A stretch of 64,000 nt of DNA from a virus, in the IMG/VR virus record IMGVR_UViG_3300021962_000054, positions 31,796 to 95,795 of that record; one strand, written 5' to 3'. The notes under the pieces are model-generated. The model saw only the letters and a program-made list of their open reading frames with translations. It searched no databases and was not told where the DNA came from. The translations under genes and the position numbers were made by a program. Shown in pieces: positions 1-64,000 of the stretch. Numbering within the stretch: position 1 is the first letter of the stretch; each line of letters begins with the position of its first letter.

Positions 1-375
1 TACGCTGACTTGGCAGAAAAATATGTCTCAGACGCAGATTATGAAGTCGGCACAGTTCTTGTATTCGGCGGAGAACATGAAGTAACTCTAGCAAATGAGT
101 TTGATTCACATCGCGTAGCAGGTGTAGTATCTCATAATGCAGCATACATCATGAATGCAGGATGCGAAGGTGAACATGTAGTTGACTTAGCATTGACAGG
201 TCGTGTCCCAGTCAAGGTACATGGTCCAGTCGCTAAGGGTGACTTGATGGTAACTGGTGAAAACGGTCACGCAGTCGCTAACAACATGGCACGTGCAGGT
301 ACAATACTTGGTAAGGCGCTTCAAAACTTTGAAGGCGGTTCAGGTATAATTGAAGTTGTAGTCGGTAGAGTATAA
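1..375 (+). CDS. C-terminal part of a tail-fibre/virion protein with an intramolecular-chaperone (peptidase G2/S74-like) tail; 5'-truncated by the window
   Basis: Frame open from base 1; YADLAEKY..D..YE.GTV...AGVVS...AL.GRVPVKV.G...KGD motif typical of phage fibre C-termini. Confidence 0.7.
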   Translation, partial: YADLAEKYVSDADYEVGTVLVFGGEHEVTLANEFDSHRVAGVVSHNAAYIMNAGCEGEHVVDLALTGRVPVKVHGPVAKGDLMVTGENGHAVANNMARAGTILGKALQNFEGGSGIIEVVVGRV

Positions 376-409
376 TCTCTACCGGCTTATCTTTGACGAT
401 AAGTACACT

Positions 410-853
410 GTGACGAATATTTTCCTCGCAGACTACGAGTCTCGCCTACAATCTTGGGCAAAACTTAGATTTGACTTATATGATAAACCTCTAGATAAAA
501 TTTGTTTAGAGGTTGATCAATTTTGGCAACGTGTTCCAACCCAACAACATTATCTACACACGGATTTTATAAAAGATTGGCCTAATCCTTGGCAATTATT
601 ATCAGACAATACATATTGTTATTATGCCCGTGCTTTGGGTATGATATACACATTGTTGTTACTGGGCAACAGAAACATTGACCTTGTTGACGCAGTAGAC
701 GATAATAGTAACGAAGTGGTATTAGTCCTAGTTGATAACGCAAAATATGTGCTGAATTACTGGCCCGACACGGCAGTAAATAATTGCATCAGTGACTTTG
801 CGATAACTAGACAACACGATATAACACCGCTTTACTCTAAGATAGGTCGATAA
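410..853 (+). CDS. hypothetical phage protein
   Basis: 147-aa ORF, TAAGTA late-type element just upstream, stop overlaps the nrdA start. Confidence 0.7.
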   Translation: MTNIFLADYESRLQSWAKLRFDLYDKPLDKICLEVDQFWQRVPTQQHYLHTDFIKDWPNPWQLLSDNTYCYYARALGMIYTLLLLGNRNIDLVDAVDDNSNEVVLVLVDNAKYVLNYWPDTAVNNCISDFAITRQHDITPLYSKIGR

Positions 854-3165
854 TGAAAATAAATGTAGTAAAAAGAAACGGAAATAAAGAACCACTGGCC
901 ATAGAAAAATGGCAACAACAAGTAGCAAAAGTTTGTAATGGCGTAGCAGATATCAGTCAGAGTATGATTGAGATCAAGGCTCAACCACACTTTCATGACG
1001 GTATCACTACTAGAGAAATTGACGAGATTACATTACGTGCTATCGTAGATTTGATCGACAGCGACACTAATCCAGATATCGGTCATACCAATTATCAATT
1101 CGTAGCAGGTAAGCAAAGATTATCAATGCTACGCAAAGATGTTTATGGAAGTTACACACCGCCCAGTCTATACGGTATAGTAAAGAAAAATGTAGAGTTG
1201 GGGCTATACACTAGTGATTTATTAGAATGGTACACTGAAGAAGAATTCAATAAAATGGACGAGATGATCGACCATGAAAAAGATGAACAATATAGTTACG
1301 CAGCCATCGAACAATTGATTGAGAAATATCTTGTCCGCAATCGTGCTACCAAAGAAATCTATGAGACACCCCAAATTCGCTACATGATCGCGGCAGCAAC
1401 AGTATTTCATAATGAAGATAAGGCACAACGACTAAAATATATCAAAGAATATTACACTTGTGCTAGTGACGGATTATTCACATTAGCCACTCCCGTTCTT
1501 GCTGGTCTTGGAACACCGACTAAGCAGTTTAGTTCTTGTGTTCTCATCAGATCAGATGATGACCTCGATTCAATATTCGCATCAGGCGAGATGATGGCTA
1601 AGTATGCTAGCAAACGTGCTGGCATCGGTCTTGAGATCGGACGTTTACGCCCATTGGGTAGTCCTATTCGCGGTGGCGAAGTCATGCACACTGGCATGAT
1701 CCCGTTCTTAAAGAAGTGGTATGGTGATTTACGTTCATGCTCACAGGGTGGTATTCGTAATGCGTCAGCAACAATATTCTACCCAATATGGCACTATCAG
1801 TTTGACGATTTGATCGTATTGAAGAATAACCAAGGAACTGATGAAACTAGAGTACGTCATATGGACTATGGCGTAGTACTATCAGCATTCTTCTTCAAAA
1901 GGTTCAAAAACCGTGAAAATATAACGTTTTTTGACCCCAACGAAGTTCCTGATTTATACGAAGCGTTCTATACAAATACTCAGAAGTTTGAAGAACTTTA
2001 CGTCAAATATGAAAAACGTAAGGATTTACGCAAAAAAGTGATGAACGCTGAAGATGTATTCAAGGGCGGTATATTGAAAGAAAGAACGGATACTGGACGT
2101 ATCTATCTAGTATTCATCGATAACGTAATGAACCAGGGTCCGTTTGATCCAGAATATCACACAATCTATCAAAGCAATCTATGTTGCGAGATATTGCTCC
2201 CAACTAAGCCATTCAAAAGATTAGATGATCCAGACGGTCGTATCGCACTATGTACATTGGGCAGCATCAATTGGGGTGCTTTCCGTAACCCAGAAGATAT
2301 GCGTAGAGCATGTCGCATATTACAACGTAGTTTGTGTAACATACTTGACTATCAGGACTTCTTGTCAATACAAAGCAAGTTGAGTAACGATGAAATACAA
2401 CCATTAGGAATTGGTGTTACTAATCTTGCTTACTGGCATGCAAAGCGTGGCATAAAGTATGGCGAGAGTGATAGTCTACAAGAAGTCAAAACTTGGATGG
2501 AGCATCAGGCATATTATTTGACTGAAGCCACTGTTGAACTTGCCAAAGAACGAGGTAAGTGTGTAGATAGTGATAAGACACGTTATGGTCAAGGTATTTT
2601 CCCTTGGGAGCATAGAGCTTCCGGTGTGAACAAACTCGCAGATTTCAAGCCCGAGTTAGACTGGGAACCACTCCGAGAAGAGATGAAGCAATATGGTGTT
2701 AGAAATGCCACACTGATGGCAATCGCCCCTGTTGAGAGTTCGTCAGTAGTGATAAACTCTACTAACGGCATAGAAATGCCTATGTCGTTGATCACGGTCA
2801 AAGAGTCAAAAGCGGGTTCGTTCACACAGGTCGTACCAGAATACAACAAGCTGAAGAATAAATATCAACTCATGTGGGATCAAACTGACTGTATCGGATA
2901 CTTGAAAACAGCAGCAGTACTCGCTGCGTATGTTGATCAAAGTATTAGCACAAACACATTCTATAATCCTGCACACTTTGAAGGGCGTAAAGTTCCTTCA
3001 ACATTGATCGCTAAGAATTTGATGTTAGCACATCAATATGGATTGAAGACTTTCTACTACAGTTTGATCAATAAGGCTGGATCTAAAGTAGAAGAAGAAC
3101 AACAGACCGAACAAGCTGAACATCAAGTAGTAAGCGAAGAAGATTGCGAAAGCTGTAAACTATAA
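853..3165 (+). CDS. nrdA: ribonucleotide reductase class Ia alpha subunit
   Basis: N-terminal ATP cone (VVKRNG), QFSSCVL, SNLCCEI catalytic motif, TFYY pair, C-terminal CESC. Confidence 0.98.
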   Translation: MKINVVKRNGNKEPLAIEKWQQQVAKVCNGVADISQSMIEIKAQPHFHDGITTREIDEITLRAIVDLIDSDTNPDIGHTNYQFVAGKQRLSMLRKDVYGSYTPPSLYGIVKKNVELGLYTSDLLEWYTEEEFNKMDEMIDHEKDEQYSYAAIEQLIEKYLVRNRATKEIYETPQIRYMIAAATVFHNEDKAQRLKYIKEYYTCASDGLFTLATPVLAGLGTPTKQFSSCVLIRSDDDLDSIFASGEMMAKYASKRAGIGLEIGRLRPLGSPIRGGEVMHTGMIPFLKKWYGDLRSCSQGGIRNASATIFYPIWHYQFDDLIVLKNNQGTDETRVRHMDYGVVLSAFFFKRFKNRENITFFDPNEVPDLYEAFYTNTQKFEELYVKYEKRKDLRKKVMNAEDVFKGGILKERTDTGRIYLVFIDNVMNQGPFDPEYHTIYQSNLCCEILLPTKPFKRLDDPDGRIALCTLGSINWGAFRNPEDMRRACRILQRSLCNILDYQDFLSIQSKLSNDEIQPLGIGVTNLAYWHAKRGIKYGESDSLQEVKTWMEHQAYYLTEATVELAKERGKCVDSDKTRYGQGIFPWEHRASGVNKLADFKPELDWEPLREEMKQYGVRNATLMAIAPVESSSVVINSTNGIEMPMSLITVKESKAGSFTQVVPEYNKLKNKYQLMWDQTDCIGYLKTAAVLAAYVDQSISTNTFYNPAHFEGRKVPSTLIAKNLMLAHQYGLKTFYYSLINKAGSKVEEEQQTEQAEHQVVSEEDCESCKL

Positions 3166-3166
3166 T

Positions 3167-3481
3167 ATGACAATAGTCCAAAAATTTATTTGGGAATATC
3201 CTGACGGTATACAGTCAACATTAGATGATTGGGTATTGACTTTAAGTGAATATGAACAAAAACGATTCGAAGAGGCACGAAAAAACACAGATATAGGAAG
3301 ACAGCAGGCTATAGATGAAGGCAGATTGATTTTAACTGATGACGGTCAATATACATGGAAAGATCAAGAAGCATTCGCACAACATAAGTATCAAGATCCT
3401 ATTTGGGAAGAATACTTCAATCGATGGCTTACAGAAACAGGAATTACTTGTCGTTGGGAAATGATTGATCAAGATTTGTGA
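3167..3481 (+). CDS. hypothetical protein between nrdA and nrdB
   Basis: 104-aa ORF abutting the nrdA stop. Confidence 0.65.
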   Translation: MTIVQKFIWEYPDGIQSTLDDWVLTLSEYEQKRFEEARKNTDIGRQQAIDEGRLILTDDGQYTWKDQEAFAQHKYQDPIWEEYFNRWLTETGITCRWEMIDQDL

Positions 3482-3522
3482 ACACGACTCTGTAAAATAG
3501 TACTAGCATCAGGAAATTACAA

Positions 3523-4623
3523 ATGAGCAAAGAACAATATAACCTAAAAACTAAAACTGATTATTTGAATCGCAAGATGTTCTTGGATCCAAAAGGTCCA
3601 GTAACCATTCAAAGATTTGAAGAAGTAAAATACAACAAATTACAGAAACTAGAACAAACAGCTAGAGGTTTCTTCTGGGTTCCAGAAGAAGTCAGTCTCA
3701 CTAAAGATGCTAATGATTTCAAAGAAAGTAGTGATGCTGTGAAGCATATCTTTACAAGCAACCTATTACGTCAGACTGCCCTTGATAGTTTACAAGGTCG
3801 CGGCCCTAGCCAGATATTCACTCCAGTCATCTCATTACCAGAACTAGAAGCATTAGTCTATAATTGGACATTCTTTGAAACTAATATTCATAGTCGTTCT
3901 TATTCACACATCATTCGCAACATCTATAATGTACCAAAAGATGTTTTCAATACTATACACGATACTAAAGAAATCGTTGATATGGCAAGTAGTGTTGGCA
4001 AGTATTATGATGATTTACATTTGCTCAACTGTAAAGTAGAAGCAGGGGAAAAGGTAAAAGAAAGTGATCATATCAAAGCGATCTGGTTAGCACTCAACGC
4101 AAGTTACGCACTTGAAGCATTTAGATTCATGGTCAGTTTTGCCACAAGCCTCGCAATGGTTGAAAATAAAATCTTTATCGGTAATGGGAATGTCATCAGT
4201 TTGATATTACAAGACGAATTGCTACATAAAGAATGGACAGCATGGATCATCAATCAAGTTGTCAAAGAAGATCCAAGATTCGCAAAAGCAAAAGAACAAT
4301 GTGAAACTGAAGTTTATGAGATGTATATGGATGTTATCCGCGAAGAAAAAGATTGGGCAGACTATTTGTTCATCAAGGGCAATGTTATTGGACTCAATGC
4401 AAATATATTGAAAGATTTCGTTGACTTCACTGCCAACACAGCACTCAAAGACATTGGTATCAAGTACCAAAATCCTGCACCCAAAATTACTCCTATACCT
4501 TGGTTCAACAAGCATAGCGATACTAGCAAAAAGCAAACAGCATTGCAGGAAAACGAAAGTACTAATTACGTCATTGGCGTGATGAGTGACCAACTAAATT
4601 ATGACGATCTACCGTCACTATAA
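3523..4623 (+). CDS. nrdB: ribonucleotide reductase class Ia beta subunit
   Basis: FFWVPEEV, ETNIHSRSY (radical Tyr), LEAFRF and DELLH di-iron motifs. Confidence 0.97.
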   Translation: MSKEQYNLKTKTDYLNRKMFLDPKGPVTIQRFEEVKYNKLQKLEQTARGFFWVPEEVSLTKDANDFKESSDAVKHIFTSNLLRQTALDSLQGRGPSQIFTPVISLPELEALVYNWTFFETNIHSRSYSHIIRNIYNVPKDVFNTIHDTKEIVDMASSVGKYYDDLHLLNCKVEAGEKVKESDHIKAIWLALNASYALEAFRFMVSFATSLAMVENKIFIGNGNVISLILQDELLHKEWTAWIINQVVKEDPRFAKAKEQCETEVYEMYMDVIREEKDWADYLFIKGNVIGLNANILKDFVDFTANTALKDIGIKYQNPAPKITPIPWFNKHSDTSKKQTALQENESTNYVIGVMSDQLNYDDLPSL

Positions 4624-4649
4624 TATATAATAAACATAAGGAGAATAAA

Positions 4650-4880
4650 ATGAAAGCCATTGTATGGAGCAAACCTGATTGTCCCTATTGCGTAGTAGCA
4701 AAAAAATTATTAGAAACTAAAGGATATCAAGTGGAAGAAAGAAGAATAGGATTCGGGTGGAATAGAGAACAATTGCTTGAAGCAGTACCGCACGCACGTA
4801 CAGTACCGCAGATATTTTTAGATGGACAGTATATCGGCGGAAGCGACGATCTAAAAAAATATTTCAATGAGGCAAAATAA
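4650..4880 (+). CDS. grxC: glutaredoxin
   Basis: CPYC, TVPQIF, IGG motifs; AGGAG RBS. Confidence 0.93.
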   Translation: MKAIVWSKPDCPYCVVAKKLLETKGYQVEERRIGFGWNREQLLEAVPHARTVPQIFLDGQYIGGSDDLKKYFNEAK

Positions 4881-5183
4881 ATGCAATTAGTAAAAGACGA
4901 GATTTATACATTCAAACTCAATAGCGGTGAAGAATTGATCGCTAAAATCGTAGAAGTGACAGAAACATATCTAGTTCTCACTGAACCCGTGAGTATCGGT
5001 CCTAGCCCACAAGGCGGACTTGGACTAGTACCAAGTTTATTTACCTACAATAACCGAGAAAATGTCAGACTAAATACTAGTAGCCTTGCACTAGTAGCCC
5101 AAACAGACGATAATGTAAAGACAAAGTACATCGAAGCAACTACTGGATTACAAGTGCCTGCAAAGAAAGTATTGATAGGATAA
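4881..5183 (+). CDS. Sm-like (LSm-fold) phage protein
   Basis: FKLNSGEELIAK N-terminus typical of T4-like phage Sm-like proteins. Confidence 0.65.
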   Translation: MQLVKDEIYTFKLNSGEELIAKIVEVTETYLVLTEPVSIGPSPQGGLGLVPSLFTYNNRENVRLNTSSLALVAQTDDNVKTKYIEATTGLQVPAKKVLIG

Positions 5184-5186
5184 ACT

Positions 5187-5468
5187 ATGGCAGCAAAAAA
5201 ACTCAGTAGGAAGGGAGACAAGAATACAACAGGTGGGGTGTTACAAAAAGGATGCAATACTGTATTTGCCAATAACAAACCAGTAGCAACACATCCTAAT
5301 AAAATTACACCGCATAGTCCTCCTAAACCTAGCATACATAAGAATGCTGTGACTACTGAAGGAAGTCCTACTGTTTTTGCTGAAAATAAGCCAGTTGTTC
5401 GTGTAGATTCTGGAAACAACTGCGGTCACAAAATTGTTGAAGGAAGCGAGAACGTTTTCGTTCCATAA
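5187..5468 (+). CDS. PAAR-repeat baseplate spike tip protein (gp5.4-like)
   Basis: RKGD, GSPTVFAENKPVVRVD, CGH, GSENVF motifs. Confidence 0.9.
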   Translation: MAAKKLSRKGDKNTTGGVLQKGCNTVFANNKPVATHPNKITPHSPPKPSIHKNAVTTEGSPTVFAENKPVVRVDSGNNCGHKIVEGSENVFVP

Positions 5469-5471
5469 CTT

Positions 5472-8015
5472 ATGTCAGACACAGGTATACAAAGTCCGTT
5501 AGGTGTAAACGTTGTTGCATCAACCATCCTAAATGAAGGACTAAGTATCAATCCGGTCGCACAGCGTTTGATCGGAACTAGTCAGACAAATGATACTTAC
5601 ACACCAGGATCAATAATAAACGATACTTGCTTGTCTTGGGCTACACAATCAATACAAGCGGCATATTATTCAAATGGTTTTAGAGACAGTGACGGCTTAT
5701 CACCTACAGAAATCATAGGTGATTTAGTTGGGATTACAAACTATCTCGGTATATTGACTGTAAAAAAAGTTATAAGAGGAGGAATAATTCCTCGCGGTCA
5801 AATTTTAGTGCAAGATATGCCTATTATATTACCTAGCAATCAAATGACGGGATTTGGTGCTAGATTCGTAATCACAGAAATGGGCGATACAGACTGGGCT
5901 AGACAAGACGTATATGGTTTTCCTCCATATAGTGATGACATGGGGAGATATCAATATGTAATTGAAATTAATCCCCAATCTAGTCCGGGAGTGTATCAGA
6001 CAGATTTTACAGTAGTAGGAGCACCCTCAAATGACGTAGGCACTGTGTTTGAATGCACGGTTTCAGGACCATCACTACCGGGCTATACACAAGGTCAAGT
6101 TAGAAGATTGGGATACAGTGTCGGGACAGTAATAGTCTCAAACGGTAGTGGAATAGGTTATGGTATCAACGGTAAAGGACAAGCACTAACTTTAGGATTC
6201 TTTATAGGTAACTTAGTTTCGGGTGACGGTAATACACCGGGTAGTCAATGGCAAGTATATTTTCTTGATCCTGGCCCAGGCGCAGCCGGTAAATGGTGTC
6301 TGGATTATACACCAGATGTAGCTGAATATATGAATTTTACAGACCATACATTTAGATTCCAAGTACCAAATATAACATATTATAATTCTAATATTGATAA
6401 AGATACCTATGATAATTTACTTGCAATGGGACAAAGCAGAATTCCTGCATTATCAAACAGTTTGCCTCCAACATATCTAATCAATGATCCTTCAAACGTT
6501 TGGGGAGGGCAAGCAACAAGCGGATATGCGATATCAGGTAATGTAGGTCAAGGACAAGAAGCAAAGTGGTTTCCCTACGATACTGACAACAATAACTTTT
6601 CTGTCACGCAATGGGGTTTTTTACGTTGCCTAGCATTGCAAGCATGGAACGTATTCAACTGGCAAGGATCAAGCCCGCTAAACGAAGATCCAGAATATAA
6701 AAATTATACTACTCAATTTTTGAATCTAGATGGATTTATAGAACAATCCAATAAAGCATTGATGACATTGCGCAATTCAGTCGAATTTCTTGACGGGACA
6801 TATAGTAATATGAATGATCTTATTACCGGCGATATTACCGGTGTAAGTTTATCTACTCAAGCATTTGGTGAAGATTTGACTAATTTAGGAAAAGCGATAC
6901 CACTATCATCAATCGCTAAGTTTGGTTTGCCTAGCGTGTTGTTACAAACACTGCAACAAAATAATGCATTGACACAACCTGTAATATTGGCTTTACTCAC
7001 AAGCGGGTTGTCGCAAAATGAAATAAATGACATCAGTGCAGGAAATCTTACACCAAGTGTTGATCAAGAGCAAAAAATTTATGGAGCTTTTAGTGTAATA
7101 ACCGGTCAAGATTGTAAAACTATATTGAAAACATTAGGATGTAAAACTAAAGGAATTTTGCAACTCATAGACTTATTGAACGTCAAAAAAATGTTTCCAA
7201 TCAGCTATACTAGTTTGACTGTTCCGGTATATAACACTAGCCCCGGACCTACAAATAGTAAAACCTATTACTTATTATTTGTTGATAGAGAAGTTAATCC
7301 TCAGCTTTTTACAAAGAGAATGAAAGAGATGGTGGGAACGATAGAACCGATAGTAGAACCACCCCCGCCTTTGCCGGATCCTCTCCCTACTCCGGTGATA
7401 GAAGAAATTTTAGAGGTAATCGCAGAACCTCCTATATTATTACCTCCGCCACCGACACCGGATATTCCTATTCCGCCAGCAGTGCAACCACCTCCTCCAC
7501 CACAACCAGTGCCTCCACCTGCTCCAGTCAAACAAGGCGGTGGTGGTTGCGTAGCACTAGAGAGTTTCGTGCCACTGGTAGAAACAGAACAAAAGCACAA
7601 TGGCAGAGAAATAACAAAAGCCTGGATGCTAGAAAGCGGTATGAAGATAAGTCTTGGCACAGAAGAGTTAGAGATAGTAGACGGCAACGTAGTAAAAACA
7701 CTCAACGATTATCAGCCTTGTGTTAGAATTAGCACAAGCGACGGTATAACACTTGTGTGCAGTACAACTGCTCCTATATTGACAAAAGACAAAGGGTTTA
7801 TTCCAGCAACAGAAGTATATGGTAAACGTGTAGCAGTCATGCGTAATGGCGTAACATGGTATGATGAAGTTGTTGGACTAGAAGATGTTGGTATGAAGTT
7901 TGTGCGTGTAATTGACGCAGGTAATAATAGTTTTTGGGCAGGCGAACGTCCTGGATCATTTATACTACACCACAACGTACCAATCAAAGATGGATTCGAC
8001 TACGATAAGAAATAA
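5472..8015 (+). CDS. large probable virion/baseplate-associated protein with a Pro-rich linker and C-terminal Hint domain (7548-7976)
   Basis: 847 aa following PAAR; poly-Pro, then GGGG|CVALES ... ILHHN|V. Confidence 0.75.
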   Translation: MSDTGIQSPLGVNVVASTILNEGLSINPVAQRLIGTSQTNDTYTPGSIINDTCLSWATQSIQAAYYSNGFRDSDGLSPTEIIGDLVGITNYLGILTVKKVIRGGIIPRGQILVQDMPIILPSNQMTGFGARFVITEMGDTDWARQDVYGFPPYSDDMGRYQYVIEINPQSSPGVYQTDFTVVGAPSNDVGTVFECTVSGPSLPGYTQGQVRRLGYSVGTVIVSNGSGIGYGINGKGQALTLGFFIGNLVSGDGNTPGSQWQVYFLDPGPGAAGKWCLDYTPDVAEYMNFTDHTFRFQVPNITYYNSNIDKDTYDNLLAMGQSRIPALSNSLPPTYLINDPSNVWGGQATSGYAISGNVGQGQEAKWFPYDTDNNNFSVTQWGFLRCLALQAWNVFNWQGSSPLNEDPEYKNYTTQFLNLDGFIEQSNKALMTLRNSVEFLDGTYSNMNDLITGDITGVSLSTQAFGEDLTNLGKAIPLSSIAKFGLPSVLLQTLQQNNALTQPVILALLTSGLSQNEINDISAGNLTPSVDQEQKIYGAFSVITGQDCKTILKTLGCKTKGILQLIDLLNVKKMFPISYTSLTVPVYNTSPGPTNSKTYYLLFVDREVNPQLFTKRMKEMVGTIEPIVEPPPPLPDPLPTPVIEEILEVIAEPPILLPPPPTPDIPIPPAVQPPPPPQPVPPPAPVKQGGGGCVALESFVPLVETEQKHNGREITKAWMLESGMKISLGTEELEIVDGNVVKTLNDYQPCVRISTSDGITLVCSTTAPILTKDKGFIPATEVYGKRVAVMRNGVTWYDEVVGLEDVGMKFVRVIDAGNNSFWAGERPGSFILHHNVPIKDGFDYDKK

Positions 8016-8017
8016 TT

Positions 8018-9664
8018 ATGGCAGACGAACTAAATTTTCAAATACCGCCTCGAGGATATGATTCATATCTTAGAAATATTATTCCGGAAGAATTAGGAGT
8101 ATTGGCTGGTGCTTTTGGCATCAGTATGCAGCAGATCAAAAATATAGAAAATATTGATCCGCAGACGTTTGCAAAAATTGTATACTCACTTGAAACAAAT
8201 AACGGACTACCTTTGACTAACGGTACTAATGTGCCGACTAATGCTTTTACTGTTGATGCCGCATTGAGAAAAGTTGCTATAGGTTCAGGCCTTTATGGCA
8301 CATATACGCATAGTGATTTTATGGGCTCTATGACTGCATTGCCCTATGCATTACAAGACATTTATGATGGAATCAAAGAATTGCAAACTGATAGATTGAT
8401 AGAAATCTATAAAGAAATATGGGCTCTTTGCACGTATAGTCGCGCCATTATTAATATCACGTTTAGTCAATTTGATGAGTTAGAAAATCCATTACCACCT
8501 GAGGAATTTAGAATTACAGGGGCAAGTATTTTATATCCAGGTGGAGGATATGATCCTAATAGTCCACCAATTTTAAAACAAGAACAGGGGCCGTACACAC
8601 TACAAATAGGTACATTGACTGTAGGTAATGATCCTAATGATGCTGCTACTTATAAAAGAATTACGGGCGTAACCCTACTACCTGCTTATCAAAATAAAAT
8701 TATTACCGGGGCTTTAATACCTAGAGTAGAACCAGACCCACCAAATGATGCGTTTGGTCCTATAGACGATTTTTGGCTACAACGTAACGAGAGAATAAAC
8801 GAACTTATTATCGAGGCTGATGCTGAAATACAAAACATTTTATCAAGCAGCCCTGAGAATTTTGCAAGAGCAAAATTACTCAATGCTAATTGGTATCAGT
8901 TAGGCACAGCACTAAAAATAGAACAAAGAGCAAGATACACTGCGGTACCACCGGTACCAATTCCAAGAGATCCTTTCTTAGCATTATATCCTACAGCATT
9001 GTACAACTTTGTTGATGCACTACCCGAACTTGCAGCAAATACTATGCCGCATGGTCCGGCACAAAGTTTAGAAATGCTTGCTGACTTCTGTACTCCGGGC
9101 GGTCAAAGTATAGTAGCCATGATGCGTCAGGAACGTAATCAGCAAAGATTGGCAGAAATAGGAATCCCGTTAGATAACAACATTCCAAATTCTTTATCAG
9201 TCGAAGATCAGAGAGAATTGATGGCTAATGGAACGAAGTGTGGTGCAACTGATGAGGGCGGGGTGAACGCAGATAACGGTCTAAGTTTCCCTATGCCGGC
9301 ATTCCCAAATACTGAGGCATGCGATGGTACAGTTTTGACTATAGAGAAAAATACCACTTATGATAATACAGAATCAGCGTTACGTCTCTATGAGGATGTC
9401 AAACCGGGCACAATCGCTCCGTTACTCGGTAACCCTGATTGTAGCGTAGTTGCCGGTCCACAAATACCGGTAGGTGACTCTGAACTTCTAAGTACAGGAA
9501 TTCCTAGTTTCCTAGATTTAGATTTGAATGTTTCTATAGGAAATGTCATACCAGACAATCTAAACATCAACTACATTTCGGGCATATTGTTGCCTAGCCA
9601 ATACGATGTCAACGATGCTATCGATAAAGTCATAGAATGTAACTGTGATTGTTGGGTAAATTGA
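8018..9664 (+). CDS. large hypothetical (probable virion) protein ending in ECNCDCW
   Basis: 548-aa ORF starting 2 nt after the previous stop. Confidence 0.75.
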   Translation: MADELNFQIPPRGYDSYLRNIIPEELGVLAGAFGISMQQIKNIENIDPQTFAKIVYSLETNNGLPLTNGTNVPTNAFTVDAALRKVAIGSGLYGTYTHSDFMGSMTALPYALQDIYDGIKELQTDRLIEIYKEIWALCTYSRAIINITFSQFDELENPLPPEEFRITGASILYPGGGYDPNSPPILKQEQGPYTLQIGTLTVGNDPNDAATYKRITGVTLLPAYQNKIITGALIPRVEPDPPNDAFGPIDDFWLQRNERINELIIEADAEIQNILSSSPENFARAKLLNANWYQLGTALKIEQRARYTAVPPVPIPRDPFLALYPTALYNFVDALPELAANTMPHGPAQSLEMLADFCTPGGQSIVAMMRQERNQQRLAEIGIPLDNNIPNSLSVEDQRELMANGTKCGATDEGGVNADNGLSFPMPAFPNTEACDGTVLTIEKNTTYDNTESALRLYEDVKPGTIAPLLGNPDCSVVAGPQIPVGDSELLSTGIPSFLDLDLNVSIGNVIPDNLNINYISGILLPSQYDVNDAIDKVIECNCDCWVN

Positions 9665-9755
9665 TACCCAAAATAGTTGTATTATTATAATCAACAGCTT
9701 ATGATACATACATAATGTACCAACTAAAGGCAGAGATTCTGCTGGAGGAAAAGGC

Positions 9756-10289
9756 ATGTTGAAACAATCGTTGATCGCCCTAAATATAGTTTTAGGTCTT
9801 ATTTTCGTTTCATTTCTAACAACTGCTGTAGCAAATCATAAGTTTTCTGAATATAGAAACCGTGATTTCACAACAGAGTATATGACCGCAGCAGAAGTAG
9901 AGAAGAATCTACAATGTCTTGCGATGAATATCTATAAAGAGGCTGGATACGAGCCGTTTGAGGGTAAGGTTGCTGTGGCGCAAGTCACAATGAATCGTGT
10001 TGAAAGCGATCAATTCCCAAACGATATCTGTTCAGTAGTACATCAAAAAAATAGATTTACTGAAAAGGTTGTATGCCAGTTTAGTTGGTATTGCGATAGC
10101 AAACATCGTAATCGTCCCGTAGGTGAAGAAGCATACAACGAATCATACGAAGTAGCAAAGAAAGTTTTGTTAGAAAATTTTAGATTACAATCAGTTGAAG
10201 GTGCTTTATACTATCATGCCGACTACATCAAACCAAACTGGAAAAAGAAACGAGTTGCCAAGATCGGTCAACATATTTTCTATACATAA
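9756..10289 (+). CDS. cell wall hydrolase, SleB/Hydrolase_2 family
   Basis: N-terminal TM; CLAMNIYKEA..EP..G..AVAQV..NRV, CQFSW, YYHADY..P.W, IG.HIFY. Confidence 0.92.
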   Translation: MLKQSLIALNIVLGLIFVSFLTTAVANHKFSEYRNRDFTTEYMTAAEVEKNLQCLAMNIYKEAGYEPFEGKVAVAQVTMNRVESDQFPNDICSVVHQKNRFTEKVVCQFSWYCDSKHRNRPVGEEAYNESYEVAKKVLLENFRLQSVEGALYYHADYIKPNWKKKRVAKIGQHIFYT

Positions 10290-10290
10290 T

Positions 10291-10626
10291 ATGAAACAAT
10301 ATATTTTCGTTTTAGTTGATAAAGTCAAACTGTTACTGAAGAACCTATATCAGGAATTCAAGAACAGCATCAAGGGCATCAGCATTGAAGGCATCAACTG
10401 GACAGCATTGCTCACATTACAAGCGATACTGTTGCCGTCATTGTTTGGATTGATGTCAGGTCTCACAGATGATGTGCCACCTATCGACATGGTCTTGATA
10501 CTATATGCTGCGCTAGCATTGTTCTATGTCAAGGCGATCATCGAAAAGAATGTTGTTAGCCTAATCATTATAGGCGCAGGATTTATCGGACAAAGTATTT
10601 TGATGGCTCTGATCTTCTTTAAATAG
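10291..10626 (+). CDS. small multi-pass membrane protein
   Basis: Three hydrophobic segments; ATG 10291 preferred over the upstream overlapping start. Confidence 0.7.
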   Translation: MKQYIFVLVDKVKLLLKNLYQEFKNSIKGISIEGINWTALLTLQAILLPSLFGLMSGLTDDVPPIDMVLILYAALALFYVKAIIEKNVVSLIIIGAGFIGQSILMALIFFK

Positions 10627-10629
10627 AAA

Positions 10630-11136
10630 GTGAGCGACGAACCTAAAAAAACAAACACAGCAAAAGGACGAGAGAGTTTCGACATAACAGTTGGAAACTC
10701 TCTTGTTTCCTTTTTCAATAGGAACATCACTGAATATCCTACAGAAGTAGGCGCACCTAAGTTTGATCTAGTTCCAGTAACTAAACAAAAAGATATCATG
10801 ATCAATGTGGCTAGATTACATGCTAGCCAAGAATATGATCGTATCATGGAACTAGTCAATGTCTTACAAAAGCAAGCACAGCAGATCAAACGCAGGCTTG
10901 AACTAACAGACATGGTACATGGAGCAGAATACAAGTTTCAATTGTATCATAATCAATGCTACTGGTTGGTATGGGACCATACTAAAAATCTCTCAAGGCT
11001 AACACCATTAGGACCTAATGATTGGGTGACTGGAGTACCTAGAGATTATGAGTACGTCTGTAGAGTAAGATGGTTGGGCGATTACACTTGGATCGAAGTC
11101 AACGAAGATGGCACAGATGGAATCCAAACACTTTGA
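10630..11136 (+). CDS. DUF2452-like protein
   Basis: YPTEVGAPKF, coiled coil, L.P.DW, DYTW pattern. Confidence 0.65.
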   Translation: MSDEPKKTNTAKGRESFDITVGNSLVSFFNRNITEYPTEVGAPKFDLVPVTKQKDIMINVARLHASQEYDRIMELVNVLQKQAQQIKRRLELTDMVHGAEYKFQLYHNQCYWLVWDHTKNLSRLTPLGPNDWVTGVPRDYEYVCRVRWLGDYTWIEVNEDGTDGIQTL

Positions 11137-11470
11137 TCTAGAACTTGAAATGATGAGTGCTGACTGGTTTCGCAATAAAGTGTGTGAAAGTGAAAGCTAT
11201 GCACAAAACCTTTATGCTGCTATGTGTAATAATCAATTCGTAAAAAATGATGTATGGCCTATACTAGAAGATAAACGCTGGGGTTGTAGTTGGCGTTATG
11301 CGGGCGGAATCATTGCTGATCTACGCGAAGAAGGCGATTACATAGATTGGTATTGTAGCGGGATTGGAGCTGACAAGGATAACAAGTTTGTTAGTGAAGG
11401 TCATGTCACAGATGAAATACGAGATGATCTATTGAAACTAGGTTGGATAATTATAGTTAGCGAAGATTGA
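11108..11470 (+). CDS. conserved hypothetical phage protein
   Basis: YAQNLYAAMCN, SWRYAGG, DYIDWYCSG motifs. Confidence 0.75.
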   Translation: MAQMESKHFDLELEMMSADWFRNKVCESESYAQNLYAAMCNNQFVKNDVWPILEDKRWGCSWRYAGGIIADLREEGDYIDWYCSGIGADKDNKFVSEGHVTDEIRDDLLKLGWIIIVSED

Positions 11471-11481
11471 TAAATAACCAT

Positions 11482-11646
11482 ATGATAGATTTGCGTAATT
11501 TAGGTGGTGGGAAAAAATTGATAAAGGAAGTCATGGGCAAAAGTAAACCTGCCAACCAGCCATGGACAAAGCAAAATCAATATAAATCTGTCAAGAAACA
11601 GAAAAACGTGTACAGCCCAGGTACGCGCCCTAAAAACATTTTCTAA
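11482..11646 (+). CDS. small basic hypothetical protein (54 aa)
   Basis: Read manually; TAAATA 5 nt upstream of the ATG. Confidence 0.5.
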   Translation: MIDLRNLGGGKKLIKEVMGKSKPANQPWTKQNQYKSVKKQKNVYSPGTRPKNIF

Positions 11647-11651
11647 ACATC

Positions 11652-11825
11652 ATGGATAAAGTAGAAAGTCCCTGCATCAGTGTATGCAGAGTAAAAAATG
11701 GAATATGTATTGGCTGCTTTAGATCAAGTAAAGAGATCATGGAGTGGTACGATGCCGATACTCCTAGAAAAAAACAGATTGTAGAAGATGCCCGAACACG
11801 CAAAAAAACCTTTGAAGAAATGTGA
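11652..11825 (+). CDS. DUF1289 family (predicted Fe-S) protein
   Basis: Read manually: MDKVESPCISVC...CIGCFRS..EI..W. Confidence 0.85.
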   Translation: MDKVESPCISVCRVKNGICIGCFRSSKEIMEWYDADTPRKKQIVEDARTRKKTFEEM

Positions 11826-11985
11826 ATCTTGCCATACAGCTATAAAAAGTAAAAGTAAGTTACGATTTTTACTTCCTATAGTATGTGTTGCAATATTTGT
11901 ATTTGCGGCGGTTGATCAATTTTTACTATAAATAAATTGGTCAAATGAAGGCAAGCTACATACTATTCATTTACAGGAGATAAAG

Positions 11986-12558
11986 ATGAAAACAGTCGGA
12001 GATAAGTTAGGTTCATTCGCAGTAACTGGTGTAAAGCCAGGTAAGTTGACCCCAGATGACGCTTTTGAAACAATTACGGATAAGAGTTTTGAAGGCAAGT
12101 GGAAGGTAATCGTTTACTATCCAAAAGATTTCACATTCGTCTGCCCAACTGAGATCGTTGCTTATGACAAACTAAACAAGGATTTCGCTGACCGTGACGC
12201 TGTATTATTGATCGGTTCAACTGACAATGAATTCTGTAAGTTAGCATGGCGTTCAGCACATGAAGATTTGAAGAAGACCAATAGCTGGATGTTTGCTGAC
12301 ACACAACGTGATTCATACAGCGACAGCGATGGTTGGAAGAATCTAAGCCTAGTCGATCAGTTAGGTGCATTCTATGCACCAGCCGGCGCAGCATTACGTG
12401 CCACTTTCATCGTTGATCCAGAGAACGTCATTCAGCACGTTACTGTCAACAACTTGAATGTTGGTCGTAGCCCAGAAGAAACATTGCGTGTATTAGACGC
12501 TTGCCAGACAGGCGAACTATGCCCATGTAATCGCACTATTGGTGGCGAGACACTATAA
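11986..12558 (+). CDS. ahpC: peroxiredoxin AhpC
   Basis: YPKDFTFVCPTE, RATFIVDP, GR..EE.LR, ELCPC. Confidence 0.96.
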   Translation: MKTVGDKLGSFAVTGVKPGKLTPDDAFETITDKSFEGKWKVIVYYPKDFTFVCPTEIVAYDKLNKDFADRDAVLLIGSTDNEFCKLAWRSAHEDLKKTNSWMFADTQRDSYSDSDGWKNLSLVDQLGAFYAPAGAALRATFIVDPENVIQHVTVNNLNVGRSPEETLRVLDACQTGELCPCNRTIGGETL

Positions 12559-13085
12559 TGCGCGGTTGGGTAGAAATTATCAAGGATAGCATTCCTGATC
12601 ATAGCAAAGATATCAGATTGAATCTTGATAGTGTTATCAATCGTAGTCTATTGAGTGTAGAAGATACACATGCTTGCGCACTAACAGCAGCACTAGCAGC
12701 CGGCAACGGTGAACTAGCATATGCTATCATGACAAGTGGCGAACTAGATAATTTCACAGCCGAGATGGAAGCAGCGAAAACTGCTGCTAGTCTTATGGGC
12801 ATGAATAATGTCTGGTATCCATTTGTTGAAATGTGTAACGATCCTGAACTAAAGGGACTACCTGCAGGACTACGCATGAATGCTTATGCTACACACGGTG
12901 GAGTATCAAAGAAAAAGTTTGAACTCTATGCATTAGTAGCAAGTGCTATCGGTAAGTGTCATTTCTGTGTAAAGAATCACTATGATGTATTACGCAAAGA
13001 AGGCATGACTGTACAAGAGTTGCATCACGCTGGTAAGATCGCTAGTGTTATCAATTCGATTGGAAAGGTCGCCCCACCAGTCTAA
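12558..13085 (+). CDS. ahpD: alkyl hydroperoxide reductase AhpD
   Basis: KDIRLNL, MGMNNVWY, SAIGKCHFCVKNH (CxxC); translationally coupled to ahpC. Confidence 0.93.
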   Translation: MRGWVEIIKDSIPDHSKDIRLNLDSVINRSLLSVEDTHACALTAALAAGNGELAYAIMTSGELDNFTAEMEAAKTAASLMGMNNVWYPFVEMCNDPELKGLPAGLRMNAYATHGGVSKKKFELYALVASAIGKCHFCVKNHYDVLRKEGMTVQELHHAGKIASVINSIGKVAPPV

Positions 13086-13652
13086 TCATTTCTTGCCTAT
13101 AAGCATATAGCGATCATATTTTAGATGATCATAGTCATAAGTTCGGCAACCTTCAAATAGAATATTCGATAAAGGATATTTCTGTTTGAAGGTTTCCATA
13201 TCTGGAATATGATTACGAATTATCCAGTTTGGATATTGATTTTTTATTTCCGGCGAAAGATTTATAGTCTGTAGGCAAATTAGTTTCCCTTCAGGAACTA
13301 GGTCATACCAGTCAATACCGATGTCTTCTACGCTAGTTGATACTATAACATCATATGATTTATAGTCTACGTCTTTTGCATCTTTACAAATATTGCTGAC
13401 TTTTTGGTCTTTATTGATCATCCATGCATCATTGATTTGATTGGATTTAGATATTGACTCTATGTCAACATCATATCCGTCAATATGATTGTAAAGGTCT
13501 TGATTTCTAGCTAGGAGCATGAACGCTAAGACATTATACCAAGATCCTATTATGGCGACTGATTGTGGCTTTTCTGATAGTAACGGTTCTAAACTCTCAC
13601 ATAACCAAAGCTTGCTTTGAATTTGCCCATGACTAAATGCTGAAAAATCCAT
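13086..13652 (-). CDS. putative SAM-dependent methyltransferase-like protein
   Basis: SKLWL, IIGSWY, DVD, TSVE, RYMLIG pattern of a conserved phage family. Confidence 0.6.
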   Translation of the reverse strand: MDFSAFSHGQIQSKLWLCESLEPLLSEKPQSVAIIGSWYNVLAFMLLARNQDLYNHIDGYDVDIESISKSNQINDAWMINKDQKVSNICKDAKDVDYKSYDVIVSTSVEDIGIDWYDLVPEGKLICLQTINLSPEIKNQYPNWIIRNHIPDMETFKQKYPLSNILFEGCRTYDYDHLKYDRYMLIGKK

Positions 13653-13736
13653 ATTATTATTTACGATACAAATAAGGTTTTATAAATAAAGCGTGGACAT
13701 AGTGTTCACATTTTCATTTATACCTAGGAGAAAAAA

Positions 13737-13952
13737 ATGAAGAATGTATTAGTACTTGGTTTAGCCGCTCTAGCATTAGTTGGTTGCGGTGCAAAGGAAG
13801 AAGCCGCAGTTGAAGCCGCAGCAGTTGAAGCACCTGTCGTAGAAGAAAATGCAGAGGCTGATGCCGCTGCTGTATTGGAAGAGGCAAAGGTTGCTGCTGA
13901 AGAGAATCAGGCTGAAAAGTCTGTAGCAGACGGCGAAGCACAACCAGAGTAA
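13737..13952 (+). CDS. small acidic Ala/Glu-rich lipoprotein
   Basis: Signal peptide with LVGC lipobox; AGGAG RBS; TATAAATA at 13682. Confidence 0.8.
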   Translation: MKNVLVLGLAALALVGCGAKEEAAVEAAAVEAPVVEENAEADAAAVLEEAKVAAEENQAEKSVADGEAQPE

Positions 13953-13966
13953 GTATAAATAAAGTC

Positions 13967-14053
13967 ATGTTCAATAACTCACATATATGGCAAAGTACTA
14001 CCCAGCAAGAAATGGGTAAAGACCTATGTGCCTATACAGGAGACATAGCGTAA
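13967..14053 (+). CDS. 28-aa leader-like peptide MFNNSHIWQSTTQQEMGKDLCAYTGDIA
   Basis: TATAAATA at 13954-13961, then ATG; followed by a terminator. Confidence 0.35.
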   Translation: MFNNSHIWQSTTQQEMGKDLCAYTGDIA

Positions 14054-14088
14054 CCGGAGTGTAAGTTGTTGATTTGATTAGACTTTCG

Positions 14089-14123
14089 ACCCCGGGCATA
14101 AAAAACCCGGGGTTTTTCGTTTT
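14089..14123 (+). terminator. intrinsic terminator
   Basis: ACCCCGGG-cataaaaaa-CCCGGGGT then a T-rich run. Confidence 0.85.
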
Positions 14124-14128
14124 ATCTA

Positions 14129-14156
14129 TTGACTTTGTTTAGAAATCGTATATAAT
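14129..14156 (+). promoter_or_regulatory. sigma70-type promoter of the tRNA region, with an upstream IHF-consensus site (14062-14074)
   Basis: TTGACT-N16-TATAAT; TAAGTTGTTGATT is the reverse complement of WATCAANNNNTTR. Confidence 0.7.
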
Positions 14157-14164
14157 GCTTAGAT

Positions 14165-14386
14165 AGTGTTGAAAGGGGAACGAGGCTCCGCGAGACACTT
14201 TAAAATTATCGCATACGGGCGGACAGTATACATGAAAGGGTTGGCGACAACTACCCAAGTAAGACTACTGACTAGGGCTTGACCCTAGTATAGCAAAGGA
14301 AACTTTGCTATTCTGTAAACATATACAAGAAAGAGGCCCCAGGCCCCTGACGCATGGAAAAGGCATTGTGTATGTTTACAGAATAG
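14165..14386 (+). ncRNA. unassigned structured RNA A (leader of the tRNA array)
   Basis: Non-coding and GC-richer; hairpins GTTG-gcga-CAAC, ACTAGGG/CCCTAGT, TAGCAAAG-gaaa-CTTTGCTA; 21-bp stem 14308-14328/14366-14386. Confidence 0.55.
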
Positions 14387-14398
14387 TAAATAGATTGC

Positions 14399-14474
14399 GC
14401 CCCGGTAGCTCAGTTGGTAGAGCAGCGGATTAGTAACCCGCAGGTCGGAAGTTCAACCCTTCTCTGGGGCACCA
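14399..14474 (+). tRNA. tRNA-Thr(AGT)
   Basis: Cloverleaf; anticodon loop TT-AGT-AA; G1-C72, C2-G71; CCA. Confidence 0.85.
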
Positions 14475-14481
14475 TTTTTTT

Positions 14482-15225
14482 ATGAAGTATACTTTAGGAC
14501 CTATAGACAGACAAAAAGAATTAGATTTTCATCTTATTCCTTTTAGGAATAAAGGCTTGACTGTGCCAGGCATTTTAGGTGGATACACTAAGTTGGGTGT
14601 ATACTTTTCTGGTGGGTTAGATTCTACGATTACATTATGTTTGATACTTGATGAATTGCGTAAATCAAGAAAAATAGAAGAAGTTTCAGTAACATGTTTT
14701 ACTGTAGTCAAAACATCTGGCTCTACTTATTATGCTAGTAGGATGCTAGAAAAGGTCAGAAAAGTATTTGATTGTGATATAAATCATATCACTAACTTAG
14801 ATAATCCTGATATTGATAAAACACCGACACCCTTGTCGTTTTCAACGATAGCAGAGTTGGTTGGTCAATATAAAGATACATTATTTTTTACAGGACTGAT
14901 GTCTTATCCTGATAGCAAAGAAAAAGATTTTGTATATAAAGAGTCGATGAGCAATATTCCTAATATTGGATTGCGGAATTACAAGGTGGTACAACCTTTG
15001 ACTCATTTATATAAATATCATGTAGTTGATTTGTACTATCAAATGAATCTTGATAGCCTCATACCTTACACTCATACATGTACAAAACAATCCATAGGTA
15101 CTTGTAATATGTGTACGGGATGCGAAGAAAGACAGTGGGCGTTTGATGTTCTCAGTAAAACTGACCCTGAACCTATAATGCCTGACATCGAGGATCTGTC
15201 AAATAACGGCAGTTGGAAATTTTAG
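14482..15225 (+). CDS. QueC-like PP-loop ATPase
   Basis: FSGGLDST PP-loop; THTC-x7-CNMCTGC Zn motif. Confidence 0.75.
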   Translation: MKYTLGPIDRQKELDFHLIPFRNKGLTVPGILGGYTKLGVYFSGGLDSTITLCLILDELRKSRKIEEVSVTCFTVVKTSGSTYYASRMLEKVRKVFDCDINHITNLDNPDIDKTPTPLSFSTIAELVGQYKDTLFFTGLMSYPDSKEKDFVYKESMSNIPNIGLRNYKVVQPLTHLYKYHVVDLYYQMNLDSLIPYTHTCTKQSIGTCNMCTGCEERQWAFDVLSKTDPEPIMPDIEDLSNNGSWKF

Positions 15226-15230
15226 TTTAT

Positions 15231-15305
15231 GGACCCATCGTCTAACGGTTAGGACTCAGCCCTTTCACGGCTGCAATAGGGATTCGAATTCCCTTGGGTT
15301 CACCA
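15231..15305 (+). tRNA. tRNA-Glu(TTC)
   Basis: Cloverleaf, CT-TTC-AC, CCA. Confidence 0.95.
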
Positions 15306-15377
15306 TATTTTTGTGGTAAGATGATTGATTAGGCATCATCACGATAGTTCGCGGGTGTGCGGGCGACTATCACTTTT

Positions 15378-15451
15378 CCCGGGTTGGTCTATCGGTATGA
15401 CAGCGGTCTCCAAAACCGTTAGGGGCGGTTCGACTCCGTCACTCGGGGCCA
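15378..15451 (+). tRNA. tRNA-Trp(CCA)
   Basis: Cloverleaf, CT-CCA-AA, G73, CCA. Confidence 0.9.
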
Positions 15452-15457
15452 TTTTAT

Positions 15458-15531
15458 TGAGGCGTCGTCTAACGGCAGGACAGCAGGTTTTGATCCTGCT
15501 TATCGTGGTTCGAATCCATGCGCCTCAGCCA
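15458..15531 (+). tRNA. tRNA-Gln(TTG)
   Basis: T1-A72, TT-TTG-AT, G73, CCA. Confidence 0.95.
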
Positions 15532-15811
15532 GGCTTGATGACCTGCAGGCATGTCTGACGGGTTCATCCTATCAGTGTGAGGGCTTTTCCGTTTCGGTAG
15601 CACTGATTGATATATGAGGTAGAACGGAATGTAAACCATATGTTGTAACCATATGGTTAAGAACAAGCCTTAGATGGTAGTTACTGGTATAATGCGAGGT
15701 TGTCTGTTAGTAGCGTGAATACAACAAATGGAAACAGAATAGTCTATGTTGCGTGGGGGCATAGATGAAACTAAACTGAATGGTTGATAGCCGTGCGGTT
15801 AGCCCACGCCA
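15532..15811 (+). ncRNA. unassigned structured RNA B with two potential pseudoknots, ending in CCA
   Basis: GGCTTG/CAAGCC closing stem; loop TTCCGTT pairs with AACGGAA; loop GCGTGGG pairs with CCCACGC. Confidence 0.6.
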
Positions 15812-15870
15812 TATTAGTTGTAATGTAATTATATTATGTTATAATTAGTATCTAACAACAGGAGATATTT

Positions 15871-16359
15871 GTGACTATACTGAATCTTATTGATCCAAAG
15901 TTGTTAGATGCTGAAGTTGAAGATCCACGTTATGTGAATAGTCCTTTTCGCCATCTAAAACAACTAAGTGCCAAACAAAAAGGCAAACGCTATGAACTGA
16001 TTACTGAATGCGTAGTCCGTAAATTAGGACATACTGTCAGTAAGCCAACTGATACTGATCATGATCGTATCGTGGATGGTTTGAAAGTCGAGATCAAAGG
16101 TAGCACTCTAAACAAGAATACAGATCATTTCTCATTCTTGCAGATACGACCCGATCAAGATTATGATAAAATTTATTTCACTATGTTCTATCCCACTGAA
16201 TTAGTCATCATGGAGATGACTAAATCAAAGGTTCTTGAAAACATTGCTAATGGCAATTTCAAGAAGCAACATGGTGGCAACAAGGCTGATAGCGGTACAT
16301 ATCTTTATTATGGTAATCGTGAGAGCCTTGTAAATATAGGAGCGACATTTGTACAATGA
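15871..16359 (+). CDS. PD-(D/E)XK nuclease, restriction-endonuclease-like
   Basis: KG..YE ... DHDRIVDGLKVEIKGS motif; coupled to a methyltransferase. Confidence 0.65.
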   Translation: MTILNLIDPKLLDAEVEDPRYVNSPFRHLKQLSAKQKGKRYELITECVVRKLGHTVSKPTDTDHDRIVDGLKVEIKGSTLNKNTDHFSFLQIRPDQDYDKIYFTMFYPTELVIMEMTKSKVLENIANGNFKKQHGGNKADSGTYLYYGNRESLVNIGATFVQ

Positions 16360-17288
16360 GTGAACCCGCACTAGATCCCAATATCACAACTCAGGAGTTG
16401 ATGGCGATAGATTATCGTTACAACTATACTGAGAAAGAACTATTGGCTGATTGGGTAAAACTCAAAAATACAACAGAGTTCAAGAAGGGCAGTCAATTCA
16501 AGCCCGGCATGAAACTCTGTCAACACTTCTTTCCTAACTTTTGGAATATCAAAAGTAGTGGCGGTGTGTCATTTGCTGATTGCTGGCAAGACCATGCTCT
16601 AATGGATAAAGTACGATTGTGGGGCAAACAAGGCATGAGTCAGTTGTGGCTCTCTTGGGTGCGCCGTGCCGTGTTCATGGCTGGTGGACTACCTAACAGT
16701 AGTTTCTATCGCCCGCACTTTTCAAGACAAGTCATATTGAATACTGGTAAGGATGAAGGCACATTGTTTGATCCTTGCGCGGGTTGGGGCGGTCGTATGT
16801 TAGGCACTGTTAGTGCTGGCTGGCATTATATTGCTTGCGAGCCAAACGTCGAGACATATAACAATCTCAACATTCTAATTGATTTTCTTGGTATACGTGA
16901 TAGTGTTACATTATACAATATACCAGCAGAGACGTTTGACTACAAGAATCATAGTAAGGTAGATGTCGTATTGACAAGTCCACCTTACTTCAATCTTGAG
17001 GTTTATACTACTGATAGCAATCAAAGTTATCATAAGCATAATACATTTGATATATGGGTAACCAATTGGTTAGAACCATTGATCAATAATTGTGTCGATA
17101 TGCTCAAAGATGATGGACTATCAGTATGGAATGTCATGAATTTCAACAATTGTCATCTGGCAAGTAGTGTCATTGACATCCATACAAAGTTGAATTATAG
17201 TTGTAAGTACACATTAGGTTTTCAGAGTCCTATCGCAAACATTAGAACTGTGAAAAATAAAGACCTAACATATGTATTTGCTAAATAA
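16356..17288 (+). CDS. amino-DNA methyltransferase (N4-C/N6-A type)
   Basis: FDPCAGWGG motif I and TSPPY motif IV. Confidence 0.88.
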   Translation: MSEPALDPNITTQELMAIDYRYNYTEKELLADWVKLKNTTEFKKGSQFKPGMKLCQHFFPNFWNIKSSGGVSFADCWQDHALMDKVRLWGKQGMSQLWLSWVRRAVFMAGGLPNSSFYRPHFSRQVILNTGKDEGTLFDPCAGWGGRMLGTVSAGWHYIACEPNVETYNNLNILIDFLGIRDSVTLYNIPAETFDYKNHSKVDVVLTSPPYFNLEVYTTDSNQSYHKHNTFDIWVTNWLEPLINNCVDMLKDDGLSVWNVMNFNNCHLASSVIDIHTKLNYSCKYTLGFQSPIANIRTVKNKDLTYVFAK

Positions 17289-17293
17289 GTTTT

Positions 17294-17450
17294 GTGAGAG
17301 TCCGAGAGCGAAGAGTCTAACCCACTACCTGGCTATCGAGGATGAACCGATCTGTTGTTAGTTCTGTTCCCGCTTATTAGGGTGTGCTGTGGTGGCACTG
17401 GAAACAACAGAGGGCGATCTGCCCTTCAACGGATATGATAGCACTCTCAC
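17294..17450 (+). ncRNA. unassigned structured RNA C
   Basis: GTGAGAGT/ACTCTCAC terminal stem, nested GCTATC/GATAGC, TCTGTTGTT/AACAACAGA, AGGGC/GCCCT; TAAATA 6 nt upstream. Confidence 0.6.
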
Positions 17451-17469
17451 ACCTATATAGGAAGTGTTT

Positions 17470-17715
17470 ATGTTTGAGGCTTTTTTAGAATGGTTGAATC
17501 CTAAAGTCGTTAGAGATACTTCTAATGACAGATTAGAAGAACCAGTTCGTATCAAGAAAAAGCCAACAGCAGAAGTTTACAAAGATAAGAAAGGTGAATT
17601 TCGCTGGCGTATAATCTCACATACAGGTGAGATTATAGGTGCAAGTTGTGAAGGTTATTCGTCAAAAGCAAGTTGTCAAAACAATTTGAAAACGATAACT
17701 AGTCTAAAGTTCTAA
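17470..17715 (+). CDS. YegP/DUF1508 family protein
   Basis: YKDKKGEFRWR...GEIIG.S.EGYSSK..C. Confidence 0.85.
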   Translation: MFEAFLEWLNPKVVRDTSNDRLEEPVRIKKKPTAEVYKDKKGEFRWRIISHTGEIIGASCEGYSSKASCQNNLKTITSLKF

Positions 17716-17791
17716 GGGGATGTAGCTCAGTTGGGAGAGCGCCAGCTTTGCAAGCTGGATGTCGTCGGTTCGATCCCGTCCATCTCCACCA
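17716..17791 (+). tRNA. tRNA-Ala(TGC)
   Basis: G3-U70, TT-TGC-AA, CCA. Confidence 0.96.
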
Positions 17792-17798
17792 ATTCTAT

Positions 17799-17873
17799 TG
17801 CGGGATAGAGAAGTAGCAACTCGTCAGGCTCATAACCTGAAGATCGGTGGTGCAAATCCATCTCCCGCTACCA
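17799..17873 (+). tRNA. initiator tRNA-fMet(CAT)
   Basis: Unpaired 1:72 (T:T), TCAGG-CTCATAA-CCTGA anticodon arm, CCA. Confidence 0.85.
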
Positions 17874-17878
17874 AATTC

Positions 17879-17968
17879 TGAGTGTGAAAACAATACAAAG
17901 GGTGGTATGTAGTGGGGACTGTCCCCGTGAGGACCGGGATGCCCTACTAGCAACACTAGACACACTCA
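17879..17968 (+). ncRNA. unassigned structured RNA D
   Basis: TGAGTGTG/CACACTCA closing stem; inner TAGTGGG/CCTACTA and GTCC/GGAC. Confidence 0.5.
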
Positions 17969-17978
17969 TTTTGATTAT

Positions 17979-18056
17979 GTGGAAGTGCCCGAGAGGCCCA
18001 AGGGAAGAGTCTGCAAAACTCTAAAGCCGTCGGTTCGACTCCGACCTTCCACTCCA
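17979..18056 (+). tRNA. tRNA-Cys(GCA)
   Basis: CT-GCA-AA, U73, CCA. Confidence 0.93.
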
Positions 18057-18061
18057 AACGT

Positions 18062-18211
18062 GCAGTCTAATCAACTGCTAGTCTACCCAGACGATGAGAA
18101 ACGGAGTGATGTCCGTAGGGTGGTTCCAGTCTAACCGAACTGGCGCTGGCAATGCGAAAATCCTCTTTGGTCGTGATGCGGTACGAGCGACCGCCGCAGA
18201 GAGGAAGCAAC
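18062..18211 (+). ncRNA. unassigned structured RNA E
   Basis: TGCTAG/CTGGCA junction enclosing CTACCC/GGGTGG, ACGGA/TCCGT and CCAGT/ACTGG; second domain TCCTCT/AGAGGA, GGTCG/CGACC. Confidence 0.55.
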
Positions 18212-18218
18212 TTATTTT

Positions 18219-18305
18219 GGGTGAACGGCGAAGTTGGAGAGTCGCGCCGGACTGTAAATCCGTTGTCTTACGACTGAGTAGGTTCGAATCCTACTTCACC
18301 CACCA
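18219..18305 (+). tRNA. tRNA-Tyr(GTA)
   Basis: CT-GTA-AA, long variable arm, CCA. Confidence 0.95.
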
Positions 18306-18365
18306 ATGTAATCATTTTGTAACACATTATTTTGTAAATAGTGTTACAAAAAAAACGGAGTATAT

Positions 18366-18737
18366 ATGAGATTTCTAACAAGGAAGTTAGTACAGCCCGG
18401 CGATCTAAACGTAAGAGGCACACTCTTTGGTGGTCGCTTATTGGCTTGGGTTGACGAAGAAGCAGCGATCTTTGCTGGTGTTGAAACTAGACACAATAAG
18501 GTGGTGACTAAAAAGATTTCAGCAATCGATTTTATCGCGCCTGCATTTCAAGGTGACATCGTTGAGATCGGCGTCGCGCTAAAACGTGTAGGCAAGACAA
18601 GTGTAACTTTAGAAGTGCAGGTACGAAATCTAGTCACGCAAAAGGTTATCGTAAATATAGATGAAATGGTTTTTGTATGTGTCGATGAGAACGGTGTTCC
18701 CGTCAGACATATGTTAGGATTACCTAAGGGACAATAG
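18366..18737 (+). CDS. acyl-CoA thioesterase (hotdog fold, YciA-like)
   Basis: DLN..GTLFGG.LL.W.DE, VG.TS, FVCVD. Confidence 0.9.
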   Translation: MRFLTRKLVQPGDLNVRGTLFGGRLLAWVDEEAAIFAGVETRHNKVVTKKISAIDFIAPAFQGDIVEIGVALKRVGKTSVTLEVQVRNLVTQKVIVNIDEMVFVCVDENGVPVRHMLGLPKGQ

Positions 18738-18803
18738 CTCAGTTGGTAGAGCAAAGTGTTGATAACGCTTAGGTCCATGGTTCGAACCCATGTTGTCCCA
18801 CCA
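18728..18803 (+). tRNA. tRNA-Ile(GAT)
   Basis: TT-GAT-AA, CCA; overlaps the thioesterase stop. Confidence 0.93.
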
Positions 18804-18810
18804 ATTTTCT

Positions 18811-18902
18811 GGAGACTTGGCTGAGTGGTCGAAAGCGGCGCCCTGCTAAGGCGTTGTATGGATAACACCGTACCATTGGTTCGAATCCAATAGTCTCCGC
18901 CA
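18811..18902 (+). tRNA. tRNA-Ser(GCT)
   Basis: CT-GCT-AA, long variable arm, G73. Confidence 0.95.
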
Positions 18903-18905
18903 GAT

Positions 18906-19079
18906 TTAGACTACGATGTGTAATCGTTCTTCACGTTTGCGCCATGCCTCAAGATTACGTTGTATCTCTTCAGGTGATGTGACAAGCAAACTTGTATCTT
19001 TGGGTTTAGCAAGTTCTTCTTTTGTATATACAGGATCTATGAGAGGTATATACTTGTCTAATAGTTTTCCTACTTCCAT
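18906..19079 (-). CDS. small hypothetical protein (57 aa, MEVGKLLDKY...)
   Basis: Read manually; fills the inter-tRNA gap; TAAATA 5 nt upstream on the minus strand. Confidence 0.55.
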   Translation of the reverse strand: MEVGKLLDKYIPLIDPVYTKEELAKPKDTSLLVTSPEEIQRNLEAWRKREERLHIVV

Positions 19080-19092
19080 AAATATATTTATT

Positions 19093-19169
19093 GGTGAGGT
19101 AGCTCAGACGGTTAGAGCGATGGATTCATAACCCATAGGTCGGGAGTTCGATTCTCCCCTTCACCACCA
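19093..19169 (+). tRNA. tRNA-Met(CAT), probably elongator
   Basis: Cloverleaf, TT-CAT-AA, CCA. Confidence 0.88.
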
Positions 19170-19178
19170 ATAGTATTC

Positions 19179-19255
19179 GGCTCGGTAGTTCAGTTGGTTA
19201 GAATATCGGCCTGTCACGCCGAGGGTCACGGGTTCAAGTCCCGTCCGAGTCGCCA
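19179..19255 (+). tRNA. tRNA-Asp(GTC)
   Basis: CT-GTC-AC, G73. Confidence 0.95.
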
Positions 19256-19278
19256 ATTTTAGTTATAAATAATTAGGT

Positions 19279-19959
19279 ATGTCACGCTTGATAACATTAG
19301 GTTGCAGCCTAACTTATGATATAGGAATGAAAGAACGGTTAGCTGAATTGCTAGCATATGACCTCATAAGTCATGCTCAGACTGCCGGCAGTAATGGCTT
19401 GCAGATAAACAAATTTCATGAATATGTTTTAGAAAACGATGTCGATAAACAAGATTTAGTATTATGGCAAATCACAAGTCCTACTAGGAACCATGTTAGA
19501 TTGTATCCTAATATTGTCAACACAAAGAAAGTAAAAGACATTCAAGAAAAAGATTTTGCACCTAACGATAGATATCATTATATTCAGAATAGTATGAATG
19601 TGTTTGACAATTTGTCAAGGCTTGATATGCTATGCAATAGTCCATATAGTTTGGTTGAATTTGACTCTAACGAACAGTTACAAAACATACTAACTAACAT
19701 AGTTTTATGTAGTAAAATATATCCCAAAACTATGATCTTGTTTGGATGGTCTCAGATGTTGAACGATAAAGAAAAAGATATATTTTTTCAATACCTAGAT
19801 AGACATAATGTTCAATACATAAAAGAATTCTATGTAGATTGGATAAAAAATAATAAATTGAAGATGTGGGATGATGACTACCATCCGGCTCCCGAGTCCG
19901 GGGCAATATTTGCCGAACAAGTCATCATGCCGAAATTACAGGAACTGAGCTGGATATGA
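19279..19959 (+). CDS. SGNH/GDSL-like protein
   Basis: GCSLT nucleophile block, G.SN, C-terminal DDYHP. Confidence 0.6.
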   Translation: MSRLITLGCSLTYDIGMKERLAELLAYDLISHAQTAGSNGLQINKFHEYVLENDVDKQDLVLWQITSPTRNHVRLYPNIVNTKKVKDIQEKDFAPNDRYHYIQNSMNVFDNLSRLDMLCNSPYSLVEFDSNEQLQNILTNIVLCSKIYPKTMILFGWSQMLNDKEKDIFFQYLDRHNVQYIKEFYVDWIKNNKLKMWDDDYHPAPESGAIFAEQVIMPKLQELSWI

Positions 19960-20654
19960 CACTACCTATCGTCGATACAAAAGTTGTAGAAAACTTCTTT
20001 ACTGATGAAGAAGTAGATATGATTTTGCAAGAGTACCATAATGCAAATAGAGTTAGCAGAGAAAATCCATTCTACAGAGATGGCGTATTACAGAATTATA
20101 CGCAAGGCATAATTGCTATCGACAACGGACGACAGGTTCATGTCAGGCAATTCGCTAGAACAGCAGAGTTGTTGAAAGCTAGACTGGCTATGCATTTTGG
20201 TGACGACATCAATATCGGCACTGCGCACGTATTACGTAGCTATCAGCCATATAAATGTCACACAGACGGCGAGGACGGACAAGCAAAAATAGACGCTCAA
20301 CATTACGGAGCGTATACTTTTGTCATACCTTTAGAGACGGTTGATTCATATACGATAGTTTTCAATGAATATTTTGATAAAGGTAAATTATTAGACGAAT
20401 GGTTCTTAGAAAACCCTGACATGCCTAAAAAAGATGTCATAACAGATGAAATTTATGAGAAGCACCTCAGCGCAGAATATAGAGAATATATGAGGTATCT
20501 TTCAATCGATACTATTTTCCCTTGGAAAAGGGGATCATGTCTTGGGATGAGTAGATATAAGTTTCATGGTAGTGATAATTTTCCAACAAGAATGGAAAGT
20601 AAATTAGGAATTATAGTTTGGACTGTCTTCAATCACGGTCCTAAATCAATATAA
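19956..20654 (+). CDS. 2OG-Fe(II) oxygenase-like protein
   Basis: ENFFT.EE start, HTD, VIPL, W..G....R..FH.S. Confidence 0.6.
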   Translation: MTLPIVDTKVVENFFTDEEVDMILQEYHNANRVSRENPFYRDGVLQNYTQGIIAIDNGRQVHVRQFARTAELLKARLAMHFGDDINIGTAHVLRSYQPYKCHTDGEDGQAKIDAQHYGAYTFVIPLETVDSYTIVFNEYFDKGKLLDEWFLENPDMPKKDVITDEIYEKHLSAEYREYMRYLSIDTIFPWKRGSCLGMSRYKFHGSDNFPTRMESKLGIIVWTVFNHGPKSI

Positions 20655-20656
20655 TT

Positions 20657-20733
20657 GTGACCGTTGTCAAGTGGCCTAAGACCCCGGGTTGTGATCCCGG
20701 TATTCGTTGGTTCGAATCCAACCGGTCACCCCA
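20657..20733 (+). tRNA. tRNA-His(GTG)
   Basis: TT-GTG-AT, C73, CCA; genomic -1 base is T. Confidence 0.93.
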
Positions 20734-20739
20734 TTTTTT

Positions 20740-20834
20740 GCCCCTGTAGTTTAATGGTAGAACACCTGTCTTATACACAGGCTTTGGCGCCAGATTAGCG
20801 CACAGTGTCGGTTCGACTCCGGCCGGGGGTACCA
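20740..20834 (+). tRNA. tRNA-Ile(TAT) with long variable arm
   Basis: CCTGT-CTTATAC-ACAGG anticodon arm; GCGC/GCGC variable stem; T arm; ACCA. Confidence 0.85.
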
Positions 20835-20848
20835 ACAGTAAATAAAAC

Positions 20849-22153
20849 ATGAAGCAAAACATCTATGTTTTACCAAAAGAGTTTACTAACTTAAGTTGGT
20901 CGAAAGATTATTCTTTTGCACACATAGATGATGCATTCAAGTTCGATTCCCCAAATTTTCTTGAAAACACTGTGGGGTTAGAAGAGATATTACAAAATAA
21001 TAATCTGTTATGTGAATATAAATTGATAATCATATTTCCTATGCCTTTACAAAGCACGTATCTATTAGATGAAAATTACAAAGATAACAACACTAAATGG
21101 TTTAGTTTATTGGATAGATGTCTGTTACTTTGTAAAAATAGACCGGATACTAGGATAGTGTCTGGTACAGACTGGGATGAACATAATGTAAGCTGTTACG
21201 AAAATAAAAGTTTGATCAAACTCATAATAGACAAATTTAGATATAACAGAGTTGATTTAGCAAAACTGACGTGGCTGTACAGCAACCCATTCGTTCCGGA
21301 ATGGTTAGCGCAAGAAACATCATATGACAAAACAACGGTCAATAGTTTTTACTACAGTAGCTATCTACCACGTTGCAAAGAACTTATACTGTTGTTGGGA
21401 GAACCAGACTATTTTGTAAACAAAACCCATTGGTTTTTGAGTCTCAACAGAAATGTAAGACAGCACAGAACCAATCTAGCATATTGGTGGTACAAGAATA
21501 AACGAAGACCGGCTCATATAAGCTATCGAATGATGTCCGGTTCATATGAGGTAGCAGACAAAGCTCTTATAAAAAAATGGTTCAAAGGCATTAATTTAGG
21601 CTTTCATGATAATAAAATGAAAGATCCCGAAAACTACTATGCATTTGTAGATTCTTTACCTTGGTGTCTTGACACACCGGATGCTAAAAAAACCCTTGAT
21701 ATCGAATATCAAGATTGTCTCTCAAAAAAATTTATTAGTGAATCGGCGTGTTATATTCCTACAGAGACACATTGCACTAATGATTTATACTATAAAGGAT
21801 TCATAACAGAGAAGACATACAAAACATTCGTATTTGGAATGCCGTCAATCTGGATTTCATCAGCACATACTATCGAAGCCTGTAAAAAATTAGGTTTTCG
21901 ATCTTTTGGCAAACTAATCAATGAAGAGTATGATAAAGAAGAAAATTTGTCCAAAAGAATGAATATGGTTTTGCGAGAGCTAGATCGAATACAAAAAATA
22001 GAAGATATCACGTATTGGTATAGAAAGGGCATCGATATCTATAGACATAATTTTACCAAAATAAAAGAATTGACCGAAATAAATTACGTTGACAAAGTGG
22101 GAAATTATCATGATATCTATGCTGCTAAGTATGGAACTATCTCTAATCTATAG
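20849..22153 (+). CDS. hypothetical protein with a glycosyltransferase-like C-terminus
   Basis: FLSLNR..R.HR, TET, ITEKTYK...MP, LGF.SF...INE.YD motifs. Confidence 0.6.
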   Translation: MKQNIYVLPKEFTNLSWSKDYSFAHIDDAFKFDSPNFLENTVGLEEILQNNNLLCEYKLIIIFPMPLQSTYLLDENYKDNNTKWFSLLDRCLLLCKNRPDTRIVSGTDWDEHNVSCYENKSLIKLIIDKFRYNRVDLAKLTWLYSNPFVPEWLAQETSYDKTTVNSFYYSSYLPRCKELILLLGEPDYFVNKTHWFLSLNRNVRQHRTNLAYWWYKNKRRPAHISYRMMSGSYEVADKALIKKWFKGINLGFHDNKMKDPENYYAFVDSLPWCLDTPDAKKTLDIEYQDCLSKKFISESACYIPTETHCTNDLYYKGFITEKTYKTFVFGMPSIWISSAHTIEACKKLGFRSFGKLINEEYDKEENLSKRMNMVLRELDRIQKIEDITYWYRKGIDIYRHNFTKIKELTEINYVDKVGNYHDIYAAKYGTISNL

Positions 22154-22239
22154 TATTTTTTCTATGGGTGATATAAATTTGCATTGTTCCGACGAATATA
22201 TTATAATTCAAGATAGTGATTGTACACTTGAGATATTAC

Positions 22240-22315
22240 GGGACCTTAGCTCAGATGGTAGAGCAGTAGACTTTTAATCTATTGGTCGGGAGTTCGATCC
22301 TCCCAGGTCCTACCA
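22240..22315 (+). tRNA. tRNA-Lys(TTT)
   Basis: CT-TTT-AA, CCA; TTGCAT..TATAAT promoter upstream. Confidence 0.95.
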
Positions 22316-22321
22316 ATTTAT

Positions 22322-22397
22322 GGCCTCGTAGCTCAGGGGATAGAGCAACAGCCTTCTAAGCTGTGGGTCGCAGGTTCGAATCCTGCCGGGGTCGCCA
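22322..22397 (+). tRNA. tRNA-Arg(TCT)
   Basis: CT-TCT-AA, A20, CCA. Confidence 0.95.
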
Positions 22398-22410
22398 ATA
22401 TGAGGTGTGT

Positions 22411-23028
22411 ATGAAGATAAAAGTTTATAACAAAAATATTATATACGCAGCGTTTACTACGCAAAAGGAACTGACGTTGACTATGTGTAGACCACAAGAG
22501 TATTATGAGTGTGATAGCATTAAGTTACGCGGTAAAGTATTTTCATACGAAAAACTCGTCGACCACTATACACAAGATGATGGGCACTTGAGTTACTTTA
22601 GTATTTGGTCAGGCTTCAACATACCCAGTTATGTACTAGAAGATTTCTTTAGTAAGTTTGAATTGACCAAACGTGAACAAAAGCTGTATAACGTCACAAG
22701 ACCTTACAGCAATAAACCATATTATTTTATTGCTAGTAAAAAGAATGACACCGATACATTACGTCATGAATTAGTTCATGCGCACTACTATCTCAATCCT
22801 GTTTATAAACAAGCAGCAAATACATTAGTAAAGCATATGCGACCCGATTTACGTAAAAAGTTAACAGCAGGGTTGAAAGAAAAAGGGTACACTAATAGTG
22901 TGATAGTAGATGAAATAAATGCTTACATGGCAACAAGCGGTACTAAGTATCTCAAGACAGAATTTGATTTAGAAGTGACAAGAAAAGATATAAAGCCATT
23001 CGTAGATTTGGCTAAAACAGTTTTATGA
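22411..23028 (+). CDS. HEXXH-containing hypothetical (zincin-like) protein
   Basis: HELVHAH ... DEINAY; GAGG RBS before ATG 22411. Confidence 0.7.
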   Translation: MKIKVYNKNIIYAAFTTQKELTLTMCRPQEYYECDSIKLRGKVFSYEKLVDHYTQDDGHLSYFSIWSGFNIPSYVLEDFFSKFELTKREQKLYNVTRPYSNKPYYFIASKKNDTDTLRHELVHAHYYLNPVYKQAANTLVKHMRPDLRKKLTAGLKEKGYTNSVIVDEINAYMATSGTKYLKTEFDLEVTRKDIKPFVDLAKTVL

Positions 23029-23102
23029 GCGGGATTAGTTTAATGGTAAAACAGCAGATTTCCAATCTTCGGTCGAGAGTTCGATTCTCTCATCCCGCTC
23101 CA
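23029..23102 (+). tRNA. tRNA-Gly(TCC)
   Basis: TT-TCC-AA, U73, CCA. Confidence 0.93.
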
Positions 23103-23122
23103 ATTACAAAAGGTAAAGTTAT

Positions 23123-23362
23123 ATGATGGACAGCAAACAATTAGCGTTAGTATATCTCATGGAAGAGGCTAACCGCATGTCTAGTGTATGCACAAAAAAT
23201 GTGCATAGCCTTGATAAACGTAAAGCTAAAAAACAATTAGAAGAGCAACTAGGAAAGTTGTTTTCTGCTATGCGCGAAGTAGGAGAAGAGTTTGATATAG
23301 ATGAAGATTCTACTATGGTTCATGCAGAAAAAGAATATCTGCGAAGATTAGAAGAGAAATAA
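23123..23362 (+). CDS. small helical protein (degenerate MazG-like)
   Basis: LMEEA ... LEEQLG pattern. Confidence 0.5.
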   Translation: MMDSKQLALVYLMEEANRMSSVCTKNVHSLDKRKAKKQLEEQLGKLFSAMREVGEEFDIDEDSTMVHAEKEYLRRLEEK

Positions 23363-23364
23363 TA

Positions 23365-24114
23365 TTAGCTGAATTCTAGATCGTCTATGTGCCTGTAATC
23401 TTGTATGCACTCATTGACACAATCAATAAGTTGATCATGATTACCGATCGCAGTTGAATAGTTGATATTATTTGGTTGTTTTCGATATGTAAATTCTTTT
23501 ATATGATCAGGAATTTCGTCGAAAGATAATTCTATTATGTTTCTATTAGTTGTAGTCAAGAATTTTTTGAGCTTTTCCAATAGTAGTACATCTAACACAG
23601 CACGACATATTATTGTTTTACAATCATATTTGAATTTATATTCCATATCATTAGCTTTCATCGCATGATAAAACCAGCTGCTTGCTACGTCATAGATATC
23701 TCGTTGTAGATAGTATATTTTATCAAATCGATCAAATGGAATCAATTTACTGATTTCTTGAAAAATAAATTGTTGATCATAGTCGAGTTCATAATCTGCT
23801 TTACTTAGTGGAAATGTTCTAGATAGAGGACCACAAATGAAAGGTTTGTAGTTGTTAGTATAGGTGAGCATTGTTCCCCATAATTTAGCAACAACTGCCT
23901 GATGGCTAAAAATCTCATTGATCTGATCATGCCATTTTTTGATATAAAACTCTTTTCTTGATTTTTTTATAAAAAAGTTGGGATGGATACTACTAGAGCT
24001 TTCATGGGGAAAGTTTAGTTTTTCGTGATGATTATGGCAATCATATTTTTTTACAAGATATTCATTGAATATGGTCGATCTTGATCTGGGGGTAGAGCAA
24101 ACTAAAATTCGCAT
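23365..24114 (-). CDS. sulfotransferase-like protein
   Basis: MRILVCSTPRSRST 5'-PSB-like loop, YLQRD..D..SS 3'-PB-like motif; true start 24114. Confidence 0.6.
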   Translation of the reverse strand: MRILVCSTPRSRSTIFNEYLVKKYDCHNHHEKLNFPHESSSSIHPNFFIKKSRKEFYIKKWHDQINEIFSHQAVVAKLWGTMLTYTNNYKPFICGPLSRTFPLSKADYELDYDQQFIFQEISKLIPFDRFDKIYYLQRDIYDVASSWFYHAMKANDMEYKFKYDCKTIICRAVLDVLLLEKLKKFLTTTNRNIIELSFDEIPDHIKEFTYRKQPNNINYSTAIGNHDQLIDCVNECIQDYRHIDDLEFS

Positions 24115-24144
24115 GATGATATATTTATTTTGGAATAATATTGG

Positions 24145-24172
24145 TTGACAATTTGCGTATAATAAGTATAAT
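24145..24172 (+). promoter_or_regulatory. sigma70 promoter for tRNA-Leu
   Basis: TTGACA-N16-TATAAT. Confidence 0.75.
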
Positions 24173-24189
24173 ATATAAACAATATATGA

Positions 24190-24272
24190 GCCCAGGTGGT
24201 GGAATGGTATACACGGTGGTCTTAGAAGCCACTGCCTTGTGCATGGAGGTTCGAGTCCTCTCCTGGGCACCA
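24190..24272 (+). tRNA. tRNA-Leu(TAG)
   Basis: CT-TAG-AA, variable arm, A73. Confidence 0.95.
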
Positions 24273-24273
24273 T

Positions 24274-25035
24274 CTATGTAAAATCGATCTTATCAGCATA
24301 GACTTGTAATTTGTTTATTTTTTCATGTATCAATCCTTCTATGTCAGCATAGTTTGTTATAAGATCCTTGTAATTGTTTTCTAAATCTAAGATTGTATTG
24401 CTCTTTACGAAATTTTGTTCGCAAAAAGCAGGTAATGTATCATAATGTAAATCTATCACAGAGAGTCCAATATTTTTTATAAAGGTGTTTATTTTTTGCT
24501 GTATCAGATATTCTAGTACTTTAAGATCTATGACTTTATGCATTTCGTCTGTGATAGTGATGGGTCTTTTTTTGATTTGATAATCCTTATGCCAGTAATT
24601 TGTATGCACCATCCATTTGTTTTTATAATCGGCATATAGATAGCTCATTGTGCTGTCTACTGGATCCCTGTCGATATTATAAATCGCATCATACTTTTTG
24701 AAGTCATAGGTGCTGCTAATGTTTTGGATGTATTGGAAATCATCTAAATCATTATAAAGAAGAAGGTGTTTTGGAAAAAACTTTATCACGAATCCTCTAG
24801 GGTCAGAAAATAGCTCTTCTGTAAATTTTTTAGTTTGGGTCTCAAATTGATCAAGTTCTATTTTATAATTCCTAAGTTGTAGTTTGGGCACTAATCTGAG
24901 TAACGGGTCGATTTGTAGCGAAAGCGGAATTCTGTGATAGTATTCCATTTTATTTGATATTTTATAAAATTCGGCTAATGTATAACATAATAAACTACTT
25001 CTAGTTCTATGTCTGGAAACAATAAGGATACGCAT
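24274..25035 (-). CDS. sulfotransferase-like protein (paralog of 23365-24114)
   Basis: MRILIVSRHRTRSS, IDRDPVDSTMS. Confidence 0.6.
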   Translation of the reverse strand: MRILIVSRHRTRSSLLCYTLAEFYKISNKMEYYHRIPLSLQIDPLLRLVPKLQLRNYKIELDQFETQTKKFTEELFSDPRGFVIKFFPKHLLLYNDLDDFQYIQNISSTYDFKKYDAIYNIDRDPVDSTMSYLYADYKNKWMVHTNYWHKDYQIKKRPITITDEMHKVIDLKVLEYLIQQKINTFIKNIGLSVIDLHYDTLPAFCEQNFVKSNTILDLENNYKDLITNYADIEGLIHEKINKLQVYADKIDFT

Positions 25036-25102
25036 CTAGGATTACCTTTATTTTTGAATGAATCAAGGGTATTTAGTATAATAATCATACGGAGATTAGC
25101 TT

Positions 25103-25270
25103 ATGAAACAGGTAACTTTGGAAAATATTTATAACAAGGAACGATATACCAGTGTGGGTAAGCAAACTAAAAAGTATATTGATGGGGTTGAATACATAAA
25201 AGTTGTTTTGGAAGGAACTCAGCGAGAAGTATTAATTCGCAGAGACTATGTAAAGAAGGTAAATAAATAA
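25103..25270 (+). CDS. small hypothetical protein (55 aa)
   Basis: Read manually: MKQVTLEN...IDGVEYIKV; GGAG RBS. Confidence 0.65.
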   Translation: MKQVTLENIYNKERYTSVGKQTKKYIDGVEYIKVVLEGTQREVLIRRDYVKKVNK

Positions 25271-25279
25271 AGAGGACAT

Positions 25280-25840
25280 ATGGCAGTTTTAGCATTAGAT
25301 ATCAGTGGAAATCCTCGACAGTGGATAAGTCACGACATGGCTATCGTTTACCATGCAAAAAAATCTGTCGCTTGGTCTTTAGGAGAAGTGATCGCGAAGT
25401 ATAGGGGCGGCTACCAAAATAACGGTAATCAATCCTATATCGAAACTCCTAGCATAATAGCTATCAGGGGAAATGGGTTCAATCCTGCAAGACAGGGACG
25501 GGTAACATTGACAAATAAAACTTTATTCGGTCGAGACAGACATATCTGTGCCTATTGCGGAGGACATTTCCCCAACACTACCCAATTGAGCAGAGATCAT
25601 ATCGTACCACGTAGCAAAGGCGGAGTAGACGATTGGATGAATGTTGTCACTGCTTGTAAACGTTGCAACACACATAAGGGTCAAAAGTCACTGAAAGAGG
25701 CACGCCTTGAGTTGATCTATGTACCTTATGTTCCTAATCATTTTGAGAATCTTATATTACAAAATAGGAATATCCTCGCGGATCAAATGGAATATCTACT
25801 ATCTGGTGTACCCAAACATAGTAGAGTTTTGTTATGCTAG
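25280..25840 (+). CDS. HNH endonuclease
   Basis: RDRHICAYCG, DHIVPRSKGG, NVVTACKRCN..K. Confidence 0.93.
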   Translation: MAVLALDISGNPRQWISHDMAIVYHAKKSVAWSLGEVIAKYRGGYQNNGNQSYIETPSIIAIRGNGFNPARQGRVTLTNKTLFGRDRHICAYCGGHFPNTTQLSRDHIVPRSKGGVDDWMNVVTACKRCNTHKGQKSLKEARLELIYVPYVPNHFENLILQNRNILADQMEYLLSGVPKHSRVLLC

Positions 25841-26403
25841 TTCAAAAGAATAAATTCGAGGTTCCATATTACATTTATAAAGTAGAAGATCATGAGGATC
25901 TAAAGTCCAAATTGATTCCTTTACTTGAGAAGATAGATGGAATCAATTCTGTACAGAGTTTTGAAACAATAAGCAAGTCAGATTGGAATACTAATCAGGA
26001 TGCCACTTATTTTAGAAAAAATTTCGTATTGAACAAAGAACCTAATTATTATTCTCTATTGGAACATCATATAGACAAAATTATTCATGAAGTTATTCCT
26101 GATAAAAATAAGAAATCTTTTTATGTGGGTCAAGGATGGTTTCACCAGTATAAAAAGATGAATTATTATTTTTATCACTGGCATCCGGGTTCAAGATGGG
26201 CATTAGTATACTATCTAGAGTTACCGGAAGATGGTCCTAAAACCGAGTTTGAAAACGAGTTTGGATTACCAATATGTCCTGATGTAAAAGAAGGAGATAT
26301 ACTCATTTTTCCTAGCTGGATAAAACATCGGAGCCCTCCCAACAAATCTGTCGGTAGAAAGACAATTATTGCCTTTAATCTTGTAGAAAAAGAATCAGTA
26401 TAG
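25834..26403 (+). CDS. 2OG-Fe(II) oxygenase
   Basis: WFHQY, HWH, VYYL, EGDILIFPSWIKH, IIAFN. Confidence 0.85.
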   Translation: MLVQKNKFEVPYYIYKVEDHEDLKSKLIPLLEKIDGINSVQSFETISKSDWNTNQDATYFRKNFVLNKEPNYYSLLEHHIDKIIHEVIPDKNKKSFYVGQGWFHQYKKMNYYFYHWHPGSRWALVYYLELPEDGPKTEFENEFGLPICPDVKEGDILIFPSWIKHRSPPNKSVGRKTIIAFNLVEKESV

Positions 26404-26427
26404 TACACTGATCTAAATAAACGAGTC

Positions 26428-26502
26428 GCCCACTTAGCACAGCGGTAGTGCAACTGATTTGTAATCAGTAGGTCGGGAGTTCAAATCTCTCAGTGGGCAC
26501 CA
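26428..26502 (+). tRNA. tRNA-Thr(TGT)
   Basis: TT-TGT-AA, CCA. Confidence 0.95.
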
Positions 26503-26553
26503 TCTCTTTTAGCTATAAATATAATAGTAACCCTAACATAAGGAGAAATTATT

Positions 26554-26712
26554 ATGTCATTTGAAGTAATATTGGCTATCATAGTTTTAGTAGGTTTTGG
26601 AGCATTTCTATACCTCAGAAAAAAGAAAGCAGACGCTAATCGTGGTGCTAATGGAAGCAGCGGAAGCGGCGGCGAAATTCCAAAAACTGACGGAAAAGAT
26701 AGTCTAAAATAA
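26554..26712 (+). CDS. small single-pass membrane protein (52 aa)
   Basis: Read manually; TATAAATA plus AGGAG; one TM followed by RKKK. Confidence 0.7.
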   Translation: MSFEVILAIIVLVGFGAFLYLRKKKADANRGANGSSGSGGEIPKTDGKDSLK

Positions 26713-26813
26713 GAATTGTACAGCTTTTGTACTGTACAAAACTTCTACATTTCGGCCAGTAAGTATAAATAAGTTTGTGCAAGGATGCACAATCTACTAT
26801 ACAGGAGTTCGTT

Positions 26814-27065
26814 ATGAAGAAGTTAGCAATTGGTCTATTGGCATTGGTTTCTGTAACAGCAATGGCACAGGATCGTGTCAGCAAGTTTGATAAAAACGGT
26901 GACGCAAAGGTAGACTTTGCTGAACTAACATCAGTATGTGAAGTTAGCCAGAATCTTTTTATGAAGGCTGACAAGGATAATGATGGTGCATTGAGTAATG
27001 GTGAGATGCGTACTGCTAAAGCATATTTGTTTAGCAAGTGCGGTAAGGAAGAAAAGAACGCCTGA
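26814..27065 (+). CDS. secreted EF-hand protein
   Basis: Signal peptide (AMA|Q); two EF loops, DKNGDAKVDFAE and DKDNDGALSNGE. Confidence 0.85.
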   Translation: MKKLAIGLLALVSVTAMAQDRVSKFDKNGDAKVDFAELTSVCEVSQNLFMKADKDNDGALSNGEMRTAKAYLFSKCGKEEKNA

Positions 27066-27105
27066 TAGTAGGTGTTAGTTTTACAACTCACCTCCAGAGG
27101 GTTGT

Positions 27106-27131
27106 GGGGCGATAGAAATATCGCCCCTTTT
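27106..27131 (+). terminator. intrinsic terminator
   Basis: GGGGCGATA-gaaa-TATCGCCCC-TTTT. Confidence 0.85.
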
Positions 27132-27154
27132 GTTTAGGCCATAAATAAAAATAT

Positions 27155-27733
27155 ATGAATTTGCGCGAAGTAGACAATTTTTTTCCTATTTTCTTACAAA
27201 AAGACCTAATGGCTACCATACTCAAGACTGACTTTGTATGGGGATATACACGTAGCATCAATTCTGAAGATCAACTTCTTGTGCAAAAATGGTTGAAAAA
27301 TGAAAGAGTCGTAGACGATTATGCATTTGTTCATATCCTTGACTTAGAAAGCGGAAAAGATAAAAGTTTGCTAGCGAATATAAAATTTTACATTCAAAAA
27401 CATTTCAATGTCGAGGTGAATCAAATATTACGGGGAAGGTTTATTTTCTCTCCACCCAATTCTAAAGCACGTCCAGATAATATATTGATGCCACATATTG
27501 ACTTAATGACCCCTCATCAAACTCTGCTTTATTATATAAACACTAATGATGCCGAGACTGTATTTTTTGATCAATCATATAATGAACAGTTGCTAAATTA
27601 TATTTTACCTGACACCTATTACGCTGTAAAACCAAAACAAGGCAAGGCTGTATTATTTGACGGACTGATACATCATGCTGGTAGGATATCAAATCAAGAT
27701 AAAAGAATTTTACTAAGTGTCAATTTCATCTAA
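27155..27733 (+). CDS. 2OG-Fe(II) oxygenase
   Basis: PHID, LLYYIN, T.FF, PKQGKAVLFDG..HHA, R...NF. Confidence 0.85.
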   Translation: MNLREVDNFFPIFLQKDLMATILKTDFVWGYTRSINSEDQLLVQKWLKNERVVDDYAFVHILDLESGKDKSLLANIKFYIQKHFNVEVNQILRGRFIFSPPNSKARPDNILMPHIDLMTPHQTLLYYINTNDAETVFFDQSYNEQLLNYILPDTYYAVKPKQGKAVLFDGLIHHAGRISNQDKRILLSVNFI

Positions 27734-27745
27734 ATATCAAAGTGT

Positions 27746-27821
27746 TGGCGAATAGCTCAGTCGGTAGAGCAGGTGACTGTTAATCACCCTGTCGCAGGTT
27801 CGATCCCTGCTTCGCCAGCCA
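27746..27821 (+). tRNA. tRNA-Asn(GTT)
   Basis: CT-GTT-AA, G73. Confidence 0.95.
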
Positions 27822-27876
27822 ACCCAATTATAATTGAATAATCATATAAATCATGTATAATAAACTTATGATGACT

Positions 27877-27953
27877 CGGGATGTAGCTCAGCCTGGTAGA
27901 GCATTTGCTTTGGGAGCAAAGGGTCCAAGGTTCGAATCCTTGTATCCCGACCA
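27877..27953 (+). tRNA. tRNA-Pro(TGG)
   Basis: C1-G72, TT-TGG-GA, CCA. Confidence 0.95.
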
Positions 27954-27964
27954 CTAAATAAAAT

Positions 27965-28528
27965 ATGTTTACAGTTTATGAAAACTTATTGCCGAAACAC
28001 TTATTCAACGGTTTGCATGACAGACTTTGTAGGGAGCCCGGTTGGAAGTATGATAATGCTTCGGATAAATCTAAAGAAAGTGAAAATAAACTAGTTTTCT
28101 GGCTCAAAGACTTAATGAATGATGAGTTATTTACTAAGGTATTGTTTGAAAAAATTTGTGAGGTAACCGAAACTAAATTTACTTTACTCAGAGTATACGC
28201 TAACGGACAGACATATGGACTGTCCGGCGATCTACACTATGATGATTCAAGGTTGAATGCACATACTTTTTTGTACTATACGAATCCTAAATGGATGGTA
28301 CAGTGGGGCGGCAGCACGATATTCACGGAAATAACAAATCCAATACAAAATAAACTTACAGCAGCTACTCTCAAGGGAGATACCAGTAAGAGTGAAGTAC
28401 AGCAATTTTCGCCTAAACCAAACGCAGGGCTTTTTTATAAAAGTAATATCACACACGCAGGTCTGGAGCCCACAAGACATTGCAAAGAGCTAAGGATTAC
28501 AGTATCATATAAACTTCTTTTAGAATAG
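27965..28528 (+). CDS. 2OG-Fe(II) oxygenase (prolyl-hydroxylase-like)
   Basis: HYD, LYY.N..W...WGG, P.PN, H, R.T. Confidence 0.87.
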   Translation: MFTVYENLLPKHLFNGLHDRLCREPGWKYDNASDKSKESENKLVFWLKDLMNDELFTKVLFEKICEVTETKFTLLRVYANGQTYGLSGDLHYDDSRLNAHTFLYYTNPKWMVQWGGSTIFTEITNPIQNKLTAATLKGDTSKSEVQQFSPKPNAGLFYKSNITHAGLEPTRHCKELRITVSYKLLLE

Positions 28529-28529
28529 T

Positions 28530-28604
28530 GCGGGATTAACTCAGTGGTAGAGTAGCGCCTTTACACGGCGAATGTCGGGAGTTCGACCCTCTCATCCCGC
28601 ACCA
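28530..28604 (+). tRNA. tRNA-Val(TAC)
   Basis: TT-TAC-AC, CCA. Confidence 0.95.
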
Positions 28605-28655
28605 ATTCTCTTGAAATTATATACATTCTGTAGTAACATAATAAACATGAATTAT

Positions 28656-28741
28656 GCCTCGGTGGTGAAATTGGTAGACACAACAGACTTAAAATCTGTC
28701 GGCGATTCGCTGTGCCGGTTCGAGTCCGGCCCGAGGCACCA
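28656..28741 (+). tRNA. tRNA-Leu(TAA)
   Basis: CT-TAA-AA, variable arm. Confidence 0.95.
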
Positions 28742-28760
28742 TATATATAGAATTTGATTT

Positions 28761-29267
28761 ATGAATAGATTTTCTGCCAATCATCAATTACAAGAAAGTA
28801 GAACGTTAGCAAAACATTATGTATTTCATATGCCTGACTTGCCTGATTTGTCGTGGGACGAGGTAGTGTCTTGCATGAATTATAATGTCAAAGAAAAAAT
28901 TCCACATAAAACACAAGAAAATTTGGGACTAGTTTTACATAGTTGTTCTAACTTACCAAAAATTTTAGATGTACTTGACGAGTTCGCTATCTTGCAACCT
29001 GAAAAAAATCCTACAGCACATTTGTATATTTCTTTTTCTGAAAAATCAAAAACTTTTGGCTGGCATAAAGATTTTACTGAAGTTATATTTTGGCAAGCAA
29101 TAGGGACTACACTGTTTAGCGTAAAACAGGATGATACTGTTTTCAAGTACGAACTTCACCCAAATGATGTCATATACATACCTAAAGGAATGTGGCATAG
29201 CACGGAACCTCTAACTTCTAGAGTTGGAGTAAGTATGGGGTTTGATAAAGTATATAAGGGCCTATAG
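28761..29267 (+). CDS. JmjC/cupin oxygenase (ribosomal oxygenase YcfD-like core)
   Basis: HLYIS, FGWHKD, WQ..G, L.P.D.IYIPKG.WH. Confidence 0.8.
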   Translation: MNRFSANHQLQESRTLAKHYVFHMPDLPDLSWDEVVSCMNYNVKEKIPHKTQENLGLVLHSCSNLPKILDVLDEFAILQPEKNPTAHLYISFSEKSKTFGWHKDFTEVIFWQAIGTTLFSVKQDDTVFKYELHPNDVIYIPKGMWHSTEPLTSRVGVSMGFDKVYKGL

Positions 29268-29333
29268 CATAACGGTTAATGCAGCGGACTCATAATCCGT
29301 TGAGTCTAGGTTCAAATCCTAGTGGGCCCACCA
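29258..29333 (+). tRNA. tRNA(CAT), probably Ile2 (lysidine type)
   Basis: GGGCCTA acceptor, CT-CAT-AA; third CAT tRNA in the array; overlaps the JmjC stop. Confidence 0.8.
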
Positions 29334-29416
29334 TTTTTTTATATCTATCTATAATACACCCTATTTCCACCGTAAATACTACTGAGGAAACTTACCAATC
29401 CTCTGGAGGAAATAAA

Positions 29417-29647
29417 ATGGATAAAGTATTTGAACACGTAAGCGGCTTTCTAGGCCATTTAATGGATCTAGGAGTCAAATTACTAGCAGTAGGAGTACTA
29501 TTCCAGATCCTATTCGGTGCAGCAGTACCGTTCTTGGGTCTTGATGTAGTCGGAGCAATCACAAACTTTGTGGGTGCTTTAGGTGAAAAAGGCCTAGTAG
29601 GCTTGGTAGCACTATGGGTATTGTTCTGGGCTTGGAATAAGAAGTAA
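29417..29647 (+). CDS. small membrane protein
   Basis: GGAGG RBS; two hydrophobic helices. Confidence 0.75.
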   Translation: MDKVFEHVSGFLGHLMDLGVKLLAVGVLFQILFGAAVPFLGLDVVGAITNFVGALGEKGLVGLVALWVLFWAWNKK

Positions 29648-29671
29648 GAACGATCTCATTGATGACAATGG

Positions 29672-29700
29672 ACCCGCTTGAGCAATCAAGCGGGTTTTTT
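29672..29700 (+). terminator. intrinsic terminator
   Basis: ACCCGCTTGA-gcaa-TCAAGCGGGT-TTTTT. Confidence 0.9.
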
Positions 29701-29738
29701 ATTATAGATAGAAAACTAAGTAAATAACTAGATTACAC

Positions 29739-29828
29739 GGAGAGGTGGCAGAGCGGTTGATTGCAACAGTCTTGAAAACTGTCGAACGTGAAAGCGTTCC
29801 GTGAGTTCGAATCTCACCCCCTCCGCCA
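29739..29828 (+). tRNA. tRNA-Ser(TGA)
   Basis: CT-TGA-AA, long variable arm, G73. Confidence 0.95.
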
Positions 29829-29855
29829 AATCTATTAATAGGGAATATTGTATCA

Positions 29856-30407
29856 ATGATTTGTGAATCTACGCCATTATCTAATTTTATAAAAAAATTT
29901 GATAAAGTTATACCAGACAAATTGTGCGATACAATAATAAATGATTCCTATGAATACTATAAGCACCACTGGTATACAAACATCAATGGTGCAGTACCGG
30001 GTGATAATAAAGATTTTGATCGATCATCTGTCAAAACAAAACACTATCTATTTTTGAAACCGATTCTGGATAAATGTATAGAAAAAGGACCTTTTTCAGA
30101 TCATTTCAGTTTGATTGGGGAAAGTGAGGTACTTCTAAATCGATATAATGTCAGTACTAGAATGAGACCGCATTTCGATCACATAAATTCGTTGTTCGAC
30201 GGACAAAAAAAAGGTATTCCAGTCTTGAGCATTGTTGGATTGTTAAATGATGATTTTGAGGGAGGAGATTTTCTTTTTTTTGAAAATTATAATATTTCTT
30301 TACAAAAAGGAGATATTGTAATTTTTCCCTCAAATTTTCTTTTCCCTCATGGGGTTTCTGATATTACCAATGGAACAAGATATAGCATAGTGCAATGGAG
30401 ATGGTAA
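29856..30407 (+). CDS. 2OG-Fe(II) oxygenase (P4Hc-like)
   Basis: HFD, LNDDFEGG, GD..IFPSNF.FPH.V, G.RYS. Confidence 0.9.
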   Translation: MICESTPLSNFIKKFDKVIPDKLCDTIINDSYEYYKHHWYTNINGAVPGDNKDFDRSSVKTKHYLFLKPILDKCIEKGPFSDHFSLIGESEVLLNRYNVSTRMRPHFDHINSLFDGQKKGIPVLSIVGLLNDDFEGGDFLFFENYNISLQKGDIVIFPSNFLFPHGVSDITNGTRYSIVQWRW

Positions 30408-30458
30408 ATAAATTATCATGTTATACTACTATAGTCTTGCTACCGTGCTAATCTATTT

Positions 30459-31052
30459 ATGAAAGAGTGTGAAAATTTTCTTCCTCTTTTTTATCAAAAA
30501 AGGCTACAAGGTTTGTTTGGATCAAATATTTTTCCCTGGCTTTATTACAAAAATGTAAGCGGTCTCGACGCAGCAGAGATGGCTAGCTTGTGTAAAGAAG
30601 ATTCCAACATTAGAGAGGGATATGGTTTTCAACACTTGATTTATGGAGAAAATCAAAAATATGATAAACGACTATATGAAAATTTAAATTTTATAGAATT
30701 ATTTTCTAAAGCAATAAAGTCAAAATTCTCTGTTGAAGTCAATCAAATACTTAGAATTATGGTTGGACTTACTTTGCCTGATATAACTTATAAACCTACT
30801 CAATACTTTTGTCCGCATGTCGACAGGGTTACTACACACCAGACAGTTATATACAATATCAATACACATGATGCTGGCACTAGGATATTCAAAGAAAAAT
30901 TTGATGGAAAACCTAATCTCGACAAGAAAACACACATTCATACCGCTATTAGTAAACAGGGTAGTGCAATATTATTTGATGGGTTGACATATCATGCAGG
31001 CGCCATACCAAATATGTTCGATAAACTAATAATCAACATCAATTTTGTATGA
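30459..31052 (+). CDS. 2OG-Fe(II) oxygenase (paralog of 27155-27733)
   Basis: PHVD, KQG.A.LFDG..YHAG, ININF. Confidence 0.85.
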   Translation: MKECENFLPLFYQKRLQGLFGSNIFPWLYYKNVSGLDAAEMASLCKEDSNIREGYGFQHLIYGENQKYDKRLYENLNFIELFSKAIKSKFSVEVNQILRIMVGLTLPDITYKPTQYFCPHVDRVTTHQTVIYNINTHDAGTRIFKEKFDGKPNLDKKTHIHTAISKQGSAILFDGLTYHAGAIPNMFDKLIININFV

Positions 31053-31861
31053 GCGATCTACTACATCTCAATACTAATTACTACGTGAACCCTAACGGGC
31101 TGGCATTTGATTTTAGAGATAATAGTGAAATAACTTTGATAAAATTTTTAGGCTATGAAGTAAAACAAAAACCTATCGAACATTTGTTAAGATTTTGGAA
31201 AACTCTGTCACGAAAGTTAGCTGGTTCTGATTGCAACATAGTTATAGTAACAGATAGAGGTAATAATAGACATTATATCGCCAATTATTTTGGCATAGAA
31301 AATGTTTGTAACAATGTTTGGGAGTTATCGAAATTACTAAACGACAAAATCTACCTAAATAGTAAAACAAAACGATGTATCGTGTTCGCAGATTGCGGTG
31401 GCACTATCCCCGCTATTTTGAGTTCTACCATAGTAAAATATCATAGCATAAATGTGACTACTCCCTATCTGACAATAGTCGGTTCAGAAAATGAGTTCGA
31501 TACTAATCAATATACATTGTGGTATTCTAGGGAGTTGTGTGTTGAAATATATCACGATGCACAGGAATTTAGGGATTATTACGATACTTTACAATATTAT
31601 GATCGTTATACACAAGAACCAGACAGTTTATTGAATATGCATTGGGCATCTAATGTAAAAGGAACGGACCTATATTTCAGAAACAGGGCAAATCAATTAC
31701 CAAAAAGATCAAATATCACAATCACAGATCATGTTTTACCGGCGCATATAGAAGGCCACAATCTAACAAAGTATCTATGGGCAAATAAGCAATATCAAGG
31801 GCTTCTAAAACAACAGTTATTGATACAAAAAGGATATCTAGATACTGTCACAAAACTGTAA
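31049..31861 (+). CDS. hypothetical protein
   Basis: 270-aa ORF; ADCGG may be an alpha/beta-hydrolase-like elbow. Confidence 0.65.
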   Translation: MSDLLHLNTNYYVNPNGLAFDFRDNSEITLIKFLGYEVKQKPIEHLLRFWKTLSRKLAGSDCNIVIVTDRGNNRHYIANYFGIENVCNNVWELSKLLNDKIYLNSKTKRCIVFADCGGTIPAILSSTIVKYHSINVTTPYLTIVGSENEFDTNQYTLWYSRELCVEIYHDAQEFRDYYDTLQYYDRYTQEPDSLLNMHWASNVKGTDLYFRNRANQLPKRSNITITDHVLPAHIEGHNLTKYLWANKQYQGLLKQQLLIQKGYLDTVTKL

Positions 31862-31862
31862 C
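31845..31862 (+). promoter_or_regulatory. Pho box (PhoB site)
   Basis: CTGTCAC-AAAA-CTGTAAC versus consensus CTGTCAT-AWAW-CTGTMAY; TAAATA at 31885. Confidence 0.75.
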
Positions 31863-31965
31863 TGTTTTACACACCATGTGCCTCTAAATACCGTTGCCCG
31901 TAAGTTTTATTTGGGTCATCGTGATCCATGTAAATAATCTCGTATAAAAACAAAGGAGACTATAA

Positions 31966-34900
31966 ATGAGTCAATTATCTGGTAAGATTTGGAGCAGGCT
32001 AACAGTTAGTTTAGCTGTCGCTTCAATAGCTCTAGTGTCACTCATGGGTAATCCCGTGAATGCGCAAGAGACGGCTGCCAGTGCTGCAGGTGTTGTTCAA
32101 TCTGAACAGGGTGCAGCTAGCGGCCTATCAGTTGAAGTGCTACACGTTCCATCAGGAACAGTCAGCAAATCAACTACTGATGCAAACGGTAGATATGTTC
32201 TACGCGGTTTGCGTGTAGGTGGTCCTTATAAGGTCACTGTCAAAGGTGAAGGGTACAAAACTGTAGTATTAGAAAATCAGTTTTTAGCCCTCGGAGATAA
32301 CGGTAACTTGAACCTCGTTACAGAATCAAGTGATCTAGCAGAAGTAGTAGTGTTAGCCGGTCGTGCTGATCTAGTATTTGATAGTTCACGCACTGGTACA
32401 GGTACTACAGTTAGCAACGAACAGATCGTAGCACTCCCAACAATCAGTCGTAATATTCAGGATCTCGTAAGAACAGATCCTCGTATCGCTCAGACTGATA
32501 AAGAGCGTGGTGAAATTTCAGCAGGTGGACAAAACACTCGCTTCAACAACATTCGTATTGACGGTGTCAGCACCAACGATGCGTTTGGTCTTGAAGCAAA
32601 CAATCTACCAACTGATCGTCAACCAATTCCGTTGGATGCAATCGAATCAATCAATATCGCATTGACAGATTTCGACGTTGCTCGTTCGTCATTCACTGGC
32701 GCAAGCATCGACGCAATCACTAAGTCAGGTACAAACAAGTGGAGGGGAACTTCATACTTCCTCACACGCGATGCTGACTGGGTCGGAAAGCGCAATGGTC
32801 AAAAGTTCAACGGTTTCGATAAAGAAGAAACAGTTGGCTTGACTATCGGCGGTCCAATCATTGAAGACAAGTTGTTCGTCTTTGCTTCTTATGAGAAGTT
32901 TGAACGCGCAGCATTGGCTCCAACATTTGGTCCAACTGGTTCTGATAGCGCACAGATCGTAACAGGTATTTCACAAGCACAACTTGATGAAGCCGCAGCA
33001 ATCGCTAAAGATGTATGGGGTTTCGACGCTGGTTCATTCAATCCTCCCGGTGCTCTAAACACTGAGATTGAAGATATCATGGTCAAGTTTGACTGGAACA
33101 TCAATGACAGTCATCGTGCTGCTCTACGTGTCAATCGCACAGAGCAAAGCGATCCATACTTACGTAATATCGGACCACGTGATCTTTCATTGAGTGGTTA
33201 CTGGCACATCAATAACAAGAAGTTTGAAAGTGCGGTTGCTCATTTGTATAGCAACTGGACAGACAATCTTTCAACTGAGATGTCAGTCAGTGTCGCCAAT
33301 CAAAGTTCACTTTGGGATATCGGCGATCCTCGTCCAACAGTTCGCATCTGCTTGAACAGTTCATCCTGTTCTGGTGCTGATAGCATTTGGTTGGGTAGCG
33401 AGAGATTCCGTCATGTGAACATTCTTGAAACTGAAACATTGAACGCATTCGCAGCAGCAACTTATGTTGTTGGTGATCATGCTATCAAGTTCGGTGCTGA
33501 ATACGAAACAAGAGATATCTTCAATCTCTTCGGACGTGATCAGTTTGGTTACTATGAGTTCTATGGCTTGAATAACTTCCGTTCAGGTACACCAGCAGTT
33601 TACAACCTTTTCTATCCAGTCAATGGTGATGTAAACAGCCGTGCTGCTGCTTGGACATTAGAGAATGCTGCCGTGTTCTTACAGGATACTTGGACAATCA
33701 GCCCAACGTTGAATGTCACAGCAGGTGTTCGTGTTGATATGCCAATCGTGGGAGATACTCCTCCATACAATGCTGTTGCCAGTGACTTCTTTGGTCTACG
33801 CAACGACAGCACTCCAGATGGTAACTATCTCATTCAACCACGTGTTGGATTCAACTGGCAACCAGAATGGTCTGATCGTAAGACACAGGTTCGTGGTGGC
33901 GTTGGCTTGTTCCAAGGTATCGCCGCTAACGTGTGGTTGAGCAATCCATTCAGCAACAATAACGTGACTCAGGGAGCAATCTTTGATAATCGTGCTGCTC
34001 AGAATGGCATCGTGTTCAGTCCAGATCCAAACAATCAGCCAGGAGTTCGTCCACCACCAGGACTTGGTGGTAACGTTGACTTCTTGAGTCCAGACCTACA
34101 ACTCCCAGCAGCATATAAAGTTTCTTTCGCTGTTGATCATGAGTTGCCATGGTACGGATTGGTTGCAAGTTTTGAGACTGTTCTAACTGAAGTCGATGAA
34201 GGCATTCGCTATGTGAAGCCAAACTTAGGCGCACCAACAGGAGTTGCTCCAGATGGTCGTCCATTGTATTGGTCAACTGTGAATCCTGCTACCTTCACTG
34301 GTTCAAGTTCACAGCGTACAGCCAACACAAATCGTGACTTTGGTGTAGATTCAACGATTGCTCTACCAACATCGAAAGGTGATGGTAAGCAGTTCACTGT
34401 TTCATTACAAGGTCCTCAGAATGAGAACTGGTACTGGAACGTTGGATACACCTACACTGAAGCAACTGAAGTCAATACATTGACATCTTCACAAGCCGCA
34501 TCAAATTGGAACAACGCAGTTCGTGTTGATACCAACGCCGATGTTGCCGAGAAGTCAGTGTATGCCATCAAAGATCGTTTCACGGCAACTGTAAGTTATC
34601 GTAAGAAGTTCTTTGCTGACTTAGTAAGCTCAGTTGGTGTGTTCTATGAAGGTCGCATTGGTCGCCCATACACTTTCACTTTCGTCAATGACGCAAACGG
34701 CGATGGTCGTGTAAACGATCCATTCTTTGTGCCAAACAGAGGTGATGTTGTATTCAAGGGCGGTGCTGCTATGGAGCAAGCATTCTTTGATTATCTTGCT
34801 TCAAACGGTGAACTCGCTAAGTATCAAGGTGGTATTGCTGAAGTAAACAACAACAATGCTCCTTGGGTTCATAACGTTGACATTCGCCTCTCACAAGAAT

Positions 34901-35157
34901 TGCCAGTCTTTGGTGATGTGAAGGGTGAAGTATGGCTCGACATCATGAACGTTGGCAACATGATCAATAAGGATTGGGGTGTGATTGAAGAAGTCGGATT
35001 CCCAGGTGCCTTTGGTGTTGCTCGTTTCGCTGGTGTTGACGCTTCAGGAAAGTATGTCTACGATTTCCGTGCTTCGGATCTACGTGACTTGACTCTCCGC
35101 GACAACCGTGGTGAATCACGCTGGGCGATGCAGCTCGGTGTCAAGTTCAAGTTCTAA
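31966..35157 (+). CDS. TonB-dependent receptor (Oar-like, N-terminal carboxypeptidase-regulatory-like domain)
   Basis: Signal peptide, TDANGRY..GLRVGGPY, plug motif IDGV...DAIESI, amphipathic beta strands, terminal Phe. Confidence 0.93.
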   Translation: MSQLSGKIWSRLTVSLAVASIALVSLMGNPVNAQETAASAAGVVQSEQGAASGLSVEVLHVPSGTVSKSTTDANGRYVLRGLRVGGPYKVTVKGEGYKTVVLENQFLALGDNGNLNLVTESSDLAEVVVLAGRADLVFDSSRTGTGTTVSNEQIVALPTISRNIQDLVRTDPRIAQTDKERGEISAGGQNTRFNNIRIDGVSTNDAFGLEANNLPTDRQPIPLDAIESINIALTDFDVARSSFTGASIDAITKSGTNKWRGTSYFLTRDADWVGKRNGQKFNGFDKEETVGLTIGGPIIEDKLFVFASYEKFERAALAPTFGPTGSDSAQIVTGISQAQLDEAAAIAKDVWGFDAGSFNPPGALNTEIEDIMVKFDWNINDSHRAALRVNRTEQSDPYLRNIGPRDLSLSGYWHINNKKFESAVAHLYSNWTDNLSTEMSVSVANQSSLWDIGDPRPTVRICLNSSSCSGADSIWLGSERFRHVNILETETLNAFAAATYVVGDHAIKFGAEYETRDIFNLFGRDQFGYYEFYGLNNFRSGTPAVYNLFYPVNGDVNSRAAAWTLENAAVFLQDTWTISPTLNVTAGVRVDMPIVGDTPPYNAVASDFFGLRNDSTPDGNYLIQPRVGFNWQPEWSDRKTQVRGGVGLFQGIAANVWLSNPFSNNNVTQGAIFDNRAAQNGIVFSPDPNNQPGVRPPPGLGGNVDFLSPDLQLPAAYKVSFAVDHELPWYGLVASFETVLTEVDEGIRYVKPNLGAPTGVAPDGRPLYWSTVNPATFTGSSSQRTANTNRDFGVDSTIALPTSKGDGKQFTVSLQGPQNENWYWNVGYTYTEATEVNTLTSSQAASNWNNAVRVDTNADVAEKSVYAIKDRFTATVSYRKKFFADLVSSVGVFYEGRIGRPYTFTFVNDANGDGRVNDPFFVPNRGDVVFKGGAAMEQAFFDYLASNGELAKYQGGIAEVNNNNAPWVHNVDIRLSQELPVFGDVKGEVWLDIMNVGNMINKDWGVIEEVGFPGAFGVARFAGVDASGKYVYDFRASDLRDLTLRDNRGESRWAMQLGVKFKF

Positions 35158-35178
35158 TGAATTTGAAATATGACAACA

Positions 35179-35209
35179 AGAAGGGGAGCAAAAACTCCCC
35201 TTCTTTTTT
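35179..35209 (+). terminator. intrinsic terminator
   Basis: AGAAGGGGAG/CTCCCCTTCT followed by Ts. Confidence 0.85.
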
Positions 35210-35385
35210 GGATATAGAAAGTCCGTTATGGCTACTATTGTATTGTCTAATATCATGCACTATTGGTATAGGCTTGATATTGACTATGTTATTTTTTGTG
35301 TCAAACTTTGCGTAAAATATACAACTATATTCATTCAGTAATATAGTATTACATTATTGTTACATTCAACTAGGTAAATATTCTT

Positions 35386-35481
35386 ATGTCCCGAGAGGTT
35401 CATATCTAACATTCCTATAGGTCTTTGACTTATGTGTATGTTATTTGGATCGAACGGGACATCATGCCATTTATTTGGCAT
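35386..35481 (+). promoter_or_regulatory. structured 5' leader of the porin gene
   Basis: ATGTCCCG/CGGGACAT long hairpin plus ATGCCA/TGGCAT, between TAAATA (35375) and the RBS. Confidence 0.55.
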
Positions 35482-35503
35482 AACAACAAGGAGATAAAAT
35501 TAT

Positions 35504-36481
35504 ATGCGTAAAGCATTTTTGACATTAGTTATGTTAGGATCACTTTCTGCAACTGCTATTGCTGGTGAACTAAATCTAAATGGTGGCATCGGCTATCGTT
35601 TTGACAGTGTAGAACTAGCAGCAGGACCAAAATCAGAAAAAGATCGTCTTGGAGCAGAGTTGGTATTATCAAACAAGGTCAACGACAAGATCAATGCTGT
35701 CGTAGGTCTACGTACTGGTAGTTTCAACAGCCAATACGATGATATGGGTCCAGGTGGTCAGTTGAAGGATGTGAATCTACACCTAGCATATGTTGAATAC
35801 GCTGCTATGGATAATGTCAAGGTAACACTTGGCAAGATGCATCAACCTTGGGCAAGTTCACCAAGTCTATTTTTTGACCGTGACGTAAAGCCAGAAGGCG
35901 TGGCAGTAAGTTGGAAGAGTGAATCAGGATTGTTTGCTAATGCTTCAAGTCTAAAACTTGTAGAAGGCGGCATCAACGATGATTCTAAGGTACAGAGCCT
36001 ACAAGTCGGCTTGCATAAGAATCTAGCAGGACTTCACTTCAAGGGCGCAGTAGCACTACATGATCATAAGATCAAGCACGTTGCTATCGGCGGCATCAGT
36101 GATGCTAAATTACAGCAAGCATTTGCTTCAGTAGGAACAAAATTCGCTGGTAAGCCAGTAGTATTGTTCGCAGACTACATGAAGAACGACAAGGCAAGTG
36201 CAGAGGACACAGCCCTAGCATATGGTATCAAGTTTGGACATGCTAAGAAACCACAAGAGTGGGATCTAAGCGTATTCCATCAAGATGTAGAAGCCAATGC
36301 TCAGTTTGGTTTGTGGAATGATTCTGACTTTGCTCTATCACAAGGTGGTCACAAAGGCTATGGTCTAGTCGGTGGCTATGTTGTAGCAGACGGTTGGAAA
36401 GTAAACGCCAAGTATTTCGATGTTGAAATCGGAAATGCTGATGTAAAGCGTCTACAACTAGACTTGAATTACATGTTCTAA
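35504..36481 (+). CDS. outer-membrane beta-barrel porin (putative porin family)
   Basis: Signal peptide; LAYVEY..., TLGKM, FDRDVKPEG; terminal RLQLDLNYMF. Confidence 0.85.
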   Translation: MRKAFLTLVMLGSLSATAIAGELNLNGGIGYRFDSVELAAGPKSEKDRLGAELVLSNKVNDKINAVVGLRTGSFNSQYDDMGPGGQLKDVNLHLAYVEYAAMDNVKVTLGKMHQPWASSPSLFFDRDVKPEGVAVSWKSESGLFANASSLKLVEGGINDDSKVQSLQVGLHKNLAGLHFKGAVALHDHKIKHVAIGGISDAKLQQAFASVGTKFAGKPVVLFADYMKNDKASAEDTALAYGIKFGHAKKPQEWDLSVFHQDVEANAQFGLWNDSDFALSQGGHKGYGLVGGYVVADGWKVNAKYFDVEIGNADVKRLQLDLNYMF

Positions 36482-36589
36482 TTTAGAACTAACATTTCAG
36501 TCAGGAACAGGGGAGATAGAAATATCTCCTCTTTTCTTTTGTAAAAAAAATATGATTATAAATATTATTGTTACAACAGGAGATTTTCA

Positions 36590-36727
36590 GTGGCTATTGG
36601 TTCAACAACATCAAAAAGACAAACAGTGATCAAGCGTACAAGCCAGGGCGGAGCTAATCCAAAGACTAGTGCTATGAACAAAGATCGCAAACGTACTTAC
36701 AAGAAATATCGTGGACAAGGAAAATGA
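36590..36727 (+). CDS. small basic T4-like phage protein (KKYRGQG family)
   Basis: Read manually; TATAAATA plus AGGAG; KRTSQG...KKYRGQGK. Confidence 0.8.
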   Translation: MAIGSTTSKRQTVIKRTSQGGANPKTSAMNKDRKRTYKKYRGQGK

Positions 36728-36864
36728 GCGGTAAAGGAAGTAAGCCTAGACCTTTCAGTGTAGATCGAAAAATATATGAAAGTAACTGGGACAAGATATT
36801 CGGTAAAAATAGCAATAAAAAAGTTATTGAAAAAAATAAGAAGAAACAAAAGATAGATATATAA
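36724..36864 (+). CDS. small basic phage protein (GKGSKPRP family)
   Basis: Read manually; ATGA coupling; MSGKGSKPRPFSV...NWDKIF. Confidence 0.75.
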   Translation: MSGKGSKPRPFSVDRKIYESNWDKIFGKNSNKKVIEKNKKKQKIDI

Positions 36865-36873
36865 TAATACACT

Positions 36874-36949
36874 GCGGGTGTAGCTCAGTTGGTAGAGCAT
36901 TACCTTGCCAAGGTAAATGTCGGGCGTTCGAGCCGCCTCACCCGCTCCA
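36874..36949 (+). tRNA. tRNA-Gly(GCC)
   Basis: TT-GCC-AA, U73, CCA. Confidence 0.95.
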
Positions 36950-36967
36950 TTATAAACTAAATACTAC

Positions 36968-37459
36968 ATGCTTTACATTTCTTATCGTGGTATTTACGAC
37001 GGCACCAATTATGAAGACGCTAACACTCCTAGCCAGTTAGGCAAAGCTATGGGCATGGGCTTTTCATGCATGATCGATATATGGAAAGTGGACGACAAGT
37101 TCTATCTAGGTAATGATCAACCATTGACTGAAGTCACAGAGAAATACATACAGGGCAATCGTTGGTGGATCAATGCTAGAAACACTGCAATGCAAAATTG
37201 GTTACCTACACAGAATCAGAAACTATATCCTAACTGGTTCTACTTCACTACTCCTACTCCTCCTCCGCCATATGTCACAGCAAGTAACGGTAAATTGATC
37301 ACGCCGGGCACCGTGCCTGTCAACAATGATAGCGTTATCTTTTTACCTGAGATTGATGATAAGGGATTGTTTAGCACAGTGCATCTACGCAATTATGGAG
37401 TAATCAGCACTTATCTAACGTTTATAAGACGCATTAGGCAAGAGGGTGCTAGGTACTAG
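36968..37459 (+). CDS. glycerophosphodiesterase/PLC-like protein (catalytic His apparently substituted)
   Basis: ISYRG..ANTP..GF..MIDIW..YLGND resembles ISHRG..ENT..EIDVW..LGHD. Confidence 0.55.
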   Translation: MLYISYRGIYDGTNYEDANTPSQLGKAMGMGFSCMIDIWKVDDKFYLGNDQPLTEVTEKYIQGNRWWINARNTAMQNWLPTQNQKLYPNWFYFTTPTPPPPYVTASNGKLITPGTVPVNNDSVIFLPEIDDKGLFSTVHLRNYGVISTYLTFIRRIRQEGARY

Positions 37460-37896
37460 AGATGCCTTACACAATAAGCATTTTTACCTAATTCACTATC
37501 TTCCCAATCACTAGCTAACTTGAATCCAGCTTTATTATAAGTTGACCAGCTATTATATTTGGGATAGCTCCATATATATCCTGCACCTTTACTAGTAGCA
37601 AAATCGATAGATTCTTTCAGTAAGACTGTGCCTATACCTTTATTTCTAAAGTCTGGATTTACATATAAGCCCCTGCTGCGATATCCCCCGTCGCTACATG
37701 GATGAACGCTATTCACTCCTACTATCATATTATCGATCTTATAAGCAAAAAAAGTAGCCGGTTTTACCATGTTATCTAAACTATATCCGCCTAGGAAACA
37801 CATAGCACTTGTTTCTGTGATCTCTGATATCCTATCAGGCCACAAGTCGTGTTTCCAAATTGGGAAAATCTTAGAAAAATCTGCTTGAATGACCAT
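37456..37896 (-). CDS. GNAT acetyltransferase
   Basis: RGLYVNPDFRNKGIG acetyl-CoA motif; Y.KAGF. Confidence 0.9.
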   Translation of the reverse strand: MVIQADFSKIFPIWKHDLWPDRISEITETSAMCFLGGYSLDNMVKPATFFAYKIDNMIVGVNSVHPCSDGGYRSRGLYVNPDFRNKGIGTVLLKESIDFATSKGAGYIWSYPKYNSWSTYNKAGFKLASDWEDSELGKNAYCVRHL

Positions 37897-37957
37897 ATGT
37901 TTTACTAAAGAATTGTATTTGGCATAAATATAATAGTATACTGTCAGGAGTCATACA

Positions 37958-39820
37958 ATGAAGTATTTAGTAGATTTTAAGAACACCGCAACAGATGCAG
38001 AAATCCAGAGCTATTTGTCAGCACATGGCTGCACAGTCCTAAAAGAGTGGGACAATTTTGATAAAGTTTTTCTCGTAGAGGTCGCATCAGCACCACCAGT
38101 AACTGATCTCACCGAACACGTTGTTCTTGAAGAGGGAGTCGCAATCACCCCACATTATGACATCAATACACACTGGGGCCGTCATGACGATCCAAATTCA
38201 GAGAGTATCACAGTAGATACTGGTAATGAACAAGACTGGTGGAAAAATTACAGTTACGCACAACCTGTATTTGATGAGCCAACTCTTACTTTGAAAAGAT
38301 TTGGAGATCATATTAGCGTTTATGTAATGGATAGCGGTTTCACTGATAACTCTAACGGCGAATTCGCAGGTGTAAATGTAGTCAATCTTTACAGTATATT
38401 AGGCACTGATTTTGCTGATTGCAACGGTCACGGAACAGCTATGTCAAGTTTGATATCAGGACGTACATGCGGAATCACTAACGCGACTATCAAAGTAGTA
38501 AAAATATTTGATGATAACACTCCTACATTACAGAGTCAGTTTCTTGATGCATTAGATGCTATCATCGCCGATCATGATCCTAGCAAGTTCGGCGTAGTAA
38601 ATTGTAGCTGGACTATTCCAAAAAATGCTTGGATCGAATCTAAATTCCGTACTTTGACTCAAAGCGGAGTTTATGTCGTTGCAGCTGCCGGTAACACAGG
38701 CGTTGAGATTGAAGACGTTACACCTGCTAGCATGGTAGAAGCTCTTACAGTCGGTGCTTATAATAAAGATTTAGAACCTTGCTCATTTTCTGCTTATAGC
38801 GATCTAAATACTTCTGATCAGCTCGGAACAACTAATCACGGCGAATTAGATGGTTGGGCACCCGGGGATAGAATTTGGTCATATGGTACAGTGTATGGTT
38901 GGATTCAGGGAACATCCCCTGCCGCAGCTATCACCTCAGCTATAGTAGTAAATAATTTACATCGATATTGCGGTAACACTGGATCAAGACTTCCATACAC
39001 TCATGACTGGAATTTGGATAGCGCAAATCCTAATACAAGTCAAGTGCTAGCATTTTCAAGAAAAGATTTACTTGACCTTAGCGATCCTAAATATGCTAAC
39101 TCTGTAAATAAGATAGCAACTATCAACGATACTGCAATCAGTCCTACAGTTCCCCCAACTGATGAGTTGAACTACGGTATGCCAGCTGGGCAAAAAGATT
39201 TATTAGGATATGTAGTAGATCCACTAACAACTAAATCAATAGTTGATATAACTCCATTACCATCTTTCTGTCAATTATTACCTAGCGCAGGTTTATATGC
39301 ATCTCCTTCTTTAGAAGATGGACCACAAGACGGTGAAGTTTATAAACAATACGTATGGCAATTCACCAAGACAAATTTTGAAGATGTTTCAGAGACAGTG
39401 ACAGTCAATATATACGTAACTAAGGAAGATTTTCAACCTAGCGATTTACCTGATGATCACGTTATCAATATAACGCTAGCAGCAAACTGCTGGAGAAATT
39501 TCTATGTTCCTAGCTGCACAATTAGCACTTATTTTGCAAATTGCTTGAACAATTGCCCCAACAGTCAGTGCTGCTATCACATTTACAAGTCAATGGCATT
39601 CTGTGAATGCACTAACGCTTTCAGTGATCGACGACTAAAATCTAATATTGTAAGAATAGGAACACATAGCTTAGGAATAGGCTTATATGAATACGATATA
39701 TTTGGTAAAAGAACTACAGGCGTGATGGCAGAAGAATTATTAGAAGTCATGCCTCAAGCAGTATCAGTTCATTCTAGCGGATACTATATGGTCGACTATG
39801 GTATGATAGGGATGAAATGA
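37958..39820 (+). CDS. subtilisin-like S8 protease fused to an 8-Cys segment and a C-terminal S74 chaperone
   Basis: VMDSG, GHGT, AAAGN, GTS catalytic motifs; Cys-rich 39488-39610; SDRRLK...GVMAEE...VDY. Confidence 0.88.
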   Translation: MKYLVDFKNTATDAEIQSYLSAHGCTVLKEWDNFDKVFLVEVASAPPVTDLTEHVVLEEGVAITPHYDINTHWGRHDDPNSESITVDTGNEQDWWKNYSYAQPVFDEPTLTLKRFGDHISVYVMDSGFTDNSNGEFAGVNVVNLYSILGTDFADCNGHGTAMSSLISGRTCGITNATIKVVKIFDDNTPTLQSQFLDALDAIIADHDPSKFGVVNCSWTIPKNAWIESKFRTLTQSGVYVVAAAGNTGVEIEDVTPASMVEALTVGAYNKDLEPCSFSAYSDLNTSDQLGTTNHGELDGWAPGDRIWSYGTVYGWIQGTSPAAAITSAIVVNNLHRYCGNTGSRLPYTHDWNLDSANPNTSQVLAFSRKDLLDLSDPKYANSVNKIATINDTAISPTVPPTDELNYGMPAGQKDLLGYVVDPLTTKSIVDITPLPSFCQLLPSAGLYASPSLEDGPQDGEVYKQYVWQFTKTNFEDVSETVTVNIYVTKEDFQPSDLPDDHVINITLAANCWRNFYVPSCTISTYFANCLNNCPNSQCCYHIYKSMAFCECTNAFSDRRLKSNIVRIGTHSLGIGLYEYDIFGKRTTGVMAEELLEVMPQAVSVHSSGYYMVDYGMIGMK

Positions 39821-40737
39821 TCGATTGGACTAATTTTAGCGTATCAAATAATACACTAAATTTTGACTGCAAAAGAAAAAATAAAGAGCCGCATCTAACA
39901 GGTTTAGAAGCGGCTTTTTATAATATCAATTATATCACAGAAAATTATCCTGCGCCGTATACCTTATATTTGAGCGGCGGCGTCGATAGCCAAGCTATGC
40001 TATATGCCTGGGTAAAATCAAAAGTGCCGTTCAACACATTTTCAGGAATCTATAATTTTGATAGTAACTGGAATGATCTCGCGACATGTAATTTGTTCGC
40101 AAAAATATTAGATGTGAAAATTTCCTATCATCATTTTGACCTAATAAATTTTCTTGAAACAGAACATCATGATTACGCCATAAAATATAAAACAGGAAGT
40201 CCCCAATTTACTACATTTATAAAAATGGCGCAAATGACAGAAAAAGGCACAGTGATTTTTTCAGGAGAATGTAGACCTTTTTTTACATTTGTAAGAGATG
40301 ATCCTCCCCTAGCTATTCCAGACCTAAACAGTATGGGATTATATTATTACGGAAGCATAGATAAACGACCAATCGTGCCGTGGTTTTTTATCGAAACAGA
40401 AACGATAACATATTCTTGGATTTATGATCATAATATCACACACAAACCTGTGATAGATTCTTTTGAAGTACGACAGCAAAATAAAGAAATGAAATTAGGA
40501 TACAAGCGAAAGATTGACATCTATCATCAAAATGATTATCCTGTTATTCCGCAAGATAATAAACAAAACGGTTTCGAAAAAATCAAAGACTATTATGACA
40601 CACAGAATAAAAAACCTGTTACCCTACAAGATAGATTAGCAAAAGGATTTTTCAGATCCGATAGAAATTTTGATTTATTATTCCGAAATAAATATGAGGC
40701 TAAACTCGTAAAATATAAATACAACATAAACTGGTGA
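39817..40737 (+). CDS. PP-loop ATPase (asparagine-synthetase-like N-type ATP pyrophosphatase)
   Basis: LYLSGGVDSQ; IFSGE; K..GFE. Confidence 0.65.
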   Translation: MIDWTNFSVSNNTLNFDCKRKNKEPHLTGLEAAFYNINYITENYPAPYTLYLSGGVDSQAMLYAWVKSKVPFNTFSGIYNFDSNWNDLATCNLFAKILDVKISYHHFDLINFLETEHHDYAIKYKTGSPQFTTFIKMAQMTEKGTVIFSGECRPFFTFVRDDPPLAIPDLNSMGLYYYGSIDKRPIVPWFFIETETITYSWIYDHNITHKPVIDSFEVRQQNKEMKLGYKRKIDIYHQNDYPVIPQDNKQNGFEKIKDYYDTQNKKPVTLQDRLAKGFFRSDRNFDLLFRNKYEAKLVKYKYNINW

Positions 40738-40741
40738 GTAC

Positions 40742-41014
40742 ATGTTTGATAAATTGAAAAATAAAATGGCAGCTCTGCAAAAAATTGCAGAAGAAAAAGC
40801 TGTAGAAAAATTATTAGTAGATAAAGTTCATCCAGACGTCCAGCTAGAACGTATTTCTATCTGTCATTCATGTGAAAAGTTTTACAAACCTACAGCACAA
40901 TGCAGGTTGTGCGGATGCTTTATGAACGTAAAAAGCTGGATGCCAGAGCAGGCCTGCCCGATAAAAAAATGGGGACATGCAGAAGTTCATAGTAATGGTA
41001 TAATACCAGATTGA
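40742..41014 (+). CDS. small Cys-rich protein (DUF6171-like)
   Basis: R..IC..C...QC.LCGCFM..K.....CP..KW. Confidence 0.75.
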   Translation: MFDKLKNKMAALQKIAEEKAVEKLLVDKVHPDVQLERISICHSCEKFYKPTAQCRLCGCFMNVKSWMPEQACPIKKWGHAEVHSNGIIPD

Positions 41015-41508
41015 TAAAAATTACTTTTATATATAAAGGCTCTATAAAGCCTCCCGATATATATTGTAAACTCGCAGAAAAAGTAACCAATCTCGTCAAT
41101 ACATTATACGTATTACCGAAAATTATAGAAGTTCAATTTGAGGAAATGGGTCCAAGCATTTATGGTATGACTATGCTCGATCCACGATTTCCTAACAGGA
41201 TCCGTATCAATCAGGATTTATCATTAGAAGAATTTCTACTGCCCTTGACCCATGAACTTGTACATCTTCACCAGATTTATACTAATAAATTACAAGCGAG
41301 ATCGGGCGGCAAGATACTTTGGGAAGGACAGATTTATAAGTCTGATTCATCTAAACTGTCTTATGATGAGTATCTAAACTTACCCTGGGAGTTTGACGCT
41401 AATCAAAAACAAAAGCAGATTTTGGAATTCTTGAAGCAACATAAAAGACGCATAGACAATCAAATCAAAAAGGAATTACAGTTTACCCAAAATACTATAC
41501 AACAGTAG
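41011..41508 (+). CDS. HEXXH metallopeptidase-like protein
   Basis: THELVHLHQ ... LPWE. Confidence 0.75.
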   Translation: MIKITFIYKGSIKPPDIYCKLAEKVTNLVNTLYVLPKIIEVQFEEMGPSIYGMTMLDPRFPNRIRINQDLSLEEFLLPLTHELVHLHQIYTNKLQARSGGKILWEGQIYKSDSSKLSYDEYLNLPWEFDANQKQKQILEFLKQHKRRIDNQIKKELQFTQNTIQQ

Positions 41509-41556
41509 TTCAATTTGTAATACTATTCATGTGTTTATTTTTCTTTAGGAGTTTTT

Positions 41557-41766
41557 GTGTCTTTTGCAAATTATCCTTTTAGGCCTACTGTATTATTTGA
41601 TGTAAGTAATCCTGAGCATAGACAATGGCTTGGTGAGTTTACAAAATCTAGGTCTTGGGGCAAGTGTCCTGTAAAATTCGCTACATCAGGTAATGGCAAT
41701 ACTATTGCCCAGATGCAGTTACGATTGTTACAATATTACACAGACCAGGAATTCAATAAGGCTTGA
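41557..41766 (+). CDS. hypothetical phage protein
   Basis: AGGAG RBS; FD.SN.EHR, SWG.CP. Confidence 0.7.
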   Translation: MSFANYPFRPTVLFDVSNPEHRQWLGEFTKSRSWGKCPVKFATSGNGNTIAQMQLRLLQYYTDQEFNKA

Positions 41767-41791
41767 CATCGGATTGGATACCCACTATAAT
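41763..41791 (+). promoter_or_regulatory. sigma70 early promoter
   Basis: TTGACA-N17-TATAAT. Confidence 0.85.
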
Positions 41792-41798
41792 TAATATC

Positions 41799-41963
41799 AT
41801 GAAAACTGAACGCATTAGTTTTGTCGTAAAGGCCCCCAAGCAGCGCAATCATCGTGCGCTATTTGATAGGGATTTTAACTTCCGTGGTAAGCGTCATGAT
41901 GATAAGCACGCCTACAAGCGTAAACCAAAATACAACAAATGGAGCGATTATGACTTCGCCTGA
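41799..41963 (+). CDS. ArfA-like small basic protein
   Basis: RALFDRDFNFRGKRHDDKHAYKRKPKY resembles ArfA [28 protein letters not shown]. Confidence 0.5.
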   Translation: MKTERISFVVKAPKQRNHRALFDRDFNFRGKRHDDKHAYKRKPKYNKWSDYDFA

Positions 41964-42126
41964 AATTAGACAGATGGTTGTAGACCTGAGGTCCGAGGGT
42001 ATGGACTGTCATACTATAGCCCGTAAACTTGAGTTGACAGTTCCAGAGGTCGAGGAGATCGTGTACGGTCCTGCTGTGACGGATCCTGATATGATCGAAT
42101 TCGTACACTGGGGCGCACATTACTAA
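41950..42126 (+). CDS. small HTH-like protein
   Basis: GGAG RBS; GMDCHTIARKLELTVPEV. Confidence 0.55.
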   Translation: MTSPEIRQMVVDLRSEGMDCHTIARKLELTVPEVEEIVYGPAVTDPDMIEFVHWGAHY

Positions 42127-42137
42127 AAACCTAACAA

Positions 42138-42254
42138 AATCAATAGGTTACGTAAGTTGTTGATTTATAAAGCCTTTTTCTTGCTAAAAATGTGAGAAAA
42201 AGGCTTGACCTTATCTGGGTTTGGGCATAGACTATATCTATAGTTGAGAAACGG
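42138..42254 (+). promoter_or_regulatory. inverted IHF-site pair plus sigma70 early promoter and conserved leader
   Basis: AATCAATAGGTTA / TAAGTTGTTGATT; TTGACC-N17-TAGACT; TATCTATAGTTGA..ACGGAG. Confidence 0.7.
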
Positions 42255-42262
42255 AGATAGAT

Positions 42263-42448
42263 ATGAAGATCGGTGACAAGGTAAAGGGTGTTTCATACGA
42301 TGCTAATTTCGACGAGATTATGGTCGAGGGCATCTACGAGTTTATCACCGACGATCCCGAGGATTACAGTCACGATATCGGCATTCGCACTAGCGACGGT
42401 CGACTGGTCTATTGTGAGGAAGGAGATGTCTGGCCTGTCAAGGCTTGA
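42263..42448 (+). CDS. small early hypothetical protein
   Basis: GGAG RBS; MKIGDKV. Confidence 0.7.
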   Translation: MKIGDKVKGVSYDANFDEIMVEGIYEFITDDPEDYSHDIGIRTSDGRLVYCEEGDVWPVKA

Positions 42449-42496
42449 CATTTGGGTAGTTTGGTGTTACCATATATCTATAGTTGATTCACGGAG
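42445..42496 (+). promoter_or_regulatory. sigma70 early promoter, repeat copy
   Basis: TTGACA-N17-TACCAT; TATCTATAGTTGATTCACGGAG. Confidence 0.7.
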
Positions 42497-42504
42497 TAAT
42501 TGAA

Positions 42505-42846
42505 ATGTATCAAGAACACGATATGGATATGGCGCTAACTGAGTACATGGACAAGATCCAGGCCAGTTACAATGAGTTTCAGGGTAAGACTGAGGATTAT
42601 CTAAAGTCCTTCCGCGACCTAGAATACACGCGCCCGCAATTGAACATCACCTTTGTTCGCGGTAGCAAATTTTATAAGTGTGTGGTCAACAATAGCGCAC
42701 ACAGTTTCATCTGCCGCAAGGCGCATGACAAGTGGAAGGTTGGCGATGTATTGAAGGCTGCGAGTTGGAACGCCCCTGCTAAGAATTTTGTGCGTGGCAA
42801 TGTACTCACGCAGACTTATAATACACTGAGTTGGACTGGAGCCTAA
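42505..42846 (+). CDS. conserved early T4-like phage protein
   Basis: GDVLKAASWNAPAKNFVRGN motif. Confidence 0.75.
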   Translation: MYQEHDMDMALTEYMDKIQASYNEFQGKTEDYLKSFRDLEYTRPQLNITFVRGSKFYKCVVNNSAHSFICRKAHDKWKVGDVLKAASWNAPAKNFVRGNVLTQTYNTLSWTGA

Positions 42847-42853
42847 TAGGAGT

Positions 42854-43144
42854 ATGACAATGAAAATCAATGATGTTACTCATGCGATTATGTTTGGTGA
42901 CTTTACTAACGACCAGTTGAATGCGATTGCGCAGGCTGTCAAGTATCGTCGCAATCAGATATCTAAGGATGTCAAGCGCGGCTTGTGTATCGGTGACAGT
43001 GTAAAGTTCCCTGGTCGCAACGGTCAGTATGTGATTGGTAGTGTGACTAAGGTCAATCGTAAGTTTGTGTTAGTGAAAGAGAATCGCGGCGGATATTTGC
43101 CCATGACTTGGCGAGTGCCCGCTTCAATGTTAGAAACGGTGTAA
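42854..43144 (+). CDS. early hypothetical protein (SH3-like C-terminus)
   Basis: AGGAG RBS; GD.V.F...G.V.KVNRK...WRVPASML. Confidence 0.75.
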   Translation: MTMKINDVTHAIMFGDFTNDQLNAIAQAVKYRRNQISKDVKRGLCIGDSVKFPGRNGQYVIGSVTKVNRKFVLVKENRGGYLPMTWRVPASMLETV

Positions 43145-43145
43145 T

Positions 43146-43490
43146 ATGAAAGTCCATTCATTTGACATTATCCAAGACAAGGTAGTCCGCGACGGTAAGG
43201 TCGCGGTACTATTCAGCCCGGGCTTTGGTGCGGGTTGGTATACTTGGAATCAATCTCATCCGGAACTACTGTTCCTGCCCCGTGTCGTAGAAATGGTTCT
43301 CAATCAGGACAGCCATCACGATATTGAGGCCTACATCAACTCCGTATATGAGGAGGATGATATCTATACGGGCGGCGTCCACGACCTCACGATCATGTGG
43401 ATACCCCAGGGTACAGAGTTCCAAGTAGAGGAATATGACGGCGCGGAGAGCATCAAACTGAAGGATACTCAGGACTGGATCACCGCATAG
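43146..43490 (+). CDS. conserved hypothetical phage protein
   Basis: VAVL.SPGFGAGW, EYDG.ES. Confidence 0.8.
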   Translation: MKVHSFDIIQDKVVRDGKVAVLFSPGFGAGWYTWNQSHPELLFLPRVVEMVLNQDSHHDIEAYINSVYEEDDIYTGGVHDLTIMWIPQGTEFQVEEYDGAESIKLKDTQDWITA

Positions 43491-43606
43491 GACCACTTAT
43501 AAGCCCCCGGGCGGGGTAGTTTATACTCAATTTCATTCCCCGCCCGGGGTCGCTTATAGAGCGTTATAGGCGGTTTTAGGAAAACCTAATAAAATCAACA
43601 ACTTAG
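43490..43606. repeat. ~120-bp element, copy 1 (GC hairpin core, phased arms, IHF site)
   Basis: 12-bp stem 43505-43516/43538-43549; resembles 45107-45220. Confidence 0.5.
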
Positions 43607-43719
43607 CACTTATCGTAAGTCATTGATTTATAACGGTTTATTTTTCGCAGGAATTTGATAAAAAGGCTTGACCTAGGAATGGATTGGGCGCATAATGTAT
43701 CTATAGTTGATTAACGGAG
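43593..43719 (+). promoter_or_regulatory. inverted IHF-site pair plus sigma70 early promoter and conserved leader
   Basis: AATCAACAACTTA / TAAGTCATTGATT; TTGACC-N17-CATAAT; TATCTATAGTTGATTAACGGAG. Confidence 0.7.
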
Positions 43720-43727
43720 ATTACGAA

Positions 43728-44144
43728 ATGGCTTACATGAACCAAGAACGAAAGGCGAAGATTACTGCGAACCTCAAGCCCATCCTCAAGAAGTATGGTA
43801 TCAAGGGTACGTTGCGTGTTCGTAATCATATGGCGATTGTCTTGACCCTCAAGAGTGGCAAGATTGATTTTATCGCTAACAGCAATCGTGTCTGTGGTAG
43901 CAACCCGTTTCAAGTGTCTCGCGGGTTCAAGCTCAACACTGGCGGCTACTGTGATGTGAATCAGTTTTGGTTCCACGAACACTATGATGGTGACGCCAAG
44001 GCGTTCTTGACTGAGGCGTATGCTGCGCTCAAGTCGGCTTCTTGGTATGATCGTAGCGATGCGATGACCGATTATTTCGACACCGCGTACTACATGGATA
44101 TCAATATCGGTCGTTGGGACAAGCCCTACGTGGTGACCAAATAA
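43728..44144 (+). CDS. conserved early phage protein
   Basis: MAYMNQE.K, D.SD.MTDYF..AYY..I.IG.W.KPY. Confidence 0.8.
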   Translation: MAYMNQERKAKITANLKPILKKYGIKGTLRVRNHMAIVLTLKSGKIDFIANSNRVCGSNPFQVSRGFKLNTGGYCDVNQFWFHEHYDGDAKAFLTEAYAALKSASWYDRSDAMTDYFDTAYYMDINIGRWDKPYVVTK

Positions 44145-44383
44145 TGGCTACGAACAATTTACAGCGTCCCAAATATAATTATTTTGTCCAAATCAAGGAC
44201 CATAGTGAGTTGGTACAGGATACGATTGACTTTTTGGAAACTCATGCGACTAAACCGTTGAATGAGATTTCGGTAGAGGAGATCAATCAATTCTTGGCCG
44301 ATTGTTGGGGACGAGCCCGCTGGGCCGGTGAGGGTCTGAACTGGGATTGTAAGCCTGGCTTTACTAAAACTGTTTCCTACTAA
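44144..44383 (+). CDS. hypothetical protein
   Basis: TAATG coupling to the upstream gene. Confidence 0.6.
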   Translation: MATNNLQRPKYNYFVQIKDHSELVQDTIDFLETHATKPLNEISVEEINQFLADCWGRARWAGEGLNWDCKPGFTKTVSY

Positions 44384-44409
44384 ATATCTATAGGAACAGG
44401 AGAACCGAC

Positions 44410-44574
44410 ATGTCACAGTTGAAACAATATTGGATGCTTTGCAGATTGAAAGATGAACCGGGCGCAGGTACGACCCGTGTCTATATCATGGCTGAGAACC
44501 CCTACGCGGCGACTCAGATGTTGAAAGCCCAGTATGGCAAGTTGCTCATTAGCGACTATGCGATGCCGGTATAA
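44410..44574 (+). CDS. small hypothetical protein (54 aa)
   Basis: Read manually; TAAATA plus AGGAG; A.N.Y.A.QML.AQYG. Confidence 0.7.
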   Translation: MSQLKQYWMLCRLKDEPGAGTTRVYIMAENPYAATQMLKAQYGKLLISDYAMPV

Positions 44575-44591
44575 ATTGGGTAACAAAACGG

Positions 44592-44620
44592 TTGACATTT
44601 GGAGATCGTTTTGTTATACT
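44592..44620 (+). promoter_or_regulatory. sigma70 promoter
   Basis: TTGACA-N17-TATACT. Confidence 0.8.
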
Positions 44621-44686
44621 AATCATGTAGAGTGAAATTCTACAAATGTGTGTGTTGTTTATTTTTAACTTGATGAGGTAATTTAT

Positions 44687-45028
44687 ATGTCTACTAAGTT
44701 GTTTACTGTTGCTGGTATCACTGTTCACAATGGCAATGCTAAGGTCCGCTTTACTGACGACATGAGTCGTCGCGTCAAGCAGTTTAGCAAGGGCGGCGCT
44801 TCGCGTGTTGATTTCGTTACGCTCCCGAATGCTATGAACAAGATCGATGCTCTGAAGTATCTTTTGACGCTGCCGAATTTCGCGTCTGCTGAGGATCAGG
44901 CTACGATTAGCGAGACTCTTGCTGATCGTGAGCGTGAGGCTCGCAAGGGTGAAGTGCGTGTTCAGGCTAAGCCCTCGCTCGACGCTATCAAGAGTCGCGC
45001 TAAGGTGAATGCTAGCGTTGATGCGTAA
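44687..45028 (+). CDS. conserved hypothetical phage protein
   Basis: GAGG RBS; F.VAG......KVRF. Confidence 0.75.
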   Translation: MSTKLFTVAGITVHNGNAKVRFTDDMSRRVKQFSKGGASRVDFVTLPNAMNKIDALKYLLTLPNFASAEDQATISETLADREREARKGEVRVQAKPSLDAIKSRAKVNASVDA

Positions 45029-45050
45029 TCAGTAACTCAATACTGAATGT

Positions 45051-45076
45051 GAAAAGCCCCGGTAACGGGGCTTTTC
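45051..45076. terminator. bidirectional intrinsic terminator
   Basis: GAAAAGCCCCG-gtaa-CGGGGCTTTTC between convergent gene blocks. Confidence 0.88.
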
Positions 45077-45106
45077 CATATCTGGTGAGGTATTATGGAC
45101 CTAACA

Positions 45107-45220
45107 GGACCTTCTATAGGGACCTATTTTGGGGCTAGCTATACTCAGATATACCCCCTGCTCTGATCCGCTCTAATGCGGTCCTATTGCGTTATACGGC
45201 CAATAGAATCAATGACTTAG
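45107..45220. repeat. ~115-bp element, copy 2, with IHF site 45207-45219
   Basis: Shares GGACC, GGGG.TAG.TATACTCA, CCCC, CGCT, GCGTTATA and AATCAA..ACTTAG with copy 1. Confidence 0.45.
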
Positions 45221-46338
45221 AGTGTAGGTAGGTCTCTACGTAGATAATCTAGGGCAACTCTGTTGCTATGTCGTTCGTACCAGCCCTTACCTGTATATAC
45301 GTCTAGCACGTTTTGGAAGTATTCTTCATACATTGGGGCGACATTTTCTAGGCTGAAATTCTCACCGAACTTGCGACAGTTTGCAGGCTTGATGTTACCA
45401 ATATTCTCAGTAGCCCAAACAAAGTGATCGAACGTGCGACAACGATATCCGGTGTACCCGTGAATGTTGTTCTCTGTAAATGATCCCCAATCTGTTGTGA
45501 TAGTAGGAGTACCGCTCAATAGCATCTCAATCTGAACACCACCAAATGGTTCTATGTACATGCTAGGTACATATGCACCTTTAGCATTAGCCATAAGTTT
45601 CTTACGTGTTGGTACATCTGCGTAACCTACGAATTCTACATGTTTTGGAAAGCTGATGTCATCTGGCTTTTGTCCGGCGATCACTAGCCTGCATCCTGCT
45701 GCTTCGCTAGCCTGCATTGCTACATGAACACCTTTACCACTATACACACGACCTAAGAATAACATGTAATCTTCTTTCTTGTCGTTGTATTGAAAGTCAT
45801 CTAAATCAAAGTAGTTAGGTATTACGACATCGTACCAATCACTCTTACAAGTTCCTACACCTTGCATACCATAATAGGCATGCATGATCGCATAACTCTC
45901 AAAGACTTTCCAACGTGCCCAGTGTCCACCTGCATAACCGATACCGGGTTCAACAACGATGAGGTCATTATGTGCATCACAGATAGGTCTTACTCCGCTA
46001 CCCCAAAACGGAAGCACAAAGTCATATTTTTGTTTGCGTTTACCAATCTCTGTTATCGCATTCTTATAAAAAGTTTGATAAGCATGATCACTTGTGTTAT
46101 ATGTAAAGAAATTTTTGCGCCAGTCATAGTTACCGTAAGCAATCTCTAAATCTTTGTTTGTGACTACTGTAACATGTTCGTCGCAAACTAAATCTGATTC
46201 TTCATGACCATAGTGGATGATTTCATGCCCGCGGGCTTTCATCATCTTACCGAACTTGAGGACTTTCTGTGTGTAAGCACAAGCGTTATATTCTTTGCTA
46301 GTGACTGTGTGCGGCAGTCCTAAAATGTGAAATCTCAT
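45217..46338 (-). CDS. glycosyltransferase family 4
   Basis: LFLGR...KG, AG, PS.Y.EPFGGV.IE....GTP.I. Confidence 0.92.
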
Positions 46339-46412
46339 AGATATGGAAAACCTAGTATATGTAATAATTACTTATACTAGGTAACCATTTGTGCTAAATT
46401 TTTAGTTTAGTA

Positions 46413-49370
<2,958 letters not shown>

Positions 49371-49387
49371 TCATCTGACGATATAAA

Positions 49388-50077
49388 TTATGCACTAAAA
49401 GCATTCCCACCATTTAGGCTTGCTAATAGTAAAACTGAACTACTTGCGTCGCCGCCATCTCCGCTGACGCTAGGATCTATATAGACCCAACTTAGATTCC
49501 CTGAACCATCTGTTGCTAATACATATCCATTGCTACCGCCACCTATATGAACATTAGATGGGCTAGATGCAAATAATGAATCAATGTTAGCATTACCAAT
49601 ATTAGCATAGTCAAGGTTGGCTGTTCCTTGTAATCTTAGCAGACTAGTGTCTTTATCAAACGTGAAAGATGCACTACCACCAAATAAACCATCGTTATTA
49701 TATTGAACAGCAGTGTTTGAACCACCTGCGTTTGCAATCTCGCTTTGAATATTTGCCCAGTTTAGATTTCCTGTACCATCTGTGCGCAACACATAATTAT
49801 TACTGCCACCTGTGATAGTAACATTTCCTACTAAACCTAAATTTGTCTTACCCTCGACAACAAGATTTTCAACTTCGACATTACCTAAGTTTGCATTGAT
49901 GCTACCTAAGACTGTAACGTTTCCGTCTACTGTGACGTTTCCGCTTACCCCCAAATTTCCAACAATATTACCCTCGCCTGTAACAGCAAGATTGTCTACC
50001 AGTAGGGTGTCCCCTGCAGGTAATTCCTGAATTGTAAGAGTACTTGAGTTAGAAACTAACGGATACTTATTAGCCAT
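49388..50077 (-). CDS. fibre/virion structural protein
   Basis: VL.TDG.GNL.W and VQYN..G.FGGS repeats. Confidence 0.75.
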   Translation of the reverse strand: MANKYPLVSNSSTLTIQELPAGDTLLVDNLAVTGEGNIVGNLGVSGNVTVDGNVTVLGSINANLGNVEVENLVVEGKTNLGLVGNVTITGGSNNYVLRTDGTGNLNWANIQSEIANAGGSNTAVQYNNDGLFGGSASFTFDKDTSLLRLQGTANLDYANIGNANIDSLFASSPSNVHIGGGSNGYVLATDGSGNLSWVYIDPSVSGDGGDASSSVLLLASLNGGNAFSA

Positions 50078-50102
50078 TTTTACTTCCTAATAGTTGTATT
50101 TA

Positions 50103-51098
50103 TCATATTTGCGTAACATTGAGGTCTAAGAAAGAGCCGTCTCTTTGCTGCAACGGATATACTCTTAAAACAGCATTTGGGCTAGAAAGATATGTACTAC
50201 CGTCACGTAATTCCACTGTAATATAGTATACTGGAACCGTTTTCCAGCCTAATTGTTGTGTACCTTGATTTGTGACTCCCAAGACTTGCTGCCCTGTACC
50301 TGCATTATCGGGTAGTGTATACGCTGTACCATTAGGATATGAGATTTTAGATAAACTTACAACGTCTGTATCTTCGTCGTAAGTGAAAGTGCTGCTGCCA
50401 CCGAACTTTCCGTCATCATTATATTGTACCGATCTATTTGGGGCTGCTGCTACTGCTGCTTGCTGCCAATATAGATTTCCAAGACCGTCAGTTGACATCA
50501 CATATTGACTATTACCGCCGTAAATTTTTACATTTGAGATGTCGCCCAGATCGCTAATTCCATTGATGTACATTCCCTGACTAGAAAATGTAGCTACATT
50601 TGATGTGCCTGATACAGATATTGTTACATTTCCACTAGCAGTGGCTATGTCTACGTTACTTGATCCATTTGCTAATTTTGCTGTCACTATATTTGCGACA
50701 ATAGTATTAGCAGTTAGTGTATTTGCGATAATATCGTCAGCATTTATGTCAGCAGCATTTATATTTTGAGTGTTTATATTGTTACTAGTGACATTTCCCG
50801 TTACTGACAAGTTGCTACCGATAGATGTATTACCGGAAACTGTAAGACTTACTAATGTACCGACACTAGTAATGTTTGGCTGCGCATTATTTTTTACAGT
50901 ATTTGCAACATTAGCTTCTGGAAAGAGATTTCCGGCTTCAGAAAGTACGTAGTTTGCTAATTGATTTACATTTGACTTTAGAGACTGTCCGTCTGGGGTA
51001 GCAAGCGTGACCGTAGGATCGACTACTGGTATTATGATGTTACCAGATAAATTCGCGATAGAATTCAATCCTGTTATTTTAGTGCCACGTATTGCCAT
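50103..51098 (-). CDS. fibre/virion structural protein
   Basis: AQPNITSVGTL, TDG.GNL.W, VQYN motifs. Confidence 0.75.
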   Translation of the reverse strand: MAIRGTKITGLNSIANLSGNIIIPVVDPTVTLATPDGQSLKSNVNQLANYVLSEAGNLFPEANVANTVKNNAQPNITSVGTLVSLTVSGNTSIGSNLSVTGNVTSNNINTQNINAADINADDIIANTLTANTIVANIVTAKLANGSSNVDIATASGNVTISVSGTSNVATFSSQGMYINGISDLGDISNVKIYGGNSQYVMSTDGLGNLYWQQAAVAAAPNRSVQYNDDGKFGGSSTFTYDEDTDVVSLSKISYPNGTAYTLPDNAGTGQQVLGVTNQGTQQLGWKTVPVYYITVELRDGSTYLSSPNAVLRVYPLQQRDGSFLDLNVTQI

Positions 51099-51122
51099 CT
51101 TATTATCCTTATCTAGTATTTA

Positions 51123-52565
51123 TCAAAGGCCGTACATGGCCTTTGATGCGTTATAGTTTTTTAGTACTTGTGAGGCTGATAATGCATTGCTGTATATGCG
51201 CACTACTGAGATATCACCCGGAAAATAATTTGTAGAGGTAGTAGCTTCATCCCAACGTCTGGCTATTCTCATCCCTAACCCGCTTGCTTGACTAGTTCCT
51301 GCGTAACTAAGTGTGGTATTTGATGATCCGTTTACGTACTGTGTTATAGTATTTCCGTCATAAGTTCCTACAACATGATACCAAGTATTTAACGACGGAG
51401 CGAACCCAGTTGTAGTTCTCCAAGCACCGTTATAAAATCCTATACAGATATTAGAATTAGTTGGAAAAGTATTCGTCCCCATACTGAAATTTATTTTAGC
51501 TAGATCGAATATATCTGTAACTACCGCAGTGCATTTACCTGATAATGAACTTGTTACTCTAAACCAAGATTCTATTGTCCAGTTTGACAAACTTGAAATT
51601 GCAGGTAATGTGGCTTCTTCTAAACTGGCAGGAGCAAAGTTGAAATATCCCGGGCTAGTTACAGTATATGTAGGAGTGTTAACTAATGTAGCATTCACAG
51701 CATTTTTCAATCCAGTCCAAGTAGTACCACTACCCTGATAACTACCGCCACTCAAATATACTTGTAAACTGTCTGTAACGATTGTATTATTTGATGGTAA
51801 GTTCCATATAGATTTCAGATATGCTTCAACCTGTAAACATTCTGTTATGCTCAATGCTCTAGTCCATATCATGATGGTGCCTATAGCACCTTGAAAATAT
51901 ACTGTGCCAGCGGCATCACGACCTAGATACAAATAATTAGCACTAGCATTTGTTGCTGTGCCTACAGTGGTAGCACCGAAATCTAGTGTGATAGGTTGAC
52001 CATCATATCTAAACTTCAATCTATTATCATTGCCTGACTGTGTGCCGTCAAAGATTTGACCAAATATATGATAATTATTTGTATCTGCTGCTAAACTAGT
52101 AGCACGACCAGTGCCGCCTGCTTGTTTTACTTGCCAATAATTACCGTCCCAACTGATATTGAAATCACCTTGGTTACTTGTTACAATAGTGTTATTGCTT
52201 GTGCCTAATCTATATGCTTTGCTGACTACATAGATCGTTGCGCCGGGTAAACTCTGTGCCCAGGCGATAGGATTGATATCAAGGCTATCTGTCTCGCTAG
52301 CAGTAAACTCTACAACGCCACAACCATTTTGTTCGTTTGCTTGCCAAGTTGGTTTTACTGTTGATGAACCTGCTTTGTTAGCATCATGTCCTGTACCTGA
52401 TAAATCTTTCCAAGTAGTGACTACACTACCATCTGAAAGTGTGCTACCGAACTGTGCTGCATTGCCTGTGGTAGCGTCATACCATAGGTTCAAACTAGGC
52501 AATTGACTAGGATTGATGTTGTTGCTAGCGCCAACACCAACGATAGGCAACAATATGCCACCCAT
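51123..52565 (-). CDS. double LamG/concanavalin-like lectin domain protein
   Basis: W.DLSG.G, WYHVVGTYDG, F.G.I..VRIYS.ALS. Confidence 0.85.
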   Translation of the reverse strand: MGGILLPIVGVGASNNINPSQLPSLNLWYDATTGNAAQFGSTLSDGSVVTTWKDLSGTGHDANKAGSSTVKPTWQANEQNGCGVVEFTASETDSLDINPIAWAQSLPGATIYVVSKAYRLGTSNNTIVTSNQGDFNISWDGNYWQVKQAGGTGRATSLAADTNNYHIFGQIFDGTQSGNDNRLKFRYDGQPITLDFGATTVGTATNASANYLYLGRDAAGTVYFQGAIGTIMIWTRALSITECLQVEAYLKSIWNLPSNNTIVTDSLQVYLSGGSYQGSGTTWTGLKNAVNATLVNTPTYTVTSPGYFNFAPASLEEATLPAISSLSNWTIESWFRVTSSLSGKCTAVVTDIFDLAKINFSMGTNTFPTNSNICIGFYNGAWRTTTGFAPSLNTWYHVVGTYDGNTITQYVNGSSNTTLSYAGTSQASGLGMRIARRWDEATTSTNYFPGDISVVRIYSNALSASQVLKNYNASKAMYGL

Positions 52566-53476
52566 TATTGTACTCCGGCGCCAACTATGAACCAAGTATC
52601 AGTTGCTACTTTTGTTAGTGTTGCTACACCATAACTTGTAACTGTTCTATTACCTGCTGTGCTATTACCAGCGATATAAAGTGTGACACCGCTAGTAGCA
52701 TTGACTAGTATATTTGCTGAACCTTGATTGTAGATGTTGATAGCAGCACCGATATTGAATGCTACTGAACTATTCAATGGTATAGTCAATGTATTTGCTG
52801 TGGCTAGTGTTGAATAATAATGCTTGCCTGCATCGGTAAGAGCAAGTGTACTATCACCTGTAAATGATAGTTGAGGTATATCACGGTAGCCGATAGCGAA
52901 ACCTGCGGTGTTACCACTGATGTTACCATTGACCGTCAATAAATTTGTTGTCTTATCAAATGTTAGATTTGCTGATGCACCGGCAACACCGGCATCGTTG
53001 AATATGACTTGTGTGTTACTACCAGCAACTGGACCTGTTGCACCTGTAGCACCAGTGGCTCCATCGACACCTGCAACACCTGTTGCTCCCGTTGCCCCAT
53101 CAACACCTGCAACACCTGTTGCACCAGTTGCTCCATCTACACCTGCTGTGCCAGTGGCACCAGTGGCTCCATCTGTGCCGTTAGTTCCGGCTGGGCCAGT
53201 AGCACCTGTGCTTCCTGTATCGCCTGCTATACCGGGTGTACCTGGATCACCTTGCGGACCAGTGGCACCTGTTGCTCCATCTGTGCCGTTAGTTCCGGCT
53301 GGACCTGTACTACCAGTGGCTCCGTCTGCTCCTGCAACGCCTGTACTACCAGTCGCCCCATCAACACCTGCTCCAGTAGCCCCTTGTGGCCCCGTTGCTC
53401 CGGTCGCACCCTGATCACCCAGTGATGCTGGTTCCCATGTGCTTGTCAATGTGTTGTAATATTTTAGGACGCTCAT
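52565..53476 (-). CDS. collagen-like fibre protein
   Basis: About 40 G-X-Y triplets; C-terminal IGY...L...DAGK...W...G domain shared with 54935-57748. Confidence 0.85.
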   Translation of the reverse strand: MSVLKYYNTLTSTWEPASLGDQGATGATGPQGATGAGVDGATGSTGVAGADGATGSTGPAGTNGTDGATGATGPQGDPGTPGIAGDTGSTGATGPAGTNGTDGATGATGTAGVDGATGATGVAGVDGATGATGVAGVDGATGATGATGPVAGSNTQVIFNDAGVAGASANLTFDKTTNLLTVNGNISGNTAGFAIGYRDIPQLSFTGDSTLALTDAGKHYYSTLATANTLTIPLNSSVAFNIGAAINIYNQGSANILVNATSGVTLYIAGNSTAGNRTVTSYGVATLTKVATDTWFIVGAGVQ

Positions 53477-53506
53477 TATCTAAAAAACTCCAGTTCTATG
53501 TATTTA

Positions 53507-54934
53507 TTATAATCCGTAGATACTCTTTGTTGCGTTGTAATTTGCTAGTATCTGTGCACCGGTTAGTGCTGTTGAATATACTCTAATGACGCCATATCGT
53601 CCAGCATACCAGCCTGCGGTAGTACCTGTATATTCAGTATCATCTCTAGCACCAAATGCTAGATACCACTGTCCAGCGGTAGTAGCATAGGGTGGATCAT
53701 AATTCATTGTAATGCTACTGCCGGACACACCATTGAGATAGGGTGTCAATGTAGTGCCATTATAAGTAAAAGCCACTTGCTGCCAGTTATTGAGGAAATT
53801 GAGGCTAACACCGTTGACTACACGGCTTACACTTGTACCGTTCCATAATCCAGAAATGATAGTATTGTTGCTTATAGGACCAGCATAGATTTGTCCACTG
53901 GCAAAATGATATAGATCATTTGGTGTAGTAGTACTGAGCTGGCTCCACAAACAAGTGTTAGTAGTAGTAGGATATATCCAAACTTCAATAGTATGTGCTT
54001 CATCTATGCCATGATAGAAGTTAGGACTGACGATATAATCATTAGTGCCATCAAATGTGAAGTAATCTGTGTTATAAGCAGGTGAACCTGAGATAGTAGC
54101 ATCACGATTATTACCGCTTAGATCAGGCAATACTGTACCACTGCCACTGTAACTAGATGGATCATACCAGAAGTAAGGACTGCCTGAGATATATCTATAA
54201 CTGAATTCTTCATATAGATCACTTACTTCACTGTCTGATAATACTTTGTTGTAGTATTGTGCCACTGGCAATTTGCCATTGACATAATCCGTGATGTTAC
54301 GACCATAATAGCCTGCTGCTACTGCTATATTTCCAGTGGCTGGTATCATGTCTGTGCTGTTGTTAGTTGTAGATACCAAAACACCATTTTTATATAGTTT
54401 CAGTGCTGTGGAACTGACTGTTCCTACATAGTTATACCAGACACCCGTAGTCACTGTGGTAGTGTCTTCAGCATATATGGTAGTGTCGGTATTATCTACG
54501 ATCTTGATACACACTGTGTTTGATGTGCCATCACCGCCGGTACTGCCATTAGTGGCTTTCTGGAAGTAATATGCTGCTCGGGGAACACTAGTGTTAGATG
54601 TATCTTGTCCAATAAAAGTTTGCCAGCCAGTGAGATCGTCAAAGTTGACCCAGACATTGAAACTAAAACCTTCTGTGCGTGATGGAGTGATAGTTGAACT
54701 CACTGTGGCATATTGCGTAGTTCCATTGAAATCTAAAACGCCATAATTATTAGTAATATATGTTGGACTATTGACTAATGTACCGTTATTATCATAACCG
54801 CTTAGATCAGTCCATGTCGATCCTGAGCCACTGTAACTACTTGTATTGCCACTATCTAAGAATAAACGCAGTCCTGGTACATCCACATTTGTAGGCTGAA
54901 CATTGTTCATGATAGCCATCATGACGCCAGTCAT
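53507..54934 (-). CDS. double LamG-domain protein
   Basis: SY.GSG.TW.DLSG, F.FDGTNDY, YNKVLS / YSTALT. Confidence 0.85.
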   Translation of the reverse strand: MTGVMMAIMNNVQPTNVDVPGLRLFLDSGNTSSYSGSGSTWTDLSGYDNNGTLVNSPTYITNNYGVLDFNGTTQYATVSSTITPSRTEGFSFNVWVNFDDLTGWQTFIGQDTSNTSVPRAAYYFQKATNGSTGGDGTSNTVCIKIVDNTDTTIYAEDTTTVTTGVWYNYVGTVSSTALKLYKNGVLVSTTNNSTDMIPATGNIAVAAGYYGRNITDYVNGKLPVAQYYNKVLSDSEVSDLYEEFSYRYISGSPYFWYDPSSYSGSGTVLPDLSGNNRDATISGSPAYNTDYFTFDGTNDYIVSPNFYHGIDEAHTIEVWIYPTTTNTCLWSQLSTTTPNDLYHFASGQIYAGPISNNTIISGLWNGTSVSRVVNGVSLNFLNNWQQVAFTYNGTTLTPYLNGVSGSSITMNYDPPYATTAGQWYLAFGARDDTEYTGTTAGWYAGRYGVIRVYSTALTGAQILANYNATKSIYGL

Positions 54935-57748
54935 TTAGCTTACCCCGGTGCCGTTTATGAACCAAGTGTCTGTGCCAGTTTTGATGATAGTAGCCATGCC
55001 ATATGTGCCTACTATTCTATTTCCTGCAGTGGCATTGCCGGCAAGATATAAATTCACATTTGCGGCTGCGTTGACTAACACATTACCTACTGCTTGTACT
55101 ACTACTGATAATGCTGAACCGATAGGGAAAGCAACACTTGAGTTTTCAGGTATAGTCAATGTTAGATCACCTGCTGTATTAGAAAAGAAATGTTTTCCGC
55201 TATCAGTAAGACCTGCTGTAGCATTACTGTTTAGCACTACTTGAGGAAGTTCTAGATAACCTATATTATAACCATCAACATTAGCAGATATATTTCCAGT
55301 AAAGATACCATCAACAGCATATACATTGGCTAATGATATGAAATTGTTATTAGTGCTGATGTTTGCGTTAGCAAAGATATATTGAACATTGCTGATGTCA
55401 CCACCGATCTTCACATTGCCATTTATGTTAGCACCACCGGCACCAACATATAGTGAGTAAATATTTGCTTCGCCTGTTGAGATTAGATTGCCAGCAGTGA
55501 AACTACCATCTGTGTCAAAATACCATTGCTTGCTAATCAGTGCTGGAGGATCATTACCGTCTGGGCCAAAGATTGATAGTTCTATGCCAGTAGCACCATT
55601 GCCTGTCTGTATTTGATTATTGGTGAATGTAAAGTTGCCTGTATTTGCTGATGCACCAGTAGCACCTTGTGGACCAGTAGCACCAGCTGGACCAGTCGCG
55701 CCTGTAGCGCCTGCGCTTCCTGTCGCGGTAGTATCAACCCATAACACACTTGTATCTGTTGGTGCTGTCGCTTGTGCTACGATACCGGTATCGCCTGTCG
55801 CACCAGTAGCACCTGTGCTTCCATCAACACCTATAGTTCCTGCAGGACCTGTAGCACCTGTTGCGCCATCAGCACCGGCTGGTCCAGTCGCACCTGTGCT
55901 TCCATCGACACCTATAGTTCCTGCAGGACCAGTAGCACCTGTATCTCCTTGCGGTCCTGTTGCTCCAGTTGCGCCGGTCGCTCCGCTATCTAATAGTACT
56001 GGATTGCCGTTAGCATAATTGATGCTAAAACTATTGCCTGGTAGTGTTAGATTACTCTGATCAAATACGAATCCAGCAATGTTAGCACCGTCGTATGTTT
56101 CAACACTGCTAAAGCCAGTAAGAAAAGGAGCAGGACTTGCTAGACCATCACCTGCAATATTGCCTGGTACTGTTAGAACACTATCTATTCCAAACTGCCA
56201 AGTATGATTGTTACCACTTATATCACTGTCTGTTGTAAGATTTATTCCTAGACCAAGTGGAGAATCAATTCTGAATACCGGAGGTGCTGCGCCACCTTCA
56301 TCACCTATAAATGATCCATCTCTGAAATTTATGTAATTTGGAACAGTCAAGTCACCATTAGTGTCAAATGTCCAAGTAGTAGCATTTCCGTCAAAACCTG
56401 TAATGATGCTAACATTCTGTTCCTGCAAAGTAGCAAGTGTCATTGAATTGTTGCTGCCTACAATGAAACCTGATTCGCTTATATAAGATTCTGTGGCTAC
56501 ACCGCCGTCAATAAACTCTACGTAATCTGCTAATACTTTTCCATTAGACCTGATATTATCAACAACAATAGTGTCGCTGTTAGCACTGATAGTAGCATCA
56601 CCGATATAGATCGTGCTATTACTTAGATATAAATCTTGCCAACGATTATTAGCATTGCCTAATGTTAGTGGTAAACTATCCAATGGTACTAGATTTGATA
56701 ATACGCTGTCTGCAACTGATAAAAATTGTAGATCGGCTCTTGTGACAGTTAGAACACCGTCTTGTGGATTATACTGTAAATCATCATCAGCATCAATATG
56801 TACAGTACTATCACCGTGACCAGTTGTCAATACAACGTGGTAACTATAATTATTATTGACCTCTTCTACTACTATATCTGTAGCAGCGCCGACAAAATAA
56901 TTTGCTGATATATTACCTGCGTTGCTGATATTATAACCATTAGCGTCAACGTTTGATAACAATGTACCTTCAAATGCACCGGTCGCACCCGTCAGACCTG
57001 TAGCACCAGTAGGTCCTTCAACACCCTGTATGCCTGTAGCACCTGTTGCCCCTTCTGGGCCTGTGCTGCCTTCTGGGCCTGTGCTACCTGTAGCACCTAC
57101 TGCGCCAACAGCACCATCTAAGTTGACATACCATACACTATAACTACCACTACCTGCTACGGTGATGCTATCAAAGATAAGTTCGCCGTTAGCACTATCA
57201 TATGTCAATATAGGACCTGCCATGTAATTGTTAGGATCATGGCTTACTGTGATATCTTGTCCTACAGTATATGCTAATCCTGTATCTACTGTGAGCGTGA
57301 CATTGCCTGTAGTGATTGATAATGTAGTTGTGCTTTCAGTAGCATACTTGTCACCTTGTGGACCTGTAGCACCAGTAGCACCTATCTGATCGATCCAACC
57401 TAAACTTCCATCCCCAAATGTAGCAAGTACTTGTCCTGCTGTACCACCTAAGATAACGACATTGTTAGGATAACCTATGTTACTAGTACCAGTGACAGTA
57501 AGTCCTGTCAATGTACCCACGCTTGTGATATTTGGCTGCGCAGCGTTGACTACATTATAAGATAGATTTGCTAGATCGGCACTAACAAATAGATTGCCGC
57601 TTTCGCCTAAGATATAATTTGCTAATTGTTCAACTGTAACTTTATCTGTCGTGGCAGCACCGTTAACGCTGACGATAGGCAATAATGAAACATTGCTTAG
57701 ATTAGCATTGATATTAGGAAGTTGTGATATTTTTATATTTGCAGCCAT
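54935..57748 (-). CDS. collagen-like fibre protein
   Basis: KISQLP start, four GAT-rich collagen tracts, shared C-terminal domain. Confidence 0.85.
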   Translation of the reverse strand: MAANIKISQLPNINANLSNVSLLPIVSVNGAATTDKVTVEQLANYILGESGNLFVSADLANLSYNVVNAAQPNITSVGTLTGLTVTGTSNIGYPNNVVILGGTAGQVLATFGDGSLGWIDQIGATGATGPQGDKYATESTTTLSITTGNVTLTVDTGLAYTVGQDITVSHDPNNYMAGPILTYDSANGELIFDSITVAGSGSYSVWYVNLDGAVGAVGATGSTGPEGSTGPEGATGATGIQGVEGPTGATGLTGATGAFEGTLLSNVDANGYNISNAGNISANYFVGAATDIVVEEVNNNYSYHVVLTTGHGDSTVHIDADDDLQYNPQDGVLTVTRADLQFLSVADSVLSNLVPLDSLPLTLGNANNRWQDLYLSNSTIYIGDATISANSDTIVVDNIRSNGKVLADYVEFIDGGVATESYISESGFIVGSNNSMTLATLQEQNVSIITGFDGNATTWTFDTNGDLTVPNYINFRDGSFIGDEGGAAPPVFRIDSPLGLGINLTTDSDISGNNHTWQFGIDSVLTVPGNIAGDGLASPAPFLTGFSSVETYDGANIAGFVFDQSNLTLPGNSFSINYANGNPVLLDSGATGATGATGPQGDTGATGPAGTIGVDGSTGATGPAGADGATGATGPAGTIGVDGSTGATGATGDTGIVAQATAPTDTSVLWVDTTATGSAGATGATGPAGATGPQGATGASANTGNFTFTNNQIQTGNGATGIELSIFGPDGNDPPALISKQWYFDTDGSFTAGNLISTGEANIYSLYVGAGGANINGNVKIGGDISNVQYIFANANISTNNNFISLANVYAVDGIFTGNISANVDGYNIGYLELPQVVLNSNATAGLTDSGKHFFSNTAGDLTLTIPENSSVAFPIGSALSVVVQAVGNVLVNAAANVNLYLAGNATAGNRIVGTYGMATIIKTGTDTWFINGTGVS

Positions 57749-57761
57749 TTATTTTATCCTA

Positions 57762-59228
<1,467 letters not shown>

Positions 59229-59252
59229 AGTTCAGTCCTGATATTGTATTTA

Positions 59253-59579
59253 TCAATAAGGACTGAACGAACTCCCGCACCCGCACGTAGTTTTAGCTGA
59301 AGGATTATTCATGACAAATCTTGCACCTTGGAGATCATCTTTATAGTCAATAGTAAGCCCTTCAACATATAGTAAAGAGATAGGATCTATCAGCACATCT
59401 GTCCTGTCAGCAGGAACAATATAATCATCTTCTGCTTGCTCATCAGTCAATTCAAATGCATATGAAAAACCGCTGCATCCACCGCCCTGTATATACATGC
59501 GCAGTTTTAGGTTGGTTTCTTCTTTGGATGAGACAATTGTGTTGATTTGCGCTATCGCAGATTCAGTAAGATTGATCAT
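59253..59579 (-). CDS. erpA: A-type Fe-S carrier (ErpA/IscA)
   Basis: GGGCSGF.Y and NP.A..TCGCGSSF. Confidence 0.92.
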   Translation of the reverse strand: MINLTESAIAQINTIVSSKEETNLKLRMYIQGGGCSGFSYAFELTDEQAEDDYIVPADRTDVLIDPISLLYVEGLTIDYKDDLQGARFVMNNPSAKTTCGCGSSFSPY

Positions 59580-59593
59580 AACTCTTACTTATA

Positions 59594-60772
59594 TTATTTT
59601 CTATTGTACCCATATAAAGGTGCTACTTCGTCAGTAAACCCGAGATCAATGATGACTGGTCTACCGTTATAAACACCCCAGTTTGCTGGATTTTGTAGAT
59701 CACCTGAATCTAAAGTGCTGGACATAACTAATTCTGCTATTTCTTCGCTATATTGTCTAAAAATATTCCAACCTTCTTTTGTTGGTTTCCAATTGTCATT
59801 TGCTGTTTCAAAATAATATTTCTTTATTTTTTCATCATCCATGTCATGTGGACCGCGCTTGCCTGATATGTTTCTGACTAAGTTAGTCAAGAGCCACATA
59901 TTAGGAGCATGTAATAATTTCAACAGTGTGTCTCCGCGCACTTTCTTTGCTATCTCTGTTTGTAACCATACTGGACGCTTGTTTGCTTTATCGTAGTCAA
60001 TCAAAGGAATAACGATTGGTAGTCTGCCTACATAAAAATCTTCTAGTATCTCAATCTCTGCTTCGTTCTGTGCTAGACCTTTAGCATTCTTTGCGACTTT
60101 GAGTGCTGTTGGGCGACCTTCATAATCAATAGTCATAGCTACACGACTGCTACCACCACCTAATCTTTTAGCACGATCAAGTGCGTACTTTAGTCGATCC
60201 TTGAAAGTTTGGCGCAAATTCATTTTTTCTGGATCCCAATCTGGGGGTAGTGGAACCTCATCTAATTTTTGTTTGAAAGTATCTCCACTTATTATTTTTA
60301 CTTTTGCTGGAACATTTAGTGCTAGTGCTGCATATAGTCTTGTTCTACCACCAATTACATATAATCCTGTAGGTAGTTGTAGTAATACTGGTGCTTCGTA
60401 ATTACCTGACTTGATAGAATTTATAAGCCCACTTACATCATATCCACGATTGCGTTTTTCTCCAGCATCACGCGCTTTCATCAATTTAGCATATTGTTCT
60501 GCTGCATTAGGTTGACCACTAATTTTTATAATTGATTGTAATGTTTGTGCATCGTTGCCCTTATTGGCAAGATTTTTTAATTTTGGTATACTAGATGCAG
60601 GAATTTCTTTTTCAGCAACAGCATCTATAAGTGGTGAAATTTTTTCTGCACTTTCTTTATTTTGTAAAAGCCCTAAATCTTTTACAAATTTCTGTATTTC
60701 GGGCACAGGTTGACTTATCAGTTCCCATGCTTCTTCGTAGGCAGATTCAACTATGAATTCTTTTGCTCTCAT
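59594..60772 (-). CDS. ParB-like plus protein-kinase-like fusion protein
   Basis: PV.L.....VIGGRTR; LGGGSSR, ALKVAK, NEAE, DL...NWG, IIDLGF. Confidence 0.6.
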   Translation of the reverse strand: MRAKEFIVESAYEEAWELISQPVPEIQKFVKDLGLLQNKESAEKISPLIDAVAEKEIPASSIPKLKNLANKGNDAQTLQSIIKISGQPNAAEQYAKLMKARDAGEKRNRGYDVSGLINSIKSGNYEAPVLLQLPTGLYVIGGRTRLYAALALNVPAKVKIISGDTFKQKLDEVPLPPDWDPEKMNLRQTFKDRLKYALDRAKRLGGGSSRVAMTIDYEGRPTALKVAKNAKGLAQNEAEIEILEDFYVGRLPIVIPLIDYDKANKRPVWLQTEIAKKVRGDTLLKLLHAPNMWLLTNLVRNISGKRGPHDMDDEKIKKYYFETANDNWKPTKEGWNIFRQYSEEIAELVMSSTLDSGDLQNPANWGVYNGRPVIIDLGFTDEVAPLYGYNRK

Positions 60773-61323
60773 AAACTTTTACCCCAACGTGTGTTGATTA
60801 CGTTCCAGTTTATGATCTTCCATTGTTCTTTCAAATACTTTTTCTTGTCACTACCATAATCAAGTATCCAGGCATGTTCCCACCAGTCTACTAACAATAG
60901 TATATCATCACGCACTTCGTGATTCTTTATGATCTTGATCTTACCGTCATATGCTAGGTATATCCAATTGCTACCCTGTAGTTTCATGGCTTCTTCTTCA
61001 AAAGCAGATTTCATTTCATCGAAACTTCCATGGTGCTTGTTGATAAATCCTAGCATAGGACCGTTTGGTGGGTTGCTATTGCGCACTTCACGATACTGTG
61101 TGAACAATAGATTGTGCAGAAATACCCCTGCATAGTTGAAATCTTTATCGCCCTCACCTTTGTTATAGCGAGTAGCATAGCCCTTAGCGAGTTTTTCGTA
61201 GTGCAGGTCTAATGCATCTTTAGATAATACGGGACTGAGTTCACTTTCCTTGAAATTCAAGGGTATGATTTCAATATCTTTAGGACTAGCTTTGTCCTCT
61301 AATATCTTGATTATCTCGCGCAT
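60769..61323 (-). CDS. sod: Fe/Mn superoxide dismutase
   Basis: LHY, LHN, QGS.W and DWWEHAW metal ligands. Confidence 0.88.
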   Translation of the reverse strand: MREIIKILEDKASPKDIEIIPLNFKESELSPVLSKDALDLHYEKLAKGYATRYNKGEGDKDFNYAGVFLHNLLFTQYREVRNSNPPNGPMLGFINKHHGSFDEMKSAFEEEAMKLQGSNWIYLAYDGKIKIIKNHEVRDDILLLVDWWEHAWILDYGSDKKKYLKEQWKIINWNVINTRWGKSL

Positions 61324-62077
61324 TTATATATTTATCGTGATAATATGATACTAGATAGTCAGTGATAAGTTGGTGCGTATCGATACCTATGTGCTGCAAA
61401 TCTCTAGCTCTGCACTCCATATTTCTGTCAAATGTCTTGCATTCTAGATAGGGAAGGTTCGGATGAAAGATTGATATGTTACAGTAAGGAATGTCAAAAT
61501 GAGCTAATAAATTTTTTATCTGTAGACAATATAATTCTAGTCTAGTTCTAAAGAAGCCGACATTTGAGCCAGAGACAAGAAATTGTTTAGAATCGTCATC
61601 GCTGGACCAGGATCCATTTTCTACAAATGGCATGATCCCACCATATGCTCGACTCATAAATCTATTTTCATCGCTAAAGAATAGTACGATATATTTAGGT
61701 TTGGGGTATTTAGAAAGCCATACTAATAGATTGTGCATCATAAAGTCGATGCCCGTACCGCCTAAGCCCATGTTATAATAGTCACATCCTAGTGCTTTTG
61801 ATGTTTTATATGCGTAAGTATTTTCTAACTCTAGCCCTACGCCCTCAGTATGACTATCTCCCAAAAAAAGTATGTAGTTAGAAAAGTCTACGTCTGCGAT
61901 CTGCTTGCATCTATGTCCATTTTTATTATACCTATAAGTGATTTCTACATCTCTATAATACCAGTCTTGAGGCATTATTTTGAGATGTTTGAAAAAAAGA
62001 TTCTTTGAATCCATCCCTGAAAACAGCAATGTTTTATCACTATCAAACATGCCTAACAGATCATCGCGCATTTGCAT
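61286..62077 (-). CDS. SGNH-like hypothetical protein
   Basis: Y.YN..GHR, LGDSHT.G.G, N.G.GG, ARD..H.G. Confidence 0.6.
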   Translation of the reverse strand: MQMRDDLLGMFDSDKTLLFSGMDSKNLFFKHLKIMPQDWYYRDVEITYRYNKNGHRCKQIADVDFSNYILFLGDSHTEGVGLELENTYAYKTSKALGCDYYNMGLGGTGIDFMMHNLLVWLSKYPKPKYIVLFFSDENRFMSRAYGGIMPFVENGSWSSDDDSKQFLVSGSNVGFFRTRLELYCLQIKNLLAHFDIPYCNISIFHPNLPYLECKTFDRNMECRARDLQHIGIDTHQLITDYLVSYYHDKYINARDNQDIRGQS

Positions 62078-62085
62078 GTTGGTAC

Positions 62086-62301
62086 TTATAACCTTCTAGT
62101 GATTCTTCCCTTAGTAAGGTCATAGGGACTCATTTCGATTTCTACACGATCAGCATCTAGTATTCTTATTTCATGTTGTCGCATTTTACCTGAAATATAT
62201 CCTAATACCTCTACACCATTTTTTAGTTTTACTTTGAACATGGCGTTAGGCAAAACATCGATTATTTCACCTTCCATCTTTATTCCACCTTCTTTAGACA
62301 T
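62086..62301 (-). CDS. infA: translation initiation factor IF-1
   Basis: [30 protein letters not shown]. Confidence 0.97.
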
Positions 62302-62310
62302 ATAATATTT

Positions 62311-62877
62311 TCACTTCTCCTCTAATGTTGCTTGTAAATCCTGTAATACTTTCATATACAGGTCTTCTCCGGCAGCAACTTGTTCCTTCCAAGTTGTAGC
62401 AGCGTTCTCATCTGCCTGATCGCTGATATATTTGTAAATCTCACAACTAACTCCTGCCATCAAGCAAGATTTAGCAATACTGAAACATTCCATATCTACC
62501 ATGTCACACTTTACTCTAAGTTTGTGTCGTTCTGTGACATGCATATCTCCTGTCGCACAAGTGTAACCTTGTCCTTCAAAAGTTATAACGTTAGTATTGT
62601 CTAATGCGATATATCCGGGCTGTAGTCCCATAGCCAATAAATTGACATCATGCTGTATGACATTGTTGACACGATGTATGCCAGATGACAATGTGATGCC
62701 ACCTGCGGTGCCTAGATTGATTACACGTTTTGGATTATATGTAGCAATTAGATTTGTGACACTGATCGCAGCATTGACTTTGCCTATGCCGATACAAAAC
62801 ACATTCCTATACTTACTGAATAAGTTAGGAGCCTCATCACGCAATGCGAAAACGATTAGATCATTCATTGACATCAA
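62311..62877 (-). CDS. mtnN: MTA/SAH nucleosidase (PNP_UDP_1 family)
   Basis: GIGKVNAA, INLGTAGG, TGD, DME, ISD.AD. Confidence 0.85.
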   Translation of the reverse strand: MMSMNDLIVFALRDEAPNLFSKYRNVFCIGIGKVNAAISVTNLIATYNPKRVINLGTAGGITLSSGIHRVNNVIQHDVNLLAMGLQPGYIALDNTNVITFEGQGYTCATGDMHVTERHKLRVKCDMVDMECFSIAKSCLMAGVSCEIYKYISDQADENAATTWKEQVAAGEDLYMKVLQDLQATLEEK

Positions 62878-63400
62878 TAAGCGTCTCTACATGTACGCCT
62901 AATTCACGTAACTTTTGTTTACCAGGAAGGAAACTGATATTCAATAGACATGCTACAGTCATGCTATTATAAGGTACACCTAATTCATGTACAAGTTTAC
63001 ATATCGCTTCTGCTGTGCCGCCTGTCGCTAACACATCATCAACGATCATCACACTTCCTTTAGAATAATCAAACTTGCGTAATTCAAGTGTATCGGTGCC
63101 ATATTCTAATTCATATTCACGGCTGATCAGTTCGCCGGGCATCTTGCCTTTCTTTCTGACAACATGTAATGGAATGCCTAATCTATATGCTATTGGGCTT
63201 CCCCAGATAAATCCTCTAGCATCGGCTGCGAAAATATAATCAACATCATGGCCAGCCGCCACATTATAGAAATATTCTATACTTTCACGAAAGGCTACAG
63301 GTTTTGCACATACATCAACAGTGTTCAAATAATTGATGCCATCTTTGGGCCAATTACGATATACGGGTAATGCGTCTAATATGATTTGTTTGTCTATCAT
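62861..63400 (-). CDS. apt: adenine phosphoribosyltransferase
   Basis: ADARGF, RKKGKMPG, Y.LEYG, IVDDVLATGGT. Confidence 0.95.
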   Translation of the reverse strand: MIDKQIILDALPVYRNWPKDGINYLNTVDVCAKPVAFRESIEYFYNVAAGHDVDYIFAADARGFIWGSPIAYRLGIPLHVVRKKGKMPGELISREYELEYGTDTLELRKFDYSKGSVMIVDDVLATGGTAEAICKLVHELGVPYNSMTVACLLNISFLPGKQKLRELGVHVETLIDVNE

Positions 63401-63906
63401 TTTTTGAGTGTGTTCCAAATCTTTTCTTTTTCTAATATATCTTTTTCAAGTTCACGATACTTATCACCTAGTGCTTTGAGTTCTTCCCACTTTTCTTCTA
63501 ACACTTCATTAGGATGTAATATACCTAATCGTTGTTCAATCTTGTCTAATGATTCGGTAAGACTTTTGCCTTTGAGTTTTATATCGCCTTCAAACTCAGC
63601 GTCACCTTGCACTTTGAGTTTGGGATCAGCATATTGCCAAGTATCACTAAAACTTAGTGAAGGGCTAATATTACCTAGACTATAGCCACCTGTACTATTT
63701 GTAGCCCAAGTATAACTACCACTGCTTGAACTAGGATATGGCCAAGTATTGCCTGCTACTGTAGAAATAGTCGATGCGCTAGCAGTCGAGGTCATCATAT
63801 TATCATCGTAAAACAAATCACCTTGCGCAAAGGTTTTGTCATCTGCTAACTTTTGTAAAAGTTTGTCTATTTCCGAGAAGTCAATTTTGATATTATTTTC
63901 GTCCAT
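63397..63906 (-). CDS. conserved hypothetical phage protein
   Basis: S/T-rich linker, V.GDA.FEG, IEQRL.IL..N..LE..W coiled coil. Confidence 0.75.
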   Translation of the reverse strand: MDENNIKIDFSEIDKLLQKLADDKTFAQGDLFYDDNMMTSTASASTISTVAGNTWPYPSSSSGSYTWATNSTGGYSLGNISPSLSFSDTWQYADPKLKVQGDAEFEGDIKLKGKSLTESLDKIEQRLGILHPNEVLEEKWEELKALGDKYRELEKDILEKEKIWNTLKK

Positions 63907-63907
63907 A

Positions 63908-64000
63908 TTACTTTTTCTTGAGATATAACTTGCCTTCTTTGTCGATGTCGATATCGATTTCGTCACCTTCTTTCCAGCCCATAGATTTGAGTACTGGTTC
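63908..64000 (-). CDS. AbrB/MazE-like protein, C-terminal part (truncated by the window)
   Basis: Read manually: EPVLKSMGWKEGDEIDIDIDKEGKLYLKKK*. Confidence 0.7.
   Translation of the reverse strand, partial: EPVLKSMGWKEGDEIDIDIDKEGKLYLKKK

Follow-up and report, generated by a model that had tools for sequence, protein, structure and literature searches.

A conserved, doubly pseudoknotted non-coding RNA in the tRNA clusters of large uncultured water phages

RESULTS

The locus downstream of tRNA-Gln

The window analyzed here is a 64,000-nt stretch of a 95.8-kb IMG/VR phage fragment (IMGVR_UViG_3300021962_000054) with a completeness rating of 27%. ARAGORN assigned 26 tRNA genes to the window. 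The 280 nt that follow tRNA-Gln contain no credible open reading frame (ORF); the small ORFs inside them (AUG-UAA; 11–14-codon frame) are not conserved among homologues, and ARAGORN found neither a tRNA nor a tmRNA at this site. The features of the locus, in window coordinates, are the following:

15458..15531, + strand: tRNA-Gln(UUG) with encoded CCA at 15529–15531, adjoining the element upstream (ARAGORN; Rfam tRNA model, 56 bits)
15532..15536, + strand: unpaired 5' linker GGCUU (alignments)
15537..15568, + strand: hairpin Pa, GAUGACCUGCAG ... CUGACGGGUUCAUC (covariation helix 1)
15571..15577, + strand: pseudoknot 1, 5' arm of stem S1, ATCAGTG (covariation helix 2)
15587..15593, + strand: pseudoknot 1, 5' arm of stem S2, TTCCGTT, inside the S1 loop (helix 3)
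15601..15607, + strand: pseudoknot 1, 3' arm of stem S1, CACTGAT (covariation helix 2)
15623..15629, + strand: pseudoknot 1, 3' arm of stem S2, AACGGAA (covariation helix 3)
15634..15658, + strand: hairpin P4, first copy, AACCATATG/CATATGGTT (alignments; helix 4)
15659..15680, + strand: conserved A-rich strand AAGAACAAGCCUUAGAUGGUAG, near-invariant in all homologues
15681..15742, + strand: linker restricted to the tRNA-Gln clade (89% mean identity, five long forms, alignment A6)
15743..15765, + strand: hairpin P4', second copy, TCTATGTT at 15743 and GGCATAGA at 15758 (motif positions; alignment)
15766..15799, + strand: linking strand of the second module, with UGAAACUAAA conserved (alignments)
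15800..15810, + strand: conserved tail TAGCCCACGCC, invariant amid variable flanks
15818..15845, + strand: promoter-like site (TTGTAA, 16-nt spacer, TG-TATAAT) of a nuclease/methylase cassette, outside the RNA

In four related phages the tRNA array opens with a tRNA-Thr carrying the unusual anticodon AGU (14399–14474 in the window, 1242–1317 in locus L010, 3711–3786 in L141, and L018). Between this gene and tRNA-Glu, the window has a QueC-like gene of 247 aa (14482–15225), which is missing in L010, where the two tRNA genes are adjacent; with this protein as the query, zero related loci were retrieved. Downstream of the element, a 162-aa ORF overlaps that of a 310-aa N6/N4 DNA methylase (15871–17288), and the pair has its own promoter. 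The 162-aa product is similar to cyanophage proteins, among them one with a restriction endonuclease annotation. Since the cassette is absent from L010 and L141, it is an insertion whose position coincides exactly with the element's 3' end; its promoter-like site marks the point where homology to the relatives stops. A second conserved non-coding block, at 17294–17450, is 92% identical to a copy in L010 that lies approximately 60 nt past the element and before tRNA-Ala. At gathering thresholds, Rfam had no match to this block. Ten ORFs in the downstream tRNA-gene region were scanned against Pfam, and no RNA-processing partner emerged. At 31966–35157, the window encodes a 1063-aa outer-membrane protein resembling SusC/TonB-dependent receptors (CarboxypepD_reg, Plug and beta-barrel domains). 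Together with L141, a 5.9-kb contig binned with a Bacteroidota MAG, this protein hints at a Bacteroidota host for the phage.

Homologues and conservation

In blastn searches of cultured phages, tRNAs were the sole matches. A search with a phage-specific 847-aa protein led to the relative G001, whose element is 93% identical and lies directly 3' of its own tRNA-Gln. Homologues were further collected by pattern scans of IMG/VR and JGI metagenomes, and the fetched loci were then searched with covariance model R1. The collection comprises approximately 24 distinct homologues from contigs of IMG/VR and JGI and, in addition, L141, the one genuine case among 73 pattern matches in prokaryote genomes. 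Ten new viral loci returned by the final pattern were all false, and L095 and L113 (12–16 bits with R1) were discarded as chance matches in coding DNA that had been seeded by a 16-mer pattern. Each record holds one copy, including a 188-kb record rated 100% complete. The phages that carry the element are large and uncultured, come from estuaries and fresh water, and probably infect Bacteroidota.

The element or a close relative was present in contigs of four metatranscriptome libraries, each from a different study, and some of these contigs span both tRNA-Gln and the element. These contigs document presence only: DNA carry-over is possible, and transcript ends, strand and abundance are not readable from them. 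The neighboring QueC-like gene had no cover in the contigs of the RNA libraries, which is uninformative because relatives lack the gene and contigs cannot rank expression.

Between the window and G001, identity is 95.2% for the core of the element and 97.9% for the first 95 nt of its second domain, versus 84% for the Glu-Trp-Gln tRNA block and ~74% for approximately 8 kb of coding DNA. The comparison shows stronger purifying selection on the element than on the adjacent tRNAs, and places the element among the most conserved sequences of the phage genomes that carry it.

Positions 15532–15811 (+ strand) were compared with the 4227 models of Rfam 15, which cover tmRNA, RNase P, SRP, 6S, YrlA, GOLLD/ROOL, wcaG, riboswitches and all self-cleaving ribozymes. 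No match was obtained at gathering thresholds, and at E ≤ 10 the long form of the window gave only three matches, all below 16.1 bits (E = 6–8). The short forms of L019 and L027 gave no Rfam match at E ≤ 5. An initial sequence-only reading of this DNA had proposed an undescribed phage RNA, and this proposal is borne out by the missing Rfam match, the strong covariation described below and a conservation exceeding that of the neighboring tRNAs. Elsewhere in L019 (2345–2391), inside another phage tRNA array, the COG2908 RNA motif of Rfam scored close to its threshold (54.8 bits; gathering 58.7).

Two pseudoknots supported by covariation

Taken alone, the window sequence has a modest, mildly unusual structure signal: the z-score of its nested minimum free energy is −1.19, and it contains 19 complementary 6-mers versus 8.3 ± 3.5 in dinucleotide shuffles. 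Covariation was evaluated on alignment A5, a covariance-model alignment of 18 short-form homologues, for five helices, namely Pa, S1, S2, P4 and the pairing of the P4 loop with the 3' tail. In these helices, 98.2% of the cells are paired, and compensatory changes occur in 13 of the 37 pairs, with at least one in each helix. The covariation score was 0.259, versus 0.125 ± 0.011 for shuffled alignments (0 of 500 shuffles as high) and at most 0.061 after sliding the helix partners.

Stem S1 (ATCAGTG/CACTGAT) has four compensatory pairs out of seven, as exemplified by TATAGTG/CACTATA in L121 and L117. Two were found in S2 (TTCCGTT/AACGGAA), a U-A to A-U change in four sequences and a C-G to U-A change in L117, and one in the pairing of loop GCGTGGG with tail CCCACGC (C-G to U-A in four short forms). 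Pa, with 98.6% of its positions paired, has two compensatory pairs; P4 has four in the short forms. Pa varies in length and is reduced to a 5-bp stem in L117 and L118. The order of helices is thus hairpin Pa, an H-type pseudoknot formed by the interleaved S1 and S2, and hairpin P4, with the 3' tail CCCACGC paired to the P4 loop GCGUGGG across an A-rich linking strand. Approximately 45 unpaired bases are invariant in the family. The folded strand is the + strand, the same as that of the tRNAs, because the frequent G-U pairs would turn into C-A mismatches if the opposite strand were read. We conclude that both pseudoknots are real.

Several other pairings were considered and rejected. Helices CCA:UGG, UCUU:AAGA, GGCU:AGCC and GAGG:CCUU displayed no two-sided change on A5, and their scores equaled those of the shuffles. 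A nested arrangement proposed by RNAalifold, with GUGU/ACGC and GGCU/AGCC replacing pseudoknot 2, was dismissed, as compensatory change is found only in the loop–tail pairing. An all-against-all column covariation scan was too noisy for use.

The motifs on which the sequence-only reading had built its model are all in place: GGCTTG (15532), CAAGCC (15664), ATCAGTG (15571), CACTGAT (15601), TTCCGTT (15587), AACGGAA (15623), GCGTGGG (15751), CCCACGC (15803) and the final CA (15810–11). Both of the pseudoknots that it had claimed show covariation in the 18 short forms. The stem GGCTTG/CAAGCC, by which it had closed the first domain, did not hold: it has 6 bp in the window only and 4 bp in L010, is mismatched in the short forms, and has lost its 3' arm in the L029 variant. 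The terminal CCA is likewise incidental, as most homologues have U after CCCACGC-C (CCU). A tRNA-like NCCA acceptor end was rejected on the same CCU endings and because the base before CC is paired and covarying.

Duplication and decay of the 3' module

The family usually occurs in a short form of about 160 nt, in which the A-rich strand AAGAACAAGCCUUAGAUGGUAG joins P4 to the 3' tail. The 280-nt two-domain form is confined to the clade of the window. L141 shows how the two forms are related. After its tRNA-Gln come a spacer of 7 nt, a full short form that includes the GCGUGGG loop and the tail CCCACGCC, a linker, a second hairpin with the same GCGUGGG loop and a second tail. From this intermediate with both copies, we conclude that the tRNA-Gln clade underwent a duplication of the 3' module, which consists of hairpin, A-rich linker and tail. 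Tail and loop of the first copy have been lost in the window, L010, L018 and L032: the GCGTGGG of the short forms and L141 has decayed to TTGTAAC in the window (UUGUAAC or similar in this group). The linker at 15681..15742, where L141 still carries the first tail CCCACGCC, holds a hairpin, TCTGTT (15703)/AACAGA (15733).

Pseudoknot 2 of the window is supplied by the second copy (15743–15810). The P4' loop GCGTGGG (15751–15757) is its 5' arm, and CCCACGC (15803–15809) is both its 3' arm and the 3' boundary of the element. P4' has a compensatory G-C to A-U change in L141 and yielded a separate R1 match of 19 bits. Within the second linking strand, 15776–15797 forms a small lineage-specific hairpin, replaced by a different hairpin in L010, L141 and L029. 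In variant L029 and in contigs from two RNA libraries, most of the first copy is deleted. One working loop–tail pair has been kept throughout this turnover of modules, indicating that the pairing matters. The two domains of the sequence-only reading are therefore present in the window's clade, but domain 2 arose in this lineage alone, by duplication of the 3' pseudoknot module.

A stand-alone miniature of the 3' module was observed in L119 (7179–7256, − strand) after an ORF. It consists of the hairpin GGCGUG/CACGCC, a downstream AGCCCAC paired with the hairpin loop GUGGGCU, and the linker UUGAAUGGU as in the element. The pseudoknot module may thus also exist on its own.

Placement in the tRNA arrays

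The element usually sits exactly between the CCA of tRNA-Asn(GUU) and tRNA-Ala(UGC), with a U-rich spacer of 5–8 nt separating its tail from tRNA-Ala. In approximately 20 loci, behind tRNA-Asn or tRNA-Gln, it starts 0–2 nt past the encoded CCA. The conserved CUUG begins 1 nt past the CCA in most relatives, 2 nt in the window and 7 nt in L141, and the +1 base and spacing after the CCA vary (U, A, G or GG). The first paired base follows the upstream CCA by 4–5 nt, and the gaps between tRNAs in the window measure 6–9 nt. The spacing is thus close to that of ordinary tRNA gaps, and the element fills its slot much as a tRNA does. L116 has no adjoining tRNA; there, a promoter scoring 11/12 and a small ORF lie upstream of the element. 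The direct fusion to a tRNA CCA noted in the sequence-only reading is accordingly the usual arrangement, with exceptions in L141 (7-nt spacer) and L116 (no tRNA).

Wherever present, the upstream tRNA is specific for Asn or Gln (for example 15458–15531 in the window and 318–392 in L019). Both are tRNAs for amide amino acids and both end in CAGCCA; the restriction could reflect either function or recombination between similar 3' ends. Some short-form loci carry additional RNA of structured appearance between the element and tRNA-Ala (L015, 2976–3074, with two GCAA-tetraloop hairpins; L034, 3267–3688).

At the 3' end, the homologues have the GC-rich 7-bp helix GCGUGGG/CCCACGC followed by C and a U-run, and at most loci tRNA-Ala comes next. 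In L116 the element ends in CC + UUUUU directly before a sigma-70 promoter scoring 12/12. L010 and L141 have the same CC + UUUUU end, which in L010 is also followed by a promoter. The homology of G001 and L141 to the window ends right after CCCACGCC. Past the tail, these relatives continue with the U-run, approximately 60 nt, the homologue of window block 17294–17450 and tRNA-Ala; at the same point, the window instead has the acquired nuclease/methylase cassette with its own promoter and no U-run (CCAUAUUAG). A simple terminator scan made no call at the tail site, because the helix is a pseudoknot stem and not a hairpin. The U-run after the tail is not specific for termination, as the tRNAs of these arrays are ordinarily separated by U-rich spacers.

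DISCUSSION

A proposed small RNA gene in a tRNA slot

The element is a genuine non-coding RNA, with strong conservation and two pseudoknots, kept in the tRNA clusters of large uncultured water phages. As to its role, our confidence is roughly even that it is a small non-coding RNA gene occupying a slot of a tRNA operon, whose stable product is released by tRNA-maturing nucleases, or ended by the pseudoknot and U-run, and acts in trans. The RNA would be transcribed together with the tRNAs and set free by the maturation enzymes of its neighbors, through 3' trimming of the tRNA before it and RNase P cleavage at the tRNA after it. At loci lacking a following tRNA, the GC-rich pseudoknot helix and the U-run may terminate the transcript. 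The knotted 3' end would block 3' exonucleases, allowing the RNA to accumulate as a stable species, and the ~45 invariant unpaired bases could provide a binding surface for a protein or another partner. With such a surface, the RNA would have a trans-acting role in infection, like the one presumed for T4 RNAC and RNAD.

This reading is supported by the homologues, their covariation and conservation, the slot-like placement, the single copy, the contigs from RNA libraries and the T4 precedent. L116, where the element follows a small ORF, adjoins no tRNA and ends in CC + UUUUU before the 12/12 promoter, supports its autonomy.

Alternative readings

A tentative possibility is that the element belongs to a new class of active RNA devices, being either a self-cleaving ribozyme or a ligand- or tRNA-sensing switch that would gate the tRNA operon through the pseudoknot 2 helix and the U-run.

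Considered by itself, a cis-acting switch or attenuator seems unlikely. Its core would sense a ligand, a protein or a tRNA, and the pseudoknot 2 helix with the U-run would gate transcription before tRNA-Ala and beyond. The size and complexity of the element and its many invariant unpaired bases are riboswitch-like, yet no riboswitch model of Rfam 15 matched. Every homologue has the 7-bp GC-rich helix followed by C and a U-rich run (UUUUU and a promoter in L116 and L010), and the next tRNA is tRNA-Ala at nearly all loci. A conserved alternative pairing is missing, however: the sole competitor for the tail (GGCU/AGCC and its neighbors) is mismatched and does not covary. Moreover, conservation extends over the full RNA and takes in what would be the expression platform, a part that is usually variable.

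A ribozyme cleaving at its own 5' terminus, so as to free the 3' end of the upstream tRNA, functionally like the theta ribozymes, is in our view quite improbable. The sequence-only reading had suggested such a processor of tRNA trailers. In its favor are the start of the element 0–2 nt past an encoded CCA in approximately 20 loci, after tRNAs of two kinds (Asn and Gln), and the pseudoknots and invariant unpaired bases of its core. A published precedent also exists in ribozymes that adjoin the 3' ends of phage tRNAs (PMC10879173). The distance between CCA and core is nevertheless 1, 2 or 7 nt, the 7-nt spacer being that of L141, the +1 base varies along with the spacing (U, A, G, GG), and in L116 the element follows a protein gene instead of a tRNA. 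The tRNAs at these loci have an encoded CCA, unlike 95% of those associated with theta ribozymes (PMC10879173), and the remaining tRNAs of the array all manage without such an element. No known ribozyme model matched at E ≤ 10, and the helix order is unlike that of the HDV fold.

Very doubtful is a role as a binder or decoy for tRNA 3' ends, in which the invariant single-stranded UGGU of AAUGGUAG would pair with ACCA or GCCA tails to sequester or protect them. The T-box bulge and loop L15 of RNase P pair with tRNA tails in this manner, but neither a T-box nor an RNase P model of Rfam 15 matched the element. AAUGGUAG is invariant in all homologues and persists in the window's first module despite the decay of that module, and tRNA-Ala ends in ACCA, to which UGGU is complementary. 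Four complementary bases are, however, to be expected from chance alone; a CCA:UGG helix with the upstream tRNA does not covary, both sides being invariant; and the second modules of L010, L141 and L029 do not contain UGGU.

The probability that there is no functional RNA at all, only a chance-structured spacer or a DNA-level signal, is next to negligible: the unremarkable fold energy of the single sequence (z = −1.19) stands against compensatory changes in all five helices, strand-specific G-U pairs and an identity of 95–98% compared with ~74% for coding DNA.

Significance and comparison with known systems

Small RNAs in phage tRNA clusters have been known since T4, and to our knowledge none has an assigned function. 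The present family has a defined, covariation-supported ~155-nt fold with two pseudoknots and ~45 invariant unpaired bases, and constraint of this kind usually marks ribozymes, riboswitches or RNA–protein machines. It illustrates RNA evolution by duplication and decay of a pseudoknot module and is suitable for an Rfam entry and for direct testing.

Intrinsic terminators and the protective 3' structures of small RNAs share with the element a GC-rich helix followed by C and a U-run. The helix of the element is the stem of the second pseudoknot, whereas intrinsic terminators have a simple hairpin, and at most loci a tRNA of the same operon follows the element within 5–8 nt, unlike the situation at an intrinsic terminator.

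HDV-like ribozymes form a nested double pseudoknot of the order P1-P2-P3-L3-P3'-P1'-P1.1-P4-J4/2(C)-P2' and are cleaved at the first base of P1. An HDV-like or theta fold was rejected for the element: its helix order differs, and its 3' end pairs with a hairpin loop and not with a segment adjacent to the 5' end. The HDV-family models of Rfam matched neither the window form nor the short forms of L019 and L027. Theta ribozymes are minimal HDV-like ribozymes that abut phage tRNA 3' ends (Kienbeck et al., 2024; PMC10879173). Their cleavage site lies within ±1 to 5 nt of the tRNA 3' end, 95% of the associated tRNAs have no encoded CCA, and the phage hosts are largely Bacteroidota (PMC10879173). 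The element resembles them in being doubly pseudoknotted and abutting a phage tRNA 3' end, and Bacteroidota hosts are also hinted at here. It differs in size (about 160–280 nt versus ~50–70 nt), in the encoded CCA of its tRNAs, mostly absent from theta-associated ones, and their variable spacing, and in its origin from aquatic instead of gut phages.

Species 1 and 2 of T4, RNAC (139 nt) and RNAD (119 nt), are similar in size to the element. Like the element, they are non-tRNA genes within a phage tRNA cluster, located on the tRNA strand 1–6 nt past the preceding RNA: rnaD begins 1 nt after tRNA-Arg, and rnaC 6 nt further on. Their roles are still unknown (PMC3014915, PMC9697503). The likeness drawn in the sequence-only reading thus stands for position, but it does not extend to sequence or structure: model R1, run against the T4 region with filters off, scored at most ~1 bit at rnaC and rnaD, which is the noise level. 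Whereas T4 rnaC has a tRNA-like T arm, the element consists of two pseudoknots and contains nothing tRNA-like.

Follow-up and report, generated by a model that had tools for sequence, protein, structure and literature searches.

Introduction

Pseudomonas OprP and OprO are the textbook case of porins that are Pho-regulated and linked to the pst genes. In phages, the closest precedent comes from cyanophages, whose pstS, phoA and other phosphate-stress genes are under the control of the host PhoBR system (S-PM2d, PMC10976474; P-SSM2 work cited there) and whose Pho boxes are bound by host PhoB. The same source warns that Pho boxes predicted in phages are often not borne out by binding tests (PMC10976474). 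Phages of ammonia oxidisers carry TonB-dependent transporters and OmpA/OmpF-type porins as morons. Several of these phages are described as temperate, and the genes are considered in connection with iron and haem, with no nutrient-sensing control described (10.64898/2026.05.02.722434). The same preprint states that phages commonly use TonB receptors and porins as their receptors.

Here we analyse a TonB-dependent receptor (TBDR) gene and a porin gene that lie in a 64,000-nt stretch (the window) of a 95.8-kb viral contig. As in cyanophages, putative host-derived phosphorus genes stand behind host-regulator sites in a lytic T4-like phage, the sites being predicted ones here. The cyanophage parallel drawn in the original prediction holds in its logic but not in the type of box, which is a proteobacterial direct repeat (TGTCAY/TGTAAY, 11-bp period) and not the cyanobacterial PyTTAAPyPyT/A. 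The cargo also differs: two outer-membrane proteins here, periplasmic PstS or PhoA there. Moreover, the present box is coupled to a TAAATA element. The phages of ammonia oxidisers likewise encode outer-membrane transport proteins, whereas the present genes belong to a T4-like phage and to a putative phosphate island.

The receptor and porin genes

The contig was recognised as phage by its RNR, tail fibres and 26 tRNAs and is catalogued as a virus record; CheckV estimates it to be 27% complete. The window belongs to a large T4-like aquatic phage. Neither pstS nor a PlcP-like gene was found within the 95.8-kb contig. The original prediction placed a Pho box, a TAAATA motif, an intact TBDR, an intact porin and an inverted pair in this region, and we found all of them at the predicted positions (Table 1). 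The two genes form separate transcription units, each bounded by a TAAATA promoter motif and a terminator of its own, and both are covered by contigs from RNA libraries.

Table 1. Features of the locus, in window coordinates
Feature	Position	Strand	Details
Third Pho-box-like repeat, TGTAAT-N5-TGTAAC, 10 nt, then TAAATA	18307-18340	+	15.6 bits, rank 3
YciA/4HBT-type thioesterase gene	18366-18737		downstream of the third Pho-box-like repeat
Pho-box-like direct repeat TGTCAC-N5-TGTAAC, CTGTCACAAAACTGTAAC (31845-31862)	31845-31863	+	16.0 bits, rank 2
TAAATA promoter-like motif	31885-31890	+	21-22 nt downstream of the TBDR box
Second TAAATA	31931-31936	+	35 nt upstream of the TBDR start codon
TBDR, Oar-type, 1063 aa	31966-35157	+	intact ORF; signal peptide; C-terminal Phe
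Intrinsic terminator after TBDR	35178-35213	+	11-bp stem plus T run
Porin-specific conserved upstream motif AAAATATACNACTAT	35314-35328	+	common to porin upstream regions of related phages
Reversed Pho-box-like repeat TGTAAC-N5-TGTAAT	35347-35364 (inverted pair 35348-35365)	-	17.0 bits, rank 1; TAAATA of the porin 10 nt away
TAAATA of the conserved porin promoter	35375-35380	+	GTWAAATAYT in relatives
Structured 5' leader of the porin mRNA	35386-35503	+	two hairpins and Shine-Dalgarno
Leader hairpin 1, closing stem	35386-35393 / 35455-35462	+	
Leader hairpin 2	35464-35469 / 35476-35481	+	
Shine-Dalgarno AAGGAG of the porin	35488-35493	+	
Porin, Porin_5 pst-linked family, 325 aa	35504-36481	+	intact ORF; signal peptide; C-terminal Phe
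Intrinsic terminator after porin	36509-36540	+	

The TBDR has an Oar-like domain order, with an N-terminal carboxypeptidase-regulatory-like domain (CarboxypepD_reg, PF13620, E 1e-12, residues 42-117), a plug (PF07715, 25.5 bits against a cut-off of 23.9) and a large beta-barrel (OMP_b-brl_4, PF25183, E 7e-39, residues 365-1001). Its translation starts with a hydrophobic N-terminus ending AQ/E and closes with F1063, which is invariant in an alignment of 12 sequences that has about 200 invariant columns. A search returned 3341 homologues, with a coverage of 99-100% for the bacterial members. Compared with the Oar-type transporters of Xanthomonadales/Lysobacterales and Steroidobacteraceae (42-70% identity), the protein shares domain order, length and many invariant residues, whereas it is encoded by a phage, its GC content has dropped to 45%, with flanks at about 33-39%, and its regulatory region bears no relation to the bacterial ones.

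In a quick tree, the phage TBDR clade is the sister of the Steroidobacteraceae proteins (SH-aLRT 100), to which the receptor is 70% identical; it was taken from a Steroidobacteraceae-like gammaproteobacterium. Judged by dN/dS, which is 0.13-0.15 between phages for the TBDR and 0.18-0.29 for the porin, both genes are under purifying, rather than diversifying, selection. The hairpin after the TBDR was also found in a related phage (L003).

The porin belongs to Porin_5 (PF16930, E 5.5e-14, 52 bits, cut-off 22), a domain present in all its close homologues, while Porin_O_P (PF07396) matched only the N-terminal part and barely exceeded its cut-off (21.7 against 20.9 bits). Its sequence had no match in the PDB. 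The structural model (pLDDT 83.7) predicts a 16-strand barrel with a general-porin fold, and general porins led the fold search made with it (TM-score up to 0.75), with OprP absent from the top 50. The terminal Phe is invariant in the porin alignment. Bacterial homologues of the phage porin resemble the OprP/OprO type in adjoining pstS and having Pho boxes, whereas the phage protein itself falls in Porin_5, is shorter and is modelled as a general 16-strand porin.

Pho-box-like sites in the contig

For the Pho-box matrix, regions upstream of pstS (26) and of porin genes (12) were taken from genomes of the nearest donor's order (Steroidobacteraceae-like) and subjected to unseeded Gibbs sampling. 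It was built without phage sequence or consensus, and this candidate host order may be the wrong one. The resulting motif, TGNAAY-N5-YGTAACA, is a Pho box. Among the about 191,000 positions of the contig, the top three matches were 35347 (-), 31846 (+) and 18307 (+), the next one reaching 13.3 bits. The two best matches of this de novo scan are exactly the two sites of the original prediction: in the 95.8-kb contig, the porin site (17.0 bits) ranked first and the TBDR site (16.0 bits) second.

The ranks were robust to splitting the matrix: the TBDR box ranked first with the porin-only set and fourth (12.7 bits) with the pstS-only set, and the porin site second with either. At 16-17 bits, both sites score below the lower quartile of the training sites (17.3; median 19.4). 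With a second-order model based on intergenic DNA of the phage itself, the probability of one such match per 200 nt is about 0.0011. The TBDR box, which extends over the final codons and stop of an ORF at 31049-31861, differs from the E. coli 18-mer consensus at 2 positions and is the only match in the window with up to 3 mismatches, against 0.04 expected. As sequences, the TBDR and porin sites are genuine matches to the host-type Pho box.

Their layout is another matter. A Pho box is expected in direct orientation, with its end some 10 nt ahead of the -10 element, and the site before the thioesterase gene has both properties. The TBDR box has the right orientation, but it is 21-22 nt away from TAAATA instead of the canonical 10-11 nt, which is one helical turn too far for a canonical promoter. 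The same 21-22 nt spacing was found again in 4 related phage promoters. The porin site departs in orientation: the pair reads ATGTAAC-AATA-ATGTAAT on the minus strand, and this reversal occurs in 0 of 38 bacterial sites. In addition, the known PhoB-sigma70 contact could not operate if the sigma factor that reads TAAATA is a phage one lacking region 4.

TAAATA itself is enriched 8.5-fold over the 120 nt upstream of genes (37 of 73 occurrences) and is located at -24 to -30 before tail-fibre genes. As a short AT-rich -10-like element before structural genes, with no -35, it fits a T4-type late promoter. These promoters had no conserved upstream positions and share no upstream element, so individual promoters must have gained the boxes as extras.

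Related phages and bacteria

A stricter Pho-box pattern had 8 matches in 203 kb of related phage DNA (both strands), all of them promoter-proximal. In seven of the 8, a TAAATA came 11 or 21-22 nt later; the genes behind these seven are pstS, four of the PlcP-like type, the TBDR and the thioesterase. A further 55 regions upstream of PlcP-like genes had the pattern at about 70 times the background rate and with the same TAAATA spacing in 7 of 7 matches. Unseeded sampling on these regions again returned an 11-bp direct repeat, at about -60.

The porin of related phages comes after a pstS or PlcP-like gene that has a promoter with Pho box and TAAATA. PstS directly precedes the porin in 29 viral loci, a place which in the present window is taken by the TBDR; island arrangements on viral contigs include PlcP-like>PstS>porin (12 loci) and PstS>porin (15 loci). 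Porin homologues are present in 60 of 151 genomes of the donor order. They have Pho boxes, and in 8 genomes the homologue is 1-5 kb from pstS. The related loci have the same porin family, the linkage to pstS and PlcP-like genes and the same Pho-box promoters, whereas the present one has the TBDR in front of the porin and a reversed box at the latter. The present locus is probably one version of a phosphate-stress island that is widespread among the phages of this family.

Should the boxes be non-functional, or bound by another OmpR/PhoB-family or phage regulator, both genes would be driven solely by their TAAATA promoters. Sites of OmpR-family regulators do look like Pho boxes, and many structural genes have TAAATA without an upstream element. 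Relatives that have no box still conserve the porin promoter and leader: in 7 related phages, the conserved promoter lacks the reversed site and nothing before the porin reaches 11 bits. This reading would also accommodate the reversed porin site, the non-canonical TBDR spacing and the earlier failures of phage Pho-box predictions (PMC10976474). It leaves unexplained why the two best matches in 95.8 kb, to a motif learnt from pstS promoters, lie exactly before the TBDR and the porin, and why the same box-TAAATA spacing recurs in diverged contexts before phage pstS and PlcP-like genes, the classic cargo of Pho regulons. We regard it as unlikely, although it is the strongest competitor of phosphate control.

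For the TBDR, the comparison with homologues gave a divided answer. The expectation that they would have Pho boxes was right for the porin homologues and for the wider receptor family, as orthologues in Xanthomonadales/Lysobacterales have such boxes at -135 to -250, 25-fold enriched against the rest of the loci. It failed for the nearest bacterial TBDRs (about 59-70% identity), in which the host-order matrix detected no strong box. The box was therefore not simply brought in with the gene. No box of at least 11 bits was detected before the TBDRs of related phages L011/L014 and L012/L002 either, which are 81-89% identical.

The lack of a strong box in the nearest bacterial relatives, together with the iron-transport labels that some database sources give to homologues, would suit a receptor for an iron complex, peptide or carbohydrate, with the Pho-like site as an AT-rich coincidence. 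The iron labels, however, are automatic, and the architecture is that of Oar and not of a siderophore receptor. Even the intergenic model puts coincidence at only about 0.001, and neither the enriched boxes of the Xanthomonadales orthologues nor the nearest bacterial locus, where the TBDR homologue is flanked by a nucleoside transporter and an EEP nuclease/phosphatase, fits such a substrate. Uptake of a non-phosphorus nutrient is the least probable of the readings considered.

Surface remodelling is a further option. The proteins might replace or mask receptors (superinfection exclusion) or alter envelope permeability, phosphate control being incidental. Both kinds of protein commonly serve as phage receptors, and the TBDR is patchy among related phages and has varied neighbourhoods, as is often the case with accessory genes (morons). 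On the other hand, the porin stays close to pstS in the 29 viral loci and in bacteria, the TBDR lies immediately upstream of a PlcP-like gene in 4 related phage contigs (L003, L011, L012, L013), promoters of the Pho type suit nutrient stress, and selection on both proteins is not of the diversifying kind. A role in remodelling rather than nutrition seems quite unlikely.

Proposed role in phosphorus uptake

In starved hosts, the phage probably enhances the uptake of phosphorus, because a transporter gene and a pore gene each stand behind a site that resembles the host switch for phosphate starvation. The best explanation, to which we assign a probability of roughly 0.6, is a phosphate-stress island of two units under predicted PhoB control. 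As a model of host-phosphate control over uptake, the original prediction gains from the box matches and from the bacterial and phage contexts, and loses by the reversed porin site and the relatives without boxes.

The analysis shows the genes with their origin and selection, the sites with their statistics, and the architecture across the family, whereas we infer PhoB binding, the way it would act on the porin, the substrates and the host. The TBDR promoter is a putative hybrid, with a host-type Pho box followed by the phage TAAATA. The porin has its own conserved promoter and two-hairpin leader and, in this phage, also a Pho-like site that lies reversed at -35. If the host is starved of phosphate, phosphorylated PhoB would already be present at infection, bind the TBDR box and raise transcription of the receptor. 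It may act likewise at the thioesterase promoter and at the pstS and PlcP-like genes of related phages. Both proteins would be exported by Sec and inserted by BAM in the host outer membrane, where the porin could increase phosphate flux into the periplasm and the TBDR, powered by the host TonB system, could import a larger phosphorus compound. The phosphorus gained would support replication of a very large genome.

The porin leader

The motif AAAATATACNACTAT upstream of the porin promoter has no second copy in the window. The leader that follows the promoter had no match in Rfam and occurs in a short (73 nt) and a long (132-155 nt) form. It comprises 13 pairs, with compensatory changes in 3 of them.

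Gene layout and phage context

The receptor and porin genes lie on a 95.8-kb IMG/VR contig that CheckV rates as 27% complete and that also carries a ribonucleotide reductase gene, many collagen-like tail-fibre genes and 26 tRNA genes. Every sequence feature named in the original prediction was found where it had been placed (see table). As a strong terminator follows each gene, the Oar-type TonB-dependent receptor (TBDR) gene and the Porin_5-family porin gene form two separate transcription units.

Features around the TBDR and porin genes (window positions)
Feature	Position	Strand	Remark
Pho-box-like 18-mer	31845-31862	+	overlaps stop codon of ORF 31049-31861
TAAATA, first	31885	+	22 nt after the 18-mer
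TAAATA, second	31931	+	upstream of TBDR
TBDR ORF	31966-35157	+	open, 1063 aa
Intrinsic terminator	35178-35205	+	strong, after TBDR
Reversed Pho-like pair	35348-35365	-	TAAATA at 35375
Porin ORF	35504-36481	+	open, 325 aa
Intrinsic terminator	36509-36532	+	strong, after porin
tRNA-Gly gene	36874-36949		next feature after porin terminator
2OG-Fe(II) oxygenase gene	29856-30407		~1.5 kb upstream of TBDR gene
GNAT acetyltransferase gene	37456-37896		~1 kb downstream of porin gene

No PstS or PhoH family member was found in the 95.8-kb sequence, a fragment from which absence from the phage cannot be inferred. A DNA search of GenBank phages returned only tRNA matches, a protein search gave a single match for the TBDR (29%) and none for the porin, and an Rfam scan of 31700-37000 found no family besides a tRNA.

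A 52-codon ORF (35157-35315) starts at the TBDR stop codon, crosses the terminator hairpin and ends in a C-terminal hydrophobic helix. It shares 65% protein identity with the equivalent position after the TBDR in the related phage locus L003, and it could encode a small membrane protein or be merely conserved non-coding sequence.

Pho boxes and chance

When the E. coli 18-mer consensus was applied with at most three mismatches, the TBDR site was the sole match in the window, against 0.04 expected. The looser pattern CTGTCAT-N4-CTGTCAT gave 11 matches in the window with three mismatches and is uninformative alone. A first matrix, whose sites had been chosen by the E. coli consensus, was circular and placed the TBDR site only fifth; to avoid this circularity, it was replaced by unseeded Gibbs sampling. 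The sampler was given 250-nt upstream regions of pstS genes (26) and porin homologues (12) from the order of the nearest, Steroidobacteraceae-like bacterial donor, which may not be that of the true host. One unpublished genome (G021, locus L155) was excluded from the motif work.

The motif that emerged, TGNAAY-N5-YGTAACA, repeats directly every 11 bp and can be recognised as a Pho box. Scored with this host-order matrix over both strands of the whole contig, the reversed porin site ranked first (17.0 bits), the TBDR site second (16.0 bits) and a site at 18307, before a thioesterase gene, third (15.6 bits), with the next best match at 13.3 bits. Matrices built from pstS or porin regions only kept both the TBDR and porin sites within the top four. 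Under a second-order Markov model of phage intergenic DNA, the probability of one such match per 200-nt window on either strand is ~0.0011, so that chance is not a serious explanation for the two sites. Compared with the bacterial training sites, the phage sites score within the bottom quartile, and none of the 38 bacterial sites is in the reversed orientation. Predicted Pho boxes often failed binding tests in a cyanophage study (PMC10976474).

A promoter joining a Pho box to TAAATA

Of 73 occurrences of the phage late-type motif TAAATA, 37 fall within the 120 nt preceding a gene, an 8.5-fold enrichment; the motif sits 24-30 nt before tail-fibre genes. Like T4 late promoters, these sites have no conserved upstream element. 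We could rule out that TGTAAC belongs to the general promoter of the phage, as the DNA preceding 27 TAAATA sites shows conservation at no position.

The strict pattern TGT[CA]A[CT]-N5-TG[TC][CA]A[CT] has only eight matches on both strands of 203 kb of DNA from the window phage and its relatives. Seven of them are directly oriented and have a TAAATA 11 or 21-22 nt further on: two in the window, before the TBDR and thioesterase genes, one before pstS in L007, and one each in L004, L008, L009 and L010, before an LpxH/PlcP-like phosphoesterase gene. The spacing at the TBDR, 21-22 nt, is one helical turn past the classical position. The eighth match is the reversed porin site, 10 nt from its TAAATA. 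In 55 further distinct regions upstream of PlcP-like genes, a looser form of the pattern occurred at ~70 times the background rate, and 7/7 matches had the spacings to TAAATA seen above. Unseeded sampling of these regions again yielded an 11-bp direct repeat, at about -60, which aligns TGTCAT-type with TTTAAT/CGTAAT-type sites in one register. The recurrence of these spacings before pstS and PlcP-like genes indicates that this phage family repeatedly couples a Pho box to a phage -10-like element in front of typical Pho-regulon genes.

From the 18307 box it is exactly 10 nt to TAAATA and 59 nt to the thioesterase gene (18307-18737 region), which encodes a YciA/4HBT-type acyl-CoA thioesterase. 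An inverted half-site copy (GTGTTACA) follows the TAAATA. The enzyme is outside classic Pho-regulon cargo and may be linked to lipid turnover.

On the minus strand, a sigma-70-like pair (TTGAAT-N18-TATATT, 35340-35369) brackets the reversed porin site, which could control an antisense transcript toward the TBDR terminator; in the scan as a whole, sigma-70 patterns were no more numerous than in shuffles. A second reversed strict match (GTTACA-N5-ATTACA on the gene's strand) was seen before the PlcP-like gene of another phage (L251:60-80), 25 nt from TAAATA and so near the contig end that any divergent gene would be cut off.

Origin of the TonB-dependent receptor

The TBDR has the Oar architecture (CarboxypepD_reg, Plug and OMP_b-brl_4 domains) and thousands of full-length bacterial homologues. 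Other low-GC phage-like contigs carry copies with 81-89% identity to it, and two contigs of 62% GC, labelled Steroidobacteraceae and Klebsiella, encode proteins with 70% identity; the Klebsiella label is at odds with the tree. In a quick maximum-likelihood tree (IQ-TREE), the phage clade is sister to these two proteins within a gammaproteobacterial group, with SH-aLRT support of 100 at both forks. The gene has 45% GC against ~33-39% in its flanks, and dN/dS among phage copies is 0.13-0.15. Tree position, higher GC and low dN/dS together indicate that the TBDR is a gene of host origin kept working by phages.

Orthologues in Xanthomonadales/Lysobacterales carry direct-orientation Pho-box matches at -135 to -250, and the orthologue loci contain 36 matches in 38 kb of upstream DNA versus 42 in 1102 kb elsewhere. 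The nearest bacterial relatives (~59-70% identity) have no strong box with the host-order matrix. Arrival of the box with the gene from its donor is therefore unsupported: the phage box was not simply imported, and Pho control may not extend to this nearest bacterial subclade. About 106 nt before the TBDR start, the two nearest bacterial loci (L052:4860-4880 and L053) have an inverted repeat, TGTTGC-N6-GCAACA, in place of a strong Pho box.

The TBDR gene of the closest bacterial locus is flanked on one side by a NupC-type nucleoside transporter gene and on the other by EEP nuclease/phosphatase and phosphoribosyltransferase genes. The nuclease and transporter neighbours are confined to L052/L053 and missing from the other orthologue loci, and they give a weak hint that the substrate is linked to nucleic-acid scavenging. 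The window also encodes, on the minus strand (62861-63418), a phosphoribosyltransferase that shares 33% identity with its L052 counterpart, whose gene is the second after the TBDR.

Related TBDR-bearing phages have upstream regions that are unrelated to that of the window and carry no box. In one such phage (L012:4700-4950 and L002:5850-5950), the TBDR (84% identical) stands behind a near-consensus sigma-70 promoter, TTGACA-N17-TACACT, whose spacer holds a 17-nt palindrome (ACACATA-AAA-TATGTGT) resembling the operator of some other regulator. Judged by eye, the preceding gene may encode a small heat-shock (Hsp20) protein.

The porin and its mRNA leader

The porin matches the Porin_5 profile, and Porin_O_P barely; it starts with a signal peptide and ends in a Phe that is invariant. 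Its model is a 16-strand barrel (pLDDT 83.7) closest to general porins, with OprP outside the best 50 structures; a PDB sequence search gave no match. Copies in seven viral contigs are 63-74% identical, with dN/dS of 0.18-0.29, and bacterial relatives are distant (<=38%). Of 151 genomes from the order to which the Steroidobacteraceae contig belongs, 60 contain a homologue. Pho boxes are present at bacterial homologues, and eight genomes have pstS on the strand of the porin gene, at a distance of 1-5 kb. Seven relatives without the reversed site keep the porin promoter and leader.

The leader (window 35386-35503; porin upstream regions of phages L004-L010) is conserved across phages, with compensatory changes at three pairs and no Rfam family match. 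One hairpin begins ~6 nt after TAAATA and a second (ATGCCA/TGGCAT) lies immediately 5' of the Shine-Dalgarno sequence. The leader has a short form of 73 nt and longer ones of 132-155 nt with an insertion inside the first hairpin. It may be an mRNA stabiliser like the ompA 5' stem-loops, or regulatory.

Possible expression in aquatic samples

Four aquatic metatranscriptome libraries yielded contigs over both coding regions, some pieces differing from the window at 0-1 positions. Summed depth over the porin is high, on contigs that cannot rank genes; there is no cover at 30400-32058 or 36562-36798, on contigs that cannot show transcript ends. Since these are contigs and not reads, and DNA carry-over is possible, the cover is compatible with transcription in nature, no more.

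A variant phosphate island

In other viral contigs, the order PlcP-like, PstS, porin occurs at 12 loci and PstS, porin at 15, and PlcP-like, glycosyltransferase (GT2), porin is a further common arrangement. In four contigs a TBDR directly precedes the PlcP-like gene. These arrangements indicate that the phosphate island of the window phage is a variant, in which the TBDR precedes the porin.

The original prediction held that the phage rebuilds outer-membrane uptake under host phosphate sensing. It is partly supported: strongly as regards the TBDR site and the link of the two genes to phosphate, less so as regards how the porin would be controlled; we give this mechanism a probability of roughly 0.6. 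Slightly short of even odds is the broader view that a viral Pho regulon operates throughout a family of large T4-like phages from water, with the island extended here by a captured TBDR and the porin site reversed. Host PhoB would then switch on a modular phosphorus-scavenging island through hybrid promoters, each a host Pho box with phage TAAATA at 10 or 21 nt. A TonB-dependent transporter captured from a Steroidobacteraceae-like host would extend the island of the window phage as a virus-encoded, energy-coupled outer-membrane importer under nutrient sensing, and the reversed PhoB site would give the paired porin an opposite or independent response.

In cyanophages, phosphate genes are known to be controlled by the PhoB of the host (PMC10976474), and TonB transporters and porins are listed for phages of ammonia oxidisers (10.64898/2026.05.02.722434). 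In the literature that we searched, no paper describes a Pho-controlled porin or TonB receptor of a phage. The window contributes three things: a TonB-dependent receptor within the island, a porin site in reverse orientation, and a check of the boxes that is statistically independent. Phage phosphate genes under host control are known mainly from marine cyanophages, where they concern periplasmic proteins. A like logic would here operate in large phages of heterotrophic Proteobacteria and, through a pore and an active transporter, extend to the outer membrane. If so, infection would alter which phosphorus compounds starved cells take up in estuaries and lakes, and the TBDR family, which has Pho boxes throughout Xanthomonadales, could be tied to phosphorus nutrition in a way open to testing. 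With its box and TAAATA so close together, the promoter also offers a small model for the interplay of a host activator and phage-type promoters.

The island is modular across more than 100 viral contigs (L176-L285), whose arrangements include PlcP-like, GT2, porin, UDP-glucose dehydrogenase. Many of their PlcP-like genes have a second type of 11-bp direct repeat, TTTAAT-N5-CGTAAT, followed by TATATAAT ~10 nt on, which probably reflects hosts with a different Pho-box dialect.

Follow-up and report, generated by a model that had tools for sequence, protein, structure and literature searches.

A late-gene module of uncultured T4-like aquatic phages encodes an S8 protease, an AsnB-like PP-loop protein, and a DUF6171 protein

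The window, a stretch of 64,000 nucleotides of viral DNA, contains one copy of a late-gene module that is conserved among uncultured T4-like aquatic myoviruses. This previously undescribed module is carried by large T4-like water phages and consists of three genes, which encode an S8 protease, an AsnB-like PP-loop protein, and a DUF6171 protein. All three are located on the plus strand. The protease gene (37958 to 39820) specifies 620 amino acids arranged as a prodomain-like region, an S8 domain, an Ig-like domain, a cysteine knob, and an S74 domain. The ATG of the PP-loop gene (39817 to 40737; 306 amino acids) overlaps the S8 stop codon as ATGA, in agreement with the translational coupling noted in a first-pass annotation of this DNA. 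The small CxxC protein reported there is encoded at 40742 to 41014 (90 amino acids) and matches DUF6171 (Pfam E 6e-7; phrog_13558 E 3e-13). The divergent GNAT acetyltransferase gene is likewise present (37456 to 37896, minus strand; Pfam E 5e-11), with 61 nt separating it from the S8 start.

Two further plus-strand genes flank this region. A 163-aa protein (36968 to 37459; phrog_34507) is often found beside the GNAT gene in relatives. On the other side, a 165-aa protein with a HELVH motif (41011 to 41508; phrog_10499) is possibly the last product of the late operon, but its association is weak (4 of 13 loci have it within 5 kb of the S8 gene). The next gene block begins with a perfect sigma-70 promoter at 41763-41791. 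Upstream of the module, a T4-type late-promoter core, TAAATA within cATAAATA, is located at 37925 to 37930 on the plus strand, 33 nt 5' of the S8 start. In T4-like phages, TATAAATA-type boxes are late promoters. The motif is present 23-47 nt 5' of the S8 ATG in 41 of 46 non-redundant loci, compared with an expectation of 0.078 per 90 nt.

A search for relatives of the protease retrieved 426 sequences from uncultured phages and did not find the gene in cultured phages. Further module copies are present within one phage record. The PP-loop gene is located no more than 1.1 kb from the S8 gene in all 30 informative loci, and the DUF6171 gene no more than 1.5 kb away in 23 of 26. The adjacency of the S8 and PP-loop genes is kept across three gene orders and S8 identities down to 32%. 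Synteny with the neighbours, which had been proposed as a check, extends to distant relatives for the PP-loop and cysteine proteins. GNAT is only loosely linked, being found within 5 kb in 7 of 13 informative loci and at varying positions. Alignments of the DUF6171 protein reveal an N-terminal helix followed by C-x2-C..C-x2-C-x-C..C-P-x2-K-W, a layout that is predicted to be zinc-ribbon-like.

The N-terminal region of the protease (residues 1-112; 37958 to 38293) is strongly conserved, with M1, D6, F7, Y19, K29, W31, W94, and W95 invariant among the aligned relatives, and has no Pfam match at E<=10. Its nearest named language-model clusters, which serve as a lead only, are all subtilase prodomains (Inhibitor_I9 0.91, Fervidolysin_NPro, CspB_prodomain), and this region is probably a prodomain of that type. 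A signal peptide is absent as judged by eye only (N-terminus MKYLVDFKNTATDAE). The catalytic domain (residues 118-332; 38309 to 38953; Pfam Peptidase_S8 E 5e-14) is of the proteinase-K type and carries the complete S8 triad recognized earlier, namely D125 (DSG), H158 (HGT), and S320 (GTS). Together with the oxyanion residue N246, the triad is invariant in 24 relatives and nearly so in 120, and it is retained in all forms of the family. A PDB profile search placed proteinase-K-like enzymes and a PatA-type cyanobactin protease at the top (E 1e-22 to 1e-23), with the latter as the second-best match. An Ig-like beta-sandwich follows at approximately residues 400-507 (39155 to 39478; AlphaFold pLDDT >90), for which Foldseek returned Rib, PKD, cadherin, and dystroglycan Ig-like domains at E 2e-4 and weaker. 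This domain ends in the conserved motif P-x-D-H/D..I-T-L.

Three residues past this confidently folded domain, and without a linker in the AlphaFold model, begins a hypervariable knob of 41 residues (residues 511-551; 39488 to 39610). Its eight cysteines, at positions 511, 520, 529, 533, 538, 539, 549, and 551, have exactly the spacing given in the first-pass annotation, C-x8-C-x8-C-x3-C-x4-CC-x9-C-x-C. The segment is not a chance occurrence: across 120 homologues these cysteines show no or almost no variation, yet no part of the protein varies more than the loops that separate them. Hypervariability within a fixed cysteine frame, a check that had also been suggested, is thus observed, and K544 is the sole conserved residue of the knob other than cysteine. 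Averaged over alignment columns, entropy reaches 3.10 bits for the loops of the knob, compared to 1.97 for the Ig domain and 1.31 for the region made up of the N-terminus and S8. Differences between near-identical genes are almost confined to the knob. In one pair (L002/L022), 24 of 114 nt differ in the knob versus 22 of 1539 elsewhere (p 3e-17), with dN of 0.35 versus 0.010 and dS of 0.27 versus 0.03; the raised dS means that allele recombination may contribute alongside selection. A second pair (L043/L044) has four nonsynonymous and no synonymous changes in the knob and two nucleotide changes elsewhere (p 6e-4), and a third (L029/L030) has two amino-acid changes in the knob versus none in 519 residues elsewhere.

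Among 118 distinct tails, 111 have eight cysteines, five have ten, and two have six, although one of the six-cysteine tails is cut by a contig end. The count is never odd, and the ten-cysteine knobs gained their two extra cysteines together. This favours disulfides, and the knob is probably disulfide-bonded. Disulfides need to be set outside the reducing cytoplasm, and no oxidase for those of the knob is evident. Alternatively, the eight cysteines might bind two zinc sites or an Fe-S cluster in a cytoplasmic module that is possibly loaded by DUF6171. Consistent with metal binding, the protein is apparently made without a signal peptide in a reducing cytoplasm, the zinc-ribbon-like DUF6171 protein co-occurs with the knob, and the knob stayed unfolded (pLDDT 38-52, no secondary structure) in AlphaFold, a method that represents neither metals nor disulfides. 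However, the C-x3-C, CC, and C-x-C spacings are typical of disulfide-rich mini-proteins rather than zinc knuckles, cysteines vary pairwise between six and ten, conserved His or Asp ligands are lacking, and extreme loop variability with indels is usual in disulfide scaffolds. We consider metal binding to be very doubtful.

The fold of such a disulfide-bonded knob could follow either of two known frames equally well. C-x3-C plus C-x-C fits the cystine-stabilized helix motif of CS-alpha-beta defensins, and the last six cysteines (C-C-CC-C-C) fit the inhibitor-cystine-knot frame of knottins and VI-VII conotoxins. Hypervariable loops within a fixed Cys frame are a further feature that the knob has in common with such mini-proteins. 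The sole match among PDB profiles is a defensin-like protein at a non-significant E of 0.54. Unlike free mini-proteins, the knob ends a protein of approximately 550 residues that is made in the bacterial cytoplasm. In kexin/furin-type convertases and PCSK9, a Cys-rich C-terminal module mediates partner binding. These enzymes share with the phage protein the order of prodomain, S8 domain, beta-sandwich, and C-terminal Cys-rich module, and PCSK9 is among the S8 matches. The phage protein differs in that its catalytic domain most resembles proteinase K rather than kexin, its sandwich is Ig/Rib-like and not a P-domain, its cysteine module is a single 41-residue hypervariable knob, and it has a phage context and no signal peptide visible by eye.

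The S74 intramolecular-chaperone and self-cleaving domain occupies residues 556-620 (39623 to 39817, plus strand) and opens, four residues past the Cys segment, with the SDRRLK sequence reported earlier, which begins at S556. The Pfam Peptidase_S74 match (residues 556-602) is borderline, scoring 22.7 bits where the cut-off is 22. Residues 553-616 match structural and fibre families of PHROG at 1e-13, the region is 48% identical to Brucella phage structural proteins, and its AlphaFold pLDDT is 87-94. In MyRF, the S74 dyad has a spacing of five, the cut is N-terminal to the serine, and a trimer is required (PMC8326128). S556 and K561 have the same spacing as this Ser-Lys dyad, and cleavage is predicted between F555 and S556. 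The same dyad spacing links the domain to S74 fibres and spikes such as endosialidase, T5 pb1, and K5 lyase, as do its location directly behind the future mature C-terminal tip and its variable presence among homologues. Unlike those proteins, the phage product has an Ig-like domain and a Cys knob upstream instead of a triple beta-helix, and it carries a protease with its own putative prodomain. Moreover, most members of the protease family lack S74, and some have a Hint domain instead.

The best 120 of the 426 relatives comprise approximately 18 S74 forms, 12 Hint forms, and 90 short forms, the last of which stop 1-3 residues past CxC. In Hint forms, a Hint-superfamily domain (PT-HINT 36 bits, Intein_splicing 34-35 bits) begins with Cys after a Gly-rich linker behind the knob. 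This domain terminates the protein and can therefore only cut itself off, which would leave a longer Gly-rich tail. The arrangement resembles Hedgehog/Hint autoprocessing and occurs in about a tenth of relatives, although not in the window gene. In a tree built by a quick search and with aLRT support only, S74 forms appear in at least four separate places and Hint forms in two, and therefore the same mature end has apparently been reached repeatedly. On sequence grounds, stop codon, S74, and Hint routes are all predicted to give a free knob tip. The earlier idea that S74 frees the C-terminus gains strength from the relatives, which have a stop codon or a Hint domain in the corresponding place.

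The PP-loop protein has neither a glutaminase domain nor a conserved Cys. It has no Pfam match, and the Asn_synthase and QueC sequence models score below threshold. Its AlphaFold model (pLDDT 88.7) nevertheless supports the AsnB-like fold suggested previously, in that the whole chain superposes on ASNS/AsnB with VIA; Foldseek also points to this fold. VIA Z scores against the ASNS/AsnB synthetase domain are 13.6-14.0 across 272 residues and those against beta-lactam synthetase are 12.3-13.2, whereas other PP-loop enzymes reach approximately 10 over the core only. The SGGVDS motif at residues 53-58 is intact as SGGxDS in all PP-loop relatives compared. In an atlas search the family is almost confined to phages, and the only cellular homologue found (hhalign 99.7%) is in a Bdellovibrio TOMM (RiPP) cluster, where it adjoins a Cys/Ser/Thr-rich precursor gene.

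AS-like enzymes such as TsrC, ScdTA, AsnO, and PesC act on peptide C-termini, which they amidate or nitrilate (PMC13060819). These and the lasso cyclases, beta-lactam synthetase, and carbapenam synthetase are the closest systems to the phage enzyme, which shares SGGxDS and the synthetase-domain fold, is encoded next to a protein that seems built to expose its C-terminus, and has a homologue in a RiPP cluster. It is distinguished by its length of only 306 residues without glutaminase, and by S-G-N/E-x where AsnB has S-G-E-G. By analogy, the phage enzyme probably modifies a carboxylate of the protease protein. Residues after CxC are not conserved among relatives, which is unusual for a site seen by a C-terminus-recognising enzyme. 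Because the PP-loop protein is kept in relatives without a knob, its substrate, if it is the S8 protein, is not the knob itself.

These data also bear on whether the protease is an ordinary trimeric virion or fibre-like protein with a variable tip, in which case the PP-loop and DUF6171 proteins would not modify it chemically but would either be assembly chaperones, like the products of fibre-assembly genes downstream of receptor-binding proteins, or act on another substrate and simply be co-regulated. The S74 domain, the late promoter, a hypervariable C-terminal tip typical of receptor-binding proteins, and the way that DUF6171 tracks the tip all fit such a protein, and chaperone genes commonly sit directly downstream of fibre genes. 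However, the PP-loop protein has an invariant ATP-pyrophosphatase motif and approximately 35 further invariant residues, which indicates catalysis and not passive chaperoning. Its adjacency to S8 outlives gene rearrangement and deep divergence, the protease N-terminus resembles a prodomain and not a baseplate adaptor, and S74 is missing from most of the family. Although we judge this explanation to be rather improbable, a protease trimer whose Cys-rich tip varies, which the first-pass annotation had offered as the simpler alternative, has no less support than the RiPP- or toxin-like system that it preferred.

In such a RiPP- or toxin-like system, the S8 domain would cut after ..I-T-L while S74, Hint, or a stop codon sets the other end, freeing a disulfide-rich peptide of approximately 45 residues at lysis. 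The PP-loop enzyme, and perhaps GNAT, would tailor this peptide, for example by C-terminal amidation, and the large protein would be a leader that carries its own protease, comparable to enzyme-core fusions of the borosin type. A hypervariable core with a fixed Cys frame and a conserved junction has the layout of RiPP and conotoxin precursors, and the logic of a free C-terminus fits. As in the LanP, PatA/PatG, and borosin (OphMA) pathways, a variable C-terminal core, a subtilase, and an adjoining ATP-dependent tailoring-type enzyme occur together. S8 proteases are common RiPP leader peptidases, with the PatA-type match as an example, the phage PP-loop enzyme has a homologue in the TOMM cluster, and AS-like enzymes modify RiPP C-termini. 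In the alignment, the x-I-T-L junction also weakly resembles the S-I-T-V strand at the predicted prodomain processing site. However, the knob joins the Ig domain directly, and searches found no stand-alone knob or precursor genes and no knobs on other carriers. S74 domains are typical of trimeric fibre and spike proteins that retain their tip, the GNAT link is loose, and the class-defining modification enzyme of RiPP pathways is absent. In addition, two lineages have lost the knob, and there DUF6171 is absent or a truncated remnant while the protease retains its catalytic triad and the PP-loop enzyme its SGGxDS motif; this pair therefore has a role independent of the Cys peptide. Release of a peptide thus seems unlikely, even though hypervariability, synteny of the PP-loop and Cys proteins, the AsnB fold, and the idea of a freed C-terminus all find support from the original proposal's list.

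The reading that we favour is a targeted protease. S74 would trimerize the C-terminal part and then cut itself off, leaving the knob as a free C-terminal tip like that of the short and Hint forms, and four disulfides would form once the protein meets oxidising water. The PP-loop enzyme would adenylate a carboxylate of the protease, most plausibly the exposed C-terminal one. The expected result, by comparison with AS-like enzymes that act on peptide C-termini, would be an amide or a different acyl product. DUF6171 might serve the knob by helping it fold, by handling metal or redox chemistry, or by presenting it to the PP-loop enzyme. The tip would stay attached and bind a partner that varies, with a cell-surface structure as the likeliest candidate, and so aim the protease, whether this sits on the virion or has been released at lysis. 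Overall, with what we regard as a nearly even chance of being correct, the module may supply these phages with a targeted protease that has a variable binding tip.

Three adjacent plus-strand genes in the window form a module encoding an S8 protease (37958-39820), an AsnB-like PP-loop enzyme (39817-40737) and a DUF6171 protein (40742-41014). Our favoured reading is that this module makes a targeted protease, a view held tentatively and at somewhat less than an even chance. The window is the final 64 kb of a 95.8-kb virus record and encodes ribonucleotide reductase, collagen-like tail-fibre genes, and a glycosyltransferase with 74% identity to those of the Synechococcus myoviruses S-CAM7 and ACG-2014f. 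It therefore represents a fragment of a T4-like aquatic myovirus. The same DNA is present in estuary, marine, and freshwater metagenomes, and the locus containing the module (37456-41014) is covered patchily by contigs of four sequencing runs. One metatranscriptome also contains small contigs on the protease gene, which were not counted as evidence because DNA carry-over is possible.

The first-pass annotation had described the protease gene as a subtilase with a cysteine-rich segment and an S74 chaperone domain, and each of these parts is present. The 620-residue protein matches Pfam Peptidase_S8 at residues 118-332 (E 5e-14) and carries the triad D125/H158/S320. A PDB profile search matched proteinase K at E 1e-22, and D125, H158, N246 (oxyanion), and S320 are invariant in the aligned relatives. 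Pfam searches at E<=10 gave no match for residues 1-115, 395-510, or 505-556. For the N-terminal region, which lacks a Pfam match over residues 1-115, every language-model neighbour is a subtilase prodomain (best 0.91). The alignment begins with a highly conserved N-terminal region, continues through the S8 domain and a middle domain of moderate conservation, and ends with the cysteine segment. An AlphaFold model of residues 361-620, with 120 homologues as input, presents the middle domain as an Ig-like sandwich (pLDDT >90), for which Foldseek returns Rib, PKD, and cadherin-like domains.

The SDRRLK sequence begins at S556, and the domain that it opens is a borderline S74 match in Pfam (22.7 bits, cut-off 22) that also matches PHROG families at E 1e-13. 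Matches to structural proteins of Brucella phages and an AlphaFold model of high confidence further back the assignment, and the relative protein P0021 reaches 29.2 bits for S74 in Pfam. The Ser-Lys dyad is formed by S556 and K561, with the lysine five residues after the serine. In the S74 domain of MyRF, the cut is made N-terminal to the catalytic serine, the lysine lies five residues on, and cleavage occurs only in trimers (PMC8326128). By analogy, this pattern predicts self-cleavage of the window protein at F555|S556 with participation of K561.

Between the middle and S74 domains lies the cysteine segment (39488-39610, residues 511-551), here called the knob. The cysteine spacing noted at first reading is exact, with cysteines at residues 511, 520, 529, 533, 538, 539, 549, and 551. 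Across 120 sequences, these eight cysteines and K544 are essentially invariant, whereas the loops between them have column entropies of 3.0-3.8 bits (mean 3.10), compared with 1.97 in the middle domain and 1.31 in the remainder. Close alleles exhibit the same pattern. The L002/L022 gene pair differs at 24 of 114 nucleotides in the knob compared to 22 of 1539 elsewhere (p 3e-17), with dN values of 0.35 and 0.010, respectively. Because dS is also raised in the knob of this pair, allele recombination may contribute. Between L043 and L044, the knob changes comprise four nonsynonymous and zero synonymous substitutions, with two changes elsewhere (p 6e-4), and L029 and L030 differ by two amino acids in the knob and by none of the 519 other residues. 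The knob offers one of the clearest sequence-only signatures of diversifying change, in that genes otherwise 98-100% identical differ almost only there. Such a pattern marks the knob as a probable interface in an ongoing conflict, which could concern host recognition, receptor destruction, or a released effector.

A diversity-generating retroelement was considered as the source of this variation. No second copy of 39440-39640 exists in the 95.8-kb contig, where the best other match covers 30 nt at 87%, and the substitutions between close alleles affect all four bases with no adenine bias. Since a template copy is missing and the changes are not specific to adenine, this mechanism is excluded. 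Separately, related-strain contigs from two metagenome runs, whose flanks match at 96-100%, break off or diverge inside the knob at 39535-39620. This observation was not counted as evidence; the coexistence of several knob alleles within a population would be expected to produce such breaks.

The number of cysteines in the knob is eight in 111 distinct tails, ten in five, and six in two, but is never odd. In the ten-cysteine forms, two cysteines have been gained together, and divergent clades use other even cysteine frames. A metal-binding knob, an idea that cuts across the other readings of the module, is quite improbable in our estimate; the even numbers and paired gain favour disulfides over metal sites, as judged from sequence. 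The fold is less evident, since the knob is unstructured in the AlphaFold model made with 120 homologues (pLDDT 38-52, no secondary structure). It contains the C-x3-C and C-x-C spacing of CS-alpha-beta defensins, and its sole PDB profile match is the defensin-like 2n69 at a non-significant E of 0.54. The last six cysteines fit a knottin frame equally well. A word search for carriers of the knob besides this protease found none. An HMMER scan of 1.84 billion representatives gave two matches, both N-terminally cut members of the same family, although the 53-position profile has little power. In the searches made, the knob thus appears limited to this protease family.

A word-indexed search with the protease recovered 426 relatives, all from metagenomes or uncultured viruses. 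Among cultured phages, a tblastn search of 50,697 phage records matched the protease only via its S74 domain and gave no match to the PP-loop protein. Most relatives simply stop after the final C-x-C, and the tail beyond it measures 1-3 residues in 92 of 117 distinct tails. Among the best 120 of the 426 relatives, approximately 18 continue into S74, as in the window, and approximately 12 continue through a Gly-rich linker into a Cys-initial Hint-superfamily domain that ends the protein. In a quick maximum-likelihood tree built from the first 500 residues of the protease, the S74 forms occupy at least four separate places and the Hint forms two. That a stop codon and two unrelated domains able to remove themselves are all used at one position implies a mature protein whose end is a free tip, immediately past the cysteine segment. 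The repeated exchange at one site amounts to a natural experiment, indicating that the free C-terminal tip is what matters.

To examine the gene neighbourhood, all ORFs of 64 related loci from viral and metagenome contigs were scored with family profiles, and linkage was counted over the non-redundant loci whose flanks were long enough on either side. The proposal that the knob would be hypervariable while its neighbours were kept was borne out for the PP-loop gene, which lies within 1.1 kb of the protease gene in 30 of 30 loci (usual gap 0-25 nt), and for DUF6171, found within 1.5 kb in 23 of 26. It did not extend well to the GNAT gene, which is within 5 kb in only 7 of 13. In the window, the GNAT lies 61 nt upstream of the protease gene in divergent orientation (Acetyltransf_1, E 4.6e-11, 43 bits against a cut-off of 20.7), and the ATG of the PP-loop gene, which had been annotated as translationally coupled, overlaps the protease stop codon as ATGA. 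The small cysteine protein adjacent to it has 90 residues and belongs to DUF6171 (PF19668; 30.1 bits against a gathering threshold of 27, E 6e-7, profile positions 34-80), with C41, C44, C54, C57, C59, C72, P73, K76, and W77 invariant. A 165-aa HExxH protein (phrog_10499, 41011-41508) and a 163-aa protein (phrog_34507, 36968-37459) are also seen close to the module and to the GNAT in several other loci, with changing positions.

The gene order varies among S8-PP-DUF, DUF-S8-PP, S8-DUF-PP, and PP-S8, and S8 identity falls to as low as 32%. The linkage of protease, PP-loop, and DUF6171 genes is therefore functional rather than merely an inherited order, and both partners are kept in the Hint forms (synteny from L026, L028, and L031). 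Another reading, that the protein is a plain fibre-like component whose neighbours are unrelated or serve as chaperones, is considered unlikely.

The knob has been lost in two lineages, namely a clade of five loci (L007, L008, L057, L058, and L060) and the locus L053, which is nested with support of 98-100 among the knob-bearing L051 and L054. The clade has no DUF6171 gene nearby and L053 has a truncated 43-aa remnant, but both lineages retain an intact triad and an intact SGGxDS enzyme. In the apparent exception L005, DUF6171 is 16 kb away, inside a second module copy ordered S8(Cys tail)-PP-DUF6171-S8. Thus, the presence of DUF6171 follows that of the knob, while the PP-loop enzyme is tied to the protease itself.

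The 185-kb virus record that includes L005 and L067 (G001:C1:144665-147907) thus carries at least two further tandem copies besides the PP-S8 pair 16 kb off. The tandem begins with a protease whose 8-Cys tail differs, followed by a PP-loop gene, DUF6171, and another protease. A second partial copy is present at L045:1-1560. Some phages therefore keep several protease and knob variants.

The PP-loop protein, for which 214 relatives were found, carries SGGVDS at residues 53-58, as first described, with S53, G54, G55, D57, and S58 invariant. The SGGxDS motif is intact in 49 of 52 homologues of at least 200 aa. A confident AlphaFold model (pLDDT 88.7) aligns by VIA with human and E. coli ASNS/AsnB at Z 13.6-14.0 (rmsd 4.4-5.0 Å, 272-275 residues), followed by beta-lactam and carbapenam synthetases (Z 11.5-13.2). 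LarE and NAD synthetase align over the core only (Z ~10, 160-170 residues). The protein has no Pfam match and reaches only E 0.014 and 14 bits for TIGR01536 against a cut-off of 267, PF00733 is found in only 14% of one related cluster, and a PDB profile search with the family gave no meaningful match. Because the profile thresholds are missed, the enzyme is AsnB-like by fold and not a member of the curated AsnB family. It is without a glutaminase domain and has no conserved cysteine, so sulfur-transfer chemistry is unlikely.

Related PP-loop clusters are almost purely viral, and the one clear cellular homologue is encoded in a Bdellovibrio MAG (hhalign 99.7%, E 6e-27). Its gene lies between those for a TOMM leader-binding protein and a SagD-type YcaO and that for a SagB dehydrogenase, with an 80-aa candidate precursor upstream that ends in a Cys/Ser/Thr/Gly-rich core. 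The remainder of this cluster (L065:4272-13189) encodes a 393-aa unknown, a 967-aa sulfatase-like protein, and a fatty-acid-hydroxylase-like protein. An S8 gene approximately 6 kb from the cluster (L068) was rejected as a linkage because its product, which has a signal peptide and a PPC domain, is a secreted protease of a generic kind. The stand-alone AsnB-like synthetase domain in a TOMM cluster may mark C-terminal modification.

This homologue, along with the precursor-like conservation pattern of the protease gene, is what speaks for a RiPP or toxin system as suggested by the first-pass annotation. However, the knob is not preceded by a linker, the knob searches found no stand-alone cores or precursors, and knob-less lineages exist. 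Co-conservation is mixed: the PP-loop gene is always adjacent but persists in lineages without the core, DUF6171 follows the core, and the GNAT is inconstant. Overall, we judge this explanation to be unlikely.

AS-like enzymes are known to adenylate peptide C-terminal carboxylates to form amides (TsrC, ScdTA, and AsnO) or a nitrile (PesC) (PMC13060819). Given this chemistry, and since a free C-terminus has been engineered repeatedly, it is most economical to infer that the PP-loop enzyme activates a carboxylate of the protease protein, probably that of its C-terminus. Counting against this are the lack of conservation of the last protease residues and the persistence of the enzyme without the knob. 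The knob-less proteases of the five-locus clade all end in K-N after otherwise variable acidic tails. Adjacent to a retained AsnB-like enzyme, these ends may recall the C-terminal Asn substrate of PesC.

A more ambitious proposal is that of a self-contained phage peptide factory, in which the protease excises its own hypervariable, C-terminal four-disulfide knob, the end of that knob is converted to an amide or nitrile by the AsnB-like enzyme, and a free defensin- or knottin-like peptide is released at lysis against other cells or competing phages. We regard this as rather improbable. If true, it would constitute a viral RiPP-like toxin or signal family with an arms-race signature, in which three interchangeable ways (stop codon, S74, and Hint) define the peptide end.

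Expression timing can be read from promoter elements. In 41 of 46 loci, the protease start is preceded at a distance of 23-47 nt by a TAAATA late-promoter core (0.078 expected by chance per 90 nt), and in the window this core occupies 37925-37930 on the plus strand, upstream of the S8 start. No terminator is evident between the module and a strong sigma-70 promoter at 41763, and thus the module is a late operon. With that perfect TTGACA-17-TATAAT promoter (41763-41791), a series of small genes begins immediately past the late module, marking a sharp late/early boundary. In L002, L016, L022, L034, L039, and L042, the 90 nt before the protease start hold an apparent tRNA 3ˊ end (..GGTTCGAATC..CTCCGCCA) followed by the late promoter; in these loci, the module therefore abuts a tRNA array. 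The wider module region in the window is likewise next to a tRNA array.

Just upstream of the module (31966-36481), the phage has genes for an intact TonB-dependent receptor of 1063 aa, with CarboxypepD_reg, Plug, and barrel domains, and for a porin of 325 aa. Many related loci also encode the porin (63-74% identity) no more than a few kb from the protease gene, and three encode the receptor (loci listed for either protein are L002, L004, L011, L013, L016, L018, L022-L025, L032, L037, L039, L040, and L044). These phage-made outer-membrane proteins might be connected with a targeted protease, for example via receptor replacement or destruction.

In the favoured targeted-protease reading, the prodomain would fold the S8 domain, and the Ig-like stalk would bear the disulfide knob as a variable binding tip. 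S74, where present, would trimerise the protein and then leave, and the AsnB-like enzyme and DUF6171 would finish the protease protein. The protease would then act outside the cell, either on the virion or after lysis.

The module occurs commonly in viral metagenomes from estuarine, marine, and freshwater sites. None of the 50,697 phage records searched contains it and no paper that we found describes it, so that a late function frequent among large aquatic phages is uncharacterised. With its fixed link to a protein-coding partner, the AsnB-like enzyme provides a tractable entry to the ATP-dependent modification of a phage protein, and the knob family may supply new disulfide-rich scaffolds.
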